Shown: positions 1-64,000 of the stretch, one piece after another
Layout of the letters: every line of letters starts with the position of its first letter
How positions within the stretch are numbered: the stretch's first letter is position 1
Origin: Blastocatellia bacterium
GTDB taxonomy: Bacteria; Acidobacteriota; Blastocatellia; UBA7656
DNA: 64,000 nt
Direction: 5' to 3'
Assembly (NCBI GenBank): GCA_963765495.1
Contig: CAVXWP010000007.1
Location: 704,001 to 768,000 of the forward strand
Program-made: the position numbers and the translations under genes
Notes under the pieces: model-generated
Databases searched by the model: none
What the model was told of the DNA's origin: nothing
The model's input: only the letters and a program-made list of their open reading frames with translations

Positions 1-2
1 AA

Positions 3-1613
3 GATGAAGAGACCGCGCAGACCCCTGCGCCGCCGCCCACGCCGGGGCCGCAGGGAAGACGCTCGCGGAATCGAATGACCTCTTCGGGCAAGCAGCAGGG
101 TCTGCTTGCCCGCCTCGCCCCGCTCGCGCCCGAAGATTTGCCGCGTGATTATGTCTCTTATGACGCGCTCGATGTTGTGGTGATAGGCGACGCGCCGCTC
201 AGCCAGCTATCGGAAGAGCAGGCGCGGGCGTTGAGGTTGTGGGTGGCTTCGGGCGGGTTGTTGATCGTGACCGGAGCGGCAGACGTAGCGGGTCTCCGCG
301 CTCTGGGGCTGGACTCGCTATTGCCTGTGGAAGCTCAAGGCGCGGTTTCCTCTCCAGGGCTTGCGGAATTTACCGGAGTTTACGGCGGCTTCGACGCAAG
401 CGTCCCCGCGCTGATAATGTCTGCGCAAGTCCGGCCCGGCGCGCGTACGCTTATCGGCTCCGAAGACCGCCCCCTGGTAGCCGAAAGAAATTTCGGCAGC
501 GGGCTTGTCCGCTTTGTAGCTTATAACCCCAAGCTCAACCCTTTTCGCGGATGGGTCGGAACGCGCTATCTGTGGACGGATCTGCTATTGCCCGCCGCCG
601 AATCAAAACCCCGGCGGAATCAGAATTCGATGTTGATAACGAGGCGGGGGGGACGCCGGGCAAGCAACGGCGGGATTGAGGATTTTCTATTCGAGCTTGC
701 CGAAATCGAGCCGCCCTCGGCCAACTATTTCCTGCTCTTTCTCGTGGCTTATCTTCTGATAGTCGGCCCGGCAAATTACTTGATACTGCGATGGATGCGA
801 AAGCTCGACCTGGCGTGGCTCACCATTCCGTCAGTCATCATTTTGTTTACGGTCGTGAGCGTGGCCGTGGCTCAGGTCAGTCGCGGTGGCAATTCGATTG
901 CAGCCGATGTCTCGCTTGTAGAATTGCATCAATCGGAAGGCATCAGCCAGACGCTTGGCTCGCTTCTGATAATGCCCGCCTCGAAAGGGACGCGCGCGCT
1001 CTCTTTTGAAGGCAGCGATACATACGCAAATGCCGCCGACAATTTCAACTCGCCGCTGTCATCGACGGGCGACCCCATCGAATTTCAGCGTGAGCCGAAG
1101 CAGTATCAGTTACAGGTTCCCACAAATACCTGGACGCCCGGCATGTTCAGATTTCGCTCGATTGGGGAGGGGCAGCCGCCGCTTTTGGCCGTGACAAAGA
1201 AGGCAGACGGCGCAGTCAGGGTCAAGAATCTGGGCGACGCGCGTATGTTCAAAGCCGTGTATATGAGCGCCGAAGGAATCTCGAACCCGTTCGATCTTGC
1301 GCCCGGTCAGGAAAGCGAAGTCTCGCTGAACGGGCCTAATACGATGTCGTTTACCGAGTGGTATTCCGCGCAGCTTGGCGAAGACAATCAGGAGGCGAGA
1401 GCCTTTTATAATTTCGGTCCCATGCTGGATGGCATCATAGGGGGCGAAGAAGTATTCGAACATGGCTTTTTCGACACCTTACAGATGACGGCGGGGCTCA
1501 GGAAACTTGAGCACCCGATGGTTATCGGTTTCGTGGAAGCGAGCCGCAACCCTATGAGCTTTGACGGTTCGATCAAAGAACGGAGCAAGACTTTTTATGT
1601 CATCCACCTTTAG
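3..1613 (+). CDS. Membrane protein with class-I glutamine-amidotransferase-like domain, ABC/MoxR cluster associated (5'-partial)
   Basis: Frame is open from position 3 (DEETAQTPAPPP...) upstream of the track ATG at 75. YDALDVVVIGD...WVASGGLLIVTG GATase-like motif; two TM helices (FLLFLVAYLLIVGPANY, AWLTIPSVIILF). Confidence 0.7.
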   Translation, partial: DEETAQTPAPPPTPGPQGRRSRNRMTSSGKQQGLLARLAPLAPEDLPRDYVSYDALDVVVIGDAPLSQLSEEQARALRLWVASGGLLIVTGAADVAGLRALGLDSLLPVEAQGAVSSPGLAEFTGVYGGFDASVPALIMSAQVRPGARTLIGSEDRPLVAERNFGSGLVRFVAYNPKLNPFRGWVGTRYLWTDLLLPAAESKPRRNQNSMLITRRGGRRASNGGIEDFLFELAEIEPPSANYFLLFLVAYLLIVGPANYLILRWMRKLDLAWLTIPSVIILFTVVSVAVAQVSRGGNSIAADVSLVELHQSEGISQTLGSLLIMPASKGTRALSFEGSDTYANAADNFNSPLSSTGDPIEFQREPKQYQLQVPTNTWTPGMFRFRSIGEGQPPLLAVTKKADGAVRVKNLGDARMFKAVYMSAEGISNPFDLAPGQESEVSLNGPNTMSFTEWYSAQLGEDNQEARAFYNFGPMLDGIIGGEEVFEHGFFDTLQMTAGLRKLEHPMVIGFVEASRNPMSFDGSIKERSKTFYVIHL

Positions 1614-1637
1614 AACAATTTCCAGATACGATTACCG

Positions 1638-1733
1638 TGTAGGGGCAGGGCTTGTCCCTGCCCGAATCGCGCGTAAGCGCGATGATGTCCGGCGCTCGCG
1701 CGCCGCCGGGCAGCCACAAGGGCTGCCCCTACA
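1638..1733. repeat. REPIN-like element: two inverted GTAG-type REP palindromes
   Basis: TGTAG-GGGCAGGG-CTTGT-CCCTGCCC ... GGGCAGCC-ACAAG-GGCTGCCC-CTACA. A GTAG tetranucleotide 5' of each palindrome is the hallmark of RAYT/Y1-associated REPs. Confidence 0.7.
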
Positions 1734-1758
1734 TCTTCGGAAGGGTGAGTAAGCCGAG

Positions 1759-2706
1759 ATGAGCGACAAACCGCAGGCGATGATAAAGCTTGAAAACGTC
1801 AGCAAGTATTACAGAAATTTCCCCGCCGTAAATGACATCTCTCTTGAGATCGCGCGCGGCGAAGTCTTTGGCTTTATCGGTCCGAACGGCGCGGGCAAAA
1901 CCACTACTATCAAGATGCTGGCCACGCTGATGCTGCCAAACTCGGGTCGCCTGAGCGTAGGCGGGTACGATGTCGAAGGCGAACCTTTCGAAGTGCGCCG
2001 CATCATCGGTTACATGCCCGATAGCTTCGGCGTTTACGACGACCTGCTTGTCTGGGAGTATCTGGATTATTTCGCCGCGCTCTATCACATAGCCCCCGAC
2101 CGGCGAAAGAAGGCGATTTCGGATGTGCTTGAGCTTACCGATCTATCTATCAAGCACAACGCGCAGGTGATGAGCCTGTCACGCGGGATGAAACAGCGGT
2201 TGTGTCTGGCCAAGACTCTGATCCACGACCCGGAGGTGCTGTTGCTTGACGAACCCGCTTCGGGTCTCGACCCGCACGCCCGCATTGAAATCCGCGAGCT
2301 GATCCGCGAATTGTGCCGGATGGGAAAGACCGTTCTCGTCTCTTCTCACATACTCACAGAGCTTGCGGATTTCTGCACCTCGATAGGCATAATCGAAGCG
2401 GGGCGGTTGCTCGCATCCGGTCGCATAGACGAGATAACGGCCCAGCTTGCCGGAAACGTGATGCTTGAGATCACGGTCAAAGGCGACCCGGCCCCGGCGC
2501 TCGAGGCGCTGGCCGAGCGACCTGAGATCAAACGCACTACCTGTGACGGGAGGGTGATCAAAGCCGAATTTGAGGGACATTCCGACGACGTTGACGAGTT
2601 GCTTGAATATCTGATCGCTCGAAACATCCGGCTGCTCGGATTCACAAGGGCAGAAGCCGATCTTGAAGATATTTTCCTGAAGATCACGCGAGGGGTGGTC
2701 GCGTGA
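1759..2706 (+). CDS. ABC transporter ATP-binding protein (ABC-2/CcmA-like)
   Basis: Walker A GPNGAGKTT, signature LSRGMKQR, Walker B LLLDEP, SSH switch. Confidence 0.95.
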   Translation: MSDKPQAMIKLENVSKYYRNFPAVNDISLEIARGEVFGFIGPNGAGKTTTIKMLATLMLPNSGRLSVGGYDVEGEPFEVRRIIGYMPDSFGVYDDLLVWEYLDYFAALYHIAPDRRKKAISDVLELTDLSIKHNAQVMSLSRGMKQRLCLAKTLIHDPEVLLLDEPASGLDPHARIEIRELIRELCRMGKTVLVSSHILTELADFCTSIGIIEAGRLLASGRIDEITAQLAGNVMLEITVKGDPAPALEALAERPEIKRTTCDGRVIKAEFEGHSDDVDELLEYLIARNIRLLGFTRAEADLEDIFLKITRGVVA

Positions 2707-2709
2707 TCA

Positions 2710-2799
2710 AGTTTTGAGTTTTGAATTTTGAGTTTTGAATTTAACCTGAATCCCGACATTCAAAACTCAAAACTTAAAACTCAAAATTCAAAACTCAAA
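2710..2799. repeat. Fold-back element of (A[G/A]TTTTG)n heptamers
   Basis: Left arm AGTTTTG/AATTTTG x4, 17-nt spacer, right arm CAAAACT/CAAAATT x5. Fills the whole intergenic space. Confidence 0.9.
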
Positions 2800-2801
2800 T
2801 T

Positions 2802-3632
2802 ATGAATTTGTCGAATCCGATTTTGATTAAAGAGATGCGCACAAGGATGCGCGGCAAGCGAGCGTTTGCCGTGCTCACCGGATATGTGCTCGTGTTGAGC
2901 CTCATTTTAGGGATGATCTATCTGGTCTTTACGAAAAACGTCGCGGCTGCGGCGCTCAATCAGGCGGGCCGCGTTCTGACTCCCGTGCTGATCTTTGTGC
3001 AGATGGGGCTTATATGCATAATGGCTCCGACCTTTTCTGCAAGCGCCATATCATCGGAGCGCGAGCAGGAGACGTTCGATCTGCTGATAGCATCGCTTGC
3101 GCGGCCCTCTACGATTGTATTCGGTAAAGTGGGCGCGGCGCTCTCTTATCTGTTGTTGACCTTGTTTGGATCGCTTCCGCTGATTGCGCTCACATACTCA
3201 CTCGGCGGCATCGCGCTTGGCGACATCGCACTCTCTTACCTGGTAATGCTTGTGGCGGGCGTGACCTATTGCTCGGTCAGCTTCCTCTGGTCAACGCTTG
3301 TGCGCAGGGGGGTGATTGCGCAACTCGTCAGCATCTTCACGGTGATCTTTCTGGTAGCGGCGCTGCCCTCGCTGGCCGTTTTTCTGACCGCGCTTGCAAG
3401 CAATTTCAGCAACGGCCCGTCTCAGACCTTTGTCAACATAATGTATCTGATGCTCAGGACAAACCCGTTTGCGGCCATCGCGTCTCTGATACCGGGCTTT
3501 CCGGCCCCGCCCAATGTCTGGTTCCAGAGCATTCCGATCTGGGCTTCTCAGGTGGTATTCTATTTAATCGTGACTGCGCTCAGCCTCTTTTTGAGTCTGA
3601 AGCGAATCGAGCGAGTGAGGAGATGGTTGTGA
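2802..3632 (+). CDS. ABC-2 family transporter permease
   Basis: NPILIKEMRTRMRG N-terminus, ISSEREQETFDLL motif, about six TM helices, follows the ABC ATPase. Confidence 0.9.
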   Translation: MNLSNPILIKEMRTRMRGKRAFAVLTGYVLVLSLILGMIYLVFTKNVAAAALNQAGRVLTPVLIFVQMGLICIMAPTFSASAISSEREQETFDLLIASLARPSTIVFGKVGAALSYLLLTLFGSLPLIALTYSLGGIALGDIALSYLVMLVAGVTYCSVSFLWSTLVRRGVIAQLVSIFTVIFLVAALPSLAVFLTALASNFSNGPSQTFVNIMYLMLRTNPFAAIASLIPGFPAPPNVWFQSIPIWASQVVFYLIVTALSLFLSLKRIERVRRWL

Positions 3633-5701
3633 CCGAGGCCGCGCAAAAGATCAAACAGCTTGAGCGAGACGTAACGTGGCGCATGCGTCTGCTTGCGCTT
3701 CAGGACAGGCTGGCTCCGGCATTGCTCGTGGGCGGACTTGTCGCCGCCGGAGCGGTCCTTTATATCAGGCTGCGGCCCGCGCACTTTCCCGTGTGGGCGG
3801 CTGTCCTGACGATATCGGCACTTGTGGCGGCAATCGCGCTTGGCCGATGGTACCCGAAACGGGCGACCGCGCTCGATGCCGCATTCCTTATAGACAAAGC
3901 GCTCGATCTGGAAGACAGAATCTCGTCTGCTCACGAAGTAATTGAAAAAGGCGTGATTGAAAAAGGTGAGATCGAACGAGGCGCGCCCGTTCGCGTCGTA
4001 GAGACGGCCCTCGTCGAAGATGCTGCCGAAAGAATTGTGGACGCCCGCGCTTCGAAAATAGCTCCACACCGTTTTAAGTTGAGCCACGCACTCTCTTTGA
4101 TAGGAGTGATCGCGCTTCTTTTGGCGGTGATGATACCTGAGAGGTCGCTGCCTGGGGGCGAAGCCATAGCGACTGAGCGGGCCGACATTCAAACGGCGGG
4201 CGAGCAACTTGAGCAGGCAGCCGAAGAAGTCAAACAGATCGTCCCGCCCGGAACCGAAACCGAAAAGCTCGCAAAAGAGCAGGTCGAGCTTGGGCGGGCT
4301 CTGAGGCGCTCGACCGATACCCGGGCAGAAGCCCTGAAGAAATTGAGCGCCCTCGAAGAACGTATACGCAGCCGTCACGATGAACTGGCAAACACGCGCG
4401 CCGATGAAATAGTAGCTCTGGCTGAGAAGAGACTTGGTTCCGCGCTCTCATCACAACCGGAATCCTCATCCGTCAAAGCGACAAAGAAAAATGATGAATC
4501 TCGCGGCTCGCAAGAGAGCGACTCAAGCAGCGCTCCTGCGGAAGAAGCGAAACCCGCCCCGCCCGGGCCTCCGAAATCCGGTGCCGCCAGTACAAAGCGA
4601 ACCGCGGAAAGCGACCCTAAAAGAGTCGAAAAGCCCGAGCCTACGCCTGAAAAGGAAAGCTCCGAACCGGAAAAAGCAGATGCGGGTCCGCACCCTGACG
4701 CCGATAAAACACCCGAACAAAATCAGGGCAAGCCAGAGGCTACAGACTCCGGTACAAAGACCACCGAAGAGAAGGCGACCGCTACGGGGCAGGCAAAAAG
4801 CGAGGGCGGAAAAACGCCCGAGGTCAATGTTGACGCCGTAAAGAACATACCCGGCGCGGTGGCCGAGCAGGCGGCAAAGGCGCTGCCCGGAATGTCGGAG
4901 CAGTTGTTAAAAAAAGCCGAGCAATTTCGCGCCGACCAGTTGAAACCCGAAGACATCAAACAGATCGCGCAGGCCGCCCAATTACTCGCCCGCGATCTTG
5001 CTCCGATAATGCAATCGAAAGAGTTTCAGCAGGCGGTCGAGCAACTGGCTCGTCAGGTCACGCCCGAGCAGATGGAACGGGTGGCCCGCGAGTTGAAAAA
5101 GAACGAAGAACTGCGCAAGGAATTGGAAGCTGCCGGGCGGTTGTTGATGCAGAACCAGCAGGCGAAAGAGATGGCCGCCGGTCTTGCGAAAGAGCTTGGC
5201 GAAATGCGGGCGCGTAACGACCAGCTTTCACCCGGTAATCTCAAAAAGCAATCGGGGCAAACAGAGAGCGGACAAACAGAAGGCAGGCAAACAGAAGGCA
5301 GGCAAACAGAAAGCAGGCAAACAGAAGGCGAAACACCGCCCGGCGCTTCTGTTAATGACTCATTACAGGGGCCGGGGCGGGATTCCAAAATGAATCAATC
5401 CGGCAGGCAGGGCAAATCCCGAGGCCGGGGCGAACGAGTCAATCAGGAGAACAGATTGACCGGCGAAGGCAGGGAATCGGCTCTTGGCGGAAGGCTTCAA
5501 TCCAATCCCGGCGGAGAGTATCTTTATCTTGAAGCAAAACCCGGTTCGGGCGCAGCACGCGTGCCCTACACATCGGCCTATCCGCAGTATCGCCGCGAAG
5601 CCGAGCGCACCGTAGAGCGTTCGCAAATACCGCCCCGCTTCCGTTCAGTGGTGCGTAATTATTTTGACTCCATCAACCCGGATGGGCACAAAGAACATTG
5701 A
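3629..5701 (+). CDS. Membrane-anchored coiled-coil/low-complexity protein (MoxR-cluster associated)
   Basis: GTG start overlaps the permease TGA (GTGA) with GAGGAG 6 nt upstream. TM helices, LDLEDRISSA motif, long coiled coils, C-terminal IPPRFRSVVRNYF. Confidence 0.75.
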   Translation: MTEAAQKIKQLERDVTWRMRLLALQDRLAPALLVGGLVAAGAVLYIRLRPAHFPVWAAVLTISALVAAIALGRWYPKRATALDAAFLIDKALDLEDRISSAHEVIEKGVIEKGEIERGAPVRVVETALVEDAAERIVDARASKIAPHRFKLSHALSLIGVIALLLAVMIPERSLPGGEAIATERADIQTAGEQLEQAAEEVKQIVPPGTETEKLAKEQVELGRALRRSTDTRAEALKKLSALEERIRSRHDELANTRADEIVALAEKRLGSALSSQPESSSVKATKKNDESRGSQESDSSSAPAEEAKPAPPGPPKSGAASTKRTAESDPKRVEKPEPTPEKESSEPEKADAGPHPDADKTPEQNQGKPEATDSGTKTTEEKATATGQAKSEGGKTPEVNVDAVKNIPGAVAEQAAKALPGMSEQLLKKAEQFRADQLKPEDIKQIAQAAQLLARDLAPIMQSKEFQQAVEQLARQVTPEQMERVARELKKNEELRKELEAAGRLLMQNQQAKEMAAGLAKELGEMRARNDQLSPGNLKKQSGQTESGQTEGRQTEGRQTESRQTEGETPPGASVNDSLQGPGRDSKMNQSGRQGKSRGRGERVNQENRLTGEGRESALGGRLQSNPGGEYLYLEAKPGSGAARVPYTSAYPQYRREAERTVERSQIPPRFRSVVRNYFDSINPDGHKEH
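5258..5332 (+). repeat. In-frame 15-nt tandem repeat x5 (QTE[S/G][G/R/E])
   Basis: CAAACAGAAGGCAGG-like unit repeated five times. Confidence 0.9.
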
Positions 5702-5723
5702 GAATCTGTTTTGAAGAGGAGCC

Positions 5724-6209
5724 ATGAATCAAATAGAGAAAGATAGATTACTGTGGAATTTGAAATCGTTTCCAAACGAGCTTGACGATCTGGTCCGAGA
5801 CCTGGACGAAGGCACCTTCAGGTGGCGGCCTATTCCGAACAAGTGGTCTTTGAAAGAGACCATCTGTCATCTGCGCGATGTCGAACGCGAGGCATACCTC
5901 GCCCGCTACAGACGGATGCTGACTGAGGACAATCCCCATCTGCCCAACGTAGATCAGGACCGGCTGGCTTATGAAGGCGATTACATAAATCAGGATGTAT
6001 GGTCGGCGTTGAACGAATTCAAACGCCTGCGCTCGGAGACGATTCAGATCCTCGAAAGCATCCCTCCCGAAGCCTGGGAGCGCGGCGGCGTGCTCGAAGG
6101 CACCGGCCAGCAGAGTATCGAGCAACTCGTAGTCCGACAGATCAAAGGCAACGATCTGAACCACCTTGTCCAGATGAAAGACATCGTCCGGCTCAAGATG
6201 CCCTGGTAG
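5724..6209 (+). CDS. DinB/YfiT family protein
   Basis: KWSLKETICHLRDVE motif, C-terminal DLNHLVQM; GAGGAG RBS. Confidence 0.85.
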   Translation: MNQIEKDRLLWNLKSFPNELDDLVRDLDEGTFRWRPIPNKWSLKETICHLRDVEREAYLARYRRMLTEDNPHLPNVDQDRLAYEGDYINQDVWSALNEFKRLRSETIQILESIPPEAWERGGVLEGTGQQSIEQLVVRQIKGNDLNHLVQMKDIVRLKMPW

Positions 6210-6213
6210 CAAA

Positions 6214-6345
6214 CAGGGGCCAGGGGTCGGGGGCCGGGGGCCGGTGATTAATTATGTTGGAAGACATGATTTAATTTCCGACCCCGGCCCCCGACCCTGC
6301 GCCGCGCGATAGCGCATCATGCGCCAATCGGCCCCCGACCCCGAC
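6214..6345. repeat. Fold-back element of GGGG(T/C)CG heptamers, copy 1
   Basis: CAGGGGCCAGGGGTCGGGGGCCGGGGGCCGG ... CCGACCCCGGCCCCCGACCC ... CCCCCGACCCCGAC. Related to 20245-20329. Confidence 0.85.
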
Positions 6346-6347
6346 TT

Positions 6348-7394
6348 ATGGAAAGTTCACAAACTCTTGGTGAGATAAGGAAAAAAGTCGAGCGTTACGT
6401 AGGCAAGTTCTCCGCGCTCAGGGCGGAAATCGGCCGCGTCATCGTAGGGCAGGAAGATATTGTCGAGGCCACGTTGTTCGCTTTGATGGCGGGCGGGCAC
6501 GTCCTGATCGAAGGCGTCCCGGGGCTTGGTAAGACCCTGCTTGTGCGTACGCTCGGCGAGACGATGGGGCTCGATTTCGCGCGCGTTCAGTTTACGCCTG
6601 ATCTGATGCCCGCCGACATCGTAGGCACCAATATCATCGTCGAAGGCGAAAGCGGAGAAAAGATGTTTCGCTTTCAACCGGGCCCCGTCTTTACGAACCT
6701 GCTGCTTGCCGACGAGATCAATCGCGCTACGCCAAAGACGCAATCCGCACTCCTCGAATCCATGCAGGAGCGACAGGTCACAGTAGGCGGAAAAACCTAT
6801 CCGCTCGAAGGAGTCTTTTTCGTGCTTGCCACACAGAATCCGCTTGAGATGGAAGGCACTTACCCTCTGCCCGAGGCACAGCTTGACCGTTTTATCTTCA
6901 AGCTTGTGATCAACTATCCCACGCGGGCAAACCTGATCGAGGTGCTTCGCCGCACGACATCGGCAAGTGTGCCGAGGGCTGAAAAAGTGGTCTCGCCCGA
7001 AGAACTGGCCGAGATGCAGATGCTTGTTCGCGAGGTGATTATCGCGCCTCACGTTGAAGAACTGGCGGCGGATATATTGCTCAGGACACACCCGGCTAGC
7101 GAAGATGCGCCCGACTCCGTGCGCAAATTCGTTCGATTCGGCGCAAGCCCGCGCGGGGCTCAGGCGATGGTGATGACGGCCAAGGCCAAGGCCCTGCTCG
7201 CCGGTCGCTACAACGTCAGCACGAGCGATATAACCTCTGTGGTCCGCGCTTCGCTCAGGCATCGCATCATTTTGAATTTTGAAGGTGAAGCCGAAGGCGT
7301 GACCGCAGATTCGATCATTGATGATGTTTTGCAATCGGTTGCCACGCGCCCCCGGCACGCGCGACAACCGGAGGCCGAACCCGCTCGCTCGTAA
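6348..7394 (+). CDS. moxR: MoxR family AAA+ ATPase
   Basis: GHVLIEGVPGLGKT, RVQFTPDLMPAD, LADEINRATPKTQSALLE, ATQNPLEMEGTYPLPEAQLDRF. Confidence 0.95.
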   Translation: MESSQTLGEIRKKVERYVGKFSALRAEIGRVIVGQEDIVEATLFALMAGGHVLIEGVPGLGKTLLVRTLGETMGLDFARVQFTPDLMPADIVGTNIIVEGESGEKMFRFQPGPVFTNLLLADEINRATPKTQSALLESMQERQVTVGGKTYPLEGVFFVLATQNPLEMEGTYPLPEAQLDRFIFKLVINYPTRANLIEVLRRTTSASVPRAEKVVSPEELAEMQMLVREVIIAPHVEELAADILLRTHPASEDAPDSVRKFVRFGASPRGAQAMVMTAKAKALLAGRYNVSTSDITSVVRASLRHRIILNFEGEAEGVTADSIIDDVLQSVATRPRHARQPEAEPARS

Positions 7395-7433
7395 CCGCAA
7401 ACAGCGCGTATCAAGATGAGAGCAAGCAAAAAG

Positions 7434-8396
7434 ATGGCAGCCAAAAAGAGCCTGCTCGATCCCGCTTTTCTAAGAAAGCTTGAACGGTTGAGGATTCAAG
7501 CGCGCCGGGCCTTCCCCGGCCAGATGCGTGGCGAACGCCGGTCTACGCGGCGGGGCGCTTCGGTCGAGTTTGCCGACTTCCGAAAGTATGAAGCGGGTGA
7601 CGACTTCCGCCACGTAGACTGGAACATCTACGCGCGGCTTGAGCGGTTGATGCTCCGACAGTTTGTTGAAGAAGAGGATGTGCGGGTTGATATACTTCTG
7701 GATCAGAGCCGTTCGATGCATTTCGGCCGGCCCCGCACGAAATTCGAATTCGCCTGCCGGGCCGCCGCCGCCCTTGCCTTCCTTGCCGTCAGCAGCCTGG
7801 ACCGCGTTGGCCTCTCTACATTCGATTCCGCAATCAGACGGCGCATGCGAGCAATGCGAGGGCGCGGCCATCTCCATTCCGTGCTCGATTTTCTTGAATC
7901 ACTCACAGAGGGTGAAGAAGAAATCGCCGCCCTTGAGGCCGGAGCACCCGAGGTGAATGCTACGGATCGAGCGAAGCCTTCGGGGCCGGTCACCGATTTG
8001 AGCGCCGTGCTCAGGGGCTATCAAAGGACCGCTTTACGCCCCGGCATCCTGTTTGTGATTTCGGATTTTTTCGATGCGGGTGATTTCCGCAAAGAGATGA
8101 AGCTGCTTGTTCACAGAGGGTTTGATGTGAATCTGATTCAGGTACTGGCATCGGAAGAATTGCGCCCCGATGTCGGAGGCGATCTGTTGCTGACGGATTC
8201 CGAGACCGGAACGGAACGCGAGATCACGGCCAACAAACGAGTCGTGGCAGCTTATATCGCGGCGCTCAGCGAATTTACAACCTCGCTCGAATCATTCAGC
8301 CGGACGAGCGGAATCGGCTACACATTGATCTCTTCGGATGCGTCCTTTGAAGACTTGTTGCTCAAGCATCTGATCGAAAGCCGCATGGCGGAATAG
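7434..8396 (+). CDS. DUF58 domain protein (vWA-like MoxR partner)
   Basis: GASVEFADFRKYEAGDDFRHVDWNIYAR, LDQSRSM MIDAS-like, ISDF. Alternative start at 7416. Confidence 0.9.
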   Translation: MAAKKSLLDPAFLRKLERLRIQARRAFPGQMRGERRSTRRGASVEFADFRKYEAGDDFRHVDWNIYARLERLMLRQFVEEEDVRVDILLDQSRSMHFGRPRTKFEFACRAAAALAFLAVSSLDRVGLSTFDSAIRRRMRAMRGRGHLHSVLDFLESLTEGEEEIAALEAGAPEVNATDRAKPSGPVTDLSAVLRGYQRTALRPGILFVISDFFDAGDFRKEMKLLVHRGFDVNLIQVLASEELRPDVGGDLLLTDSETGTEREITANKRVVAAYIAALSEFTTSLESFSRTSGIGYTLISSDASFEDLLLKHLIESRMAE

Positions 8397-8400
8397 GGCG

Positions 8401-8495
8401 GATGCGTGATGCGTGATTCGTGATGCGTGACTTACAGGCAAGCCGTAGTTTTAAGCCAACTTGCAAACCTGCTTGCGTCACGCATCACGCATCAC
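8401..8495. repeat. GCGTGAT-heptamer fold-back element, copy 1
   Basis: (GCGTGAT)n arm, core containing CAACTTGCAAACCTGCTT, (ATCACGC)n arm. Confidence 0.9.
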
Positions 8496-8776
8496 TTCTT
8501 ATTTCGATAATTCTCTAAAAATTCATTGATAACTTTAGAGGTTTCGAAAAACGGGTCTCTTCGCATCAACAACAACCCGACGATCTCTTGAATCATGTTG
8601 TTTGAGACAGTCCCTTCGAGTTTAAAAGCACCCGTACCCGGGCGCGAATGACCGAGCCTTGCGCGGGTGAGAACGAGCAGTTGTTGCAGCAATAAATCTT
8701 CGCTTGTCGTTGAATCGGCATTGTCGAATATCGCATGGCAGATTTGCCTGAATTCTGTTTCGCTTATATTCTTCAT
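8492..8776 (-). CDS. Hypothetical protein (94 aa)
   Basis: ATG at 8776 preceded by AAGGGG; helical-looking sequence filling the gap between known genes; no family recognised. Confidence 0.55.
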   Translation of the reverse strand: MKNISETEFRQICHAIFDNADSTTSEDLLLQQLLVLTRARLGHSRPGTGAFKLEGTVSNNMIQEIVGLLLMRRDPFFETSKVINEFLENYRNKK

Positions 8777-8933
8777 ACATATCCCCTTTTCGAATGAGCC
8801 TGTTTTAATGGTTAGCGGGTGATTTGTCAAACTCTATTTGTACGGCCTTCGATCTTCCCGCGATCAGCTTGGCTTGCACCACCTCAGGCTGATATATATT
8901 TGTACTCCACATACCTCAATTCAGGAGAACTCG

Positions 8934-10259
8934 ATGAACAGGTCACTAATCGCATTTTGCTTGCTCGTCCTGTTGTTGCTGGCGGTCGGCGCTCGCGCTC
9001 AGGAGGCCAAAGGAACAGGCACCGTAGTGCTCCGCGCGGCCCGCCTCATTGACGGGACTGGCGCTGACGCTATATCAAACGGTGTGGTCGTCATCACCGA
9101 CGACAGGATTGCCGCCGTTGGAAAAGAGGGCAGCGTAAGGATACCTCCGGGCGCGCGCGTGATCGATCTTGGTGATGCTACGCTGTTGCCGGGGTTCATA
9201 GATGCGCACACGCATATCATCGGGCGGACGCTCGGCGACCCGAACGGAGACAACGCCGTTGTGCGCGACTACGACTCTTTCGCTGCGATCCTCGGCGTAG
9301 CCAATGCCAACAAGACCTTGATGGGAGGATTTACAACCATTCGCAACGTAGGCGCTCCGAACTTCGACGACATGGCTTTGCGCAAGGCCGTCAATGACGG
9401 GTTCATTCCCGGCCCACGTATGCAGAATGCCGGGCACGCGATTGGCATCACGGGCGGACACTGCGACGAAAACGGATTCAAGCCCGGCCTTCTCGACGGC
9501 TCTATAAAAAACGGGATAGCCGACGGCCCCGAGCAGGTACGCGCAGCCGTGCGCTATCAGGTCAAGTACGGGGCCGATGTGATAAAGACCTGCGCGACGG
9601 GCGGAGTGCTTTCCGAAGGCGATGCCGTAGGCGTTCCACAATACACGTTTGAAGAGCTGAAGGCGATGGTGGATGAGGCTACAAAACTTGAACGCAAAGT
9701 GGCCGCCCACGCGCACGGTACGGAAGGGATCAAGATCGCGGTTCGCGCCGGGGTGGCTTCGATAGAACACGGCTCTTTTCTCGACGAGGAAGGGGCGAAA
9801 CTGATGGCGGAGAAGGGAACATTTCTGGTCCCCACTTTGTCGGCTTCCGAGGCCGTGATGCGAGCCGTTACAACGGGCAGACTGACGGGTCTTCGCGCCG
9901 AGAAGGCAAAGGCCGCCTCCGCCGCTGTCCATCAGGCGATCAAATACGCGCTGGCCAATAATGTCCGCATCGCTCTTGGCACAGACGCCGGAGTGGGACC
10001 GCACGGCGCGAACGGCCACGAGTTCACTCTGATGGTTGAATACGGCCTCACTCCCATGCAGGCAATCTTCGCGGGAACTATGAACGCGGCAACGTTGCTT
10101 GGCTGGGAATCGCGTATCGGATCGCTTGCCGCCGGGAAACTGGCCGACATCGTCGCCGTCCCCGGCGACCCGCTGAAGAATATCAAAACTATCGAACACC
10201 CGATCTTCGTTATGAAGAACGGAGTCGTGTATAAATCAGAACCCCTCGCGGCTCGATAA
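8934..10259 (+). CDS. Secreted amidohydrolase (Xaa-Pro dipeptidase-like metal-dependent hydrolase)
   Basis: CAGGAG RBS, signal peptide, PGFIDAHTH, AAHAHG, SIEHG, GTDAG, GKLADIV motifs. Confidence 0.9.
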   Translation: MNRSLIAFCLLVLLLLAVGARAQEAKGTGTVVLRAARLIDGTGADAISNGVVVITDDRIAAVGKEGSVRIPPGARVIDLGDATLLPGFIDAHTHIIGRTLGDPNGDNAVVRDYDSFAAILGVANANKTLMGGFTTIRNVGAPNFDDMALRKAVNDGFIPGPRMQNAGHAIGITGGHCDENGFKPGLLDGSIKNGIADGPEQVRAAVRYQVKYGADVIKTCATGGVLSEGDAVGVPQYTFEELKAMVDEATKLERKVAAHAHGTEGIKIAVRAGVASIEHGSFLDEEGAKLMAEKGTFLVPTLSASEAVMRAVTTGRLTGLRAEKAKAASAAVHQAIKYALANNVRIALGTDAGVGPHGANGHEFTLMVEYGLTPMQAIFAGTMNAATLLGWESRIGSLAAGKLADIVAVPGDPLKNIKTIEHPIFVMKNGVVYKSEPLAAR

Positions 10260-10302
10260 GGCCGCATTATTTTTGAGACCTTGAGTGACCTGGAGAAGAC
10301 TT

Positions 10303-11985
10303 ATGAAACCACCCGCTCGAATAAAAACCCGAACATTGCCGGTTCTCCTGCTTTCGATAATCTTTCTGTCGCAGGCCGCTTTGGGCAGACAGTCTGCGAC
10401 TGCTCCGGCAAAATCTGCCGCCGCTCTTTCGCCGATTGAGCGCGCCGCCGTTTCGCGTATCAGTGTAAAGACGATCCGCGAAGTGACCTCAACGCTTGCT
10501 TCTAAAGAGATGGAAGGGCGTGGAACGGCTCAGCCGGGCGCTGACAAAGCCGCCAGATACATTGCCGACCGTTTCGCAAAAGCCGGATTGAAGCCGCTCG
10601 GCGACGGCGGCACTTATCTGCAATCCATAAATTTCAAGGTCGAGCAGGCCGAGCCCGTCTCCTCATTCAAGGCGGGCGATACGACCTTCAAATTCAAAAA
10701 TGAATTTGTCGTGGCCCCGCCTTTCCCCGCCGAGCCGGTGGATGTTTCAGCCGATATGGTCTTCGCCGGTTACGGTGTCTCCTTGCCCGAACTCAAGCGA
10801 GATGACCTGGCCGGGATCGATGTGAAAGGCAAGATAGTCATGGTGCTTGGGGGCAGGCCGAATAACGTGGATGAATCGGCGTGGTCGAAGCGCGCAAATC
10901 TGCAAACGGTCATAACCGGGCTTGTCGGCAAGGGGGCCGTAGGGTTTGTCATCGTGTACGCGGGCAGGGAAACGCAGCCTTACCCGCTTGTAGCGACCTA
11001 TCTGTCGCGCAGGCGAGTGGCCCCGGCCGGGGCGATGCAACTGCCTTTCAAGATACCGCCGATTCTGTTGATAAGCGACGATACGGCCGCCAAACTCTTT
11101 GCGGGATCAGACATCAGCTATGAGGCGGCGAAGAAGAAGGCCGAGGCTGGAGAGTTTGTTTCAACTGGCCTCGGGAAGCAGAGTTCGATTTCGATTCGGG
11201 TCAGACGGGGAGAAGGCGCGAGCAGCAACGTGGTCGGGGTGCTTGAAGGCTCGGACAACGCGCTGAAAGCGGAAGCCGTGGTTTATACGGCTCACTATGA
11301 CGCTTACGGGATCGAGCCCGACGGAACTATTTATCCGGGCGCTGCCGATAACGCGCTTGGAGTCGGGAAACTCATAGCGATAGCCGAAGCCTTTCAGTCA
11401 TCGAAGACGCGCCCGCGCCGCTCGATCATTTTTATTGGCCTTACCGGCGAAGAGTACGGCTTGCTTGGAGCCGAACATTGGGTCCGCCATCCAACATGGC
11501 CGATTGAGAAAGTCGCCGCCAATATCAACTATGACGGCATAGGCACAGAAGTTTGGGGACCTCTCCAACTGATAATTGATTACGGCTTCAAGCACTCGGA
11601 TCTGGGTTCGGTGATAACGGACGTAGCGGCGGCAAGCAATGTTACGATAGTCCCCGATCCGTCCCCCGAAGAGCGAATCTTTTATCGCTCGGACCATTAC
11701 GCGTTTTTCAAGAGGGGCGTGCCTTCGCTCTACCTTATAGGAGCGCCCGGAGGCGATGAAAAAGCGATGTTTGAGCGCGCAAGGAAATGGCTTATGACCG
11801 ACTATCACATGGCGACCGACACCGTACGCCCGGACTGGAGCTGGGATGGAGCGCGGTTGCTTGCGGCGCTTGGCATGGTAGCGGGAATGCGCGTAGCCAA
11901 TCAGGAACAGATGCCCGCGTGGCTGCCTTCCTCGCCGTTCAATCGCCCGCGCGGCACAAATCTGCCGCCGCCGCCCGTTGAGTAA
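10303..11985 (+). CDS. M28 family metallopeptidase with PA domain
   Basis: Signal peptide; EMEGRGT, AHYDAYG, GAADNALG, TGEEYGLLG, RSDHYAF, DYH motifs. Confidence 0.9.
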   Translation: MKPPARIKTRTLPVLLLSIIFLSQAALGRQSATAPAKSAAALSPIERAAVSRISVKTIREVTSTLASKEMEGRGTAQPGADKAARYIADRFAKAGLKPLGDGGTYLQSINFKVEQAEPVSSFKAGDTTFKFKNEFVVAPPFPAEPVDVSADMVFAGYGVSLPELKRDDLAGIDVKGKIVMVLGGRPNNVDESAWSKRANLQTVITGLVGKGAVGFVIVYAGRETQPYPLVATYLSRRRVAPAGAMQLPFKIPPILLISDDTAAKLFAGSDISYEAAKKKAEAGEFVSTGLGKQSSISIRVRRGEGASSNVVGVLEGSDNALKAEAVVYTAHYDAYGIEPDGTIYPGAADNALGVGKLIAIAEAFQSSKTRPRRSIIFIGLTGEEYGLLGAEHWVRHPTWPIEKVAANINYDGIGTEVWGPLQLIIDYGFKHSDLGSVITDVAAASNVTIVPDPSPEERIFYRSDHYAFFKRGVPSLYLIGAPGGDEKAMFERARKWLMTDYHMATDTVRPDWSWDGARLLAALGMVAGMRVANQEQMPAWLPSSPFNRPRGTNLPPPPVE

Positions 11986-12149
11986 AACGACCTGAAAAAG
12001 AAAATTAAGGGCAGCCTGGGAATCTATTTACAGCCATTTAGCTGAGTTCGGAAGAGTTTAATTCAAGTCTGTAAACTTTGGTTTGGTTAGACTTGTCGGA
12101 CTCAGCTATCATTTTGTGTGTGGCTGACTTTTGCCGTGTTTTGCTGAGT

Positions 12150-12170
12150 TGGCACACTATTGGCACACAA
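12150..12170 (+). repeat. Tandem GGCACAC repeat (putative integrase arm sites), left copy
   Basis: TGGCACACTATTGGCACACAA, 20/21 identical to 16380-16400. Confidence 0.7.
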
Positions 12171-12194
12171 GATTTTTCTCTTACCGCTGGAAGT

Positions 12195-14594
12195 TTACTC
12201 GTATCGGAGCGCAATGCCTGGGTCTATTTTTGTCGTTCTTCTTGCGGCAATATAGTTAGAAATCAATGCCACTGTCATCACTAATGACGAGATAGTACCA
12301 AACGTCATAGGATCGGTTGTACCGACCCCGTAAAGTAAACTTGATATGAAACGAGTAAAAATCAACGCGCCGGCTAAACCTATTGCTACACCTATGAGAA
12401 CCAGCGCCAAACCTTGTCCTAGTACAAGTCTTATCACATCTTTCGGCTGAGCACCGAGGGCGAGACGTATACCTATTTCATGTGTACGCTGTGTGACATG
12501 ATATGACATCACTCCGTAAATCCCCACTGATGCAAGACACAAAGCAAGAATTGCAAATATGGTGAGCACTAAAGTATAGAATCGAGTATCGGCCATCCCT
12601 TCTGCCAATACTGATTCCATAGTGTTGATGCCTTCAATAGGTTGATCTTTATCAATTGCCCAAACTGCTTCTTGAACAGAGGCAGCTACCCCCAATGGAT
12701 TGGAGGCGGTTCGTATTACAAGGTTTGCAGCATTGGATGGATCTTGCGTTAGTGGAACGTATACAGCGGGCTCTGGTTGTTCGGACAAGCGAGAGTGTCT
12801 TACATCTTCTACTATGCCAATAATTTCTGCTCCTGAATTGATTGGCAGGCGTTTCCCAATGGGATTTTTATCGGAAAACAGTTTGCGTGCCAGAGATTCG
12901 TTTATCACTACAACATGAGGGCTGTTCTCTTCATCCTGTTGCGTGAAATATCTTCCCTTCAGAAGTGATATGCTCATCGTTTGAAAGTAATTTTTATCAA
13001 CAACCCTATAGCGTGCTGAATTTGAAGACGCTTCTCCCTCAAGCGAGAAGGATTGAAGATAATCTGGCCCTCTCATAGGTATTGAAGACGCTAGGCTCGC
13101 CTGCTCGACTCCTGGAAGTTGCGTTATTCGATCAAGTAATTCCCGATAAAACGGCAGCCTCTGCTCCTCTGTGTACTTATACCAGGGCAGAGTAATTTGC
13201 ATCGTAAGGACATTCTTAGGATTAAATCCGAGAGAGACATTTTGAAGGCGCAAAAGACTACTAATCATCAGACCTGCGCTTATGAGTAAAACGAGCGCCA
13301 GTGCAATTTCAGAGATTACGAGTAGACGACGAACCTGAAGTGTGTGTAGTCCTGTCGTTGAACTCCTGGTACTGTCTTTAATTGATTGACTCAAATCGAC
13401 CCTCGACGCACGCAGTGCAGGTGCTAATCCAAAGCCTATGGCTGATAGACCTGAGACAATGAGTGTAAATACAATCATCCTAATATCCAGGCCAAATGAA
13501 GCACTATGAAAAAGATTAGGGGGAAGAATTTTGACAGACAGGTTCAGTGTCCAACTGGCTAATATCAGACCTAAGACACCACCAATGAATGCAAGAAGCA
13601 AACTCTCAATAAGAAGTTGACGAATCAATGTGGTTCGGCTAGCCCCAAGCGCAACCCGGATCGCAAATTCTTTTGACCGTTCTGTGTTTCTTGCTAGGAC
13701 TATGTTAGCTACATTTATACAAGCAATCAGCAATACCAACAGGACCGCTGCCATTAGAATATAGAATGCTGTCTGCCTGCTGCCAAAGATCTCATCCCGC
13801 AGGGAAGTTATTAGGATGCCGCTATCAGCATCCGTATCTGGATGTTCTTGCTCCAGGTTTTGAGCAAGAGTGTTCATTGCTTCCTGAGCCTGTCGTAGGT
13901 TAACTCCCGGTTTTAGGCGGGCTATCGTTTTATAGGCTACTATCTGGCGATTGTTGCGCCCTTCGGGGAAAGTAAGCGGAACCCATAAATCACTGCCAAG
14001 AGGATTCTTAATGTCAAGCAGCGGCGGCATAATACCGACCACAGTGTATGCTTCACCGTTAAGTCCTAATGCATGACCTAAGATATTTGGGTTTGCCCCG
14101 AACCGACGCTTCCACAATTCATTACTCAGCAAAACTATATGACCCTGATCATTTAGTTCATCTTCCGGCAAAAAAGCTCGGCCATGAGCAGCCTCGATGC
14201 CCAACAAACTAAAGAAATTCACAGTTATCCCAGTGCCAAGAACACGTTCGGGGATATCCCCTCCCGTAAGATTAAATCTGACTCGCTTTGAAGTAGCAGC
14301 GTCCTCATAAGCCGCAATGTCTTCGAAAACCTGATTGCTGTCCCGCCAATCAAAAAAAACGCCGGGGGCGGTTAGGGTCTTATCTGATTTATTGCGAGAA
14401 GTCCTCCAAAGCATCACTAGTCTTTCGGGGTTATTGTAAGGCAATGGGCTGAACAAAACCTGGTTTGTCAGGCTAAATAATGCGCTGTTTATGCCGATAC
14501 CAAGCATAAGCGTCAAAACGGCAACAGTATTAATCCCCGGATTCTTGATAAGCATTCGCCAGGCATATCGCAAATCATTTAATAGCGGTTCCAT
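12195..14594 (-). CDS. ADOP family duplicated permease (MacB-PCD/FtsX x2)
   Basis: MEPLLNDLRYAWRMLIKNPG start, LLIACINVANI, EFAIRVALGASR, RTHEIGIRLALGAQ, IDPGIALRYE. The track's 31-aa N-terminal extension partly derives from a repeat. Confidence 0.92.
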   Translation of the reverse strand: MEPLLNDLRYAWRMLIKNPGINTVAVLTLMLGIGINSALFSLTNQVLFSPLPYNNPERLVMLWRTSRNKSDKTLTAPGVFFDWRDSNQVFEDIAAYEDAATSKRVRFNLTGGDIPERVLGTGITVNFFSLLGIEAAHGRAFLPEDELNDQGHIVLLSNELWKRRFGANPNILGHALGLNGEAYTVVGIMPPLLDIKNPLGSDLWVPLTFPEGRNNRQIVAYKTIARLKPGVNLRQAQEAMNTLAQNLEQEHPDTDADSGILITSLRDEIFGSRQTAFYILMAAVLLVLLIACINVANIVLARNTERSKEFAIRVALGASRTTLIRQLLIESLLLAFIGGVLGLILASWTLNLSVKILPPNLFHSASFGLDIRMIVFTLIVSGLSAIGFGLAPALRASRVDLSQSIKDSTRSSTTGLHTLQVRRLLVISEIALALVLLISAGLMISSLLRLQNVSLGFNPKNVLTMQITLPWYKYTEEQRLPFYRELLDRITQLPGVEQASLASSIPMRGPDYLQSFSLEGEASSNSARYRVVDKNYFQTMSISLLKGRYFTQQDEENSPHVVVINESLARKLFSDKNPIGKRLPINSGAEIIGIVEDVRHSRLSEQPEPAVYVPLTQDPSNAANLVIRTASNPLGVAASVQEAVWAIDKDQPIEGINTMESVLAEGMADTRFYTLVLTIFAILALCLASVGIYGVMSYHVTQRTHEIGIRLALGAQPKDVIRLVLGQGLALVLIGVAIGLAGALIFTRFISSLLYGVGTTDPMTFGTISSLVMTVALISNYIAARRTTKIDPGIALRYE

Positions 14595-14761
14595 AGAACT
14601 AATTAATCTCATCCTTTTAGCATACTGGAAATTAAATTCTTTGGGCCTGATCAATTTGAGATTCCAAATCTCAAATTCCGAGCGCATCGCAACTCATGTG
14701 CAGCGAAATATCAAGCAACTTACTTTCCAATGTAATTAGTGGCTAACAAAAAGTACCATAC

Positions 14762-15439
14762 CTATTTTTGTGGGGAGGATTGTTCCTCACATTCATCACA
14801 GTATATCTTATCATTTACTTTTCTCTCTGTATCAATAATACCTGGCATTTGGATATTGAAGTAATCTTCAACTTCCTTCTGCATAGACTCCTGATATGCA
14901 CCAACCCAATTTTTGAGGACCTCTCCATCCGGAGATACGACTATCGTCTGGGGCGTCCCGCCTAATTTATAAGCCTGTATAGTTGTAATTGGAAGATCAG
15001 TAATAACTGGAAAATCAAGATCGTGCTGGGTTACATATTCTTTGAGCTGATCTGTGGAGAGAGACAACCCTACGAAGTCGAATTTTTCGTGTAATTCATT
15101 AGCAAGAGTTTGGACATTTTGCAGATTTTTATAACACCATTTGCATTGCGGAGTAAACACATACAAGATCAAAGGTTTTCGCCTTCCATCATAAGCTATG
15201 GTTACAGTGTTACCATCCAAATTCTTTGCTGAGATCGCCGGGACCTTCTCCCCAATCTTAAGAGAACTCTCTCCTTTGATATATATCAGACTGTCCGTTA
15301 GTTCTCTTACTTTTGAAGCAAGGAAAATGTTAAGACAGGCAGAAATTGATAGAAGGACTGTCAGAATTAATATGCTTGATGGCATCCGCTGTTTTCTTGA
15401 AGAAATACTGGCACAGTCTATCTCAGTAGTTGCTTTCAT
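14762..15439 (-). CDS. Membrane-anchored TlpA/ResA-like thiol-disulfide oxidoreductase
   Basis: GAGGGAG RBS, N-terminal TM, GEKVPAIS...LDG, VFTPQCKWC (CxxC), GTPQTIVV cis-Pro loop, extra C-terminal CDEC. Confidence 0.85.
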   Translation of the reverse strand: MKATTEIDCASISSRKQRMPSSILILTVLLSISACLNIFLASKVRELTDSLIYIKGESSLKIGEKVPAISAKNLDGNTVTIAYDGRRKPLILYVFTPQCKWCYKNLQNVQTLANELHEKFDFVGLSLSTDQLKEYVTQHDLDFPVITDLPITTIQAYKLGGTPQTIVVSPDGEVLKNWVGAYQESMQKEVEDYFNIQMPGIIDTERKVNDKIYCDECEEQSSPQK

Positions 15440-15684
15440 TACTAATCACTCCCTCATCTATAAAGAATGCCTCCTAACCTCTTATGTATTTGTAAAGCTG
15501 CTATACTTAGCTGAAAGATTTCGGGGGCTCGGATTTGCAAAATTCTACCTCTGATTTTCGATTGAGAACCAGAGAAAGCTGGCAGTCCATAACAGGGTTA
15601 TGATAAGCAGATAAACCTACCTTCTGTATAATCTCAAACAACTGCTTTCTCAAACTCTATGTGATGGACCACCAGCAAATAGGC

Positions 15685-15921
15685 TCAGTTACCACCTCCC
15701 GGTTTACAGTAATTGGGCCTATCTGTAGTGCAGTCTGCCAGACCTCCGCTTGGCTGGTAGCAAAGCATGGTGCCTGGACAATCCGATGATACACTACAAC
15801 AAGTGCCACCCGGTGCGGGTACATTTGCCCATGTTGGGACAATGGTCAGTTGCCCGACTGCATAAATCATTGCTATCACAGCGAAGATATAAAGAAGCAA
15901 AAGCCTCGTAGGTTTCTTCAT
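15685..15921 (-). CDS. Secreted six-cysteine small peptide (78 aa precursor)
   Basis: AAAGGAGG RBS 9 nt before ATG 15921. Signal/leader MKKPTRLLLLYIFAVIAMIYAVGQLTIVPTWA; mature part CC-X5-C-X5-C-X9-C-X7-C. Confidence 0.8.
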   Translation of the reverse strand: MKKPTRLLLLYIFAVIAMIYAVGQLTIVPTWANVPAPGGTCCSVSSDCPGTMLCYQPSGGLADCTTDRPNYCKPGGGN

Positions 15922-16163
15922 ACAATACATCCTCCTTTAGTTTGTAGTGTTAACTGTTTGCATACTCTGTTGATATTGTAACTATCGACAGGGTTACAAA
16001 AGACCGAAGATTTTCAGCACTGGTTTTGGGAATCCCAAAGCAAAAATCTTTTAATTGTTGATTCAGCTAATCTTTTGTACCGACATACTAAATTAATGAG
16101 GTGTTGGGGCACCATTCAAAGACTACCATGAGTGCTTTTGACTACTCCTTCAAAAGCAGCAGG

Positions 16164-16192
16164 ACTATATTTCGCATTACTATTTTTGTCAA
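16164..16192 (-). promoter_or_regulatory. Sigma70-type promoter for the peptide-TlpA-ADOP operon
   Basis: Minus strand TTGACA-N17-TATAGT. Confidence 0.7.
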
Positions 16193-16379
16193 GAAATAAT
16201 CTTTAATATCGTGATTTTTATGTGCAGTTATTTTTTTATTTCTATTTGCATTACAAAATCGAAAGGAGTTATTTCCAGATTGGCATAAACCCAAATGAAA
16301 TCCTTTTTTGGTGAAAGCCTAAGCATAAGAGTTATCAGTGAAGCAAGGAACAAGAATGTATCTTATTGTTTGCTGCAAC

Positions 16380-16400
16380 TGGCACACTATAGGCACACAA
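16380..16400 (+). repeat. Tandem GGCACAC repeat (putative integrase arm sites), right copy
   Basis: TGGCACACTATAGGCACACAA. Confidence 0.7.
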
Positions 16401-16470
16401 AAGCTGGAAGGTATACTTTTAGACATCCTTTAAACTATTCAAAACACACATAAATAAATACGATTTGAGG

Positions 16471-16499
16471 AAAATGTTGGGCGACCTGGGAAGCCGCCC
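16471..16499 (-). terminator. Possible intrinsic terminator of the SLT gene, overlapping the att-like core
   Basis: Minus strand GGGCGGC-TTCCCAG-GTCGCCC-AACATTTT. Confidence 0.45.
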
Positions 16500-16588
16500 G
16501 ATTTCTAAGTGGAGGGAAATAAACCTGAGTTCCAAGAGGTCGTTTTCGAACTATCTATGAGTGCAATCTGTGGCTTCGCGTAATGCGA

Positions 16589-17263
16589 TTATCTCGTTAC
16601 CGGAGCGATCAGCCCAAACTTCAATGCGGCCTGTTTGGGATCGAGGATCGGATGATAAGTCTTTCCGTACGCTCCTACGATCTTATCTACATAATCCTGA
16701 GTCTCTTTATAATCGGGAACCTGATTGCCGCATCGCTTTACGGCGTTTTCGCCCGCGTTATAGCCTGCAAGCGCCAGCTTTACGTCGCCGTTGAATTCCT
16801 TGAGCAGCCAGCGCAGATAGCGCGCACCGCCCTGAATATTCTGCTCCGGGTCGTAAGGGTTTTCCACGTCAAACCTTTCGGCAGTGGCCGGGATTATTTG
16901 CATGAGCCCCTGCGCATTCTTTCCCGAACGAGCCGAAGTCTTGAAATTCGATTCCTGTTGAATCACGTAGTAAAGCAGTCGCGGGTCAACCCCGTTGTCT
17001 GCGCCTGCTTCATAAATTATCCTGTCAATCTCGGCATCGCCGCTCGAAGGTAAACCGGCTACTGTCTCTACAGTGTTTGCGCTTGCCGTAGGCGCTTCCG
17101 CTCTTCCATAAAGCGATAAGACTGCCATAAAGACCAATGATACTAGGGTAAAAGTTAAAACTGCCTTCACCCGTCTGCTCGAAGCACTAATTCTAATCAA
17201 TTGCATTCCCCTTAAAACCCCTTGCTCGTTCTTTGCACTGGTTTTTTGCTTTTTGAATCTCAT
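16589..17263 (-). CDS. Lytic transglycosylase (SLT domain), N-terminal membrane anchor
   Basis: QESNF catalytic Glu, GLMQI, LAGYNAG, ETQDYV motifs. Start may be ATG 17206. Confidence 0.9.
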   Translation of the reverse strand: MRFKKQKTSAKNEQGVLRGMQLIRISASSRRVKAVLTFTLVSLVFMAVLSLYGRAEAPTASANTVETVAGLPSSGDAEIDRIIYEAGADNGVDPRLLYYVIQQESNFKTSARSGKNAQGLMQIIPATAERFDVENPYDPEQNIQGGARYLRWLLKEFNGDVKLALAGYNAGENAVKRCGNQVPDYKETQDYVDKIVGAYGKTYHPILDPKQAALKFGLIAPVTR

Positions 17264-17264
17264 T

Positions 17265-17309
17265 AACGATACTTGCCAATTTCTAACCTGAAAACGATGC
17301 TTGCCAATT
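17265..17309. promoter_or_regulatory. 17-bp direct repeat, putative operator
   Basis: AACGATACTTGCCAATT (17265-17281) and AACGATGCTTGCCAATT (17293-17309). Confidence 0.5.
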
Positions 17310-17523
17310 ACAACCTAACCCGCTATGAATAATACTATGGACCCTCGCGCATATCAATATATCTCCAATGATTACAACGATTTCGCAAGATTCGGCGCAA
17401 TAGTTTCACAAGATATTTGCACCCCTTTTCAACTCCCCGAAGCGAAGTCCCTCAAATGAAAGCGATTAAATGTTGTGAACCGGTTGCGACCAAACGCGCC
17501 TCTTCATATAATCGCCAGCAAAT

Positions 17524-18159
17524 ATGCGAGAGGATTCCACAAAAGATGCGCGCGATGAGAAAAAAAGCGCAAAAACGGATCGCTCGAAGGTGTGGACGAC
17601 GGCAAACGCTCTGACGATGTTCAGGATATTTTTGACCTTGCCGTTTCTCTATTTTGTTCGCGAGGGGAGATTCGGGCTGGCACTCGGGGTCTTTTTTCTT
17701 GCGAGCATAACGGATTTCGCCGACGGGTATGTAGCCCGCAATTTCAATCAGCAATCGGCGCTCGGGCAAATGCTCGACCCGCTCGCGGATAAATTACTGA
17801 CTACTGCGGCTTTCATAATAATGGCCATCCCCCATAGAGGATTCCCCTCCATCCCCGTCTGGATGTCGGTCGCCGTCATCCTGCGAGATGTGCTGATTCT
17901 TCTGGGAACGCTGATGGTCTATTTGATGACCGGCTATAAAGAGTTCAAGCCGACCTTTTCAGGCAAAGTAAATACCTTCCTTGAACTTGGACTCATAGTC
18001 TTCTTTCTGGCCTTTCACACTACCGGAATGTTTATCTTTCTTTTGCCCCTATGTTATCTGATAGTCCTTGCCTCGGTGGTCGTATCCGGGGCCGGATACG
18101 TCAAACAGGGGATCGAAATCTTTCGAAAAACCCGAAACCAGATCCCTTCTAACCTCTAA
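17524..18159 (+). CDS. CDP-alcohol phosphatidyltransferase (PgsA/cardiolipin synthase-like)
   Basis: ANALTMFR, TDFADGYVAR...GQMLDPLADK signature. Confidence 0.92.
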   Translation: MREDSTKDARDEKKSAKTDRSKVWTTANALTMFRIFLTLPFLYFVREGRFGLALGVFFLASITDFADGYVARNFNQQSALGQMLDPLADKLLTTAAFIIMAIPHRGFPSIPVWMSVAVILRDVLILLGTLMVYLMTGYKEFKPTFSGKVNTFLELGLIVFFLAFHTTGMFIFLLPLCYLIVLASVVVSGAGYVKQGIEIFRKTRNQIPSNL

Positions 18160-18160
18160 A

Positions 18161-18242
18161 ATGATGCGTGATACAAGCAGGTTTGCAAGTTGTCTTTTAC
18201 AGATAACCTCCCTGAGAGACACGAATCACTGATCACGTATCA
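18161..18242. repeat. GCGTGAT-heptamer fold-back element, copy 2 (inverted)
   Basis: Core CAAGCAGGTTTGCAAGTTG is the reverse complement of the copy-1 core. Confidence 0.8.
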
Positions 18243-18269
18243 ATATTTGATGCCTTGTTTGATAAAAAA

Positions 18270-18299
18270 CTTGACAATAAGACGCTCAGATATTACTAT
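18270..18299 (+). promoter_or_regulatory. dnaK promoter with overlapping HAIR-like (HspR) site
   Basis: TTGACA-N17-TACTAT. CTTGACA-N7-GCTCAGA is an imperfect match to HAIR CTTGAGT-N7-ACTCAAG; hspR lies in the operon. Confidence 0.65.
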
Positions 18300-18314
18300 A
18301 AAACCGATCTTTAG

Positions 18315-20240
<1,926 letters not shown>

Positions 20241-20244
20241 GAGC

Positions 20245-20329
20245 CAGGGGTCGGGGGCCGGGGGCCGGTGAATCGGTTGCAATATGCGCCGTTTCCCCGC
20301 AGACCCCGACCCCCGACCCCCGACCCCTG
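20245..20329. repeat. Fold-back element of GGGG(T/C)CG heptamers, copy 2
   Basis: CAGGGGTCGGGGGCCGGGGGCCGG ... GACCCCGACCCCCGACCCCCGACCCCTG between dnaK and dnaJ. Confidence 0.88.
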
Positions 20330-20331
20330 TT

Positions 20332-21321
20332 ATGGCAAACACCGACTATTACAAACTGCTTGGAGTGTCGCGCAAGGCGAAGGCCGAAGATATAAAGAAG
20401 GCTTATCGCAGGCTTGCGCGCCGCTACCACCCTGATGTAAATCCGGGCGACACGGAATCCGAAGAGCAGTTTAAGCGCATTTCCGAAGCGTTTGAGGTGC
20501 TTTCGGACCCGAAAAAGCGCGAGATTTACGACCGCTACGGATATTATTCCGAACAGGCGGCGGGCGCGGGAGGCGGGGCAGGTGCCCCGTTTGATTTTTC
20601 GCGATTCGATGCCTCAAATTTTCGGGATGTATTCTCAGAGATCTTCAGCAATATCCGCTCGCAAACCACGCAGACCCGCACTCAGGCGGCGCGTGGAGCC
20701 GATATAGAATATCCGCTGGCCGTCTCTTTTGATGACGCGATGCATGGTCTGACCGCCACAGTCGAGGTTGCACGCAGCGAGCCTTGCGCGGTTTGCGGCG
20801 GCAAGGGCGATCTTTCCGGCAGCCTTTGCGGCGCTTGCAGAGGCTCAGGCGTGTATCCCAAACGCGAAACCCTTTCTGTGAAAATCCCGGCAGGCGTTGA
20901 TACGGGCTCGCGCATACGTGTTCCGGGTAAGGGGCAGGCCGGAGCGCACGGCGGCCCGGCGGGCGATCTTTTCATAATAACCAACGTGAGCGCGCACGCT
21001 TATTTCAAGCGTCAGGGCGATAACATTTATTGCACGGTTCCAATCACGGTTCCCGAAGCCGCGCTCGGAGCCAGAATCGAAGTCCCGACGGTGGACGGAA
21101 AAGCGCGGTTAAAGATACCGCCCGGCACTCAATCCGGGCAGAAGTTTCGATTGCGCGAGCGCGGCGCTTGGAGCCTGCGCGGCGGCGGCGTTCGCGGCGA
21201 CCAGTTTGTAGAAGTAAAGGTCACTTTGCCAAAGGTCATAAGCGAAGAGACCAAAGAACTGTTACAACGTTACGCCCGGTATAATCCTGAGAATCCGCGA
21301 GCCGAGATGGGGCTCGAGTAA
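20332..21321 (+). CDS. dnaJ: DnaJ family co-chaperone with shortened zinc finger
   Basis: DYYKLLGV...YHPDVN J-domain, G/F region, only two CxxCxGxG repeats, DnaJ C-terminal domain. Confidence 0.92.
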
Positions 21322-21341
21322 GAGCGGACGGACGGTAGATT

Positions 21342-21629
21342 ATGGGACAGTTGATCCCGTGGCTGGTTGTTTTTGCTTTGATAGGATTCGCGTTATGGGC
21401 GCTCATTCGTGAAAATAATGCCAAACGCCGCCGGTCGGTTGACGAATTTGAGCGCGATGTTGCCAGGGCGAAAAAATCTTTGTTGCGCGGAGGGCTGCTG
21501 GCGCTTGATATGTTCTTTAACGAACGGCAAAAACGCGCCGCGATAGAGTACCGAATGGATGAGGAAGCCGGAAGGACAAAGACAGGCGGTAAGGATGACG
21601 ACCGAGATCGAACCAGTGTTCAGGAATAA
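21342..21629 (+). CDS. Small single-pass membrane hypothetical protein
   Basis: N-terminal TM helix; stop overlaps the hspR start (TAATG). Confidence 0.65.
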   Translation: MGQLIPWLVVFALIGFALWALIRENNAKRRRSVDEFERDVARAKKSLLRGGLLALDMFFNERQKRAAIEYRMDEEAGRTKTGGKDDDRDRTSVQE

Positions 21630-22021
21630 TGGTTAAGAGTAAAAAGGCAAAAAAATATACTATAAGCGTAGTGGCCGAACAGTACGACGTCCACCCGCAG
21701 ACGCTTCGCCTGTACGAGCGTGAAGGGTTGATAAAGCCCGCGCGTTCGGCCAAAGGTACGCGCTATTACACCGAAGAAAACATCGAGCGGCTTGAGTTGA
21801 TACTAAACCTCACGCGCGATCTGGGCGTAAATCTGGCCGGGGTTGAGATCATACTCAACATGCGCGAACGGATGAATCAGATGCAGCGCGAATTCGAAAA
21901 CTTCCTTCAATACGTCCGCGATAACATAGAAGAAGAGATATTCGGCAAAGACGAGCGAGCAAAAAACGCTCTTGTACCGCGCCGTCGAATCGACCTGATC
22001 ATGAAGAACAGTAGGCAGTAG
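21629..22021 (+). CDS. hspR: MerR-family heat-shock repressor HspR
   Basis: YTISVVAEQYDVHPQTLRLYEREGLIKPAR...LGVNLAGV; located in the dnaK-dnaJ operon. Confidence 0.9.
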   Translation: MVKSKKAKKYTISVVAEQYDVHPQTLRLYEREGLIKPARSAKGTRYYTEENIERLELILNLTRDLGVNLAGVEIILNMRERMNQMQREFENFLQYVRDNIEEEIFGKDERAKNALVPRRRIDLIMKNSRQ

Positions 22022-22179
22022 GCAGTAAGCAGTAGGCAGTTATTTTGAAGCCAAGAACTAATCCGCGTAAATCCGCCCAATCCGCGTCATCCGTGGCCTA
22101 TTCCCAATGTTCTAATTTGGCATTTGGATAGAGAGCGATGTGTTCCCTTAAAAACTGCCTACTGCCTACCGCTTACTGC
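22009..22179. repeat. CAGTAGG-heptamer fold-back element with nested half-copy of the AATAGGCC family
   Basis: (CAGTAGG)x4 at 22009-22040, (ACTGCCT)n at 22154-22179, internal ATCCGCG...ATCCGTGGCCTATT at 22060-22102. Confidence 0.85.
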
Positions 22180-22268
22180 ATTATTCCCCACTCGTTTGGC
22201 GTCTATCTCATTAGTGAAATTCTACTAAACCCCAGGTAAATCCCAATCAGTTTTATCGGAGGTGTCTT

Positions 22269-25200
22269 ATGACGCCTGTCTCTCTATTCTGCAAATCTGT
22301 GTTCCTCTTTTGTGTCTCCCTCACTTGCTTCGGATCTGCTGTTCCCACCCATTCAGATGATCTGGATAATATCGTCTTTGAAGGCGCAGTCCGCGACGGC
22401 AACGGCTCGGTGATCGAACAGGCCGTGGTCCTTGCCCGTCACCTTACCACAGGCATCGAGCGTTCATCCGTCACTGATGCGGAAGGCCGCTATCGTATAG
22501 TCGTGACAGAACCCGGCAATTACAGGTTGAAGGTCACAGCCGATGGGTTCACACAAAAAGAAAGCTCCGATATCGCTGTCACGACCGGGCGCTCCGTTTC
22601 AATAAATTTCACACTCGCGCCGTCCGGGGTCAGCGAGCAGGTTACGGTAGAGGCTTCCACCGCCGCTTTGATTGATACTACTCGCACGGTCGTCGGCGAT
22701 ACCGTAACAAGGGCCGAGATTGATTCCTTGCCGCTAATAAATCGCGACCCTCTCGATCTGGTTTTTCTGCTTGGAGGGGTGAGTGAAGCGCCTCTGTCCA
22801 CATCGAATCTGGCCGATGAGGGCCGGGGAGTCTTTCTTCGCAACGCGCCAGAAGAAGCAGGGATATTTTCGCTTACTGGAGCGCCCGCCACGTCCAATAA
22901 CATCACCATTGATGGGCTTGATAACAACGACGACCGCGCCGCGCGTGAAAGGATTCCGCTCGATCCCGAGACTATCGCCGAAGTTCAAATCATTACAAAT
23001 CAGTACGCGGCAGAATACGGACGCGCTTCCGGGGGCCGTATAAACATAAGAACGCGGGGAGGCGCAAATCGCTATCGTGGCGAATCGCTGATGTTTTTTG
23101 CAGACGAATCGCTGAACGCCAATACCTATTTTCGAAATGCCCGAGGGTTTGGGCGTGTGCCTCAACAGAGGCTCAGAGAGAGCTTGAATTTTTCGGGCCC
23201 TCTCAAAAGAGATAAACATTTCTTCTTTGCAAACTTCGAGCGGCTCGACGTGAGCGACTTTACCGAAATCCGAACCTTTGTGCCTGTCGAAAGCAATCCT
23301 CTCTTCCCGCTGCCTTCGCCCAATCATCCGATTGAGCCGGGCAGTCTCGTGGGACTCCTTGATTACGCTATATCGACGCCGGAAACCAGAAATCTCGTCG
23401 GCGTGCGTACTGATTTCAACTTCGATCAATCTCATAACGCTACGATCAGGTTTGACATACTTCGCGGCGCAAATCTTAGAGGCTTTCCCGGCGGGTCACG
23501 GCTTGCAGAAACCGCGCTTGTGCAAGGGAGAGATTCCGATTCAATCGGTGCAAGCGACAACCTGATACTTTCAAGCAGGTTGATAAATCAGGCTAGGTTT
23601 CAGTTTTCAAGACTGCTTCCGCGCGTTAGCGCCGACAGTGATCTGGTAGGAGTCGTGATCGAAGAACCGAGTCGTATCGTCGCGGGCTCGTTCACCGGCA
23701 GCGCCTCTTCGCCCGGTTTCGCGAGAGAAGAGAAGCGAATTCAATTGCAGGATACCCTCTCGATTACGAGCGGCGCTCATCAGGTAAAGACGGGGGGAGA
23801 TATTCAGTTGTTGCGAGCTACTTTCACGGACCTGTTTGCCACAGGAGGCGAATTCACATTTGAGACGCTTGACGATTTTCTGGTCAACCGCCCCGCTCGA
23901 TTCAGGCAGAGATTCGATACCGAAAGCCGTCAAAAGAATAACGTCATCGGGCTATTTGTTCAGGATGAGTGGCGCGTGAGACCTGATCTGACTGTTTCAC
24001 TCGGCATTCGCTGGGATGATGAGACGATATTAAATGACCGTGACAACCTCAGTCCGCGCATCGGCATAGCCTGGGACCCGCTTGGTGGCAAACTCGCGGG
24101 AAACCGGGCGGGGAAGACGGTCTTGCGCGCAGGTCTTGGATTGTTTTACAACCGCGCTCTGCTCAGAACCCTGGACGATTTTTCGCTTGGCAAAACGTCT
24201 GTCCTGATTGATTCCGATATTACGCCCGCACTCTTGCCCGACGTCGATTTTCCCGAACCCGTCACGAACCGCGCTCTTGTCGAAGAGTTTGGTATAAGGG
24301 AGACCTCATTCCTGCGCCGCGTGAGCCCTGACATTGAAATTCCTTACACTCTGCAATCCGGGTTTGGCTTCGAGCGCCAACTAAAGGGCCGAGTGGTCGT
24401 CACCGCTGATTATATCTTTACCCGTGGCGCGCACCTCTGGAGAGAGAGCAACATCAACGCTCCGGTGCTGCCCGCCGGGTTCGAGAGTTTTACCGAATAC
24501 TTACTCGGCCGTGATTTTGATAATCGAAGAGATGTAAATGGTCGCCGACCTGTTTCGGGCGCGAATGCCGATGTAGTCCGTTTCGACCTCGGCGCAAGTA
24601 CCTCAACTACGCCCGGGTCAATTCGCACCGTGAATGGAGTGCGATTGCTGACGCTCGGGTTGAACGTGCCGCGCTCATCGAATATCGCGGCCGCGCTCAA
24701 CGCGATTCGTTTCCTGCGACCCGACCCGACGCTCACTCAGGTGGAGTTGCTCGAAGCTACCGGCAACTCCTTTTATCACGGCAGCATTTTTGCCGTGAGA
24801 GGCGCGATGGGGCATCTGGCCCGGTTTCGTGCCTCCTACACGTTGTCAAAGCTCATTGACGAAGGGACCACGAACACGGCATCGCCACAGGACCTATCAG
24901 ACCGGCGAGCGGAACGCGCTTTATCGCTTCAGGACCAGCGCCATAGATTTACCGTCAGCGGCTCTCTTCAAATCCCTCTGATGAGAGTCGAGCTTGCGCC
25001 GGTCGTATCGTTCGGATCGTCGAAGCCGTTCAACATAGGCTCAGGAGTAGACCGAAACCTCAACGATATTCAAAATGACCGGCCCAACTTTATCTCTGCA
25101 ATCAGTCCTCCGCTATGGAGACGTCCGGGAAGTGAAACGGCTGAGGATGTGAAATCTGCGCTTATACTCGCGCCAATCGGGACGAGCGGAAACCTGCCGC

Positions 25201-25433
25201 GCAACTATGGTCGAGGCCCCGGCACGCGAGCCATAGACTTGAGAGCTTCCAGGACATTTTCTCTCGGCGAGCGGTTCAAGTTTCGCCCCGCGATAGATGT
25301 TTTCAATCTGTTCAACAATACGATTTTCAGTTACGGGTCTGAATTTATAGACCGTGACGATCAGGATTTTTTGATCCCGCGACGCACGCAACGCCCGAGG
25401 ACGATTCAACTCAATATAAAGGTTTCTTTCTGA
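22269..25433 (+). CDS. TonB-dependent receptor (Oar-like) with carboxypeptidase regulatory-like N-domain
   Basis: GGAGG RBS, signal peptide, TDAEGRY, NNITIDGLDNND, AEYGRASGG, FVQDEWRV, C-terminal RTIQLNIKVSF. Confidence 0.92.
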   Translation: MTPVSLFCKSVFLFCVSLTCFGSAVPTHSDDLDNIVFEGAVRDGNGSVIEQAVVLARHLTTGIERSSVTDAEGRYRIVVTEPGNYRLKVTADGFTQKESSDIAVTTGRSVSINFTLAPSGVSEQVTVEASTAALIDTTRTVVGDTVTRAEIDSLPLINRDPLDLVFLLGGVSEAPLSTSNLADEGRGVFLRNAPEEAGIFSLTGAPATSNNITIDGLDNNDDRAARERIPLDPETIAEVQIITNQYAAEYGRASGGRINIRTRGGANRYRGESLMFFADESLNANTYFRNARGFGRVPQQRLRESLNFSGPLKRDKHFFFANFERLDVSDFTEIRTFVPVESNPLFPLPSPNHPIEPGSLVGLLDYAISTPETRNLVGVRTDFNFDQSHNATIRFDILRGANLRGFPGGSRLAETALVQGRDSDSIGASDNLILSSRLINQARFQFSRLLPRVSADSDLVGVVIEEPSRIVAGSFTGSASSPGFAREEKRIQLQDTLSITSGAHQVKTGGDIQLLRATFTDLFATGGEFTFETLDDFLVNRPARFRQRFDTESRQKNNVIGLFVQDEWRVRPDLTVSLGIRWDDETILNDRDNLSPRIGIAWDPLGGKLAGNRAGKTVLRAGLGLFYNRALLRTLDDFSLGKTSVLIDSDITPALLPDVDFPEPVTNRALVEEFGIRETSFLRRVSPDIEIPYTLQSGFGFERQLKGRVVVTADYIFTRGAHLWRESNINAPVLPAGFESFTEYLLGRDFDNRRDVNGRRPVSGANADVVRFDLGASTSTTPGSIRTVNGVRLLTLGLNVPRSSNIAAALNAIRFLRPDPTLTQVELLEATGNSFYHGSIFAVRGAMGHLARFRASYTLSKLIDEGTTNTASPQDLSDRRAERALSLQDQRHRFTVSGSLQIPLMRVELAPVVSFGSSKPFNIGSGVDRNLNDIQNDRPNFISAISPPLWRRPGSETAEDVKSALILAPIGTSGNLPRNYGRGPGTRAIDLRASRTFSLGERFKFRPAIDVFNLFNNTIFSYGSEFIDRDDQDFLIPRRTQRPRTIQLNIKVSF

Positions 25434-25451
25434 ATTTGCCTACCCAGGATG

Positions 25452-25577
25452 GCGTGATGCGTTCACGTGATGCGTGATCCGTGATCCGTGACTCTTGAGT
25501 AGGACGCCTGTCAAAGTGAACTTACACATCAGGTGAATCACACATCAGGTGAATCACGAATCACGGATCACTCATCA
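25452..25577. repeat. GCGTGAT-heptamer fold-back element, copy 3
   Basis: Arms plus core ACTCTTGAGTAGGACGCCTGTCAAAG; internal 16-nt duplication CACATCAGGTGAATCA. Confidence 0.85.
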
Positions 25578-27245
25578 GACTGGCAATTTCTGTTTTTGCA
25601 AATCCTGCGGTTTCTCGGCGGGTTTCGCAGGAGGAGGAGCCCAGGTATTACGAAATTCCAATCGCTTCCGGCATTTCTCAAGCCCTGTTTCTATGCGGAA
25701 GCCGAGCGGGCCTTGCGGGTCGAGGGCCTTACCCATCTCAAAGAGCGTCAGCGCCCGCTTGTTATCGTGAACGGCAAGCGCCGCCTCGCCCCCCTGCACG
25801 CACGCCCGCGTGGCCAATTTGTTATCGGGATATGCCTTTGCCAGTCGCTCATATTCCACCGCCGCTTCTCGATTCATCTCCGCTTCAAGCAGATAATCAC
25901 AGATCGTAAGCCAGTCCTGTATGGCAATACGCGGCGCGATCTGGTCATCGGGGAAGGCAGACAATAGATTGTCGTATGAGTAAAGCGCGGCCTCTTTATC
26001 GTTGTTCGCCAGATGATGACGGATGAGGCGACCATACATCGCGTTGAGCTGATCCAGGTTCATCGTTCGCTGATAAACCTGGATCAGTGCAAGTATTGTG
26101 TCGGGGTCGTTGGGGAATTTGATGATATGGGCCTTGAGCTTGCGCTCCGCCAGTTCGATATCGCCCTTGTCGAGCAGGTCCAGCGCCTGCGTGACAACGG
26201 GTGCTGCCGCAAACGAAACCTTGGCCTCTATTTTGGGATTGATATATAACTCTTCGGCCTTTGACCCCTTCATCATCAGGGCAAAGGCTACGCCGAAGAG
26301 AAACCCCGCTATGTGCGCCGAATAAGCCACTCCCGATACAAGCCCCGCCTTGTTGAAAAACCACCAGGGCAATACCTGACAGATGAAATAGAAGGGTAAA
26401 AAGATATAGGCAGCGATGTTTATTACGCCGAAGGGTTTCTTGCCGAATATCAGAAAGAGCATGCCAAGAGGCATAGTTACCCAGGCGATCTTCACCTTGG
26501 TGTTGTAGAGGCGGATCAGGAAAGCGCCCATCGTGCCCGATATTGCCCCCGATGCGCCGACCATAGGCAACGGTCCCGGATGGATGAGGTCGGGGATACA
26601 GGCAGCAACGCCGGCCAGCAGATAAAAGGCCAGGAAGGGGCCTCTTCCCCACAGGTCTTCAAGGCTGAAGCCAACGGCGAAAAAGAAGATCAAATTGCCG
26701 AATAAATGCAGCGTGCTGCCGTGTAAGAACATGGCCGTTAAAAGCTGGTACACTTTCCACTCGCCGTTCGGAGCAAGGCCATAGCGATAATAGAGGTTTG
26801 ATTCGGCGGCTTCTTTGTATTCTTTGATGATCTTATCGAATTCATTTCGTAATTTGGTTGCTTCGGCCCCCCTCAGCCAAGAGTCATACTGGCTCTTTAG
26901 GTCCGGGTCGGCGTTTAGTTGTTTCTCATAGGATTCGCTGTCATCCTTGCTGAACAACCCCACCTCTTCCAGCTTTTCGCGTATCTTTTCATCGGCAAGC
27001 ATGTGCTGGTTCTGATCAAGATACTCGGCTATATGATCTCTGGCTTTCATCAGCCGTTGTTCCTGGTCTACGGTGGAGGGAAGGGTCACATAGTAGATGA
27101 CGACGCAGGCTGCCATGATGCCAAAAGTCACCCAGGGCAATCTTCTTACAGTTGACCTCTCATTGCCTATAGGAATGAGTGTGAAGAGCGCCTGGATCGC
27201 CAGGACGATGGCCAGTGCTATGTAGAAAAGCACGATCAGTAACAT
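25575..27245 (-). CDS. Rhomboid family intramembrane serine protease with C-terminal TPR-like domain
   Basis: AMFLHGSTLHLFGN, GASGA (catalytic Ser), AHIAG (catalytic His); helical C-terminus. Confidence 0.9.
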   Translation of the reverse strand: MLLIVLFYIALAIVLAIQALFTLIPIGNERSTVRRLPWVTFGIMAACVVIYYVTLPSTVDQEQRLMKARDHIAEYLDQNQHMLADEKIREKLEEVGLFSKDDSESYEKQLNADPDLKSQYDSWLRGAEATKLRNEFDKIIKEYKEAAESNLYYRYGLAPNGEWKVYQLLTAMFLHGSTLHLFGNLIFFFAVGFSLEDLWGRGPFLAFYLLAGVAACIPDLIHPGPLPMVGASGAISGTMGAFLIRLYNTKVKIAWVTMPLGMLFLIFGKKPFGVINIAAYIFLPFYFICQVLPWWFFNKAGLVSGVAYSAHIAGFLFGVAFALMMKGSKAEELYINPKIEAKVSFAAAPVVTQALDLLDKGDIELAERKLKAHIIKFPNDPDTILALIQVYQRTMNLDQLNAMYGRLIRHHLANNDKEAALYSYDNLLSAFPDDQIAPRIAIQDWLTICDYLLEAEMNREAAVEYERLAKAYPDNKLATRACVQGGEAALAVHDNKRALTLFEMGKALDPQGPLGFRIETGLEKCRKRLEFRNTWAPPPAKPAEKPQDLQKQKLPV

Positions 27246-27374
27246 AAAGCTGACCTCTGGGGTTTGGCTGTGAACTTGAGGGGCAGGATGCCGATCTAAA
27301 GGCTATAAGGATTGGAGAGCGCCTTTAAAGTCAGGTGGATAATAACAAAACGCTATCAGAGGAGCAATAGTATT

Positions 27375-27477
27375 GTGATGCGTGATGCGTGATGCGTGAC
27401 TCTTGAGTAAGCCGCCTGTTAAAGCGAATTTATAAATCAGGTAAATCACGGATCACGCATCACGCATCACTAATCAC
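27375..27477. repeat. GCGTGAT-heptamer fold-back element, copy 4
   Basis: Core ACTCTTGAGTAAGCCGCCTGTTAAAG, closely matching copy 3. Confidence 0.88.
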
Positions 27478-28715
27478 TCTTCAATTGCATTCTTGGATTT
27501 GGCCACAATAGAGGTGGGTATGCGTATGACGTGCTTGCCCGGAGGCGTCATCCCGCGCTGAAGCTCGGGGTTCATCTCCATCAACGTGCCGTAAGAGAGG
27601 TTGAGTTTTTTGCCGAGTGCGCGCAGATCGGTTTGCGCCGCGATGGTGCGCGTCTCATATTTGTAAGGATAGGCTTCGGGTAGCTCGAAGCCGTACTTCT
27701 CCGGGTTTTTCGCTATAGTTACGACGGCCAGAATCGCAGGTACGTAATTGCGCGTCTCTTGCGCTATGGTTCCGCTGCGATGAATCTGCCAGAAATCGCG
27801 GCTGTGGGTTCGAGCTATGGCCGAATCGATATTGCCCTCGCCCGTATTGTAAGCCGCAAGCGCCAGCATCCAGTCCCCGTTATAGCGAGTGGCCAGCCAC
27901 TTCAGATACTTTGCGGCGGCGCGGGTCGATTTTTCCGGGTTCGAGCGTTCATCAATCCAGTAGTTCTGCGCAAGCCCGAATCTGGAGCCGGTCGAAGATA
28001 TGAATTGCCAGATGCCTCTTGCCCCGGCCCACGATTGCGCGTAAGGGTTCCAGCCCGATTCTACCTGTGCCAGCCAGACCAGGTCCGTAGGCACGCCCTC
28101 TTCCTTAAAGACGCGCTCGGCCATCCGGCGGAATCGGGCAGAGCGTTGCAGACCCGCCTCCATCGTTACGCGCCCGCGCCCCTTTGTGAAATAACTTATA
28201 AACTGATTGACCGGGTGGCCCGCCGTAAATTTGAAATTGAATCGTGCTTCCGCAATCTCATCCGCATCGTCGCCCGTCTCTTCCAGATCAGCGTCCGATA
28301 GCGACGCGATCTTGTCGAGCGGCGAAGGCTCGTAACGTTGCTCGCTGAAGCCGCCGTCTTTTTGTTCGAGCGCGGCAATTTGATAGCGGTTGATTCTTTC
28401 GATCAATTCGCGATAGTAGACTCGCAGGCGGTCGTCGCTTCTGACATCTATCGAGGCTACAAAAATAATATCTACCGCGCGGTCGAATTCCTGCCGGGCC
28501 AGATCGTATTCGTTTCTATCGTATGATTGCTCACCCTGCTTGTAATGCCTTTCGGCCTCGTTGATGATCTGAGTGATTTCCGATTGTTTGATGCCAAGAG
28601 CAGAACTGTTGTCATCCGGGCCGTACGCATAGGCTGCGCCGCCCGGAAGGGATGCGGCGAAAACGGCCAAAAGAACCGCATTTATCACTGAAATCTTTAT
28701 GCTTCGTTTCCTCAT
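27474..28715 (-). CDS. MltD-like lytic murein transglycosylase
   Basis: Signal peptide from MRKRSIKIS; AQVESGWNP, GIWQF, ALAAYNTGEG, ETRNYVP; LysM-like C-terminus. Confidence 0.88.
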   Translation of the reverse strand: MRKRSIKISVINAVLLAVFAASLPGGAAYAYGPDDNSSALGIKQSEITQIINEAERHYKQGEQSYDRNEYDLARQEFDRAVDIIFVASIDVRSDDRLRVYYRELIERINRYQIAALEQKDGGFSEQRYEPSPLDKIASLSDADLEETGDDADEIAEARFNFKFTAGHPVNQFISYFTKGRGRVTMEAGLQRSARFRRMAERVFKEEGVPTDLVWLAQVESGWNPYAQSWAGARGIWQFISSTGSRFGLAQNYWIDERSNPEKSTRAAAKYLKWLATRYNGDWMLALAAYNTGEGNIDSAIARTHSRDFWQIHRSGTIAQETRNYVPAILAVVTIAKNPEKYGFELPEAYPYKYETRTIAAQTDLRALGKKLNLSYGTLMEMNPELQRGMTPPGKHVIRIPTSIVAKSKNAIEE

Positions 28716-29080
28716 TGATTCGTATCTGCCCTTAAGACTCACTCAGGTCAAAACGCCTGTAGGGGGTATTAAGTTCGACTTTTATTATACCTGATCCCTC
28801 CGATAGGTCAGCAGTATAATTCCCAAAACAACAATTTCGCAACAGCAGACCTTGCCCCGAACGGCGAACGGCTGCAAATTTATTCTGTGTTTTTTTCGCG
28901 AAAAAGTGACATTATATATAAGGCGGAATATATAGGGCGGAAACTTCAAGAGAGCAGGGGATTAGCTTGATTGCGGCCCTTTGTGGACGACCCCCCGACA
29001 ATTTGACAGGGAGAGAGGCAAAATCGCGGTTTGCAGATTCAAACTATCCGTGGCTTATGCTATTCTAATTCACCGTTTAT

Positions 29081-30865
29081 ATGAACGAACCTCTAGATGA
29101 TCTCGATAACGTCTGTCCGAACTGCGGAAGCGGCGAAAGTGAACCTGACGCGCAATTTTGCCAGACGTGCGGCTCGCGCCTCGGGTCCCCGCTTGTATTG
29201 ACCCCGCCGCCGCCGCCGCCTTCGGATGAGGGCAAGATTGTAGCCGGGCGATTCAATATCATCTCTCTGGTGTGGACCGCGCCGACCTACAACGTCTACA
29301 GAGCGATCTCAACCGACACGCAGCAACTCTTCACGGTCATAGAACAGCAACTCGGGCCGGGTCAGCCACTGGCCGGTCTTGCCGAGATCAATGATGCGTC
29401 GGAGGTGACTCCGCCTGATGGCTCGCACGTCAAGACATCGGGCAGCCTCGAAGAAGCAGGAGCCGCCTTTGAGAGGTTCGGTTTGTTCAAACCCGTCGAA
29501 CACGCGATTGAGGATGAACATATCTTTCTGGTCTTCGAGCCTATTCAGGGCCACCCGATGGTTCACCTCGACCAGATGGACGAGAAAGAGGCTCGCGCCA
29601 TAGGGTTGCAGCTTTGCGAGCTTGCCGAGCGGTTTCATCGTCACGGATGGGTATACAACGGATTCGAGCCTTACAGCATAGTCCTGGATCAGGAAAAGCG
29701 CCCGCGTTTGATAGGCTTTGATCGCGCGCGGCAGATTGGCACACGTGTTGACTCCGCGCCGATCTATCCAAGCCGTGGCTATACGGGGCCTGAACTGTTC
29801 GAACCCGACGCCGTCTATGAAGAGACTTCGGATGTCTATTCCATAGGCGCGCTGTTGCAGTTTCTTCTCACGGGCGAAAGCCTCGGCGAAGCGGCCGGGC
29901 TTTATCCGGTGGCCACGGTCATCCCCGATTTCGAACGATTGCTTGCGCGCGCGCTGGCCGAAGACCCCGCCTCGCGCTTCCAGAGCGTTTCAGCTTTACG
30001 CACGGCCCTGACCGAGCTTAACCTGCCCGTGGTCTTGCAGTCGGGCCACTTCACCGACGTAGGGCTTGTCCGCGAATTGAACGAAGACAGCGTGCTTGCG
30101 CTCAACCTGACTCAGTACTACGAATCGGTGCAGACGCAGATAGGCGTCTATGTCGTATCGGACGGCATGGGGGGCGAGGCGGCGGGCGAAGTGGCCTCTC
30201 GCGTCACCGTGCGAGGCATAGCCGAGTGGGTGACGGAAAAACTGATATCGGCCTCGCTCAAATCAACCCGCGAAGAGAAGATAGCCGCGCCAACTCACAC
30301 GGGCGGTCTGCGTCTGGCCATTGCCGACGGCAACGATATGGCTACGACGGAGATGCTCAGGATGGCCGTCAATCACGCGAACCGCGAAGTGCTGGCCTAT
30401 GCCCGCGCAAACCCGGAGGCGCGCGGGCTCGGCGCGACAGTTACGGTAGCCATGGTCGTCGGAGACGTGCTGACCATCGCGCACGTCGGCGACAGCCGAT
30501 GTTACCTGCTTTCGCGCGACAGACTTGAGCAATTGACCGAAGATCACTCGCTTGTTCAGCGCATGGTCAACACGGGCAGCCTCTCGCGCTCTGAGGCGCG
30601 AATTCATCCTTACCGCAACGTCATCTATCGCTCGATAGGCTCGGACGAGCAGATAGAGATAGACATCATTCGGCGCAAACTCATCAACGGCGATGTCCTC
30701 ATGCTTTGCAGCGACGGGCTCAACGGCATGTTGAGCGATGATCAGATACGCGACATCCTGATGGTCAACCCGGAACCGAATCTCGCAGCAAAAGAACTCG
30801 TGGTCGCGGCCAATGCCGCAGGCGGCGAGGACAATACTTCCGTCCTCGTCGTTCGCATCGCATAA
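29081..30865 (+). CDS. Zinc-ribbon + pseudokinase + PP2C (Stp1-like) phosphatase fusion
   Basis: CPNC..CQTC ribbon; kinase-like core with SDVYSIG but degenerate catalytic motifs; PP2C motifs NED, SDGMGG, HVGDSRCY, LCSDGL, GGEDN. Confidence 0.88.
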   Translation: MNEPLDDLDNVCPNCGSGESEPDAQFCQTCGSRLGSPLVLTPPPPPPSDEGKIVAGRFNIISLVWTAPTYNVYRAISTDTQQLFTVIEQQLGPGQPLAGLAEINDASEVTPPDGSHVKTSGSLEEAGAAFERFGLFKPVEHAIEDEHIFLVFEPIQGHPMVHLDQMDEKEARAIGLQLCELAERFHRHGWVYNGFEPYSIVLDQEKRPRLIGFDRARQIGTRVDSAPIYPSRGYTGPELFEPDAVYEETSDVYSIGALLQFLLTGESLGEAAGLYPVATVIPDFERLLARALAEDPASRFQSVSALRTALTELNLPVVLQSGHFTDVGLVRELNEDSVLALNLTQYYESVQTQIGVYVVSDGMGGEAAGEVASRVTVRGIAEWVTEKLISASLKSTREEKIAAPTHTGGLRLAIADGNDMATTEMLRMAVNHANREVLAYARANPEARGLGATVTVAMVVGDVLTIAHVGDSRCYLLSRDRLEQLTEDHSLVQRMVNTGSLSRSEARIHPYRNVIYRSIGSDEQIEIDIIRRKLINGDVLMLCSDGLNGMLSDDQIRDILMVNPEPNLAAKELVVAANAAGGEDNTSVLVVRIA

Positions 30866-30886
30866 CCTTTGATCGGGCAAAGGCAG

Positions 30887-30901
30887 TGACGAATTTTGTC
30901 A
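30887..30901. promoter_or_regulatory. Imperfect palindrome, candidate enhancer (UAS) for a sigma54 activator
   Basis: TGACGAA-T-TTTGTCA, about 100 bp upstream of the -24/-12 promoter. Confidence 0.4.
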
Positions 30902-30997
30902 TGCGCTACCTTCCGTAATCTGTTACCCGCATAGAACATATATCCGCTACCCTCAAGTTTCTAAATGACTTATTACTACCCTAATTGGGTCAATAGG

Positions 30998-31014
30998 CTG
31001 GCACGAGCATTGCT
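30998..31014 (+). promoter_or_regulatory. Sigma54 (RpoN) -24/-12 promoter
   Basis: CTGGCACGAGCATTGCT matches YTGGCACG-N4-TTGCW exactly; predicted TSS near 31025. Confidence 0.8.
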
Positions 31015-31024
31015 CAATTGATAG

Positions 31025-31165
31025 ACGTAGCATAGAAAACCATTAGCGGTCGGGATCACGGGGGCGATGTCGACCGCTATTAAAAAAAAAGCAGTAAGTT
31101 GAGTTTGTAATGCAAGTCCCGGAGATCGGGATGACGGGGGCCATGCCGGTTTCCGGGGCTTGTCT
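31025..31165 (+). ncRNA. Candidate structured RNA (sRNA or leader): two hairpins with ACGGGGGC loops
   Basis: Hairpins at 31044-31079 and 31113-31162; four G.U wobbles on the + strand, shared G.G mismatch, compensatory closing pair (C-G vs G-C). Confidence 0.65.
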
Positions 31166-31239
31166 GATTGAATGAATTCCGCCACTCCGAATCGTTCCCA
31201 AGTTATCTCTTGACCCAGGAAGAAGGAAGGTATCCGACA

Positions 31240-31482
31240 ATGTTGATGAAATCCAATTTGAAAAGAGAAGTCGGTTCACTGGACATACTGATCAGCGCCA
31301 TATCCGATGAATTGACCAATCAACCTGAGCGAAGCGCGCACGCTTCTACAGAGAGCAATCTCGTCAAAGAGATGGAAGAGGCTCTTTGCGAACTGCGCCA
31401 GGCGCGTGCATACCGCAAGGTGCTGTTGAGCGTCTTCGAGAAAGAATATGACGCGGGCGAAATGAAGAATAGAGGCCACTAA
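31240..31482 (+). CDS. Small helical hypothetical protein (80 aa)
   Basis: Purine-rich RBS AGAAGGAAGG before ATG 31240; two amphipathic helices; upstream of the sigma gene. Confidence 0.6.
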
Positions 31483-31519
31483 AGATCAGGTGCTATCAAG
31501 CGGGCAGCCAATCGGCTCC

Positions 31520-31539
31520 ATATTCACGGGGGGGAATAT
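31520..31539 (+). promoter_or_regulatory. RBS hairpin with ACGGGGGG loop
   Basis: ATATTC-ACGGGGGG-GAATAT ending 5 nt before ATG 31545. Confidence 0.6.
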
Positions 31540-31544
31540 CGAAT

Positions 31545-33239
31545 ATGTCTACCATGAAACAGAGTTATCCGGGAAAATCATCAGGCTTTGTAAAATCAGG
31601 CAGCAAAGCCGCCTATCTTAACTACAACAAGAAAGATCAGATGCAATCCGCGACGATTGAAGAAGACGAAGCCGATGATCTGTCAATCACCGCGTTGGAT
31701 GATGACGCAGCCGAGGGCATCGCGCTTGAACTTGATGTGGAAGACGATAGCTCGGATGATTCAATCGAAGATGAAATCGAGGTAGACCTCTCTCTAGGCA
31801 GCAAGAACCGCACAGACGATCCGGTGCGGCTCTACATGCGCGAGATGGCAGTCGTGCCTTTGCTGACCCGCGAGGGCGAAATATCGGTTGCGCGCCGAAT
31901 CGAGCGGGGACGGCAGCGAGCCATAAAAGCGGTCTCGCGCTCGCCCATTTGCGTTGAAGAGGTATTGCAGACCGGCGACCAGTTGCGCCGCGAGAAAATC
32001 CTGATCACAGACCTTGTAAATTTCAATGATCAGGAAGGCATGACCGAGGATAGAGTCGAAGAGTACCTCGGCATTACATTGGAACAGATTGCCGAATTGA
32101 AGAAGACCTATCAGAAGGCGCTCAGACTCTACAAATCCCTGCGAGCGGAGCCGAAGCGGTCAGCAAAGATTTCTCGAATTCGCTACAGGCTTTCCCGCGT
32201 TCGCGTGGAGTTGAGCCGAAGGATGCGCGCTCTTGACCTGACCCGCCATCTGCACGAAAGACTCGTGGCCGTCATACGCGAAGAAGTCAGACGAGCGAAA
32301 CAGGCAAAAGGCGAAATCGCGGATGCGACCCTTGCGCTTGAGAAGAAGAGAAGAAAGACCGATAGCGAGCGCAAGCTGAAGCGCGACCTGCGCGAAGCTC
32401 GCCGCCGTCTGATTGAACTGGAAGATAAATGGAAGATGAGCGCCAGCGAACTAGAGCGCTCGCTTCGGACGATTACCATCGGGGATGCCGAAGCCAATCA
32501 GGCCAAGAGCGAACTGATAGAAGCAAACCTCAGGCTCGTGGTTTCGATAGCCAACAAACACACGAATCGCGGCATGCAGTTGCTCGACCTCATACAGGAA
32601 GGCAACATCGGCTTGATGAAGGCCGTAGACAAATTCGAGTGGCGTCACGGCTGCAAGTTTTCGACCTACGCGACGTGGTGGATACGTCAGGCGATAACGC
32701 GCGCCATAGCCGATCAGGCCCGCACCATAAGAATACCCGTTCACATGTTCGACACGATCAACCGTTTGAATCGCACCGCGCGCTCGCTCGTGCAGGAGCT
32801 TGGCCGCGAGCCCAGCTATGAAGAGATCGCCGCGAGAATGGAACTGCCCGTAGCAAAGGTGCGGCACATCCTGAAGATCGCGCAGCAACCCATCTCGCTT
32901 GAGACGCCCGTTGACGAAGACGAGCATTCGCATCTGAGCGACTTTATCGAAGACAAAAGGATCAACGACCCGTCGGATGCGCTGATCGGCGACAGCCTGC
33001 GCGAAGTGACCTTCGAGGCGTTGAAAGCGCTCACGCCGCGTGAAGAGAAAGTCATCAAGATGCGGTTCGGGCTCTCGTCAAACGGCAACGAGCACACGCT
33101 CGAAGAGGTAGGCCATTACTTTTCGGTAACGCGCGAGCGCGTACGCCAGATCGAATCAAAGGCACTCGGCAAGCTTGGAAGAGTTGCCCGCTCTCGGAAA
33201 CTGAGATCGTTTCTGGAAGGGTCAAGACTCTGCGGTTAG
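31545..33239 (+). CDS. RNA polymerase sigma70 factor, RpoD paralogue (group 1/2-like)
   Basis: [11 protein letters not shown] (1.2), [17 protein letters not shown] (2.2), [35 protein letters not shown]...[10 protein letters not shown] (4.2). No dnaG upstream; several non-canonical substitutions. Confidence 0.92.
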
Positions 33240-33277
33240 AGTTCTTTGTACGAGCGAGTTTGAACAGTAGCAAATAG

Positions 33278-33381
33278 AAATAGGCCGGGACGGACGCGGA
33301 TGCGGCGGATCTACGCGGATCTGACATTATATGATCTAATCCGCGAAAACCCGCCGCATCCGCGTCCGTCCCGGCCTATTT
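33278..33381. repeat. AATAGGCC-ended fold-back (MITE-like) element with 9-nt GCGGAT repeats
   Basis: AAATAGGCCGGGACGGACGCGGATGCGGCGG ... CCGCCGCATCCGCGTCCGTCCCGGCCTATTT, near-perfect inverted arms. Confidence 0.9.
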
Positions 33382-33459
33382 GGCACTTTTCCCAACCATT
33401 CATTTGGATATGTCAAAGTTCACTTAACCCAAAAAGCCTATTGTGATTTGCCGCACTGC

Positions 33460-33488
33460 TTGACATCATTCCTGTCCGCAGAAATAAT
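33460..33488 (+). promoter_or_regulatory. Possible sigma70 promoter
   Basis: TTGACA-N17-AATAAT upstream of the DUF4062 gene. Confidence 0.4.
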
Positions 33489-33529
33489 TCCGCCACTAAA
33501 TAACGTCAGTTAACTTCGGAGGTAGTTTT

Positions 33530-35728
33530 GTGAGCCTGCCCAATCCGGCGACCGTTCATGTCTTTGTAAGTTCTACGTGGCTCGACCTAAAGCCTGAGCG
33601 CCGGGCCGTGCTCGATGCCTTGCAACGGATACGCGAGACGAAGTACAACGGGATGGAGCACTTCGGCAGCCGCGATGAAACCACCGCCCGCGTCTCTGTA
33701 GATGAAGTGGACCGCAGTCAGCTTTATCTGGGCATCTTCGGCGGGCGATATGGTTCGGGCATCACAGAGAAGGAATACCGCCGAGCGCGCGAGTTGAATC
33801 TGACTTGCCTGATCTATTTCAAAGATGAAGAGCAAATTACCGAACGCGACCCCGAGCCTGAAAAGGCACAGCAATTGGCCGAGTTAATGGCCGAGTTGCG
33901 AGGCAATCACGATGTTTCACTTTTTACATCACCCGAAGACCTCGCCTTCAAAGCGACATCCGATTTGCACCGATGGCTATTTGATAATTACCTCCCCGAC
34001 AGATTGAAAGAAGTTATGCGGGGTACCGCGCCCAAAGGGGAAGCCGAAGCCCTGCTTTCCGGGATCAAGAATTTAGACGATTTAGATCAAAGATTATTAT
34101 CGCAACTCCGGCAGGCGGGTTTAATCATCGCCCCCGGCAGAGATTACATTGGGCGCGACCAGACAACCAACATTTACAATGTGCCTGTACCGACGATTAA
34201 CGCGCTGTATCAACTGCCGCCGCCTCGTGATTTCACAGGCCGCAAAGAAGAGTTGACCGAGTTGATGGGCAAACTCAAATCAGGAGGTGTGAACATCTCC
34301 GGCCTTCGCAGGCTTGGCGGCATAGGCAAGACCGCGCTCGCCTTAAAGCTTGCCGAGCAACTGGCTGCACGCTACCCTGACGCGCAGTTCTATCTCGATT
34401 TGAAGGGAGTCAGTTCCCGGCCCCTGACCGCAGGCGAAGCGATGGCGCACGTCATCCGAGCCTATCACCCTACGGCGAAACTCCCCGAAGGCGAAGCGGA
34501 GTTGCGCGGCATTTACATGACCGTGCTTCACAATCAGCGGGCGTTGTTGCTGATGGACAACGCAAAGGAGCGTTCGCAGGTAGAGCCGTTGATACCGCCT
34601 GATAGTTGCGTGCTGCTCGTCACGTCTCGCAGCCGCTTTCACTTGTCCGGCTTGTTTGCAAAGGATTTGGATGCGCTGCCTCTGGAAGATGCCCGTGCAT
34701 TGCTGCTCACCATCGCGCCACGCATAGAGGAACATGCCGATACGATAGCGAACCTCTGCGGCTGCCTGCCTCTTGCTTTGCAGGTAACAGCGAGCGCCAT
34801 CGCAGAGCACATTGACATAAGCCCGACGGATTACGCCCGGCGGCTCGCGGATGCAAAACATCGACTTGAATTGATAGATGCCTCGCTCAGCTTGAGCTAC
34901 GAGTTGTTGAGCAAAGAGATGCAGAGATTATGGCGCTTGCTCGCGGTCTTCCCTGATACTTTCGACAGGGAAGCTGTCGCGGCAATCTGGGAAATGGAGC
35001 CTGAAGCGGCGCAAGAATCATTAAGCGCGCTTGTGACTTACAGCCTCGTGGAGTACGACCCGCCAACCACCCGTTACAGTTTGCATGACCTCGCCCGCGT
35101 TTTTACGGATGACCGTCTGAACGAAGCCGAGCGAACCGATGCCAAAAGACTTCACGCCTCGCATTTTCTGAGCGTACTCAGAAAATCAGGACGGCTTTAC
35201 TCGCAAGGCGGAGAAGCAATCAAACAAGGGCTGACTTCATTTGATCTGGAATTGACCAATATTGAAGCAGGGCAATCGTGGTCTGAGAAACACGCTGATG
35301 AAGATGAAGCCGCCGCCAGATATTGCAGCGACTATCCTAGTGTGGCGGGAATCTTGCTCAATCTACGCCAATCTCCTCGCGAGCGTATACGTTGGCTTGA
35401 GCCTGCATTGGTCTGCGCCCGGCGCTTGAAGGATCAATCTGATGAGGGAATCCATCTAGGCAACCTGGGCCTAGCATACTACAACTTGGGAGAAGTGAGA
35501 CGAGCAATCGAGTTCTACGAACAGCGTCTTGTCATAGCCCGGGAGATAGGAGACCGGCGAGGCGAAGGCACCGTGCTTTGGAACATGAGCCTAGTTTTTG
35601 ATAAACTCGGTGACCGCGCTCAAGCAATTGCTTGCGCGGAAGCCTCGCTAAAAATTAGAGAGGAAATTGAAGACCCAAGGGCCGCCAAGGTGCGCGAGCG
35701 GTTAGCTGAGTGGCGCGGGGAGGAATAG
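33530..35728 (+). CDS. DUF4062 - NB-ARC/STAND NTPase - TPR protein (NLR-like)
   Basis: GGAGG RBS plus GTG start; VFVSSTWLDLKPER (DUF4062), FTGRKEEL, GGIGKT, LLLMDN, VTSR, GCLPLAL, LHDL, TPR_12-type GNLGLAYYNLG...AREIGDRRGEG. Confidence 0.88.
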   Translation: MSLPNPATVHVFVSSTWLDLKPERRAVLDALQRIRETKYNGMEHFGSRDETTARVSVDEVDRSQLYLGIFGGRYGSGITEKEYRRARELNLTCLIYFKDEEQITERDPEPEKAQQLAELMAELRGNHDVSLFTSPEDLAFKATSDLHRWLFDNYLPDRLKEVMRGTAPKGEAEALLSGIKNLDDLDQRLLSQLRQAGLIIAPGRDYIGRDQTTNIYNVPVPTINALYQLPPPRDFTGRKEELTELMGKLKSGGVNISGLRRLGGIGKTALALKLAEQLAARYPDAQFYLDLKGVSSRPLTAGEAMAHVIRAYHPTAKLPEGEAELRGIYMTVLHNQRALLLMDNAKERSQVEPLIPPDSCVLLVTSRSRFHLSGLFAKDLDALPLEDARALLLTIAPRIEEHADTIANLCGCLPLALQVTASAIAEHIDISPTDYARRLADAKHRLELIDASLSLSYELLSKEMQRLWRLLAVFPDTFDREAVAAIWEMEPEAAQESLSALVTYSLVEYDPPTTRYSLHDLARVFTDDRLNEAERTDAKRLHASHFLSVLRKSGRLYSQGGEAIKQGLTSFDLELTNIEAGQSWSEKHADEDEAAARYCSDYPSVAGILLNLRQSPRERIRWLEPALVCARRLKDQSDEGIHLGNLGLAYYNLGEVRRAIEFYEQRLVIAREIGDRRGEGTVLWNMSLVFDKLGDRAQAIACAEASLKIREEIEDPRAAKVRERLAEWRGEE

Positions 35729-35754
35729 CACAACTCTTGGCTTTGGCTAATACT

Positions 35755-36699
35755 CTATCGCCCGGCGATGGAGAGATACATTAATCGGGAATAACGGTCA
35801 AACTGGTCGCGGTTATTGCTGATTACGCTTGATTGAGCTACAGGGCGATACGCCAATCCGGCACGTTTTACTCCTCGCGCTTCTACTTTTGAACGTTCGG
35901 GCCACGCTCTCGCAAGCAACGGGCGCACGCGGGCGAAATCTTCATCAAGCGCCGCACTTTCTGCCGCATCACTCAACGCCCGAATTGCAGATTGGAAATT
36001 TACCTCGGCTCGGTATGACATCCGCCCGACAAGCCCCGAATAATCGAATGCGTCGGCCCGTATGCGAAAGCTCTTCTCAAGATCAGCCGAATACACATCG
36101 AGCAAGGTCTCTTCGCCGCTGAATTCTGCCGTGTCCAGTACGCGCCCTCCCTGCCCCCGCATCCCGGATATGCCTTCGGTATAGTCTACGCGGATGTTTC
36201 GCAATGCGCCTACTACCATCAGCCTGATCTCCGATAAAGCCACGGTTTGCTCTCCGCCCGCGTGGGTTATTTGAAATTCGTCTCCGGCGACTACGACTCT
36301 TCGCGCCCGCATCAATTCGTTAGCAAGTTGCAGATCGTCGTCGGCTACTACCGAGGCGTTCAGCCAGCAGGTGCGGACGAGCGCGGCTATCAATTCGGCT
36401 TCCTGGCGATGCTGGCACCGGGCGATTGGAATCCGCTTGTTGATTCTCACAAAAGCGCCCGCCTCTTCGGCCTCGCACTTGAGCGCCGCCGCAAGCGCCT
36501 CTTCTGCTCGCGGGTCGGCCTCGCTTTTCGCGGTTTCGAGAATAGCGTTGAAAGCGCGTTCGGAATAGTCTATGTTTCGCTGAGGCGGCGCGGCTTCGAT
36601 GCGGGCCACGGGCAGCGCTTCGTCGCAATAGAGGCACTTGCCTCTTGCGGCAGGTGTCCGCCGGGCGCACGCCGGGCAATTTATCACGTCCTGGCTCAC
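35755..36699 (-). CDS. Hypothetical protein with N-terminal zinc ribbon
   Basis: CPAC...CLYC; long ORF filling the gap; no family recognised. Confidence 0.7.
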   Translation of the reverse strand: MSQDVINCPACARRTPAARGKCLYCDEALPVARIEAAPPQRNIDYSERAFNAILETAKSEADPRAEEALAAALKCEAEEAGAFVRINKRIPIARCQHRQEAELIAALVRTCWLNASVVADDDLQLANELMRARRVVVAGDEFQITHAGGEQTVALSEIRLMVVGALRNIRVDYTEGISGMRGQGGRVLDTAEFSGEETLLDVYSADLEKSFRIRADAFDYSGLVGRMSYRAEVNFQSAIRALSDAAESAALDEDFARVRPLLARAWPERSKVEARGVKRAGLAYRPVAQSSVISNNRDQFDRYSRLMYLSIAGR

Positions 36700-36804
36700 T
36701 CGCGTTCTCGCTTTCCAATTTGATTAAAGGAGGCCCGCCGCGATTATAAAGGCAAAAATCAAAACTAAAAAGGCAAATTTATTCGCGCGAGCCCTGCTTT
36801 TTTC

Positions 36805-36833
36805 TGCAACCCTTTTCATTCGGGTTGCACTAA
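36805..36833 (+). promoter_or_regulatory. Possible ECF-sigma promoter
   Basis: TGCAAC-N17-CACTAA upstream of a DUF4097 gene; also a TGCAACCC/GGGTTGCA palindrome. Confidence 0.35.
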
Positions 36834-36895
36834 CTCTGTGAACAACAGGCAAGATGTATTAACGGTCACAATACGTATTTGATAAGGAGCAACTC

Positions 36896-37879
36896 ATGAA
36901 GACGATTATAGCGATGATGGTTTTACTGGTCGGGGGGCTGGTTGTCACCCCGGGCGCGAAAGGCGTGGCGGGCGGCTTTGACAACGCCGAAGACAGGATT
37001 TCGAGGGATTTCGAGGTCAGCCCGGGCGGGCGCTTGACCGTAGATACCGAAAACGGCTCAATCGAGGTGCGGTCAGGCGACAGCAACACGGTCAGCGTCG
37101 AGGTCATCCGCAAGGCCAGCGCGGGCAGCCGAGATGATGCAAATCGCCTGCTCCAGAGTATGCACGTAGACTTTAATCAAAGCGGCAACGATGTTCGCGT
37201 AGAAGGCAAGTCACAGGGGCGCGGGCGCAAGCATATGGAGTTTAGAATCCGGGTGCCGCGTAGCTATAACGTTGACCTCACTACGTCGGGTGGCAGCGTC
37301 AGCGTAGCGGAACTTCAAGGCGATGTGCGGAGCAGAACATCGGGCGGCAGCCTGAGCTATAGCCACATCGAAGGCCCGGTACAGGGCAAGACATCGGGCG
37401 GCAGCATCAGCGTAGACAATGTGCGCGGCAATGTGGATATAGACACATCGGGCGGAAGCATCAGCGTCAATGATGTGGACGGCGACATAGACGGCCACAC
37501 ATCGGGCGGGTCGGTCAGCGTAGAGCGCGTGAGCGGTCATGCTACGGTTGAGACATCCGGCGGAGGGCTGCACATAGCCGATGTGAGTGGAGCGGTTGAT
37601 GCGTCCACGTCCGGGGGCAGTGTGGAAGCGCGTTTCCCGAAACAGCTTGAAGCCGATTGCCGACTGACGACTTCGGGCGGAGGCGTTACCGTTTATCTTG
37701 TCGAAGACATCAGGATAAACATAGACGCCGAGGTGAACGGCGGGCATATCGAAACCGATTTCCCCGTGACCGTCGCCGGAAAGTTGAGTAAGTCTGCGCT
37801 GAAGGGAAGCATCAACGGCGGCGGCCCTATGTTGTATTGCCGTTCGTCGGGTTCGAGCATTTCATTGCGCAGGTTGTAG
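36896..37879 (+). CDS. DUF4097 family beta-strand repeat protein
   Basis: TAAGGAG RBS, signal peptide, about eight TSGG(S/G) repeats at 19-aa period, INGGGP C-terminus. Confidence 0.9.
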   Translation: MKTIIAMMVLLVGGLVVTPGAKGVAGGFDNAEDRISRDFEVSPGGRLTVDTENGSIEVRSGDSNTVSVEVIRKASAGSRDDANRLLQSMHVDFNQSGNDVRVEGKSQGRGRKHMEFRIRVPRSYNVDLTTSGGSVSVAELQGDVRSRTSGGSLSYSHIEGPVQGKTSGGSISVDNVRGNVDIDTSGGSISVNDVDGDIDGHTSGGSVSVERVSGHATVETSGGGLHIADVSGAVDASTSGGSVEARFPKQLEADCRLTTSGGGVTVYLVEDIRINIDAEVNGGHIETDFPVTVAGKLSKSALKGSINGGGPMLYCRSSGSSISLRRL

Positions 37880-37910
37880 GCTCAGGGCTAACCACAGTAA
37901 GGCCAGTGGA

Positions 37911-37986
37911 AATAGGCCACGGATGACGCGGATGCGGCGGATTTTCGCGGATTAGATCATAACTGGTCATATCCGCGTTGATCCGT
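37911..37986. repeat. AATAGGCC-family element (truncated right arm)
   Basis: AATAGGCCACGGATGACGCGGATGCGGCGGATTTTCGCGGATTAGATCAT...ATCCGCGTTGATCCGT. Confidence 0.8.
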
Positions 37987-38928
37987 CGTTTTCGTGTAAA
38001 GCAGCTTTGCCCAACTCTGGTTCCTCTCAGCGAACGCCGCGCCGATGCCTGTGATGGCGCGAATTCGCAAATCATATTGCCTGAGCAGTTCTGGCTCGAT
38101 GTGATCTAGTGCGTGAAACTCGTCTGTGTTGATAAACAGGTTTGTGATGCGGCATCGGGCTAAGAGAGAAAGTGCCTGGCTGGAATCCGCAACGGGGGGG
38201 GCGTGAGCGACTACCGCGCAGCCGTAGTACCACGCCGGGTAAAGCATTTTGAACAACGTCTCGGGAGAGGCCCAGGCCAGAGGCGTCCAGAAAATCAGAT
38301 CATCTGACTTATCTAAATTATTATTTATCTCGAAGGCGGCGAGGTGCTCTGTCAAAGAGCCATGATTGAAAACCGCTGCCTTCAGTTCACTGCTTGCCGA
38401 TTGTTGATAGAAGACAAACGCGGGTGTTGACGCGGTGGTTTCAACCGTGATGAAGTCCGAGGAGGCGGCGTCTATTTCGCGCCAGAAATCGCGCCCCCCG
38501 TTTTGCGGCAAATCATCCGCTACAAAAACCGTTTCGAGGTGCGTCAGGCTCTCGATAAACTCTTTCATCCTGCCGATGACTGCGCTTTCGGCGATTATTA
38601 GCTTCGCGCCGCTGTCTTTGATCGCGGGCTGGAGCGTTTCCAAAGGCAGGGAAGGCGAGAGCGGAACGACCGTCGCGCCAAGCTTCAGCGTAGCCAGTTG
38701 CGCTACGGCCGCAGCCGCAGATTGAGGTAAGATCACCGCCACCCGATCCGCCTGATTTAATCGGCAGCCGTTCATTACCGTGGCAAACTTATCAGAGAGA
38801 AAATCCAGCGCCCCAAAGGTGTAAGTGTTGTTTGCAGCGGGCCTTGTTTCGATGAGCGCAACACGGGTGACGGGATTTTCGTGTCTGCGGCAAATCGCCG
38901 TCGCCAGATTTAATCCTTCAGCTTTCAT
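37957..38928 (-). CDS. Truncated/degenerate AMP-binding (acyl-CoA synthetase N-terminal) protein
   Basis: YTFGAL...DRVAVILPQ...LKLGATVVPL fold signature. The TSGTTGxPKG P-loop is replaced by QQSASSELKA; the C-terminal half is absent and the ORF ends inside a repeat. Confidence 0.65.
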   Translation of the reverse strand: MKAEGLNLATAICRRHENPVTRVALIETRPAANNTYTFGALDFLSDKFATVMNGCRLNQADRVAVILPQSAAAAVAQLATLKLGATVVPLSPSLPLETLQPAIKDSGAKLIIAESAVIGRMKEFIESLTHLETVFVADDLPQNGGRDFWREIDAASSDFITVETTASTPAFVFYQQSASSELKAAVFNHGSLTEHLAAFEINNNLDKSDDLIFWTPLAWASPETLFKMLYPAWYYGCAVVAHAPPVADSSQALSLLARCRITNLFINTDEFHALDHIEPELLRQYDLRIRAITGIGAAFAERNQSWAKLLYTKTTDQRGYDQL

Positions 38929-38949
38929 CTCTACAAAATCGGATATTTT

Positions 38950-39022
38950 GACAGGATTTACAAGATTTTTGAGGATTGGCAAAGATTCTCTTTTAATCTT
39001 GTTGTATCTTGTTAATCCTGTC
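38950..39022. repeat. GACAGGATT fold-back element, copy 1
   Basis: GACAGGATTTACAAGATT ... AATCTTGTTGTATCTTGTTAATCCTGTC. Confidence 0.85.
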
Positions 39023-39052
39023 TAGGTTTCTCTCAATCTTTCTTCGTGAAAG

Positions 39053-39072
39053 TTTTCCACATGTTTTCCACA
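39053..39072 (+). promoter_or_regulatory. Two tandem DnaA boxes
   Basis: TTTTCCACA at 39053-39061 and 39064-39072, both fitting TTWTNCACA. Confidence 0.65.
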
Positions 39073-39087
39073 GAGAAACTCCAATAG

Positions 39088-39134
39088 GATCAATATATTG
39101 GGTATTGCAATAAATTCGCTACCATTTATGGTGT
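39088..39134. promoter_or_regulatory. Tandem NrdR-box-like palindromes
   Basis: gatCAATATATTGggt and ctaCCATTTATGGtgt, 31 bp apart; extended -10 TGCTATATT at 39153-39161. Confidence 0.6.
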
Positions 39135-39237
39135 ACACATTCGCCCGCATTGTGCTATATTCGGCCCGCATAGAAATAGAAAGTCCTGTAGTAAACATCG
39201 CTTAAAAGCAGGCTTAGCCCTTATTTGAAAGTGTGAC

Positions 39238-42200
39238 ATGAACGAAAAAGACTTTGTGCATCTTCACCTCCATACCGATTTCAGCTTACTCGACGGAGCG
39301 ATTCAGATAAAGCCGCTGGCGCAGCGGGCCATTGAGACGGGCGCGCGGGCCGTGGCCGTCACCGATCACGGGAATATGTATGGAGCAATCTCTTTCTACA
39401 ATCAGATGAAGGGCTCCGGCATCAAGCCTATCATAGGCATGGAAGCCTATATCGCAAGAGGCAAGCACACGGACCGGGGCGACGCTACGGGCGAGCGGGG
39501 GACCAATCATATAATCCTGCTGGCGAAAAATCTTGCGGGCTATCATAACCTGGCCCGGCTGTCGTCGTTCGCCTTCACCGAAGGCTACTATTACAAGCCG
39601 CGCATAGACAAAGAACTGCTGGCCAAACACAGCGAGGGCATAATAGCGCTTTCGGCCTGTTTGTCGGGCGTGCCGTCGTCGCTGCTGCTCAAGGACAAGT
39701 TCGATGATGCCGCGCGTCAGGCGATGGAGTTCGAAGACATTCTGGGCAAAGGCAATTACTATCTCGAAGTCCAGAATCACAATCTCGAAGAAGAGACGGG
39801 CACCGTAATTCCCGGGATGCTGGAATTGTCGAAGAAGACGGGCATTCCGCTCGTCGCTACAAATGACTGCCACTACCTTATGCGCGATGACTGGCGCGCT
39901 CACGACATTCTCGTATGCATAGGCGCGGGCAAGACCGTAAATGAAAAGCGGGGACTCAAGTACAAAGAGGGCGAGTTTTATGTCCGTACCGCAAAAGAGA
40001 TGTGGCTCATCTTTGGCAAAGACATGCCGGACGCGCTGTTAAACACCGTAGCGATTGCCGAGATGTGCGAGCTTGAGCTTCCAAAGGGGCAGAACCACCT
40101 GCCAGTTTATCGCGTGCCCGAAGGCGAGACGACCGACAGCTATTTCGCAAAGATGGCGCGGCGCGGGCTTGAAGAGCGATGGGAGAACGTCAAGGATCGG
40201 CCCGACCGCAAATATGATCTCGACGACTATAGATTGCGTCTCGAACAGGAGATCGATGTCATAACTCAGATGGGATTTCCGGGTTACTTCCTGATCGTCT
40301 GGGATTTCATCGCCTATGCCAGAAAGAATAACATTCCAGTGGGGCCGGGGCGCGGATCGGCAGCCGGTTCGCTCGTGGCTTATTCTTTGAGAATCACCGA
40401 CATTGATCCTCTGCAATATGATTTGCTGTTTGAGCGTTTTCTAAATCCCGAGCGCGTCTCGATGCCCGATATAGATATTGATTTCTGTGTGCGTGGCCGT
40501 CAGCAGGTAATCAATTATGTAGCGGATTATTACGGGCGAGATCACGTGTCGCAGATCAGCACGTTTGGGACGATGGCATCGAAGGCGGTTATCAAGGATG
40601 TTGGCCGCGCGCTTGAGATGCCCTACTCCGAAGTAGACAAGATCGCAAAGATGATCCCTCCGCCCGTGCGGGGTCGCAACGTCTCTATCGAAGACGCGAT
40701 CAAACAGAACCCCGACCTCAAGCGGGCGATAGATACGGACCAGCGCGTGCAGGATTTGATAGAGATAGCCCGCAGGCTCGAAGGCTGCTCGCGCCATTCA
40801 TCGGTTCACGCCGCCGGCGTAGTGATTTCGCCAAAGCCGCTTTATGAGCTTGTCCCGGTTTCAAAGACATCGCGCGATGAAATAACCACACAGTATTCGA
40901 TGTCGGACCTGGAAAAGACCGGGATGCTCAAGATGGACTTCCTGGCTCTGACCACGCTCACGATCATCGACGATTGCCTGAAATCCATCGAGCGCGAGAC
41001 GGGCGCGATGCTCGATATAGCGAAGATACCGCTTGATGATCAGGCGGCTTTGCAGCTTTTTGCGGATGGTAAGACGGAGGCGATCTTTCAGTTTGAGTCG
41101 GAGGGCATGAAAGATATTTGTCGCCGCCTGAAACCCGATGGTCTTGAAGATTTGTCGGCTCTCAACGCGCTTTACCGCCCCGGCCCGATTGATTCAGGCA
41201 TGGTGGATGACTTTATCGAACGTCGCCACGGGCGAAGGAAAGTGCGCTATGATTTTCCCGAACTCAAAGAAGTAATGGGCAACACGCTGGGAATCTGCGT
41301 TTATCAAGAGCAATTGATGGCCGTCTTTCAAAAGCTCGCGGCCTATTCGCTGGGCGAAGCCGATCTGGTACGCCGCGCAATGGGCAAGAAGAAGCGCGAA
41401 GAACTCGACAAGCATAAAGTGAAATTCCTGAAGCAGGCCACCGAACGCGGCCACGACCGCGCAAAGCTTGAAAAACTTTGGCAGAGCTTCGAGGGGTTTG
41501 CCGATTACGCGTTTAATCGCGCTCACAGTTTTTCTTACGGCTATCTCGCCTATCAAACCGCTTACCTCAAGGCTCACTTTCCGACCCACTTCTGGGCGGC
41601 GGTGTTGTCGAACGAATTGAACAATACCGCAAAGGTAGTCAAATACATCAACGAGGCTCGCGCGCAGGGGATCGAGATATTGCCTCCAGATGTGAATGCC
41701 AGCCTGGATTGTTTTACAGCGACCGGCGACAAGATCAGGTTCGGCCTTGCAGCCATCAAGGGGATAGGTCAATCGGCTGTTTCCAGTGTTGTCGAGGCTC
41801 GAAACACAGGCGGTCCGTTCCGCTCCATATTCGATTTTACCGATCGGGTTGACTCGCGCGCCGTAAACAAGCGCGTACTTGAGAGCCTGATTCGCGCGGG
41901 GGCTTTCGATTCGCTCAACAACAGACGAGCGCAGATGTTTGCGGCTATTGATCCGGCCATCGAGAGCGGGCAGCGGCTTCAACGATCTCGCGCCACCGGG
42001 CAGACCGATCTTTTCGGTGCGCTCGCTTCTACGATGGCTGTTGCAGACGCGCCGCTGCCTGATATCGCAGAGTGGCAGCCGCAGGAACTCTTGAAGGGCG
42101 AAAAAGAGACGCTCGGTTTTTACATATCGGGTCATCCTCTGATGCGCTTTCAGGATGCGCTGAAAGATTTTGCCAATGCCGATGTAGACCGTCTCTCAAC

Positions 42201-42741
42201 TTTCCATAACGGGGCGCAGGTCGCGCTCGGCGGCATTGTGATGGACCTCAACGTGCGCACGACCAAAAAAGGCGACCGCTTTGCGCTCTTACAACTCGAA
42301 GATCAATTCGGCTCCGTCAAAATCGTAGCCTGGCCCGATCTCTATTCAAAATCGAACGGCGTTCTTCAAAACGACGCGCTGGTGCTTGTCAAAGGGCGGC
42401 TCGAAGTCGATGACGGCGGCGCGATGTCTGTGATCGCAGATGAGGTGCAGGCTCTTGAAAACATCCGCGAACGAAGCGCAGGCATAATGGTGCTTTATTT
42501 CAACGTCGAGGTGATAGATCAGGAGCGGCTGGAGCGGCTCTACAATTTGCTGGATTCTCACCGGGGCGATTGCCAGATCGTCTTTGAAGTGACGCTTGAT
42601 GACGGCTCTATAGCCCGCGTACAGCCAAACCAGTTTGTTCGCGTCAAGGTATCGCCCGAGTTGACAAATTCGATCAAAGAGACTCTGGGCGATTGTCACG
42701 TGGAACTCGTCGTCCAGAGGGCATTCGGCGCAAACGGCTGA
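39238..42741 (+). CDS. dnaE: DNA polymerase III alpha subunit
   Basis: FVHLHLHTDFSLLDG (PHP), GPGRGSAAGS, FERFLNPERVSMPDIDIDF, KMDFL, YAFNRAH, OB fold. Confidence 0.98.
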   Translation: MNEKDFVHLHLHTDFSLLDGAIQIKPLAQRAIETGARAVAVTDHGNMYGAISFYNQMKGSGIKPIIGMEAYIARGKHTDRGDATGERGTNHIILLAKNLAGYHNLARLSSFAFTEGYYYKPRIDKELLAKHSEGIIALSACLSGVPSSLLLKDKFDDAARQAMEFEDILGKGNYYLEVQNHNLEEETGTVIPGMLELSKKTGIPLVATNDCHYLMRDDWRAHDILVCIGAGKTVNEKRGLKYKEGEFYVRTAKEMWLIFGKDMPDALLNTVAIAEMCELELPKGQNHLPVYRVPEGETTDSYFAKMARRGLEERWENVKDRPDRKYDLDDYRLRLEQEIDVITQMGFPGYFLIVWDFIAYARKNNIPVGPGRGSAAGSLVAYSLRITDIDPLQYDLLFERFLNPERVSMPDIDIDFCVRGRQQVINYVADYYGRDHVSQISTFGTMASKAVIKDVGRALEMPYSEVDKIAKMIPPPVRGRNVSIEDAIKQNPDLKRAIDTDQRVQDLIEIARRLEGCSRHSSVHAAGVVISPKPLYELVPVSKTSRDEITTQYSMSDLEKTGMLKMDFLALTTLTIIDDCLKSIERETGAMLDIAKIPLDDQAALQLFADGKTEAIFQFESEGMKDICRRLKPDGLEDLSALNALYRPGPIDSGMVDDFIERRHGRRKVRYDFPELKEVMGNTLGICVYQEQLMAVFQKLAAYSLGEADLVRRAMGKKKREELDKHKVKFLKQATERGHDRAKLEKLWQSFEGFADYAFNRAHSFSYGYLAYQTAYLKAHFPTHFWAAVLSNELNNTAKVVKYINEARAQGIEILPPDVNASLDCFTATGDKIRFGLAAIKGIGQSAVSSVVEARNTGGPFRSIFDFTDRVDSRAVNKRVLESLIRAGAFDSLNNRRAQMFAAIDPAIESGQRLQRSRATGQTDLFGALASTMAVADAPLPDIAEWQPQELLKGEKETLGFYISGHPLMRFQDALKDFANADVDRLSTFHNGAQVALGGIVMDLNVRTTKKGDRFALLQLEDQFGSVKIVAWPDLYSKSNGVLQNDALVLVKGRLEVDDGGAMSVIADEVQALENIRERSAGIMVLYFNVEVIDQERLERLYNLLDSHRGDCQIVFEVTLDDGSIARVQPNQFVRVKVSPELTNSIKETLGDCHVELVVQRAFGANG

Positions 42742-42761
42742 TCGCCGCCTGCCATATTTTT

Positions 42762-42834
42762 GACAGGATTAACAGGATTCTAAAGGATTAACGAGGATTC
42801 TCTCTTAATCTTTTTGAATCCTGTTAATCCTGTC
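42762..42834. repeat. GACAGGATT fold-back element, copy 2
   Basis: GACAGGATTAACAGGATTC ... GAATCCTGTTAATCCTGTC. Confidence 0.85.
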
Positions 42835-42886
42835 TATTTCTTTTTCCGCATCGGTTATAATAAACGTAAGGGATTAGGAGAATGCT

Positions 42887-44077
42887 ATGGCAATAAAGTT
42901 TCCGATCTACATGGACTATCACGCGACGACCCCGTGTGACCCGCGCGTATTTGAGGCGATGCGTCCCTATTTCACGGAGACGTTCGGCAACGCTTCGAGC
43001 CGAAGTCACAGGTTCGGATGGGATGCCGAAGAGGCGGTCGAAAATGCGCGCAAGCAGATGGCCGATCTGGTAGGCGCTTCGCCAAAAGAGATCGTATTTA
43101 CGGCGGGCGCTACCGAATCGGACAATCTCGCCGTCAAGGGCGCAGCAGAGAAGTATCGCGAACGCGGCGACCACATCATCACCGTCGTAACCGAACACGA
43201 CGCGGTGCTCGATTCCTGCAAGACGCTTGAATCGCGCGGATTTGCGGTCACATACCTTCCGGTCGCAAGCGACGGCCTCATATCGCCCGATGATGTGAAA
43301 AACGCAATCACCGATAAGACGATTCTGGTGTCGGTCATGCACGCCAACAACGAGATAGGCGTGATTCAGCCAATAGCCGAGATAGGCGCGATCTGCAAAG
43401 AACGAGAGATACTGTTTCACACAGACGCCACTCAGGCGATCGGCAAAATCCCCTTCGATGTGAACCGGCTGGGCGTAGACCTCGTTTCGCTTTCGGCGCA
43501 CAAGATGTATGGTCCAAAGGGCGTGGGAGTCCTCTATGTTCGCCGCAAGGGGCCGCGCGTTTCGCTAGCGCCCATGTTTGACGGCGGAGGGCAGGAGCGC
43601 GGCATTCGAAGCGGCACGCTCAATGTCACGGGCATAGTCGGATTGGGCAAGGCGGCAGAGATTGCCCAATCCGAACTCGAAAGCGAAAGCGAAAGATTAT
43701 TCGCGCTCCGCGAGCGGTTGCGTCAGGGAATAATGAATGAGATAGAGGGCGTGCATGTCAACGGGTCTGAAAAGAATCGGCTGGCTGGAAACCTCAACCT
43801 CTCGTTTGCACACGTCGAAGGCGAATCGCTTTTGATGAGCCTCAATCGTGACATAGCCGTTTCGTCAGGCTCGGCCTGTACCTCCTCAAGCATCAAGGCC
43901 AGCCACGTTTTGTCTGCTCTCGGGCTGAGCGACGATCTGGCTCATAGCTCTGTCAGGTTCGGGCTCGGCCGCTTTAACACCGAGGAAGAAATTGATTACA
44001 CAATCGGGCGAGTGCGCGAGGTGGTAAAGCAACTCCGAGAGCTTTCGCCCTACTGGGAGGCGGCCGGAAGCATCTGA
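42887..44077 (+). CDS. iscS: Cysteine desulfurase IscS
   Basis: [21 protein letters not shown] (PLP Lys), [17 protein letters not shown]; AGGAG RBS. Confidence 0.95.
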
Positions 44078-44113
44078 AATCTCAGATTTGAGATGTGAGA
44101 TTTGAAATCTGAA
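44072..44113. repeat. AT(T/C)TGA(G/A) heptamer tract
   Basis: ATCTGAAATCTCAGATTTGAGATGTGAGATTTGAAATCTGAA. Related tracts at 14653-14677 and 45312-45393. Confidence 0.75.
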
Positions 44114-44125
44114 ACAGGGTTCAAG

Positions 44126-45328
44126 ATGAAAGTCTACCTCGACAACAGCGCGACGACGGCGGTAGCTCCCGAAGTGGTTGAAGCCATGCTGCCGTACTTT
44201 TATGAAGAGAGCGGCAACGCGCAATCGGTGCATTCATTTGGCCAGCGCGCAAAGGCGGCAATCGAAAATGCCAGGCGGCAGGTTGCGGCGCTCATCAATG
44301 CTGCGCCCGCCGAGATAGTCTTTGTGTCGGGCGGGACCGAGGCGGATAATCAGGCCGTTCACGGAATCGCCGAAGCTCATAAAGAGCATGGCCGTCACAT
44401 CATAACCACACAGATAGAGCACCCGGCGGTACTGGCTACCTGCGAGGCGCTTGAGCGTTCCGGGTTTACAGTCACATATCTGCCGGTTTCCGACAGTGGC
44501 GTGGTCAGCGTCGAAGATGTGCGCGCTGCTATAGGCGATGAGACGATTTTAATTTCCGTTATGACGGCCAACAACGAAACGGGGGCGCTTCAGCCGATAA
44601 ACGAGATAGGAGCAATCGTGGCCGAAGTTCGCGCGAGTGGTCGGAGGCATCTCTATTTCCACACAGACGCCGTGCAGGCAGCCGCAAAAATCCCTCTCGA
44701 TGTGAAACGGATGGGTGTTGATCTGCTCTCGCTATCCGGGCACAAATTTCACGGACCGAAGGGCGTCGGCGCTCTCTACATAAAAAGAGGCACGCGACTG
44801 GCAAAGTTGATTTACGGCGGCCATCACGAACGTGACCGGCGCGCGGGCACTGAAAATGTCCCCGGCATAGTCGGTTTTGGACGGGCTGCCGAGATGGCCC
44901 GCATCCACCTGGCCGAGCGGGCATCGCGCATGCGCGAGATTCGGGATTATGCCGAGCAGCAATTGACGGCTCGCATAGATGGCGTGCGGGTGAACGGGGA
45001 TGAAATGCGCCGCGTGCCTAACATCCTGAATCTCAGTTTCGAGGGTGTTGACGGCGAGAGCCTTTTGATCGCTCTGGATCTGAAAGGCATAGCCGTGTCA
45101 ACGGGTTCGGCCTGTTCTTCGGGGTCGCTTGAACCGAGCCATGTTCTAACGGCGATGGGTCTCACGCGCGAGGAAGTGCGCGGGAGTCTTCGCTTCAGTC
45201 TGAGCGCATACACTACACGCGAAGAGATTGATTACACGATTGCCGCGCTTGAGGCGACCGTCACCCGGTTGCGAGAAATGCTCCCCGATAAAACGGAGGA
45301 ACCTGCTCTCTTGAAATCTCAGATTTGA
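44126..45328 (+). CDS. nifS: Cysteine desulfurase, NifS/IscS type (second paralogue)
   Basis: VYLDNSATT, SGHKFHGPKG, RAGTENVPG, STGSACSSGSLEPSHVL. Confidence 0.92.
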   Translation: MKVYLDNSATTAVAPEVVEAMLPYFYEESGNAQSVHSFGQRAKAAIENARRQVAALINAAPAEIVFVSGGTEADNQAVHGIAEAHKEHGRHIITTQIEHPAVLATCEALERSGFTVTYLPVSDSGVVSVEDVRAAIGDETILISVMTANNETGALQPINEIGAIVAEVRASGRRHLYFHTDAVQAAAKIPLDVKRMGVDLLSLSGHKFHGPKGVGALYIKRGTRLAKLIYGGHHERDRRAGTENVPGIVGFGRAAEMARIHLAERASRMREIRDYAEQQLTARIDGVRVNGDEMRRVPNILNLSFEGVDGESLLIALDLKGIAVSTGSACSSGSLEPSHVLTAMGLTREEVRGSLRFSLSAYTTREEIDYTIAALEATVTRLREMLPDKTEEPALLKSQI

Positions 45329-45393
45329 GATTTGAGATTTGAGACGGGGCTGCCGATAGGAGATTTCGATAAAACTTAAATATGAGATTTGAG
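45312..45393. repeat. ATTTGAG heptamer tract
   Basis: AATCTCAGATTTGAGATTTGAGATTTGAG ... ATATGAGATTTGAG; supplies the nifS stop and abuts the iscU start. Confidence 0.75.
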
Positions 45394-45395
45394 CC

Positions 45396-45755
45396 ATGTA
45401 CAGTCAGCAGGTAGCCGAGCATATCGCAAACCCGCGCAATGTCGGGGAACTCGAATCTCCTTCGGGCACGGGTGATGTAATCAATCAGGCTTGTATGGAC
45501 AGAATAAAATTGACCGTTCGCATTGACGGCGGTCGTTTGACCGAAGCAAGGGTCAAGGCTCATGGCTGCCCGCCGACTATCGCCGCCGCATCGGTCCTGA
45601 CCGAATTGATAATTGGCCGCTCACTTTCCGATGTGGAATCCCTTGGCAGGCAGGACGTAATTGACGCGCTTGGGCGACTGCCTCCCGCAAAGAAACATTG
45701 TGCCGTGCTGGCTATAGACGCATTGCGCGCAGCACTCGAAGACAGTCGCCAGTAG
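45396..45755 (+). CDS. iscU: IscU/NifU-N Fe-S scaffold protein
   Basis: YSQQVAEHIANPRNVG, ACMD, GC..IAAAS, LPPAKKHC. Confidence 0.9.
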   Translation: MYSQQVAEHIANPRNVGELESPSGTGDVINQACMDRIKLTVRIDGGRLTEARVKAHGCPPTIAAASVLTELIIGRSLSDVESLGRQDVIDALGRLPPAKKHCAVLAIDALRAALEDSRQ

Positions 45756-45767
45756 ATCGGGCTTTAC

Positions 45768-46646
45768 TTAGACAGAGACAATAGCGCCGCAGCGATGGCA
45801 GAATATCTCTCCAAACGCGATAGTTGACCCGCAATCGGCGCAGATGAACCCCTGTACCTCGTCAACGCAGCGAATCTCTCTGGGCTCCAATTGAATATCC
45901 TGCTCATCCTGAACGAGCCCGGCGACAAGCTCACCCGTGGCAGTAGAGCCCGATTCCAGAGCCTCGATGGCGGTCTCTGTCGGGGCGCTCAAATCGCCTG
46001 TGGATTCTTTCTCGACCGCGCTCTGATCATGCAAGTCGAGGTCTGTGTCATCATCGAACCAGGTTGAAGTATCCATCGCCGGACTGTCTTCGGCGAGTCT
46101 TCGCGTATCCGATCTGAGTGATAAAAGGATGCCACCCATGCGTGTTACTATTTGATCGACGGGTTCAGCCTCTTTCGGGCTATCGTCTTTGTGGCTATAG
46201 TCCGCAGGAGCAACACAAGCGGGCATCTCTTCGACAATCTCATCTTTTACAAACTCGACGAGCGGGCCCGTAATAGGTTCGACGGGCAATTCCATCTCCT
46301 GGTGCGGAGCCATCTCCAGCGGATCGTCAAGGTGTATCTGAGATTCTTCGATTTCTGCGACCGGCAATATCTCTACCGGCAAGATTTCTGCCGGTGCTGT
46401 TTCTACTGGTGCTGCTTCTGTCGGTGCTGTTTCGATAATCTCTTCTTCCGAGTCCGCTTCGTTGAATGGCTGCGCCTCGGCGTCGAGGTCCCGGGATCCA
46501 TCTGCCACACTAACCTGCTCTTCGGGCGAAAGATTACTGAAGGCCAGCAGATCATTATAAAGCTCGATTTCAAGATTTTCGTCCGAGCAGGAGTTGATCA
46601 GACCTGAATTCGAACCCATATCAGACATCTTATAATCCAATTGCAT
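45768..46646 (-). CDS. Acidic low-complexity protein with C-terminal zinc ribbon
   Basis: D/E-rich body, CADCG...FCHRCG, GGAG upstream. Confidence 0.7.
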   Translation of the reverse strand: MQLDYKMSDMGSNSGLINSCSDENLEIELYNDLLAFSNLSPEEQVSVADGSRDLDAEAQPFNEADSEEEIIETAPTEAAPVETAPAEILPVEILPVAEIEESQIHLDDPLEMAPHQEMELPVEPITGPLVEFVKDEIVEEMPACVAPADYSHKDDSPKEAEPVDQIVTRMGGILLSLRSDTRRLAEDSPAMDTSTWFDDDTDLDLHDQSAVEKESTGDLSAPTETAIEALESGSTATGELVAGLVQDEQDIQLEPREIRCVDEVQGFICADCGSTIAFGEIFCHRCGAIVSV

Positions 46647-46793
46647 CGGGTCATTTCTCCAGGGGGTCGAAAGCAGGGGCAGGACGATTTTACGACAAGA
46701 TGCCCGCCATTTCTATACAAATTGTTGTCCGGCGGTGAGGGGTGCTAACATCTCTTCGCGACTTGCAGCAAAGGTTTCGACCGCACAGATGAT

Positions 46794-47801
46794 ATGCCAA
46801 AGGAATCCGAAATAATCTCGCGAATCAGGTCCCGCGCCGGGGCGAGTGGGCGCGTCCTTGTTCCCATAGGGGATGACGCGGCTGTAATCAGTTGGGCGGG
46901 CGGAAACCACCTGATCGCCTGTTGTGACCTGATGGTCGAAGGCGTGCACTTTAAGACCGAATGGGGAGTGCCCCGGTTGCTGGGCCGTAAGGCGCTTGCC
47001 GTCACCTTGAGCGATGTGGCGGCAATGGGTGGTACCCCTCTGTTTGCGATGATAAGCCTTGCTATTCCCGGGTCGATCTCGGCGGAATTCACCGATGAGG
47101 TATTGGCAGGCATCTTTGACATGGCCGAACAGAGCGGCGTCTCGATCATCGGCGGAGACACATCAAGCGCGCCCGATTCGTTGTTTATTGATACAAGCGT
47201 GATAGGCGAATGCGCAAACGGCAGGGCCATCACTCGCGGCGGTGCACGTGCAGGCGATATCATTTTTGTCACCGATTCGCTTGGCGGATCATCACTCGGA
47301 CTCTCGCTGTTGCAGCAGGGATTTAGATTGGATGATGAATCGAAATCCGAAAAAGGAGCATCAAGAAGACGCGCAATCGAGAGACACCTGGCGCCCGAGC
47401 CACGCCTGAAATTTGGCCGCGCGCTTGGTGAAGCGGCACTGGCCACGGCTATGATTGATATAAGCGACGGCCTCAGTACCGATCTTTCTCACATTCTTGA
47501 AGAGAGCGGTTGCGGAGCGATCATTCGGGCGGGTGCGATCCCAGTTGCTGAAAGTGTTGTCCGGCTCCGAGATGCCGGTTTGGAAATCTCTCCCTTGAAT
47601 CTGGCTCTGCACGGCGGAGAAGAGTACGAGTTGCTCTTTACCATTTCACCTGAAAATCGTGAGAGCGCGCGCGAGTTAGCAATCGAGAATGGCGCGTCGA
47701 TCACCGAGATAGGAGAGATAATCTCAGGCGAGGGATTGCAGATTGAGCGTGATGGAGCGTTGGAAGATGTTCGGCCCCTAGGGTATGAGCATGTTATCTA
47801 A
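46794..47801 (+). CDS. thiL: Thiamine-phosphate kinase
   Basis: IGDDAA, DLMVEGVHF, LSDVAAMG, GGDT, IDISDGL, GGEEYELLFT. Confidence 0.95.
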   Translation: MPKESEIISRIRSRAGASGRVLVPIGDDAAVISWAGGNHLIACCDLMVEGVHFKTEWGVPRLLGRKALAVTLSDVAAMGGTPLFAMISLAIPGSISAEFTDEVLAGIFDMAEQSGVSIIGGDTSSAPDSLFIDTSVIGECANGRAITRGGARAGDIIFVTDSLGGSSLGLSLLQQGFRLDDESKSEKGASRRRAIERHLAPEPRLKFGRALGEAALATAMIDISDGLSTDLSHILEESGCGAIIRAGAIPVAESVVRLRDAGLEISPLNLALHGGEEYELLFTISPENRESARELAIENGASITEIGEIISGEGLQIERDGALEDVRPLGYEHVI

Positions 47802-47816
47802 AGAGATACGCTCGCC

Positions 47817-47918
47817 GATGCGCGATGCGCGATGCGTGATACGCGATCTTACAAGGGACTTGCCTGTTAAAAACAACTTGCAAGCCTGCTTTCGTCACGC
47901 ATCACGCATCACGTTTCA
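47817..47918. repeat. GCGTGAT-heptamer fold-back element, copy 5
   Basis: Arms plus core GCCTGTTAAAAACAACTTGCAAGCCTGCTT. Confidence 0.85.
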
Positions 47919-47922
47919 CTAT

Positions 47923-50181
47923 TTACTGCGCAGTTACCGTCACCTTGCTTGTGCCTACGTTCGAGCTTGAATCAGCCACGCGAAATGCGATTACGTGTTC
48001 ACCCGGCCGGTCGAAACTCACCCTGACCTTGAAGCTCTCTTTTGATGAATCGGCGATCCCATCTGCCGGAAAAACGAGCTTCCAATCGCCTCCGTCTACG
48101 CTGTATTCGCCTCTGACAACGCGGCTCGTAAGGTCTTCCGTCTCGAAGCCGACCTCTGCCGTCTGCCCTTTTACCGTTGGGCCGTTTACCTTGATCGAAG
48201 GCGGCGTGTTGTCTATCTCTATGTTGTCGCTTACCTCTTCATTGGTAAGCGCGAGGCTTTCAGGGTTGCTTGGCTGATCGCTTGCCACCACCTTGAAATG
48301 ATATGTGCCGTCGGGCAGGCGGTTGCCGTCTATTGTGTAGTACTCCACCGACAGGTTATCTGCCAGCACGTGCCATTCGTTGTCGCCAATCGTTCTATAC
48401 AAAATCTTATAGGTCAGGGTATCGCTGTTCGGGTCGGTCCCCTGCCATGTGATCGAGCGAGCGCCCTTTTGAAAGAAACGGCGCGGCGGCACAGAGGACA
48501 CAAGCCCGAATAGTTGCGGATCGAGACCCGAAGAGGCGATTGACGGGTCAATGGCAAGAGGCGTTTCTTGCAGGGCTATGCCCGGCGGCAGGATGGTTAC
48601 GGAACCGACCTCCGGGGCCTGATTGCGCGGCAGATAAGCGATGACGACCGACTGCAATCGCGTGGTGGAATCCGCGCCCGTCGCCTGTGGAGGGCGCGTT
48701 GTGCCGGACTGGCCTGCTGCTGCGCTCTTCAAAACGGCCCGCCACTGTATAAATCGCGCGCGCGGGCTCGTGACCTGATCGCCTGATGCGTTTGCGTAAG
48801 CGGGCGACCAATCGCTCCACGTAGCGTCGGGGCTTTCGGTATTGCCGCTGCGGGTTCGAATCTCGATTCTGCCCGAACCGCGCCAGTTTATGATTCCCCA
48901 TTGCCCCGCGAATTTCGTGTCGTGCACCGGAGAAAGATATGTCCCTTCGCTTACGGTTTCGGGGCTGATTCGATAAAGCCGCCCGAGATTGCTTGAAGTT
49001 GCATACAGTTTATCGCTCGCCGTGAGCAGCGTGGATGTCTGGTCTTCGGGTGATTGAATCAAAAGAGTCTGTGTGTGATCCGGCGCGATTTTGTATATCC
49101 TGCCCTTCTCGCCCGTGCCAAGCAGCACGTTCCCGTCCGCCATCAAATCGAGGCCAAAGCCTACGGCTGTCTTCGATTGCCAGTAGACTTCGCTGCCGCC
49201 GTCGGGGAGTATGCGAAAGACCGCGCTCTTGGCTCCCGTCGCGCTCGATTGACTCGCCGAAGAGCTTTGAGTGAGCAGCCCTGACAGATTTGCCGTTTGA
49301 GTAGTGCCCGATGAATCATCGTCATCGGATGTCGAGATCGTAATTACGTTATCGCTTGAAAGGGTCGTGGTCGTAGAGGTGCCCAGGCTGCTCGATGATT
49401 TGCTCGATGCCTGCTGATTGATGCCAAGGGCATAAATTGACCCGTCTGCCCCTACCGACAGGGCGTGAATTTCCTGAAGGGGCGAATCAAACAGAGCGAA
49501 TGTCTTGCCGTCGGGCGACACCCGCAGCACAAGCCCCGAAGGATCGGTCCCGGCGATTACGTTGCGATTTTTATCCAGAGCGAGCGAGACTATGTTGGTC
49601 TCGTTTGTATCTGCCAGCACCTGTCCTTTGCCCGTAGCGTCTATCTTGTAGATGACTCCCTTATCGCCCGTGCCTGCGTAGAGGGTCGAGGTCGCGGGAT
49701 CGAAAGCAAGCGACCAGATGTACTTATCCCCGGGGTCGAAAAATACCGAGTCGCGTCCTTCGGGTGTGATCTTATAAATCTTGCCGTCGGGGCTTGTCCC
49801 GGCATAGACATTGCCTTGCGCGTCGGTCGCAATCGCGTAAACGTCAAGCTCGGGGGAATCGAAAAGCAGACGGCCCGTTCCGTTTGGTTCTACCTTGAAG
49901 ACGCGCCCTTCGTGGCCGGTTCCCAGATAAATATTCCCCGCCCGGTCTGTGGCGCTCGACCAGATATATGCCTCTTTTGTGTCATAGACCAGGTTGAAAT
50001 CTTTTGCGAGCGTGATCGTGCCGTTTTCGGCAATCGAGACGCCGCGCGCATCGCCTTTGATAATATCTGCCTGACTTGAAACTTCCCAGAATACGGGGCC
50101 GCCGCCAAATACCGGTCCCCCAAGCGCCACAAACGCAAGCAGGGCCAGTGCCGGCCTGTAAAGATGCGATCTTCTAAACAT
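47923..50181 (-). CDS. Secreted beta-propeller protein with C-terminal FN3/Ig-like domains
   Basis: Signal peptide; repeats of GN(I/V)Y(L/A)GT...G(R/K)(V/I)(F/Y)K; LPDGTYHFKVVASD, IDNTPP. Confidence 0.8.
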   Translation of the reverse strand: MFRRSHLYRPALALLAFVALGGPVFGGGPVFWEVSSQADIIKGDARGVSIAENGTITLAKDFNLVYDTKEAYIWSSATDRAGNIYLGTGHEGRVFKVEPNGTGRLLFDSPELDVYAIATDAQGNVYAGTSPDGKIYKITPEGRDSVFFDPGDKYIWSLAFDPATSTLYAGTGDKGVIYKIDATGKGQVLADTNETNIVSLALDKNRNVIAGTDPSGLVLRVSPDGKTFALFDSPLQEIHALSVGADGSIYALGINQQASSKSSSSLGTSTTTTLSSDNVITISTSDDDDSSGTTQTANLSGLLTQSSSASQSSATGAKSAVFRILPDGGSEVYWQSKTAVGFGLDLMADGNVLLGTGEKGRIYKIAPDHTQTLLIQSPEDQTSTLLTASDKLYATSSNLGRLYRISPETVSEGTYLSPVHDTKFAGQWGIINWRGSGRIEIRTRSGNTESPDATWSDWSPAYANASGDQVTSPRARFIQWRAVLKSAAAGQSGTTRPPQATGADSTTRLQSVVIAYLPRNQAPEVGSVTILPPGIALQETPLAIDPSIASSGLDPQLFGLVSSVPPRRFFQKGARSITWQGTDPNSDTLTYKILYRTIGDNEWHVLADNLSVEYYTIDGNRLPDGTYHFKVVASDQPSNPESLALTNEEVSDNIEIDNTPPSIKVNGPTVKGQTAEVGFETEDLTSRVVRGEYSVDGGDWKLVFPADGIADSSKESFKVRVSFDRPGEHVIAFRVADSSSNVGTSKVTVTAQ

Positions 50182-50182
50182 C

Positions 50183-50216
50183 ACAATAGTCCTTTCCAAA
50201 CAATAGTCCTTTCCAA
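50183..50216. repeat. 17-bp perfect tandem duplication spanning the RBS
   Basis: ACAATAGTCCTTTCCAA x2. Confidence 0.85.
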
Positions 50217-50284
50217 AAATTAAAGCCCGCGCCGGGTGCGGGCCAGGGCGAACTGGTTTCCAAAATGTAGAACTGGAAAATCAG

Positions 50285-50388
50285 AATAGGCCACGGATGA
50301 ACGCGGATCGGACGGATTTACGCGGATATGCCCCTGTATGAGCTAATCCGTGTTCATCCGTCGCATCCGCGTTCATCCGTGGCCTATT
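50285..50388. repeat. AATAGGCC-ended fold-back element
   Basis: AATAGGCCACGGATGAACGCGGAT ... ATCCGCGTTCATCCGTGGCCTATT. Confidence 0.9.
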
Positions 50389-50461
50389 GCCATTCGTCTT
50401 TCGTTCAAATTAACCTTCAATACTGCTGACGCCGAATACCTACAGATCAAAGATCGTCACC

Positions 50462-52327
50462 TTACTGAATCACGTTGATAGTGATGGTCTGCTGTCCGCT
50501 GATAATGAACTGCGACGGAGGCAATTCTTCTTCGGCAAGCGTGGCGATCGACAGAGGCGTATAGCCTCCTGATGTGCGCTCGCTTCCGAGCGTCGCCAGA
50601 ACCGACGGCGGCAACGTAGGCATCACCTCGCTATTGACGATAGCGCCAGTGCCGGATCGTATGATCTTCACATAGAGGCGATTATTCTTTTTGAGCTTAT
50701 TGATCGCCCGCACAAGCTGGCTGAGGTCTTTGGGCGTAAAGTCGGCCCCGGCTTGAGTGCTCACATCGGTCTGGTTTATCGAAGCGCCGTCGCCGACCAT
50801 GACTACCAGCGGGCCGAGCGGAGCGTCTGCCGGAATCTCGAGCGGTATGCGCTCTACGAATTCGGCCCCGTTGTCGTTACGGGCAAAAGCCTGAATTTCA
50901 AGCTTCTCGCCGCGATGCACTTCGGTTTTGTCTACCCACAGGCGATTGAGCGTGCCGTTTGAGCGGCTGTCGCTCGAAGTGACATCGAGTTCGACCCCGC
51001 GCAGATCGAGAGCGTCGAATCCGCTGTTGAGCAGTACCGCAAGCGGGCGCTCGACGGCTGAGACCGCATAAAACGCAGCGCCGTTTGGAGCGGAGAAACT
51101 GTTGTCGAGCAAAACGTCGGGCTGACCTTCTATCGAGATGTGACCGCTGAGCTTGATCGTCTGATTGCCGATCTGCCTCTCGGTCGCAGAGATGGCGGAA
51201 AAGAGCGCGATCTTCATCAAAAGCGGAGTCAGAAACGCATCCGTCACTACTTCAAAATTATAGGTCTCGACCTTGTTGTTGCTTGTGTGTATCCGAACGC
51301 GAACCGGGACCATTTTCGGTTGCTCGCCGAGTTGCCCGAATATGCCGGTCGAGCGATCCTGGCTGATCGAGCCTACGAGATTGCCGCCTGCCGCAAGCTT
51401 GAACGAGTTATTAAGATTTGGAACTACGGTAACGACGGAAGATTCGGCCATCGGCCACTGGGCGCGCCCGGAACTGAGGAACGGGTGCCCGAATGCATAA
51501 ATCTGCCGGTCGTCGCGGTATGTTACCGTGCCTGCCGCGTCCACGGTGAAATCTCCTCGGATGAGTTGCGCGCTGACGGATGTGCCGGGCGCGAGCGTAG
51601 TGTCATCGAAGGGGACCATAGGCGCGAGGCTCGACCCACCGCCTACGCCCGCTATTGGCTGGATGCCCGCTTTCTTTAAATCGCCCGCGAACATATCGAC
51701 GACCGATTGAGGTATGCCTGAGAATGTCACAGGGGTCGCAATGGGCGTGATCGTCTGTCCGACGTAAGGCGCAAGCCCCGCACCGGCAGAGGCGGCTCGC
51801 GGTCCTATCTGCACAGTGGGCGCGGGCGTAAATCGAGCACCTTCGGTAAATCGAACGCCTTCGGATGCCGAAGCCATCAGGGTGGAGAAGCTGACTCGCT
51901 GGCCGGACTGTCGCACTTCTTCGCCGCCCTGCTCAAATACCTGAATCATGTATTTGATGGGTGTGATCCCGGCTATCGGTTCTTTGGCAAACGGGAAAGC
52001 GTAGGCGACCGCGCCGACGAGTTTTCCGTCGATATAGACGGGGCTGCCGCTCATCCCGGCAAAGACGCTCGTGCGTTCGACGAGGGGTCCGCTCAGGCGG
52101 GCGATGATGAGGCTCTGTTTGGGATTTGGCATCCCGTCGAGCAATCCCAGAATTTCGACATCGAACCGCTCAGGTTTGCTTCCTTGAAATACCGTTAACC
52201 CGTAGCCCTTCATGCCCGGATGAACATCTTCCAGAGGCATGAGGTTAGAGTTCGAATGTGCATCCGATGCAAGCGCCACGGCGCTTGCGGCGAGCAAGAG
52301 ACATATTAAAGTAACAAGATGCTTCAT
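50462..52327 (-). CDS. SpoIVB peptidase S55 domain protein
   Basis: Signal peptide MKHLVTLICLLLAASAVALA; GMKGYGLTVF, AGMSGSPVYIDGKLVGAV, GTVT, AFGHPF. Confidence 0.9.
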   Translation of the reverse strand: MKHLVTLICLLLAASAVALASDAHSNSNLMPLEDVHPGMKGYGLTVFQGSKPERFDVEILGLLDGMPNPKQSLIIARLSGPLVERTSVFAGMSGSPVYIDGKLVGAVAYAFPFAKEPIAGITPIKYMIQVFEQGGEEVRQSGQRVSFSTLMASASEGVRFTEGARFTPAPTVQIGPRAASAGAGLAPYVGQTITPIATPVTFSGIPQSVVDMFAGDLKKAGIQPIAGVGGGSSLAPMVPFDDTTLAPGTSVSAQLIRGDFTVDAAGTVTYRDDRQIYAFGHPFLSSGRAQWPMAESSVVTVVPNLNNSFKLAAGGNLVGSISQDRSTGIFGQLGEQPKMVPVRVRIHTSNNKVETYNFEVVTDAFLTPLLMKIALFSAISATERQIGNQTIKLSGHISIEGQPDVLLDNSFSAPNGAAFYAVSAVERPLAVLLNSGFDALDLRGVELDVTSSDSRSNGTLNRLWVDKTEVHRGEKLEIQAFARNDNGAEFVERIPLEIPADAPLGPLVVMVGDGASINQTDVSTQAGADFTPKDLSQLVRAINKLKKNNRLYVKIIRSGTGAIVNSEVMPTLPPSVLATLGSERTSGGYTPLSIATLAEEELPPSQFIISGQQTITINVIQ

Positions 52328-52603
52328 AGAATTCCTTAAATCATCGAGGGTTGCCAAAGGTGCCGTTTCAATTTTGCCCTTAATTTCATAAGCGCTTGAC
52401 GGTGCCGGGATTTGCGTTCTGGAGATCGCATGAAGATGATAACCGTCTGCAATTTTTAATGTCAAGACTCTTAAACTTTCGCATCATAAACGCAACATTG
52501 CCCGGGCTTGATGCCCGGCCTGAGAATATCATTGTGGGAACCTCCCTGATGGCGTAGTATCAATAGTGCAGCGCGCTTGTAGCGCCGGTTGAATCCTTAG
52601 TCC

Positions 52604-52636
52604 TACTGGAATGACTTTACTGGAATGACTTTACTG
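52604..52636. repeat. 14-bp tandem duplication
   Basis: TACTGGAATGACTT x2 plus a partial third copy. Confidence 0.75.
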
Positions 52637-52680
52637 ACATGAATTCTGAGCAACCATCACGACTTCTTAATCTGACAAAA

Positions 52681-53454
52681 ATGGTAGACATCCACTCCCA
52701 CATACTATGGGAGGTGGATGACGGTTCTCATAGTCTCGACGAATCGCTTGAGATGTGCAGGATTTCGGCCGATGACGGCATCAGCGTAATCGTGGCCACT
52801 CCGCACGCCCACGACAGTCTGCACAAGACTCATGATCCGGCCTTCCTGCGTCAGAAAGTAGAAGACCTCAATAATCGGCTTCAGGGCCGCCCTCGAATAG
52901 AACTGGGTTGCGAACTTCGCTTCACCCACGATGTAGTAAGGCATATCTGCCGAGACAAGACCGCGCCTACGCTTGCGGGAGGCAAATATGTGCTCGTAGA
53001 GTTCCCGCACGCGGTGGTACCGCTTGGGAGCGAGCGCGCTCTGTTCGAGCTTATGAGCAACGACATCCACCCTATCATCGCTCATCCCGAGCGCAACCAT
53101 ATGCTGATGGCTGAGCCCGAGCGTTTTTTTGAGCTTATCGAGATGGGAGCACTTGGACAGGCCGATACCGGGTCGTTTACCGGCAACTTCGGTCGCAAGG
53201 TTCAGCAGGCGGCCGAAATCATGCTCGATCACGGGTTGCTGCACATGATCGCAAGCGACTGTCACAACACGCGCAATCGCCTGCCCGGTATGAGCGCCGC
53301 CGTAGCTGCCGTAGCCGATCTGGTCGGCGATGATTATGCCGTCGCGATGGCCGAATCAAACCCTATGGCCGTCGTCGAAGGGAAATCGATTCCGATTCGC
53401 CCCTCGCCTGTTCAGCCTAAGAAGCGCAAGAAATGGATGTTCTTTAATCGCTAG
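52681..53454 (+). CDS. CpsB/CapC (YwqE-like) PHP-family tyrosine-protein phosphatase
   Basis: MVDIHSHIL..DDGS, ATPH, IAHPERN, ASDCH. Confidence 0.93.
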   Translation: MVDIHSHILWEVDDGSHSLDESLEMCRISADDGISVIVATPHAHDSLHKTHDPAFLRQKVEDLNNRLQGRPRIELGCELRFTHDVVRHICRDKTAPTLAGGKYVLVEFPHAVVPLGSERALFELMSNDIHPIIAHPERNHMLMAEPERFFELIEMGALGQADTGSFTGNFGRKVQQAAEIMLDHGLLHMIASDCHNTRNRLPGMSAAVAAVADLVGDDYAVAMAESNPMAVVEGKSIPIRPSPVQPKKRKKWMFFNR

Positions 53455-53490
53455 ACGGGATTAACCGGATTATTCGGGTTTACAAGAAAT

Positions 53491-54540
53491 TCACTCCGAG
53501 TTTGTAAATTCTATCAAACGCCGGAGCTTTCGAAGCGCCTCGCCGCTGTCGATTGACTGTGAGGCGAGGGCGAGCCCCTCCTTGAAACCGCGAGCCTTAT
53601 TGCTCACCACAAACGCAGCCGCCGCGTTCAAGAGAACGATGTCGCGTCGCGGGCCTTCGGCCCCCTTGAGGATGCCGAGGATAATCCCGGCATTTTCATC
53701 CCTGTCGCCTCCCCGAATCTCTTTGAGTGAAGCTTGCCTGAGACCGAAATCTTCCGGGCTGATTGTGTAAGTCTCGATCCGGCCTCCGCTCAACTCGGTC
53801 ACTCTTGTCGGAGCCGACAGGCTGATCTCATCAAGCCCGTCGCTTGAGGAAACGACGAGGGCGCGACGGCTCCCGAGTCGTCGGAGCACCTCGGCAAGCA
53901 GTTCGGTCAGGCTTTCGGCGTAAACTCCTATGACCTGAGCGTCGGCACCGGCTGGATTTGTGAGCGGCCCCAGCATATTGAAGATCGTTCGGATGCCCAT
54001 CTGTTTGCGGGCCGTTGCCACGTGTTTCATCGCCGTGTGCAGCAATGGGGCGTAAAGAAAACCTATTCCTACCTCGTCTATCGAGCGCGCTATCCGGTCG
54101 GGAGAAATCTCTATACGCACGCCGAGCGCCTCGACCACATCGGCGCTTCCGCACTGGCTCGACACGGAGCGGTTACCGTGCTTTGCCACGCGAAGCCCGC
54201 CGCCTGCCGCTACGAAGGCGGTGGCGGTCGATATGTTGAAGCTGCCGCTCACGTCTCCGCCCGTGCCGCAGGTATCTATCAATGCCTCGCGCTCGGTCCC
54301 GCCAATCTCTGTTGCAACCGTGCTGTAGGGCTGCACGCTTGAAGCCCGTCTGCGCATCACCCTTGCAAATCCCGTCAACTCTTCAGCCGTCTCGCCTTTC
54401 ATTCTGAGAGCCGTCAGCAACGCCCCTATCTGCGCGTCGCTCGACTCCCCCGACATTATCTGTTCAAGCACGGCCTCGGCCTCGTCCACGCTCAGGTCGT
54501 GGCGCTCAACCACTCTCTTTATCGCTTCCGTTATCGTCAT
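53491..54540 (-). CDS. trpD: Anthranilate phosphoribosyltransferase
   Basis: DTCGTGGD, FNIST, AKHGNRSVSS..GSAD, RTIFNMLGPLTNP, DGLDE. Confidence 0.97.
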   Translation of the reverse strand: MTITEAIKRVVERHDLSVDEAEAVLEQIMSGESSDAQIGALLTALRMKGETAEELTGFARVMRRRASSVQPYSTVATEIGGTEREALIDTCGTGGDVSGSFNISTATAFVAAGGGLRVAKHGNRSVSSQCGSADVVEALGVRIEISPDRIARSIDEVGIGFLYAPLLHTAMKHVATARKQMGIRTIFNMLGPLTNPAGADAQVIGVYAESLTELLAEVLRRLGSRRALVVSSSDGLDEISLSAPTRVTELSGGRIETYTISPEDFGLRQASLKEIRGGDRDENAGIILGILKGAEGPRRDIVLLNAAAAFVVSNKARGFKEGLALASQSIDSGEALRKLRRLIEFTNSE

Positions 54541-54581
54541 CGCAAGACTTACCCTAGCACGCAGAGCCGTGAATAGTTAAG

Positions 54582-54617
54582 CTGTCACTGAACCTGTCAC
54601 TGAACCTGTCACTGAAC
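54582..54617. repeat. 12-bp perfect tandem repeat x3
   Basis: CTGTCACTGAAC x3, upstream of trpD. Confidence 0.9.
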
Positions 54618-54937
54618 CACGGGCCTTGAGAGAGTTAAGGGCAGATTGACCAAATTCGCCGGGCAGTTCGTTCAATATGACATGAGCGATTGTTGCTCAT
54701 TTGGGTAATGCTACGGCCATATATTGAGAGAACACAGTGGTTTATGTAAGATCGAATGCTTAGAAGGCGATCTGGCATTTCTATTGCAAAACGAGAAATA
54801 CGACATTGTATGTAGTGGGCGAAACATAGGCAATAATTCTTGTAGATGTCTCGGCTGTCAATTGTCAGAGTCGATTCAAGAAATGGTTTCGACGTTGTCG
54901 ACAATGTATTAGTTATTGAGCAAGTATAGGGTCCGTT

Positions 54938-56539
54938 ATGACAACAAATTCGTTTGAGAATCTCTTTGATCTCTATGCCGATCCCTCCATAGCATCACAG
55001 AGTAATCCGGCAGGCTATCCGCAAGCGCCCGTAGCCACGCCGCCAAATTGTGAGGTCGCAGATCAGACCGACTTCCGTCAGGAGCTTGAGAGCCTGTTAT
55101 CGCGTGTGGAAAGCGCCACCACTCATTATGGCGTATTGGGTCTCGAGAGCGAGGCGAGCAACGAGCAGATCAGGATCGCATTTCAACATTCCAGGGCGCT
55201 TCTTCGCCGGGCGGCCTCCGCAGTCGATCTGCGCCTGCCCGACAAGTTGCGGTGCAGGGTAGGGGCTTCATTCGGGAGAATCTCAAGCGCATTCACCGTG
55301 TTGGGAAACTCAGCCAAACGGATGGAATATGATCACGTTCAAAAGCCGACCAGTGACAGAACCCCTTCTCAAACCGATGCCCCGCAAACAATGAATGCCG
55401 ATTCCGGCCCGCTTGTTTCCGGTCAGAGATTTGACAGCTTGACGCTCGACGATCTTGCCGCCGATAATCGCCGCCAGTCGAAGCGCTTCAAGACATCATT
55501 GCCCGTTCACGTTATCGGATTTACAACAAAGGACGAGGATTGGTATGAGCAGGTCGAGACGGTTGATATCAGCCTACAGGGAGCCAGGATTCGACTTGGG
55601 AGGCGCGTAAAGAAAGGAACCGTTCTCTATCTTTCGCTGCCGATGCCGGAAGAACTGCGCCGTCACGGTCACAGGGAACCGAATTACAGAGTCTACGCGC
55701 ATGTGAGGCGCATAGAGCCTCTTAAAGAAGGAAGCCGGATCATAGGGCTTGAGTTTATAGGCGAAAACCCGCCGGAAGGGTATGACAAGAAGCCCTGGGC
55801 CGTCTTTCATCTGAATGAAAAATGGTCCGGCGTAGAGCGCCGCAGAAAGCCGCGAGAGGAGAGGTCCGACGTAATCTGGGTCGAGTACTTCGATGAATCG
55901 CTGGAATGGGTAAGCCAGGAGATGGGGCGAACTGAAAACATCAGCGATGACGGCATGCGAGTCTCAGTCAAGCGTCCGCCCGCCGATTTCGAGATGGTCA
56001 GGATAAGTCTCACAAACCGCAGTTTCGAGAGCTTTGCAGTCGTGTGTAACCGCTTCACTGGAGCCGACGGGCTGGACCGTTTGTGTCTCCGTTTCCTGGA
56101 TGATAAGTGGCTTCTCGATCTCGCCCAGCAGGAATCCTTTTCCGAAAGCGAACATACCTGGATTCCATCCCGGCGAAAGAAGGTGCTCGTGGCTGATGAC
56201 GATTCGCCTCTCAGACGGGTTCTCTATAAGATACTGACGCAGGCGGGTTATGAAGTAGTGATAGCCCAGGACGGGCTTGAGGCAGTCGAGAAGGCAAGGG
56301 TTGAGAAACCCGATCTTGTGCTGACCGATGCGCTGATGCCCAGAATGCATGGCTTTGTGGTCTCTAAAGCGGTCAAGGAACTTAGCCCGCCTCCGAAGGT
56401 CATACTGCTGACAGCGGTCTACACAAAGACAAGCTATAAATGGGAGGCGAAATCCAAATATGGCGCAGACGATCTTGTGACAAAACCCTTCGAAGTCGCC
56501 GACCTGCTTGCCCGGATCGAAAAACATCTGGCCGATTGA
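54938..56539 (+). CDS. J-like domain + two PilZ domains + receiver (REC) domain protein
   Basis: THYGVLGL (no HPD); RRQSKRF/DISLQG and RRRKPR/NISDDG PilZ motifs; VLVADDD, TDALMPRMHG, LLTA, KPF. Confidence 0.85.
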   Translation: MTTNSFENLFDLYADPSIASQSNPAGYPQAPVATPPNCEVADQTDFRQELESLLSRVESATTHYGVLGLESEASNEQIRIAFQHSRALLRRAASAVDLRLPDKLRCRVGASFGRISSAFTVLGNSAKRMEYDHVQKPTSDRTPSQTDAPQTMNADSGPLVSGQRFDSLTLDDLAADNRRQSKRFKTSLPVHVIGFTTKDEDWYEQVETVDISLQGARIRLGRRVKKGTVLYLSLPMPEELRRHGHREPNYRVYAHVRRIEPLKEGSRIIGLEFIGENPPEGYDKKPWAVFHLNEKWSGVERRRKPREERSDVIWVEYFDESLEWVSQEMGRTENISDDGMRVSVKRPPADFEMVRISLTNRSFESFAVVCNRFTGADGLDRLCLRFLDDKWLLDLAQQESFSESEHTWIPSRRKKVLVADDDSPLRRVLYKILTQAGYEVVIAQDGLEAVEKARVEKPDLVLTDALMPRMHGFVVSKAVKELSPPPKVILLTAVYTKTSYKWEAKSKYGADDLVTKPFEVADLLARIEKHLAD

Positions 56540-56551
56540 GGGCACGGGAAA

Positions 56552-57817
56552 TCACTTTTGAGATGACAGTCGCAAATTGCGGCGCGGCGTCTCTGCAATC
56601 TGATTCGAACTCTTATTAAAGGCGATAACTCGCCATCGCAATCGACCGTCGCCCGCTTTCTCTTTCAACCACGAAGGAGCCCGGTATCCGTCCGCGCCCG
56701 GCAACAACACGGCCGAAACTATTAACCGCCCCTCGGAATCTTCTACTTCGACTCGATAAAAGGTTGCTTCCTCTATCTCAACCCATCTGAAATCCGCCGG
56801 CCCGTCTGGGGGGATGAGTGAATTTTCGGCGGGCGAAATCAGCGCGAGTCTTTCGGCAGGTGGAGAGCCTGACTGCAAGGTGGAACCGCCTCCCACGTAG
56901 TAGCGCAGCACCGGAAGGGGAAAGCCCGCGACAGCGCCGGTTTGAGAGCCTGCGAGCGTGTCCGGGATTGCCCCGGAGGCAGAACCGCCTCTCGCGTCTT
57001 CGCTCGCTTCTATGCGGAGCAACACGACGTAGCCTCCGTCAATATGATTTGGCACGCGCCACGTTTCGGGTCCGGGCAGGATGAATCTGCCTGTCGGCGG
57101 CAGATAGATATTGAATCTGCTCAATTCGGTGTAGCGCCTTTGCAGCCCGCGTTCTTCTACAGGCAGCGTGGCCTCCGTCAGCAGGTCGCGCTCGGAGGGC
57201 GACTCTTCGCCCGGCTTCACGATTTCCCATCGCCCTTTCAGGCGGCCCGTTCCCGTGTAGGTGATCTCGGCTCTTACGGGAGGCAATTTCTCGTCCGGCT
57301 TTATTAAAAGGATCGGTTTGTCAACGCCCCACGAAAGCCTTACATCAGTGATCGAGAAGGGAGTGGCCGCACCGTTTCCGCTCAGGCGAATCGTTACGGG
57401 CACAAATTCATCAGGCCCGCCTGCGGTGCTCACAAATCGGCGCACATAAAAGAATGTAGCCTCGGCTCCGTTTGCGGCGTCAATGTATGCGCGCCTGGCA
57501 ACCGAAGAGGGGATCGACATAATATCCGTATAAGTGCCCGAGCCGTTCAGTCTCGACTGGTCGTAACGTACCGGCAGACAGCCGAATACATTTGCCGGGT
57601 TGCATTTGAACCCGAGGTCGGGTTCGGCTGAAATCAGATCGCCGCACCAGCAGGCATCCGCAGGCCGTTTGTTGACTACGCCCGTGAATGTGAGAAAGAC
57701 CGTGGTCGCCCCCTGAGAGTAGGCATTCACACTACTCGGAGAGACCTTGATTTGTTGAGCGGCGGCTGGGGCCGTAAGCGAGATCAGAAACAGCGCAGCA
57801 ATCAATATCCTTTTCAC
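56552..57817 (-). CDS. Exported beta-rich hypothetical protein
   Basis: CAGGAG RBS then GTG (alternative TTG 57823); signal peptide ending APAAA; C-terminal FN3-like (FRW...YRVEV...WRVIA). Confidence 0.75.
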   Translation of the reverse strand: MKRILIAALFLISLTAPAAAQQIKVSPSSVNAYSQGATTVFLTFTGVVNKRPADACWCGDLISAEPDLGFKCNPANVFGCLPVRYDQSRLNGSGTYTDIMSIPSSVARRAYIDAANGAEATFFYVRRFVSTAGGPDEFVPVTIRLSGNGAATPFSITDVRLSWGVDKPILLIKPDEKLPPVRAEITYTGTGRLKGRWEIVKPGEESPSERDLLTEATLPVEERGLQRRYTELSRFNIYLPPTGRFILPGPETWRVPNHIDGGYVVLLRIEASEDARGGSASGAIPDTLAGSQTGAVAGFPLPVLRYYVGGGSTLQSGSPPAERLALISPAENSLIPPDGPADFRWVEIEEATFYRVEVEDSEGRLIVSAVLLPGADGYRAPSWLKEKAGDGRLRWRVIAFNKSSNQIAETPRRNLRLSSQK

Positions 57818-57863
57818 TTTCAACTCCTGTCGCGGTAGCTTTATCGGTTCAATCGGCTTTCAA

Positions 57864-60185
57864 TCAAAAGAAAGTAAAGCTGATCCCAAGATTGAGAATC
57901 TGGTTCTTTGTCAGATCATTCTGGATGAGCAGACTGTTTGTAGCTCGTGAATAGCGGTTTGCGTATCTGATAAAAAACTGACTTTGAAGCTTGCGGAAAC
58001 GATCCCGCTCGACGGCGAACTGATAAGACCATTGCATATCGAATTCCACACTTCGGTTTCCTCTTGTGTCTGCCGCATCGCCCGCGAACGTGCTCGAAAA
58101 ATTGGACGCAAATGTCGCCTTCGGAGTCATCCGCCAGTTTATGCCGGGCGCGATGCGGAATGTGCGGTCGATTGTGCGGGCCTCTTTGTTGCCGGCGCTT
58201 TCGGCGTTGATGTCGAGGTTTAGATCAATCGTCGGGAGGGGTGAAATTCCCACGCTGAAGCCGTTTGTCAGGTTAGTCTGATCGGCAAGCTGGCTGCCAA
58301 TCTGCCGGTTATTTTGAAACGAATGATTGAGACGATAACCGACCCGCCATTTCTGTATTTGCCAGTCGGCGCTGAGCGCCTGATTTGTGCCTACAAGATT
58401 TGGGATGGCGTTCACCTCAAATTCGAACCCTCCGTTTACGGGTATGGCGGCTCCGAACTGATGAATACGATTGAAGGTGTATGACATTCGGGGCAGCCAC
58501 GGAGAAGGTTTTGCCGGGTCGCTAAAAAGCGAGGCGAGCGGAACGGCTACGGCGAGCGTATTTGCGCGAGTCAGCGACCTGAGAATTGACGGGATATTTG
58601 CCAGATTATCGTTAAAGCGAGTATGAAGGTATTGCGCGGTGATTTCGCCTATCGCGGCCTGAACCTGAACTTCGTTCTGCGATTTGTCGGCTTGAGTCGA
58701 GGCCCCGAGGCTTCGAAAGAGAGGGTCAACCGTTTCGTGACGGAAGGCGAGCGAGAGGTTTGCCTTCTTCGTTTTTGTGATTGAAAAATCTTTCAGTATG
58801 TCGAAGCCGGTTTCCAGATAATAGGCGTTGCGCGTGACGGTGGGCAGCGCAACGACGGTCGAGTTTTGATTGAGCAGAGAATCTGACGGGCTTGTAAACC
58901 GGCTTCTGCTAAATCCGGTTTCGAGCTTGAATCTTTGCGAAGGGTCGGAAGCGAGTAAACGAAAACCAATGCCCTGACTTCTTTCCGCGTCGTTCACATT
59001 CGCCTGATTAAAACCGCTGAGCGGTTGAAGCCAGCCGTCGAGCACTCCCGCTTCTACCCTCAACCCGCCCGGGCGCTTTGGAAGAAACTCCATGCCGAGC
59101 GTTCCGCTCAGTAATCTGTGCCTCTGTTTATCGAGCCCGAAAAAATTGCTGAACCCCACTATGCTTGTGCCGTTCATCGCGGTGAGCGCGAAGTCGAAGC
59201 GCGGGGTGATGGGCATCGAGAGCGTCACGCCCCGGCTCGAAAACCCGTTTATCAGATGGCGAAGCGCGCCAAACGAGAAAGTGCCTACCTGATACTTGAG
59301 CTTGCCCGCCTGAAATTGCATCAGGTAACTGGCCAGATCAATCTGCGGCGCATCGTTTCCGAGTTGACCGAATCTCAGGGCTTCCTGCTGGAAACTTGAG
59401 CCTACGAAATCGAACTGAGTCTGAGATGTGAACCCGCCGCGAGCTATATCGCTCTTCAAGCTGAACTGTGTGTTGAGGTCTGTAAATGTAGGTCGCGCAG
59501 GCTGGCCTGTGAATGGAAAAGTTGATTGCGCCGGTTGAGATTTGATGTTTATGTTTACCGATGGAATAAGGTCGAGCTTTTCAAATCCAAACCTCTTACG
59601 CGGCGGTTTTTCCGTTTGAGCGGCCTCACTTTTTTGAGACCCTGTTTGAGGGGCTGGTTGAGGCTGCGCGGTGGTCTCGGCCTGTGCAGGTTTTTCTGCT
59701 GCCCTATCAGGCGTTTTGTTGTCGGCCTGTTCCTGAGAAGCCGGGGCCGCGTTTTGCACGCGCAGGGTAAAGCGCGCTATCTCTTTCCAATCGTTTGTAG
59801 GAGAGACCAGGTAAAGCGTCATCTCTGTCTCGCCCTGCGGCAGAGGCAGAACCTTTGAGTTATAACTCAATTCGGTTTCGGTAGCGACAAACAGAGATGT
59901 CAGATCGGTCGAGCCTAATAGGATCGAAATCCTCCCTTCGGATGTCTGAACGGGGCGGCTCAACCGCACGGTGATCGCTTCATCGGGTGTAACCGACGCC
60001 TTGTCGGTGAAACTCGTTTCAACCTTCAACTCCTGAGTTGGCGCGGATACGGCCGCGTCCTGAGCGAACGCGCCTGACAGCCAGCCGGTATACATCCAGG
60101 CGAGCGATACGGCGAGGGCAAACACCTTGACTGCGCGCGCATCGAGTTTCAGCAATCTAATCCTGTTTCTAAATTTGAAAGCCAT
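57864..60185 (-). CDS. Putative outer-membrane beta-barrel protein with N-terminal soluble domain
   Basis: Signal peptide ending GAFA; beta-rich domain, Pro/Ala/Gln linker, about 570 aa of alternating amphipathic strands, C-terminal LNLGISFTFF (BAM beta-signal-like). Confidence 0.75.
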   Translation of the reverse strand: MAFKFRNRIRLLKLDARAVKVFALAVSLAWMYTGWLSGAFAQDAAVSAPTQELKVETSFTDKASVTPDEAITVRLSRPVQTSEGRISILLGSTDLTSLFVATETELSYNSKVLPLPQGETEMTLYLVSPTNDWKEIARFTLRVQNAAPASQEQADNKTPDRAAEKPAQAETTAQPQPAPQTGSQKSEAAQTEKPPRKRFGFEKLDLIPSVNINIKSQPAQSTFPFTGQPARPTFTDLNTQFSLKSDIARGGFTSQTQFDFVGSSFQQEALRFGQLGNDAPQIDLASYLMQFQAGKLKYQVGTFSFGALRHLINGFSSRGVTLSMPITPRFDFALTAMNGTSIVGFSNFFGLDKQRHRLLSGTLGMEFLPKRPGGLRVEAGVLDGWLQPLSGFNQANVNDAERSQGIGFRLLASDPSQRFKLETGFSRSRFTSPSDSLLNQNSTVVALPTVTRNAYYLETGFDILKDFSITKTKKANLSLAFRHETVDPLFRSLGASTQADKSQNEVQVQAAIGEITAQYLHTRFNDNLANIPSILRSLTRANTLAVAVPLASLFSDPAKPSPWLPRMSYTFNRIHQFGAAIPVNGGFEFEVNAIPNLVGTNQALSADWQIQKWRVGYRLNHSFQNNRQIGSQLADQTNLTNGFSVGISPLPTIDLNLDINAESAGNKEARTIDRTFRIAPGINWRMTPKATFASNFSSTFAGDAADTRGNRSVEFDMQWSYQFAVERDRFRKLQSQFFIRYANRYSRATNSLLIQNDLTKNQILNLGISFTFF

Positions 60186-60265
60186 TTTGAAGACTCCGGT
60201 CTGAGAGTTTATTGATCGGGCGGTCGCGGGAGGCGCTCGCCGTTGATTGGGCAATTATGTGGTTT

Positions 60266-60297
60266 GAACTGCCGCAAACTCCTGCCTGCGGCAGTTC
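60266..60297. terminator. Intergenic 11-bp stem hairpin (terminator or mRNA stabiliser)
   Basis: GAACTGCCGCA-N10-TGCGGCAGTTC; no U-tract on the coding (minus) strand. Confidence 0.5.
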
Positions 60298-60308
60298 GTT
60301 TCACAGAC

Positions 60309-61013
60309 TTACGTAGTGGGGGTACCGGCACCTGAGCCGCAGGTAGCATCGAAAGATTGTTCCGCCTCGGCAAGTTGCTTGCCTCTGATCGCCGTGATTA
60401 TTACGGCTGCGGTCTTGACCAGACAGGTGAAGAAGCGACCGTTCTTTAACGCGGGAGAGCCGGGAGTGTAGGCTGCCGGAATCGCGTTGAACTGATCCGC
60501 GTTTTCCAGATGGAGCGCGGCGGCCCCGGCGGCGGGCGGCGTATCTTTAGCGGCATCATCTATCTCTACGGCGAGTTGGTTTCCCTGTGAGACCAGCTTC
60601 TCAAGCACTGCCTTCGCGCCGCCGTTTGTTCTGATGAAGCTCAACAAAGAGGCGTTTCTAACCTTATCGCGGACGAGGGCTTCGACATCAATATCATTGG
60701 CCTTAACCTTGTCGAGGATTGCTCTGAGGTTTCTCTGCAAGGACGAGATGTTGTTCTTCAATCCTCTGGCAGAATCGTCAACCTGCCGCTTCTCATCGGG
60801 GCGAATCTGAGTCCTCTTTTTCAGATTCAGAACCAGGCTTTGAAATTTGCTCAGGTCGTTGCTGAATCTTTCTACGGCGCTTGCTTCGCTGACTATCTCT
60901 GTGAGGTATCGCTGGGCGTTTGCGGTCCTGGCGAACCCGAAGAACTGTGCGGCTACGAACGCGAAGGCGATCAATGACACGGTTGCTTTTCGATACGATC
61001 TTACTCTTTTCAT
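60309..61013 (-). CDS. Exported alpha-helical hypothetical protein
   Basis: AGGAG RBS, signal peptide ending ANA, coiled-coil body, C-terminal hydrophobic helix between two Cys. Confidence 0.75.
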   Translation of the reverse strand: MKRVRSYRKATVSLIAFAFVAAQFFGFARTANAQRYLTEIVSEASAVERFSNDLSKFQSLVLNLKKRTQIRPDEKRQVDDSARGLKNNISSLQRNLRAILDKVKANDIDVEALVRDKVRNASLLSFIRTNGGAKAVLEKLVSQGNQLAVEIDDAAKDTPPAAGAAALHLENADQFNAIPAAYTPGSPALKNGRFFTCLVKTAAVIITAIRGKQLAEAEQSFDATCGSGAGTPTT

Positions 61014-61155
61014 TTTTAACTCCTATATCTGATTCTCGTTTATGGTTATTGCCCTGAGGGTGAAGGGTCTGTTTTTTCCCTCAATGAAGCGTGAGTCTTT
61101 TTGCGGGGTCGGGCGATTTCTGATTCGATTATCCCCTGACCCTTGCAACTTTGAG

Positions 61156-61761
61156 CTAAGACTTTGTTGCTCTGAACGTGAATGGAAATCTCTTTCCCAA
61201 ACCGCCTTTGCCGTTCAGGACTACCTGGAGCGCAAAGTCCTTCAACCCGGAAAAGGTCTTCTTATACTCGGTCCCTACCGCTGCATTGTCGTTAAAGGTA
61301 AAGGTGTCAAGATTGGTCGGGTTTCCGTTTATGTCTACCTTGCAGACGCTGACCACACACGTCGCCTTGCCGTTGTCGCTCTTCTTGATCGAGATCGTGA
61401 CGGTGTTTTTGTCGAGAGGCGGGCTGAGGAATGTGCGGTTGCTCGGAGAGAGCAGATTGCCCGTCTGCGTATTGCCGTATTCGACGGCGCGCGGCCCTAT
61501 CGTTGCCGGACCATTGTTGGCGAGTGAGTTCCACGTGTTGACAAGTTTTACATAGACCGGAGGCTTGCTGGTGCATTCGGATGTAGTGGCATCTGCGCCT
61601 TCCTGCTGTTTGCACTCTTCTGTGAATTTTTTTAGCAGGTTTCTGACAAATATCGAATTGCTGCAATCGTCGGCGCTTGCCGGAGGCATTACAACAAAGG
61701 TGAGCGCAACCATTATCACGCTCGCGATTACCAGATTCCTTTTCGTGATTCTCCTGTTCAT
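61156..61761 (-). CDS. Exported cysteine-containing hypothetical protein
   Basis: AAGGAG RBS, signal peptide ending ASA, five Cys, WNSLANNGPATIGPR, beta-rich C-terminal half. Confidence 0.75.
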   Translation of the reverse strand: MNRRITKRNLVIASVIMVALTFVVMPPASADDCSNSIFVRNLLKKFTEECKQQEGADATTSECTSKPPVYVKLVNTWNSLANNGPATIGPRAVEYGNTQTGNLLSPSNRTFLSPPLDKNTVTISIKKSDNGKATCVVSVCKVDINGNPTNLDTFTFNDNAAVGTEYKKTFSGLKDFALQVVLNGKGGLGKRFPFTFRATKS

Positions 61762-61854
61762 CTATTTTATTCTCCTTCTCAAAGTAGTTTGGAAATTTAG
61801 AAAGCCCTTACTCAGGGACGTTCCTGCTATAAAGCCGGATTTAGAATAGTTCTC

Positions 61855-62706
61855 TTAAAAAGCCCCGTCCTGGGTGATCGTCACCGAATCGCTGGAAGCC
61901 ATTCCGGCAAACAGGCTGATACTTGCGGATGTCACTGCGGAACCGCCCGACTTCAACGTGAGTCTTGTCTGCCGCCCGGTTCCGCCTGTGCTTGCTGATG
62001 CCGACCTCCGCGCCCCGTCTTTGTGCAGCGCCTCGGCCTTTACTTCAAACCCGGTGAAAGAGAGATTGCGCGCCGCAGTTGCCGTCCACTTCACATCTAT
62101 GCATTGCTCGCCGGAAGCGCACCCCTGATTTGTAAGCCGTGCTTCGGCAATCGAGATTTCAATCGGGTCTCCACTCGAACGCCCCGATTTTGACTGCAAT
62201 CTTCCCGTCTGTGGTTCGACCGTAAACTCATGTGTGAGCGTCAGCCTTGATGTGATCTTGAAATTGATCCTGATGCTGGCCTTGAACCTCTTGAGATCGG
62301 CCGTGCCGCTTTGCCGTGGATGAGTGGGAACCTTGAATATGGCAGTCCGCGCCGACGGCCTCAAAGAGTTACTGCTGAATGAATTTTTCGACCCGTCCGT
62401 GTAGAAGACTTCCAACCCGGCATCGAATCCGTCAATGACGGTCAATCGTGGAACCTGAGCCGTCCATCTGACCTCGATTTCGGCGGTCGCGGCTACGCCA
62501 ATCGCGGCAAGCCTTCTGACTCGGGTTATATGCAGATCGGGCGGGTCGGATTGTTGCGCCCGACGCGGAACCGCTGCTCGCGCTTCGGGCAGCGCCATCG
62601 CGAGCGACACAAACAGAATAATGACCGCCCTTCGCCCGATCATTTCAGGCAACTCGTCGGTTCGGGGCCGTTCGCTTTGCCTCTCAGTCATCGCCATGCC
62701 GATCAT
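61855..62706 (-). CDS. Exported protein with two tandem beta-sandwich-like repeats
   Basis: GGGAGG RBS; signal ending ARA; repeats IEVRWTA...GFD...DG and IDVKWTA...GFE...DG. Confidence 0.7.
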   Translation of the reverse strand: MIGMAMTERQSERPRTDELPEMIGRRAVIILFVSLAMALPEARAAVPRRAQQSDPPDLHITRVRRLAAIGVAATAEIEVRWTAQVPRLTVIDGFDAGLEVFYTDGSKNSFSSNSLRPSARTAIFKVPTHPRQSGTADLKRFKASIRINFKITSRLTLTHEFTVEPQTGRLQSKSGRSSGDPIEISIAEARLTNQGCASGEQCIDVKWTATAARNLSFTGFEVKAEALHKDGARRSASASTGGTGRQTRLTLKSGGSAVTSASISLFAGMASSDSVTITQDGAF

Positions 62707-62853
62707 TGGGTCCTCCCATCAAGAGTCTTGTTTGGCCGAATACTTCCGCCTATAATAAGCGTGGCGTTGGACTTCTTTTACCAACTCAATCCACCGGCCC
62801 AACACCACTGCTCATCAACGCAGCCGACGATACGCGGAAACCGGGATTTATGT

Positions 62854-62897
62854 CTTAAAAGGCTTCTAAAAAAGTTCTAAAGAAACCTTAAAAGGCA
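62854..62897. promoter_or_regulatory. Four tandem 11-bp direct repeats, putative OmpR/PhoB-type wHTH operator
   Basis: CTTAAAAGGCT TCTAAAAAAGT TCTAAAGAAAC CTTAAAAGGCA. Confidence 0.7.
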
Positions 62898-62900
62898 TTT

Positions 62901-64000
62901 ATGAATCATCAAATCAAGCACTTATACGAATTCGAATCTTTTCAACTGGATGCGGCCAGTCGCACCTTATTGCGCGATGGGGAGCCTTCGCCGCTCGCTC
63001 CAAAGGCTTTCGATCTCTTGCTTGCGCTTATCGAAGGGCGCGGGCGCGTGCTGGAAAAAGAGCACCTGATGAAGAGGGTCTGGCCCGATACTTTTGTGGA
63101 CGAGGCCAACATCGCCGTGACCGTTTCTGCGCTCAGAAAGGCTCTCGGTCGCCGCCCCGGTGGAGGGCAATACATCGAAACCGTGCCGAAACGCGGCTAT
63201 CGTTTCGCCGCAAGCGTGCAGGAGGTTACGGCGGATGCGGAAGGGCCACAAGAAGCATCAACTGCCTCTATTGAAGAAGTCGGCTCGCCGGAAACGAATG
63301 GGTGGGAAGTAAGGCAAGTAACCGCGTCATCGGGCGCAGACGCGTCTGCCGAAGATATTGAGCAGCACGTGTCGCGTGAAGCTCTACACGCCGCCCACTT
63401 CCCACAAGCAATGTTCGGAGCGAAGAGGGTCAGGGTTGCTGCGCTTGTCGCGGCGGCAATCGCGACCGTGGCAATCGGGTATTTTGTCTTATTCAAGAAA
63501 GCGACGGCTACGCCTGTTGAACCCCGGCGGCTTGCGATCTTACCTTTCCATAATCTCAAGCCGAACCCGGAGACGGATTTTCTGGGCGTCTCGCTTGCAG
63601 ACGCTGTGATAACAAAACTCGGCGCGGTCAATTCGCTTGTGGTTCGCCCTTCCTCGTATGTCTATCGCTACCGAGATCAGGAGATCGACCCGAGTAAGGC
63701 GGCGCAAGAACTCAAAGTCAACACTCTGATGACCGGCTCTTATATCAAGGACGGCGACACCCTGAGAATCACCGCCCAACTGATAGATGTCTCCGCGCAG
63801 CAGTCGATATCGGTCGGAACGATTGACATCAAATACGACAGGCTGTCAACGGTGCAGGACGAAGTAGCGAGCCGGATAATCGAGAGATTGAGACTCAAGT
63901 TGTCGAGCGCCGAAACGCAGAGGCTCAATCGGGGAAGCGCCCAGGACAATCTGGCTTACGAGTATTTTCTGCGCGGGGTCGATCTCTATTCCCGGAACGA
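62901..64000 (+). CDS. CadC/OmpR-type winged-helix regulator with TM helix and TolB-like domain (3'-partial; absent from the ORF track)
   Basis: Hand translation: MNHQIKHLYEFESFQLD...PKAFDLLLAL...VWPDTFVDEANI...LRKAL...YIETVPKRGYRF; TM helix; LAILPFHNL; LRITAQLID; AYEYFLRG. Confidence 0.92.
   Translation, partial: MNHQIKHLYEFESFQLDAASRTLLRDGEPSPLAPKAFDLLLALIEGRGRVLEKEHLMKRVWPDTFVDEANIAVTVSALRKALGRRPGGGQYIETVPKRGYRFAASVQEVTADAEGPQEASTASIEEVGSPETNGWEVRQVTASSGADASAEDIEQHVSREALHAAHFPQAMFGAKRVRVAALVAAAIATVAIGYFVLFKKATATPVEPRRLAILPFHNLKPNPETDFLGVSLADAVITKLGAVNSLVVRPSSYVYRYRDQEIDPSKAAQELKVNTLMTGSYIKDGDTLRITAQLIDVSAQQSISVGTIDIKYDRLSTVQDEVASRIIERLRLKLSSAETQRLNRGSAQDNLAYEYFLRGVDLYSRN

Follow-up and report, generated by a model that had tools for sequence, protein, structure and literature searches.

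Twin G-loop RNAs, a multi-copy family of structured sRNAs in an uncultured Blastocatellia lineage, with one copy likely to lead an rpoD-paralogue operon

CsrB, RsmY and RsmZ are protein sponges that carry ANGGA motifs in their hairpin loops and are encoded by several RNA genes per genome. ANTAR targets are built from dual hexaloop hairpins, the second of which competes with a terminator. The Qrr RNAs depend on LuxO and Hfq and act through a conserved single-stranded seed, and a palindromic activator (GlrR) site lies ~100 nt upstream of GlmY and GlmZ. Qrr1-5 of Vibrio are described in PMC3730234 as multi-copy sigma54-dependent base-pairing sRNAs, and GlmY and GlmZ in PMC7073468 as homologous sigma54-dependent sRNAs of which GlmY serves as a decoy for RapZ. 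In sRNAs of the 6C, sX13 and RsaE type, C-rich loops are described as pairing with G-rich RBSs (PMC6486639, PMC3771888).

The locus considered here lies in a 64 kb stretch of DNA from a Blastocatellia bacterium (Acidobacteriota), the whole of which was analysed and is called the window below. Few soil bacteria are as abundant as the Acidobacteriota, yet to our knowledge their RNA regulators are almost entirely uncharacterised; the literature yielded no paper on Blastocatellia sRNAs, and unnamed Acidobacteria motifs could in principle stand in Weinberg-paper supplements. The hairpins of the window are one copy of a hitherto undescribed multi-copy family of structured sRNAs, for which we propose the name twin G-loop RNAs and which offers a testable way into post-transcriptional control in an uncultured lineage. 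That the family as a whole is new, sigma54-dependent, built on the G-loop architecture and confined, as far as searched, to one uncultured soil family of Blastocatellia appears almost certain.

The window copy is read from the + strand. A sigma54 -24/-12 promoter, TGGCACGAGCATTGCT, occupies 30999-31014, and its spacing places the probable start near 31025. G-loop hairpin 1 (31044-31079) carries the loop ACGGGGGC at 31058-31065 on 3 bp, a G.G mismatch and a 10-bp outer stem, and is followed by an A-rich linker (31080-31112) that diverges from the family consensus; G-loop hairpin 2 (31113-31162) carries the same loop at 31134-31141 on 3 bp, a G.G mismatch and 17 pairs below. In both hairpins the mismatch stands at the fourth position below the loop, and pairing by hand gives four G.U/U.G wobble pairs in total. 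The 14-mer GGGATSACGGGGGC has exact matches in the window only at hairpins 1 and 2, and RNAfold places both hairpins in the MFE and centroid structures (z = -2.41 for 231 nt). The promoter is likewise singular, for apart from its TGGCAC-N5-TTGC at 30999-31014 the 64 kb hold no exact match to TGGCACNNNNNTTGCW; with one mismatch allowed, the window holds 5 promoter-like sites against 1.69 expected. No sigma70-like promoter and no terminator was called in 30850-31650. Thus the main features of the original prediction, a perfect -24/-12 promoter and twin hairpins with an identical 8-nt loop, a G.G mismatch and four G.U pairs, were all found in the sequence, and its expectation of an empty Rfam search also held: Rfam 15 gave 0 matches at the gathering threshold in the 64 kb window, with Acido-1 (RF01686), Acido-Lenti-1 (RF01687), Qrr, 6C, CsrB/Rsm and GlmY/Z among the families below threshold. 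Three matches to 30900-31600 at E<=10 are at chance level (16-18 bits), and a single match among four paralogue loci at E<=1, to 5.8S rRNA, is also attributed to chance.

The window copy does not stand alone. The plan common to the hairpins comprises an 8-nt loop ANGGGGGC, 3 covarying bp, a purine-purine mismatch and a long covarying stem, and 11 hairpins true to this architecture occur in the genome of origin, all 11 of them inside six sigma54-driven RNA copies; control loop sequences yield 0-4 such hairpins. A covariance model search found copies in 36/36 genomes of the same family, 1-6 in each, and no true copy in 24 genomes from other families of the class, the sister family included (0/5). 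A weak match in one of the 19 other genomes of the class (G056) was rejected as coding sequence without a G-loop. When all species genomes were scanned with the exact pattern, 71 stretches were recovered, of which 68 were confirmed by the covariance model; the 3 unconfirmed matches, in MAGs titled Desulfacyla, Dormibacteraceae and Roseovarius, are taken as chance. Seven confirmed stretches (79-139 bits) come from MAGs titled 'uncultured Clostridia bacterium', and 4/7 of these have radA/PIN-TRAM neighbours. The synteny of family copies is kept across genera; the type A copy lies between radA and a PIN-TRAM gene and is convergent with its neighbour. The original prediction, which described one locus, real as such, had missed the six paralogues as well as the 80-aa ORF and the hairpin-free operon of one genus that are described below.

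The strongest evidence for a structured RNA comes from covariation, which recurs in the hairpins of 79 distinct homologous RNAs. In a 71-sequence alignment, 94.8% of cells are paired and compensatory changes are seen in 37/38 pairs, values to be read in the knowledge that the alignments were fitted to the covariance model, which favours structure; de novo folding of 4 paralogues with RNAalifold agrees. None of 500 shuffles paired as well and slid controls reached 32-53%, so that compensatory change stands above the controls, as expected of a structured non-coding RNA. Family helix 2, which corresponds to hairpin 1, has compensatory changes in 14/14 pairs with 96.6% of cells paired, and helix 3, which corresponds to hairpin 2, in 18/19. 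The loop ANGGGGGC is present in 156/156 hairpins, an invariance that is partly built in, since the loops were a requirement of the pattern scan and part of what the model was trained on; in 148/156 the fourth position below the loop is G.G or G.A, while the upper stem takes 20 different forms and the loop-to-loop spacing runs from 65 to 81 nt. The linker, consensus ACUGAGAGAAGCGACAGAC, is single-stranded, purine-rich and conserved in the family. Covariation and frequent G.U pairs, with which the orientation of the promoter agrees, argue for selection at the RNA level on the + strand, in line with what had been proposed from the window copy. They also bear on whether the palindromes are a DNA-level repeat (REP-like, or the end of a mobile element) or a product of chance. 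Hairpin-forming repeats are common in intergenic DNA and this genome has many heptamer repeats, but just 11 hairpins are at issue, each behind a sigma54 promoter and in syntenic positions kept across genera, and their stems differ in sequence yet covary, with G.U pairs confined to one strand. The DNA-repeat reading is refuted by the covarying stems, and what chance we leave it is negligible.

Several features are shared with described systems. Twin G-loop RNAs resemble Qrr1-5 in having several paralogous sRNA genes with their own sigma54 promoters, a shared putative activator site upstream and a predicted 3' terminator hairpin, and in a regulatory cascade that may feed a master regulator; the two groups have no similarity in sequence or structure, however, for twin G-loops are two identical apical loops on a mismatch platform, and one copy is fused to an operon leader. 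With GlmY/GlmZ they have in common paralogous sigma54-dependent sRNAs, a palindromic site ~100 nt upstream and, if the reading favoured below is right, a protein decoy recognised by structure, whereas sequence, structure and taxon are unrelated. The likeness to CsrB/RsmY/RsmZ lies in SD-like loop motifs (A-N-G-G...), several sites per RNA and several genes, the differences in the motif displayed (ANGGGGGC rather than ANGGA), in the two sites per RNA and in the type of promoter. The tandem arrangement of hairpins that share a loop consensus, with a terminator linked to the second, recalls ANTAR targets, but the loops are of 8 nt and hairpin 2 would itself be the terminator. Finally, 6C (Actinobacteria), sX13 (Xanthomonas) and RsaE/RoxS (Firmicutes) share with the present family a repeated homopolymer-rich loop motif, invariant loops and covarying stems; their loops are C-rich, and the twin G-loops, G-rich and SD-like, are the mirror image, set apart further by the G.R mismatch and the sigma54 promoter. 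The recognition element, G-rich SD-like loops on a conserved mismatch, is thus an unusual one, with a natural fused version before a duplicated rpoD, and the RNAs may represent either a decoy system that works without CsrA or the first G-loop counterpart, in mirror image, of the C-loop sRNAs.

The fused version is that of the window. A conserved 80-aa ORF (31240-31482, + strand) is the first gene of the operon; by tblastn it also precedes the sigma paralogue in 8 other genomes, and it matched no NCBIfam or Pfam family. The rpoD paralogue itself (31545-33239, + strand, 564 aa) scores as RpoD family, with 556.7 bits against NF004208 (cut-off 555), in a genome with three RpoD-like genes. Every relative has one slow-evolving RpoD, of which this gene is not an ortholog. 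In the tree, window-type sigma factors form a 100/100 clade of 10 on long branches, nested among the housekeeping RpoDs of the family, and the C7:195881 copy of the same genome falls among the short-branched housekeeping RpoDs. The gene had been proposed to encode an alternative sigma factor, and the tree bears this out to the extent that it is an extra rpoD paralogue, a fast-evolving lineage-specific duplicate, and not the housekeeping copy. The RNA module stands upstream of the operon in 7/9 evaluable loci. In genus g7 the same promoter lies directly before the ORF with no hairpins between, and the leader module is therefore dispensable there.

Most copies of the family are stand-alone genes in which hairpin 2 and a U-tail are predicted to end the transcript. 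The leader copies differ at this point: a T-run of at least 4 after hairpin 2 is found in 0/11 of them versus 29/67 stand-alone copies, and terminator-like sites, called at 3/4 of the stand-alone copies examined, were not called at the window copy, whose U-tail is weak. Given this weak tail, transcription in the window probably yields both a short RNA and a read-through mRNA, the 3' end and the read-through being deduced from sequence. We consider it likely, on the whole, that the 80-aa ORF and the rpoD duplicate form a sigma54-dependent operon with the module in its 5' leader, and that the RNAs and the extra sigma factor are under common control; a single sigma54 control module would then serve both sRNA gene and sigma-factor operon. 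The same arrangement could be a purely cis-acting leader, an attenuator or riboswitch-like element that gates the ORF-sigma operon, and its position between promoter and operon in those 7/9 loci and the resemblance of hairpin 2 to a terminator with a weakened tail would suit such a role. For most family members, however, there is no gene that a leader could regulate, type A is convergent with its neighbour, genus g7 manages without the module, and the leader offers the loops no alternative pairing partner, so that a purely cis-acting function seems improbable.

The original prediction went further, in taking the loops for mimics of the sigma gene's RBS hairpin that titrate a translational repressor in a Csr-like circuit. 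The third hairpin on which this was founded, ATATTC-ACGGGGGG-GAATAT (31520-31539, + strand), does surround the sigma SD 5 nt before the ATG at 31545, the RBS ACGGGGGGG lying inside a possible 6-bp hairpin, and the loops of the RNAs are indeed SD-like; in one orthologue, L118, the SD is also CACGGGGG. Comparison of 8 orthologous operons does not uphold it as a conserved functional element. The sigma SD reads ACAGGAG in 5/8 and otherwise AUAGGAG or UAGGAGGAG, CACGGGGG being restricted to L118, so that AGGAG-type SDs prevail in 7/8, and no conserved stem surrounds it in the 8 orthologues. The window hairpin lacks the family architecture, and a 60-nt fold prefers another structure; the hairpin is probably specific to the species and no part of the RNA system. 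Moreover, RNA copies occur in 36/36 genomes, the sigma paralogue in only 10/25 of the same-family genomes searched for it, and CsrA (PF02599) has 0 matches in the genome of origin (97.9% complete), the E. coli, B. subtilis and T. maritima controls being positive. The regulon of ACGGGGG-loop hairpins at start codons that had been anticipated did not materialize: among 470 sites in this genome, 83 have a stem of at least 3 bp and only that of the sigma gene is at a start, ACGGGGGC is not enriched near starts, and a full-architecture scan placed every G-loop hairpin within the six RNA genes and none at mRNA starts. A decoy would therefore mimic nothing visible in the mRNAs of this genome. The RBS-mimic circuit is largely refuted by comparison, and we hold it very unlikely; a Csr-like decoy logic might operate with another protein.

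What the loops bind may be approached from the complements of the RNAs and from the proteins encoded in the genome. Hfq is present; ProQ was not found, and PF03861 (ANTAR) had no match in this genome, a search in which the control genomes were silent too. Twin G-loop RNAs could be base-pairing sRNAs whose G-rich loops, and perhaps the linker, pair with C/U-rich mRNA sites or with a C-rich sRNA, helped by Hfq. An Hfq-dependent sRNA fits Hfq, the U-tails of the stand-alone copies and the conserved purine-rich linker as well as a protein decoy does, and there are precedents in 6C, with repeated identical C-rich loops as seeds (PMC6486639), and in the multi-copy sigma54-dependent Qrr1-5 (PMC3730234). 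Yet the loop complement GCCCCCKU is not enriched near starts (0.107-0.108 versus 0.074-0.11 for control words) or in crude intergenic DNA (78 sites, as many as its own reverse complement has, against 85 and 115 with two control words), the linker complement with <=3 mismatches has no plausible site in this genome outside RNA genes, and no recurrent C-loop RNA (hairpins with C5 loops) was found, all of these being weak negatives that depend on crude ORF maps. Nor is it obvious what the conserved G.R mismatch would contribute to pairing. Base pairing is given a real but minor chance. A protein partner is weakly favoured over it, since hairpins recognised by proteins typically combine an invariant loop, free at position 2, with a conserved non-canonical mismatch at a set distance from it, and since G-rich seeds would be uncommon in base pairing.

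In the protein-based mechanism, to which we tentatively accord somewhat less than an even chance, the RNAs would be trans-acting, and an RNA-binding protein would dock on their two invariant, SD-like G-loops; the RNAs would be its decoy or its handle, with capacity provided by 11 sites per genome. Through the leader copy, the sigma operon would be coupled to this RNA-binding factor as well, and the sigma RBS hairpin would take no part. A more specific version, which we rate as unlikely, would be a Csr-like post-transcriptional system assembled from unrelated parts in a lineage without CsrA: the regulator would recognise ANGGGGGC loops on their platform of 3 bp and a G.R mismatch, four to six sigma54-induced RNAs would titrate it in response to a signal sensed by one enhancer-binding protein, and the leader fusion would make expression of the extra sigma factor depend on the free regulator pool.

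Control of the family by sigma54 is suggested by a promoter element at equal distance in all aligned RNA homologues and in 9/9 orthologous operons; together with rpoN (C12:139348) and 31 PF00158 enhancer-binding proteins in the genome of origin, TGGCAC-N5-TTGC at this conserved distance marks the RNAs as probable sigma54-dependent genes. None of the 31 enhancer-binding proteins is encoded within 5 kb of the RNA genes, the nearest being 6.5 kb from the C8 copy. In the window, a putative enhancer (UAS) comprising the palindrome TGACGAATTTTGTCA (30887-30901) and TGTTACC (30921-30927) lies on the + strand ~100 nt upstream of the promoter, and the inverted repeat CTACCCTAATTGGGTC (30976-30991, + strand) is found directly upstream of the -24 element. 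The corresponding motif TGACR-N4-7-T[GT][GT]YA, which was derived from the same family sequences in which it was counted, occurs in 65/76 family upstream regions versus 0/67 other sigma54-like sites of this genome, and ACCY-N4-6-RGG within 50 nt upstream of the promoter in 64/76 family members versus 2/67. The C8 and C15 copies of the same genome are without the shared upstream motifs. One arrangement of enhancer and inverted repeat is common to most copies, and it is therefore probable that a single enhancer-binding protein controls the RNAs and the extra sigma factor alike. A defined class of promoter and a common enhancer complete the picture of a clean, strongly covarying, multi-copy family. 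An extra sigma54 site with a similar inverted repeat and no G-loop lies at C2:265544, before a gene for a secreted protein.

The window copy of the twin G-loop RNA comprises a sigma54 -24/-12 promoter (TGGCACGAGCATTGCT, 30999-31014, + strand), the only exact match within the window, and two long hairpins on the same strand (31044-31079 and 31113-31162), both kept in the RNAfold MFE and centroid structures. The hairpins have the same loop, ACGGGGGC, both stems carry a G.G mismatch at position four below it, and apart from this they depart from Watson-Crick pairing only in four G.U/U.G wobbles on the + strand. All of these elements of the original prediction are present in the sequence, as is its third hairpin, a short AT-stem structure (31520-31539, + strand) that encloses a G-rich Shine-Dalgarno (SD) and ends 5 nt before the sigma-gene ATG. 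As it had also anticipated, Rfam 15 yielded zero matches across the whole window at gathering thresholds, and no credible match around the twin-hairpin element at permissive ones.

The common design, a sigma54 promoter followed after ~45 nt by one or more hairpins with the window-copy loop, recurs elsewhere in the same genome (7.3 Mb scanned, 97.9% complete), and the window RNA is one of six paralogues. Twin hairpins are found at C1:952,293-952,462, at C1:817,688-817,846, where loop 2 is AGGGGGGC, and at C9:169,019-169,177, where loop 1 is AAGGGGGC; the copy at C8:348,9xx has one hairpin. The paralogues have unlike stem sequences, and RNAalifold finds compensatory change in 23 of 43 pairs of the four twin copies. 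A covariance model trained on these four (R1) gives them 162-173 bits, against 38.6 bits for the single-hairpin copy. The sixth RNA (C15:33,106-33,430; L146:1607-1931) is longer (~300 nt). Its parts are a sigma54 promoter, an extra 5' domain, two G-loop hairpins 137 nt apart (loops AUGGGGGC and AAGGGGGC), the linker typical of the family and a strong, separate terminator. R1 missed this RNA, all of which points to a modular family with more members than the twin model picks up. Terminator-like sites were called at three of four stand-alone copies (RNA genes by themselves) tested in this genome. A strict architecture scan of the genome (an ANGGGGGC loop, 3 bp, one free position, then the outer stem) returned exactly 11 hairpins with an outer stem of at least 7 pairs, the free position being a purine-purine mismatch. 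In one further candidate the stem has 4 pairs and the mismatch is U.U. With six control loop words the scan gave 0-4 hairpins. All 11 fall inside the six RNAs, so the proposed regulon of G-loop hairpins at start codons did not materialize.

Selection on RNA structure, read from the + strand, was borne out. Among 71 aligned matches, standard pairs occupy 94.8% of cells and compensatory change occurs in 37 of 38 pairs; none of 500 shuffles reaches any observed measure, and pairing falls to 32-53% when the 3' partners are slid. A smaller, pattern-independent set of 34 agrees with this result, and the frequent G.U pairs on the promoter strand indicate that the RNA is read from that strand. Across 156 hairpins from 79 distinct RNAs, the loops are ACGGGGGC (135), AAGGGGGC (15), AUGGGGGC (5) and AGGGGGGC (1), an invariance that is partly ascertainment because the pattern scan required, and the model was trained on, these loops. 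The fourth position below the loop is G.G in 137 cases and G.A in 11, the upper stem takes 20 distinct 3-bp forms, and loop-to-loop spacing is 65-81 nt. These RNAs are thus a structured, strand-specific, multi-copy family behind sigma54 promoters.

The covariance-model search proposed at the outset, run with R1 in 60 relatives, recovered 1-6 copies per genome in 36/36 same-family genomes (19 further genera) and no copy in five sister-family genomes. A single weak match (39.9 bits), in the 19 genomes taken from elsewhere in the class, was rejected as coding sequence without the G-loop. Scanning 185,579 species, one genome each, for an exact pattern (the promoter and two ANGGGGGC loops at set distances) gave 71 stretches, 68 of them confirmed by R1; the three unconfirmed ones, from unrelated taxa, were taken as chance. 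Confirmed records are titled as Blastocatellia or Acidobacteriota MAGs, with seven exceptions that bear the title 'uncultured Clostridia bacterium'; in four of these exceptions the RNA has the radA/PIN-TRAM neighbours. Tandem pairs of the RNA gene, 456-537 nt apart with one promoter per gene, occur in three MAG contigs (L078:842-1525, L089:6693-7399, L103:1269-1897).

In the window, an 80-aa ORF (31240-31482, + strand) that matches no known family and was overlooked by the original prediction lies between hairpin 2 and a sigma-70-family gene scoring as RpoD (31545-33239, + strand). The genome has three RpoD-like genes. In a tree, window-type sigmas form a 100/100 clade of ten on long branches, nested among the family's housekeeping RpoDs, whereas the RpoD at C7:195,881 sits among the latter on a short branch; the window gene is accordingly a lineage-specific, fast-evolving duplicate, present in 10 of 25 family genomes searched. 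The ORF precedes it in 9/9 loci with upstream DNA available, and the model finds the RNA module before the ORF in seven of the nine, one of which keeps the G-loop in hairpin 1 only. The two genomes of one genus (g7) have the same promoter (CTGGCACACCTGTTGCT) ~45 nt before the ORF and the same upstream motifs, with zero hairpins. Neither a sigma70-like promoter nor a terminator-like site was called in 30850-31650, and a T-run of at least 4 within 12 nt after hairpin 2 is found in 0/11 leader-type copies versus 29/67 stand-alone ones. On our reading of these sequences, the sigma54 promoter would drive the ORF-sigma operon, and the G-loop module would be an sRNA gene fused into the operon leader, its terminator weakened. 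The upstream neighbour (29081-30865) encodes a 594-aa fusion of an N-terminal zinc-ribbon-like segment, a kinase-like region and a C-terminal PP2C phosphatase (235.7 bits against the Stp1/IreP model, cut-off 230); in another locus (L117) the operon promoter likewise follows directly on the 3' end of this gene, so the phosphatase may be a conserved neighbour. Downstream, 33530-35728 encodes a 732-aa STAND-type protein, which AfsR/SARP-like NB-ARC and TPR models match in part, every score falling far short of its cut-off.

Most of the promoters share further DNA. Of 76 upstream regions, 65 have a palindrome, TGACR-N4-7-TGTYA, ~60-110 nt ahead of the -24 element, 64 have an inverted repeat, ACCY-N4-6-RGG, that adjoins the -24 box, and 57 have both. 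Of 67 TGGCAY-N5-TTGC sites elsewhere in the genome, none has the palindrome, 2 have the inverted repeat and none has both. Since the motifs were derived from the same sequences, many of them orthologues, these counts speak to specificity and are not independent support. The C8 and C15 copies have neither motif. The shared motifs suggest that one activator probably has the RNAs and the additional sigma factor as its regulon; the genome encodes rpoN and 31 enhancer-binding proteins, none of which adjoins an RNA gene. A gene for a 215-aa GerE/LuxR-type HTH protein (L008:1335-1982) often precedes the C1:817,688-type copy (13 of 100 loci) and could encode a regulator linked to it. A further sigma54-like promoter (C2:265518-265560), with a similar ACCY-N5-GGG repeat just upstream and no G-loop hairpin, precedes a ~208-aa secreted-protein gene.

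The proposal that the loops mimic the RBS hairpin of the sigma gene fails on comparison. The sigma-gene SD varies among eight orthologous operons (ACAGGAG in five; AUAGGAG, UAGGAGGAG and CACGGGGG in one each), folds of these operons reveal no conserved hairpin around it, and the window's AT-stem hairpin lacks the family architecture. In addition, ACGGGGGC is unenriched near start codons, and CsrA is undetectable in this genome, with control genomes positive. The alternative of a cis leader switch is countered by the stand-alone copies, which have no downstream gene in the same orientation, excluding a purely cis role for the family; the type A copy has radA on one side and a PIN-TRAM gene on the other (neighbours at 36 and 42 of 100 loci, respectively) and is convergent with its neighbour.

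The invariant loops would be the functional end of the RNAs. A protein partner is weakly favoured, tentatively: the loop is invariant apart from one free position and a conserved purine-purine mismatch stands at a set distance from it, both hallmarks of protein-recognised hairpins; two sites lie at constrained spacing, with 11 sites per genome; and the motif is SD-like, as a decoy for a translational regulator should be. In the main rival, which is somewhat less likely, Hfq would help the G-loops, or the linker ACUGAGAGAAGCGACAGAC, to pair with C/U-rich RNA: Hfq is present (ProQ was not found) and the linker is conserved, but crude complementarity scans found no targets, which argues weakly against it. 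Such G-loops would mirror the 6C sRNA, whose C-rich loops pair with G-rich RBSs (PMC6486639).

Several known systems bear a likeness. Qrr1-5 are likewise sigma54-dependent and multi-copy, GlmY/GlmZ are similar in logic (sigma54-dependent, with a decoy), CsrB/Rsm sponges have SD-like loops but another loop code, and 6C, sX13 and RsaE share a repeated loop motif of opposite composition. Without an Rfam match or CsrA, and with a different loop code and composition, the twin G-loop RNAs belong to none of these. The literature searched, supplements aside, held no account of such RNAs in Blastocatellia or Acidobacteria, and we rate them as a new RNA family, with a mechanism that is potentially more novel.

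The window also contains short tandem arrays of 7-nt units (AGTTTTG, TCAAAAC, GATGCGT, CAGTAGG, GTGATGC and CGATGCG; 3.6-5.7 copies each) at 2710-2742, 2760-2799, 8401-8430, 22009-22040, 27375-27399 and 47816-47847. In relatives, many RNA loci are flanked by similar heptamer arrays (AAATCCA, CTGACTT and CCCCGGC types), which are also spread over the genome of the window. The arrays are reminiscent of cyanobacterial heptamer STRR repeats.
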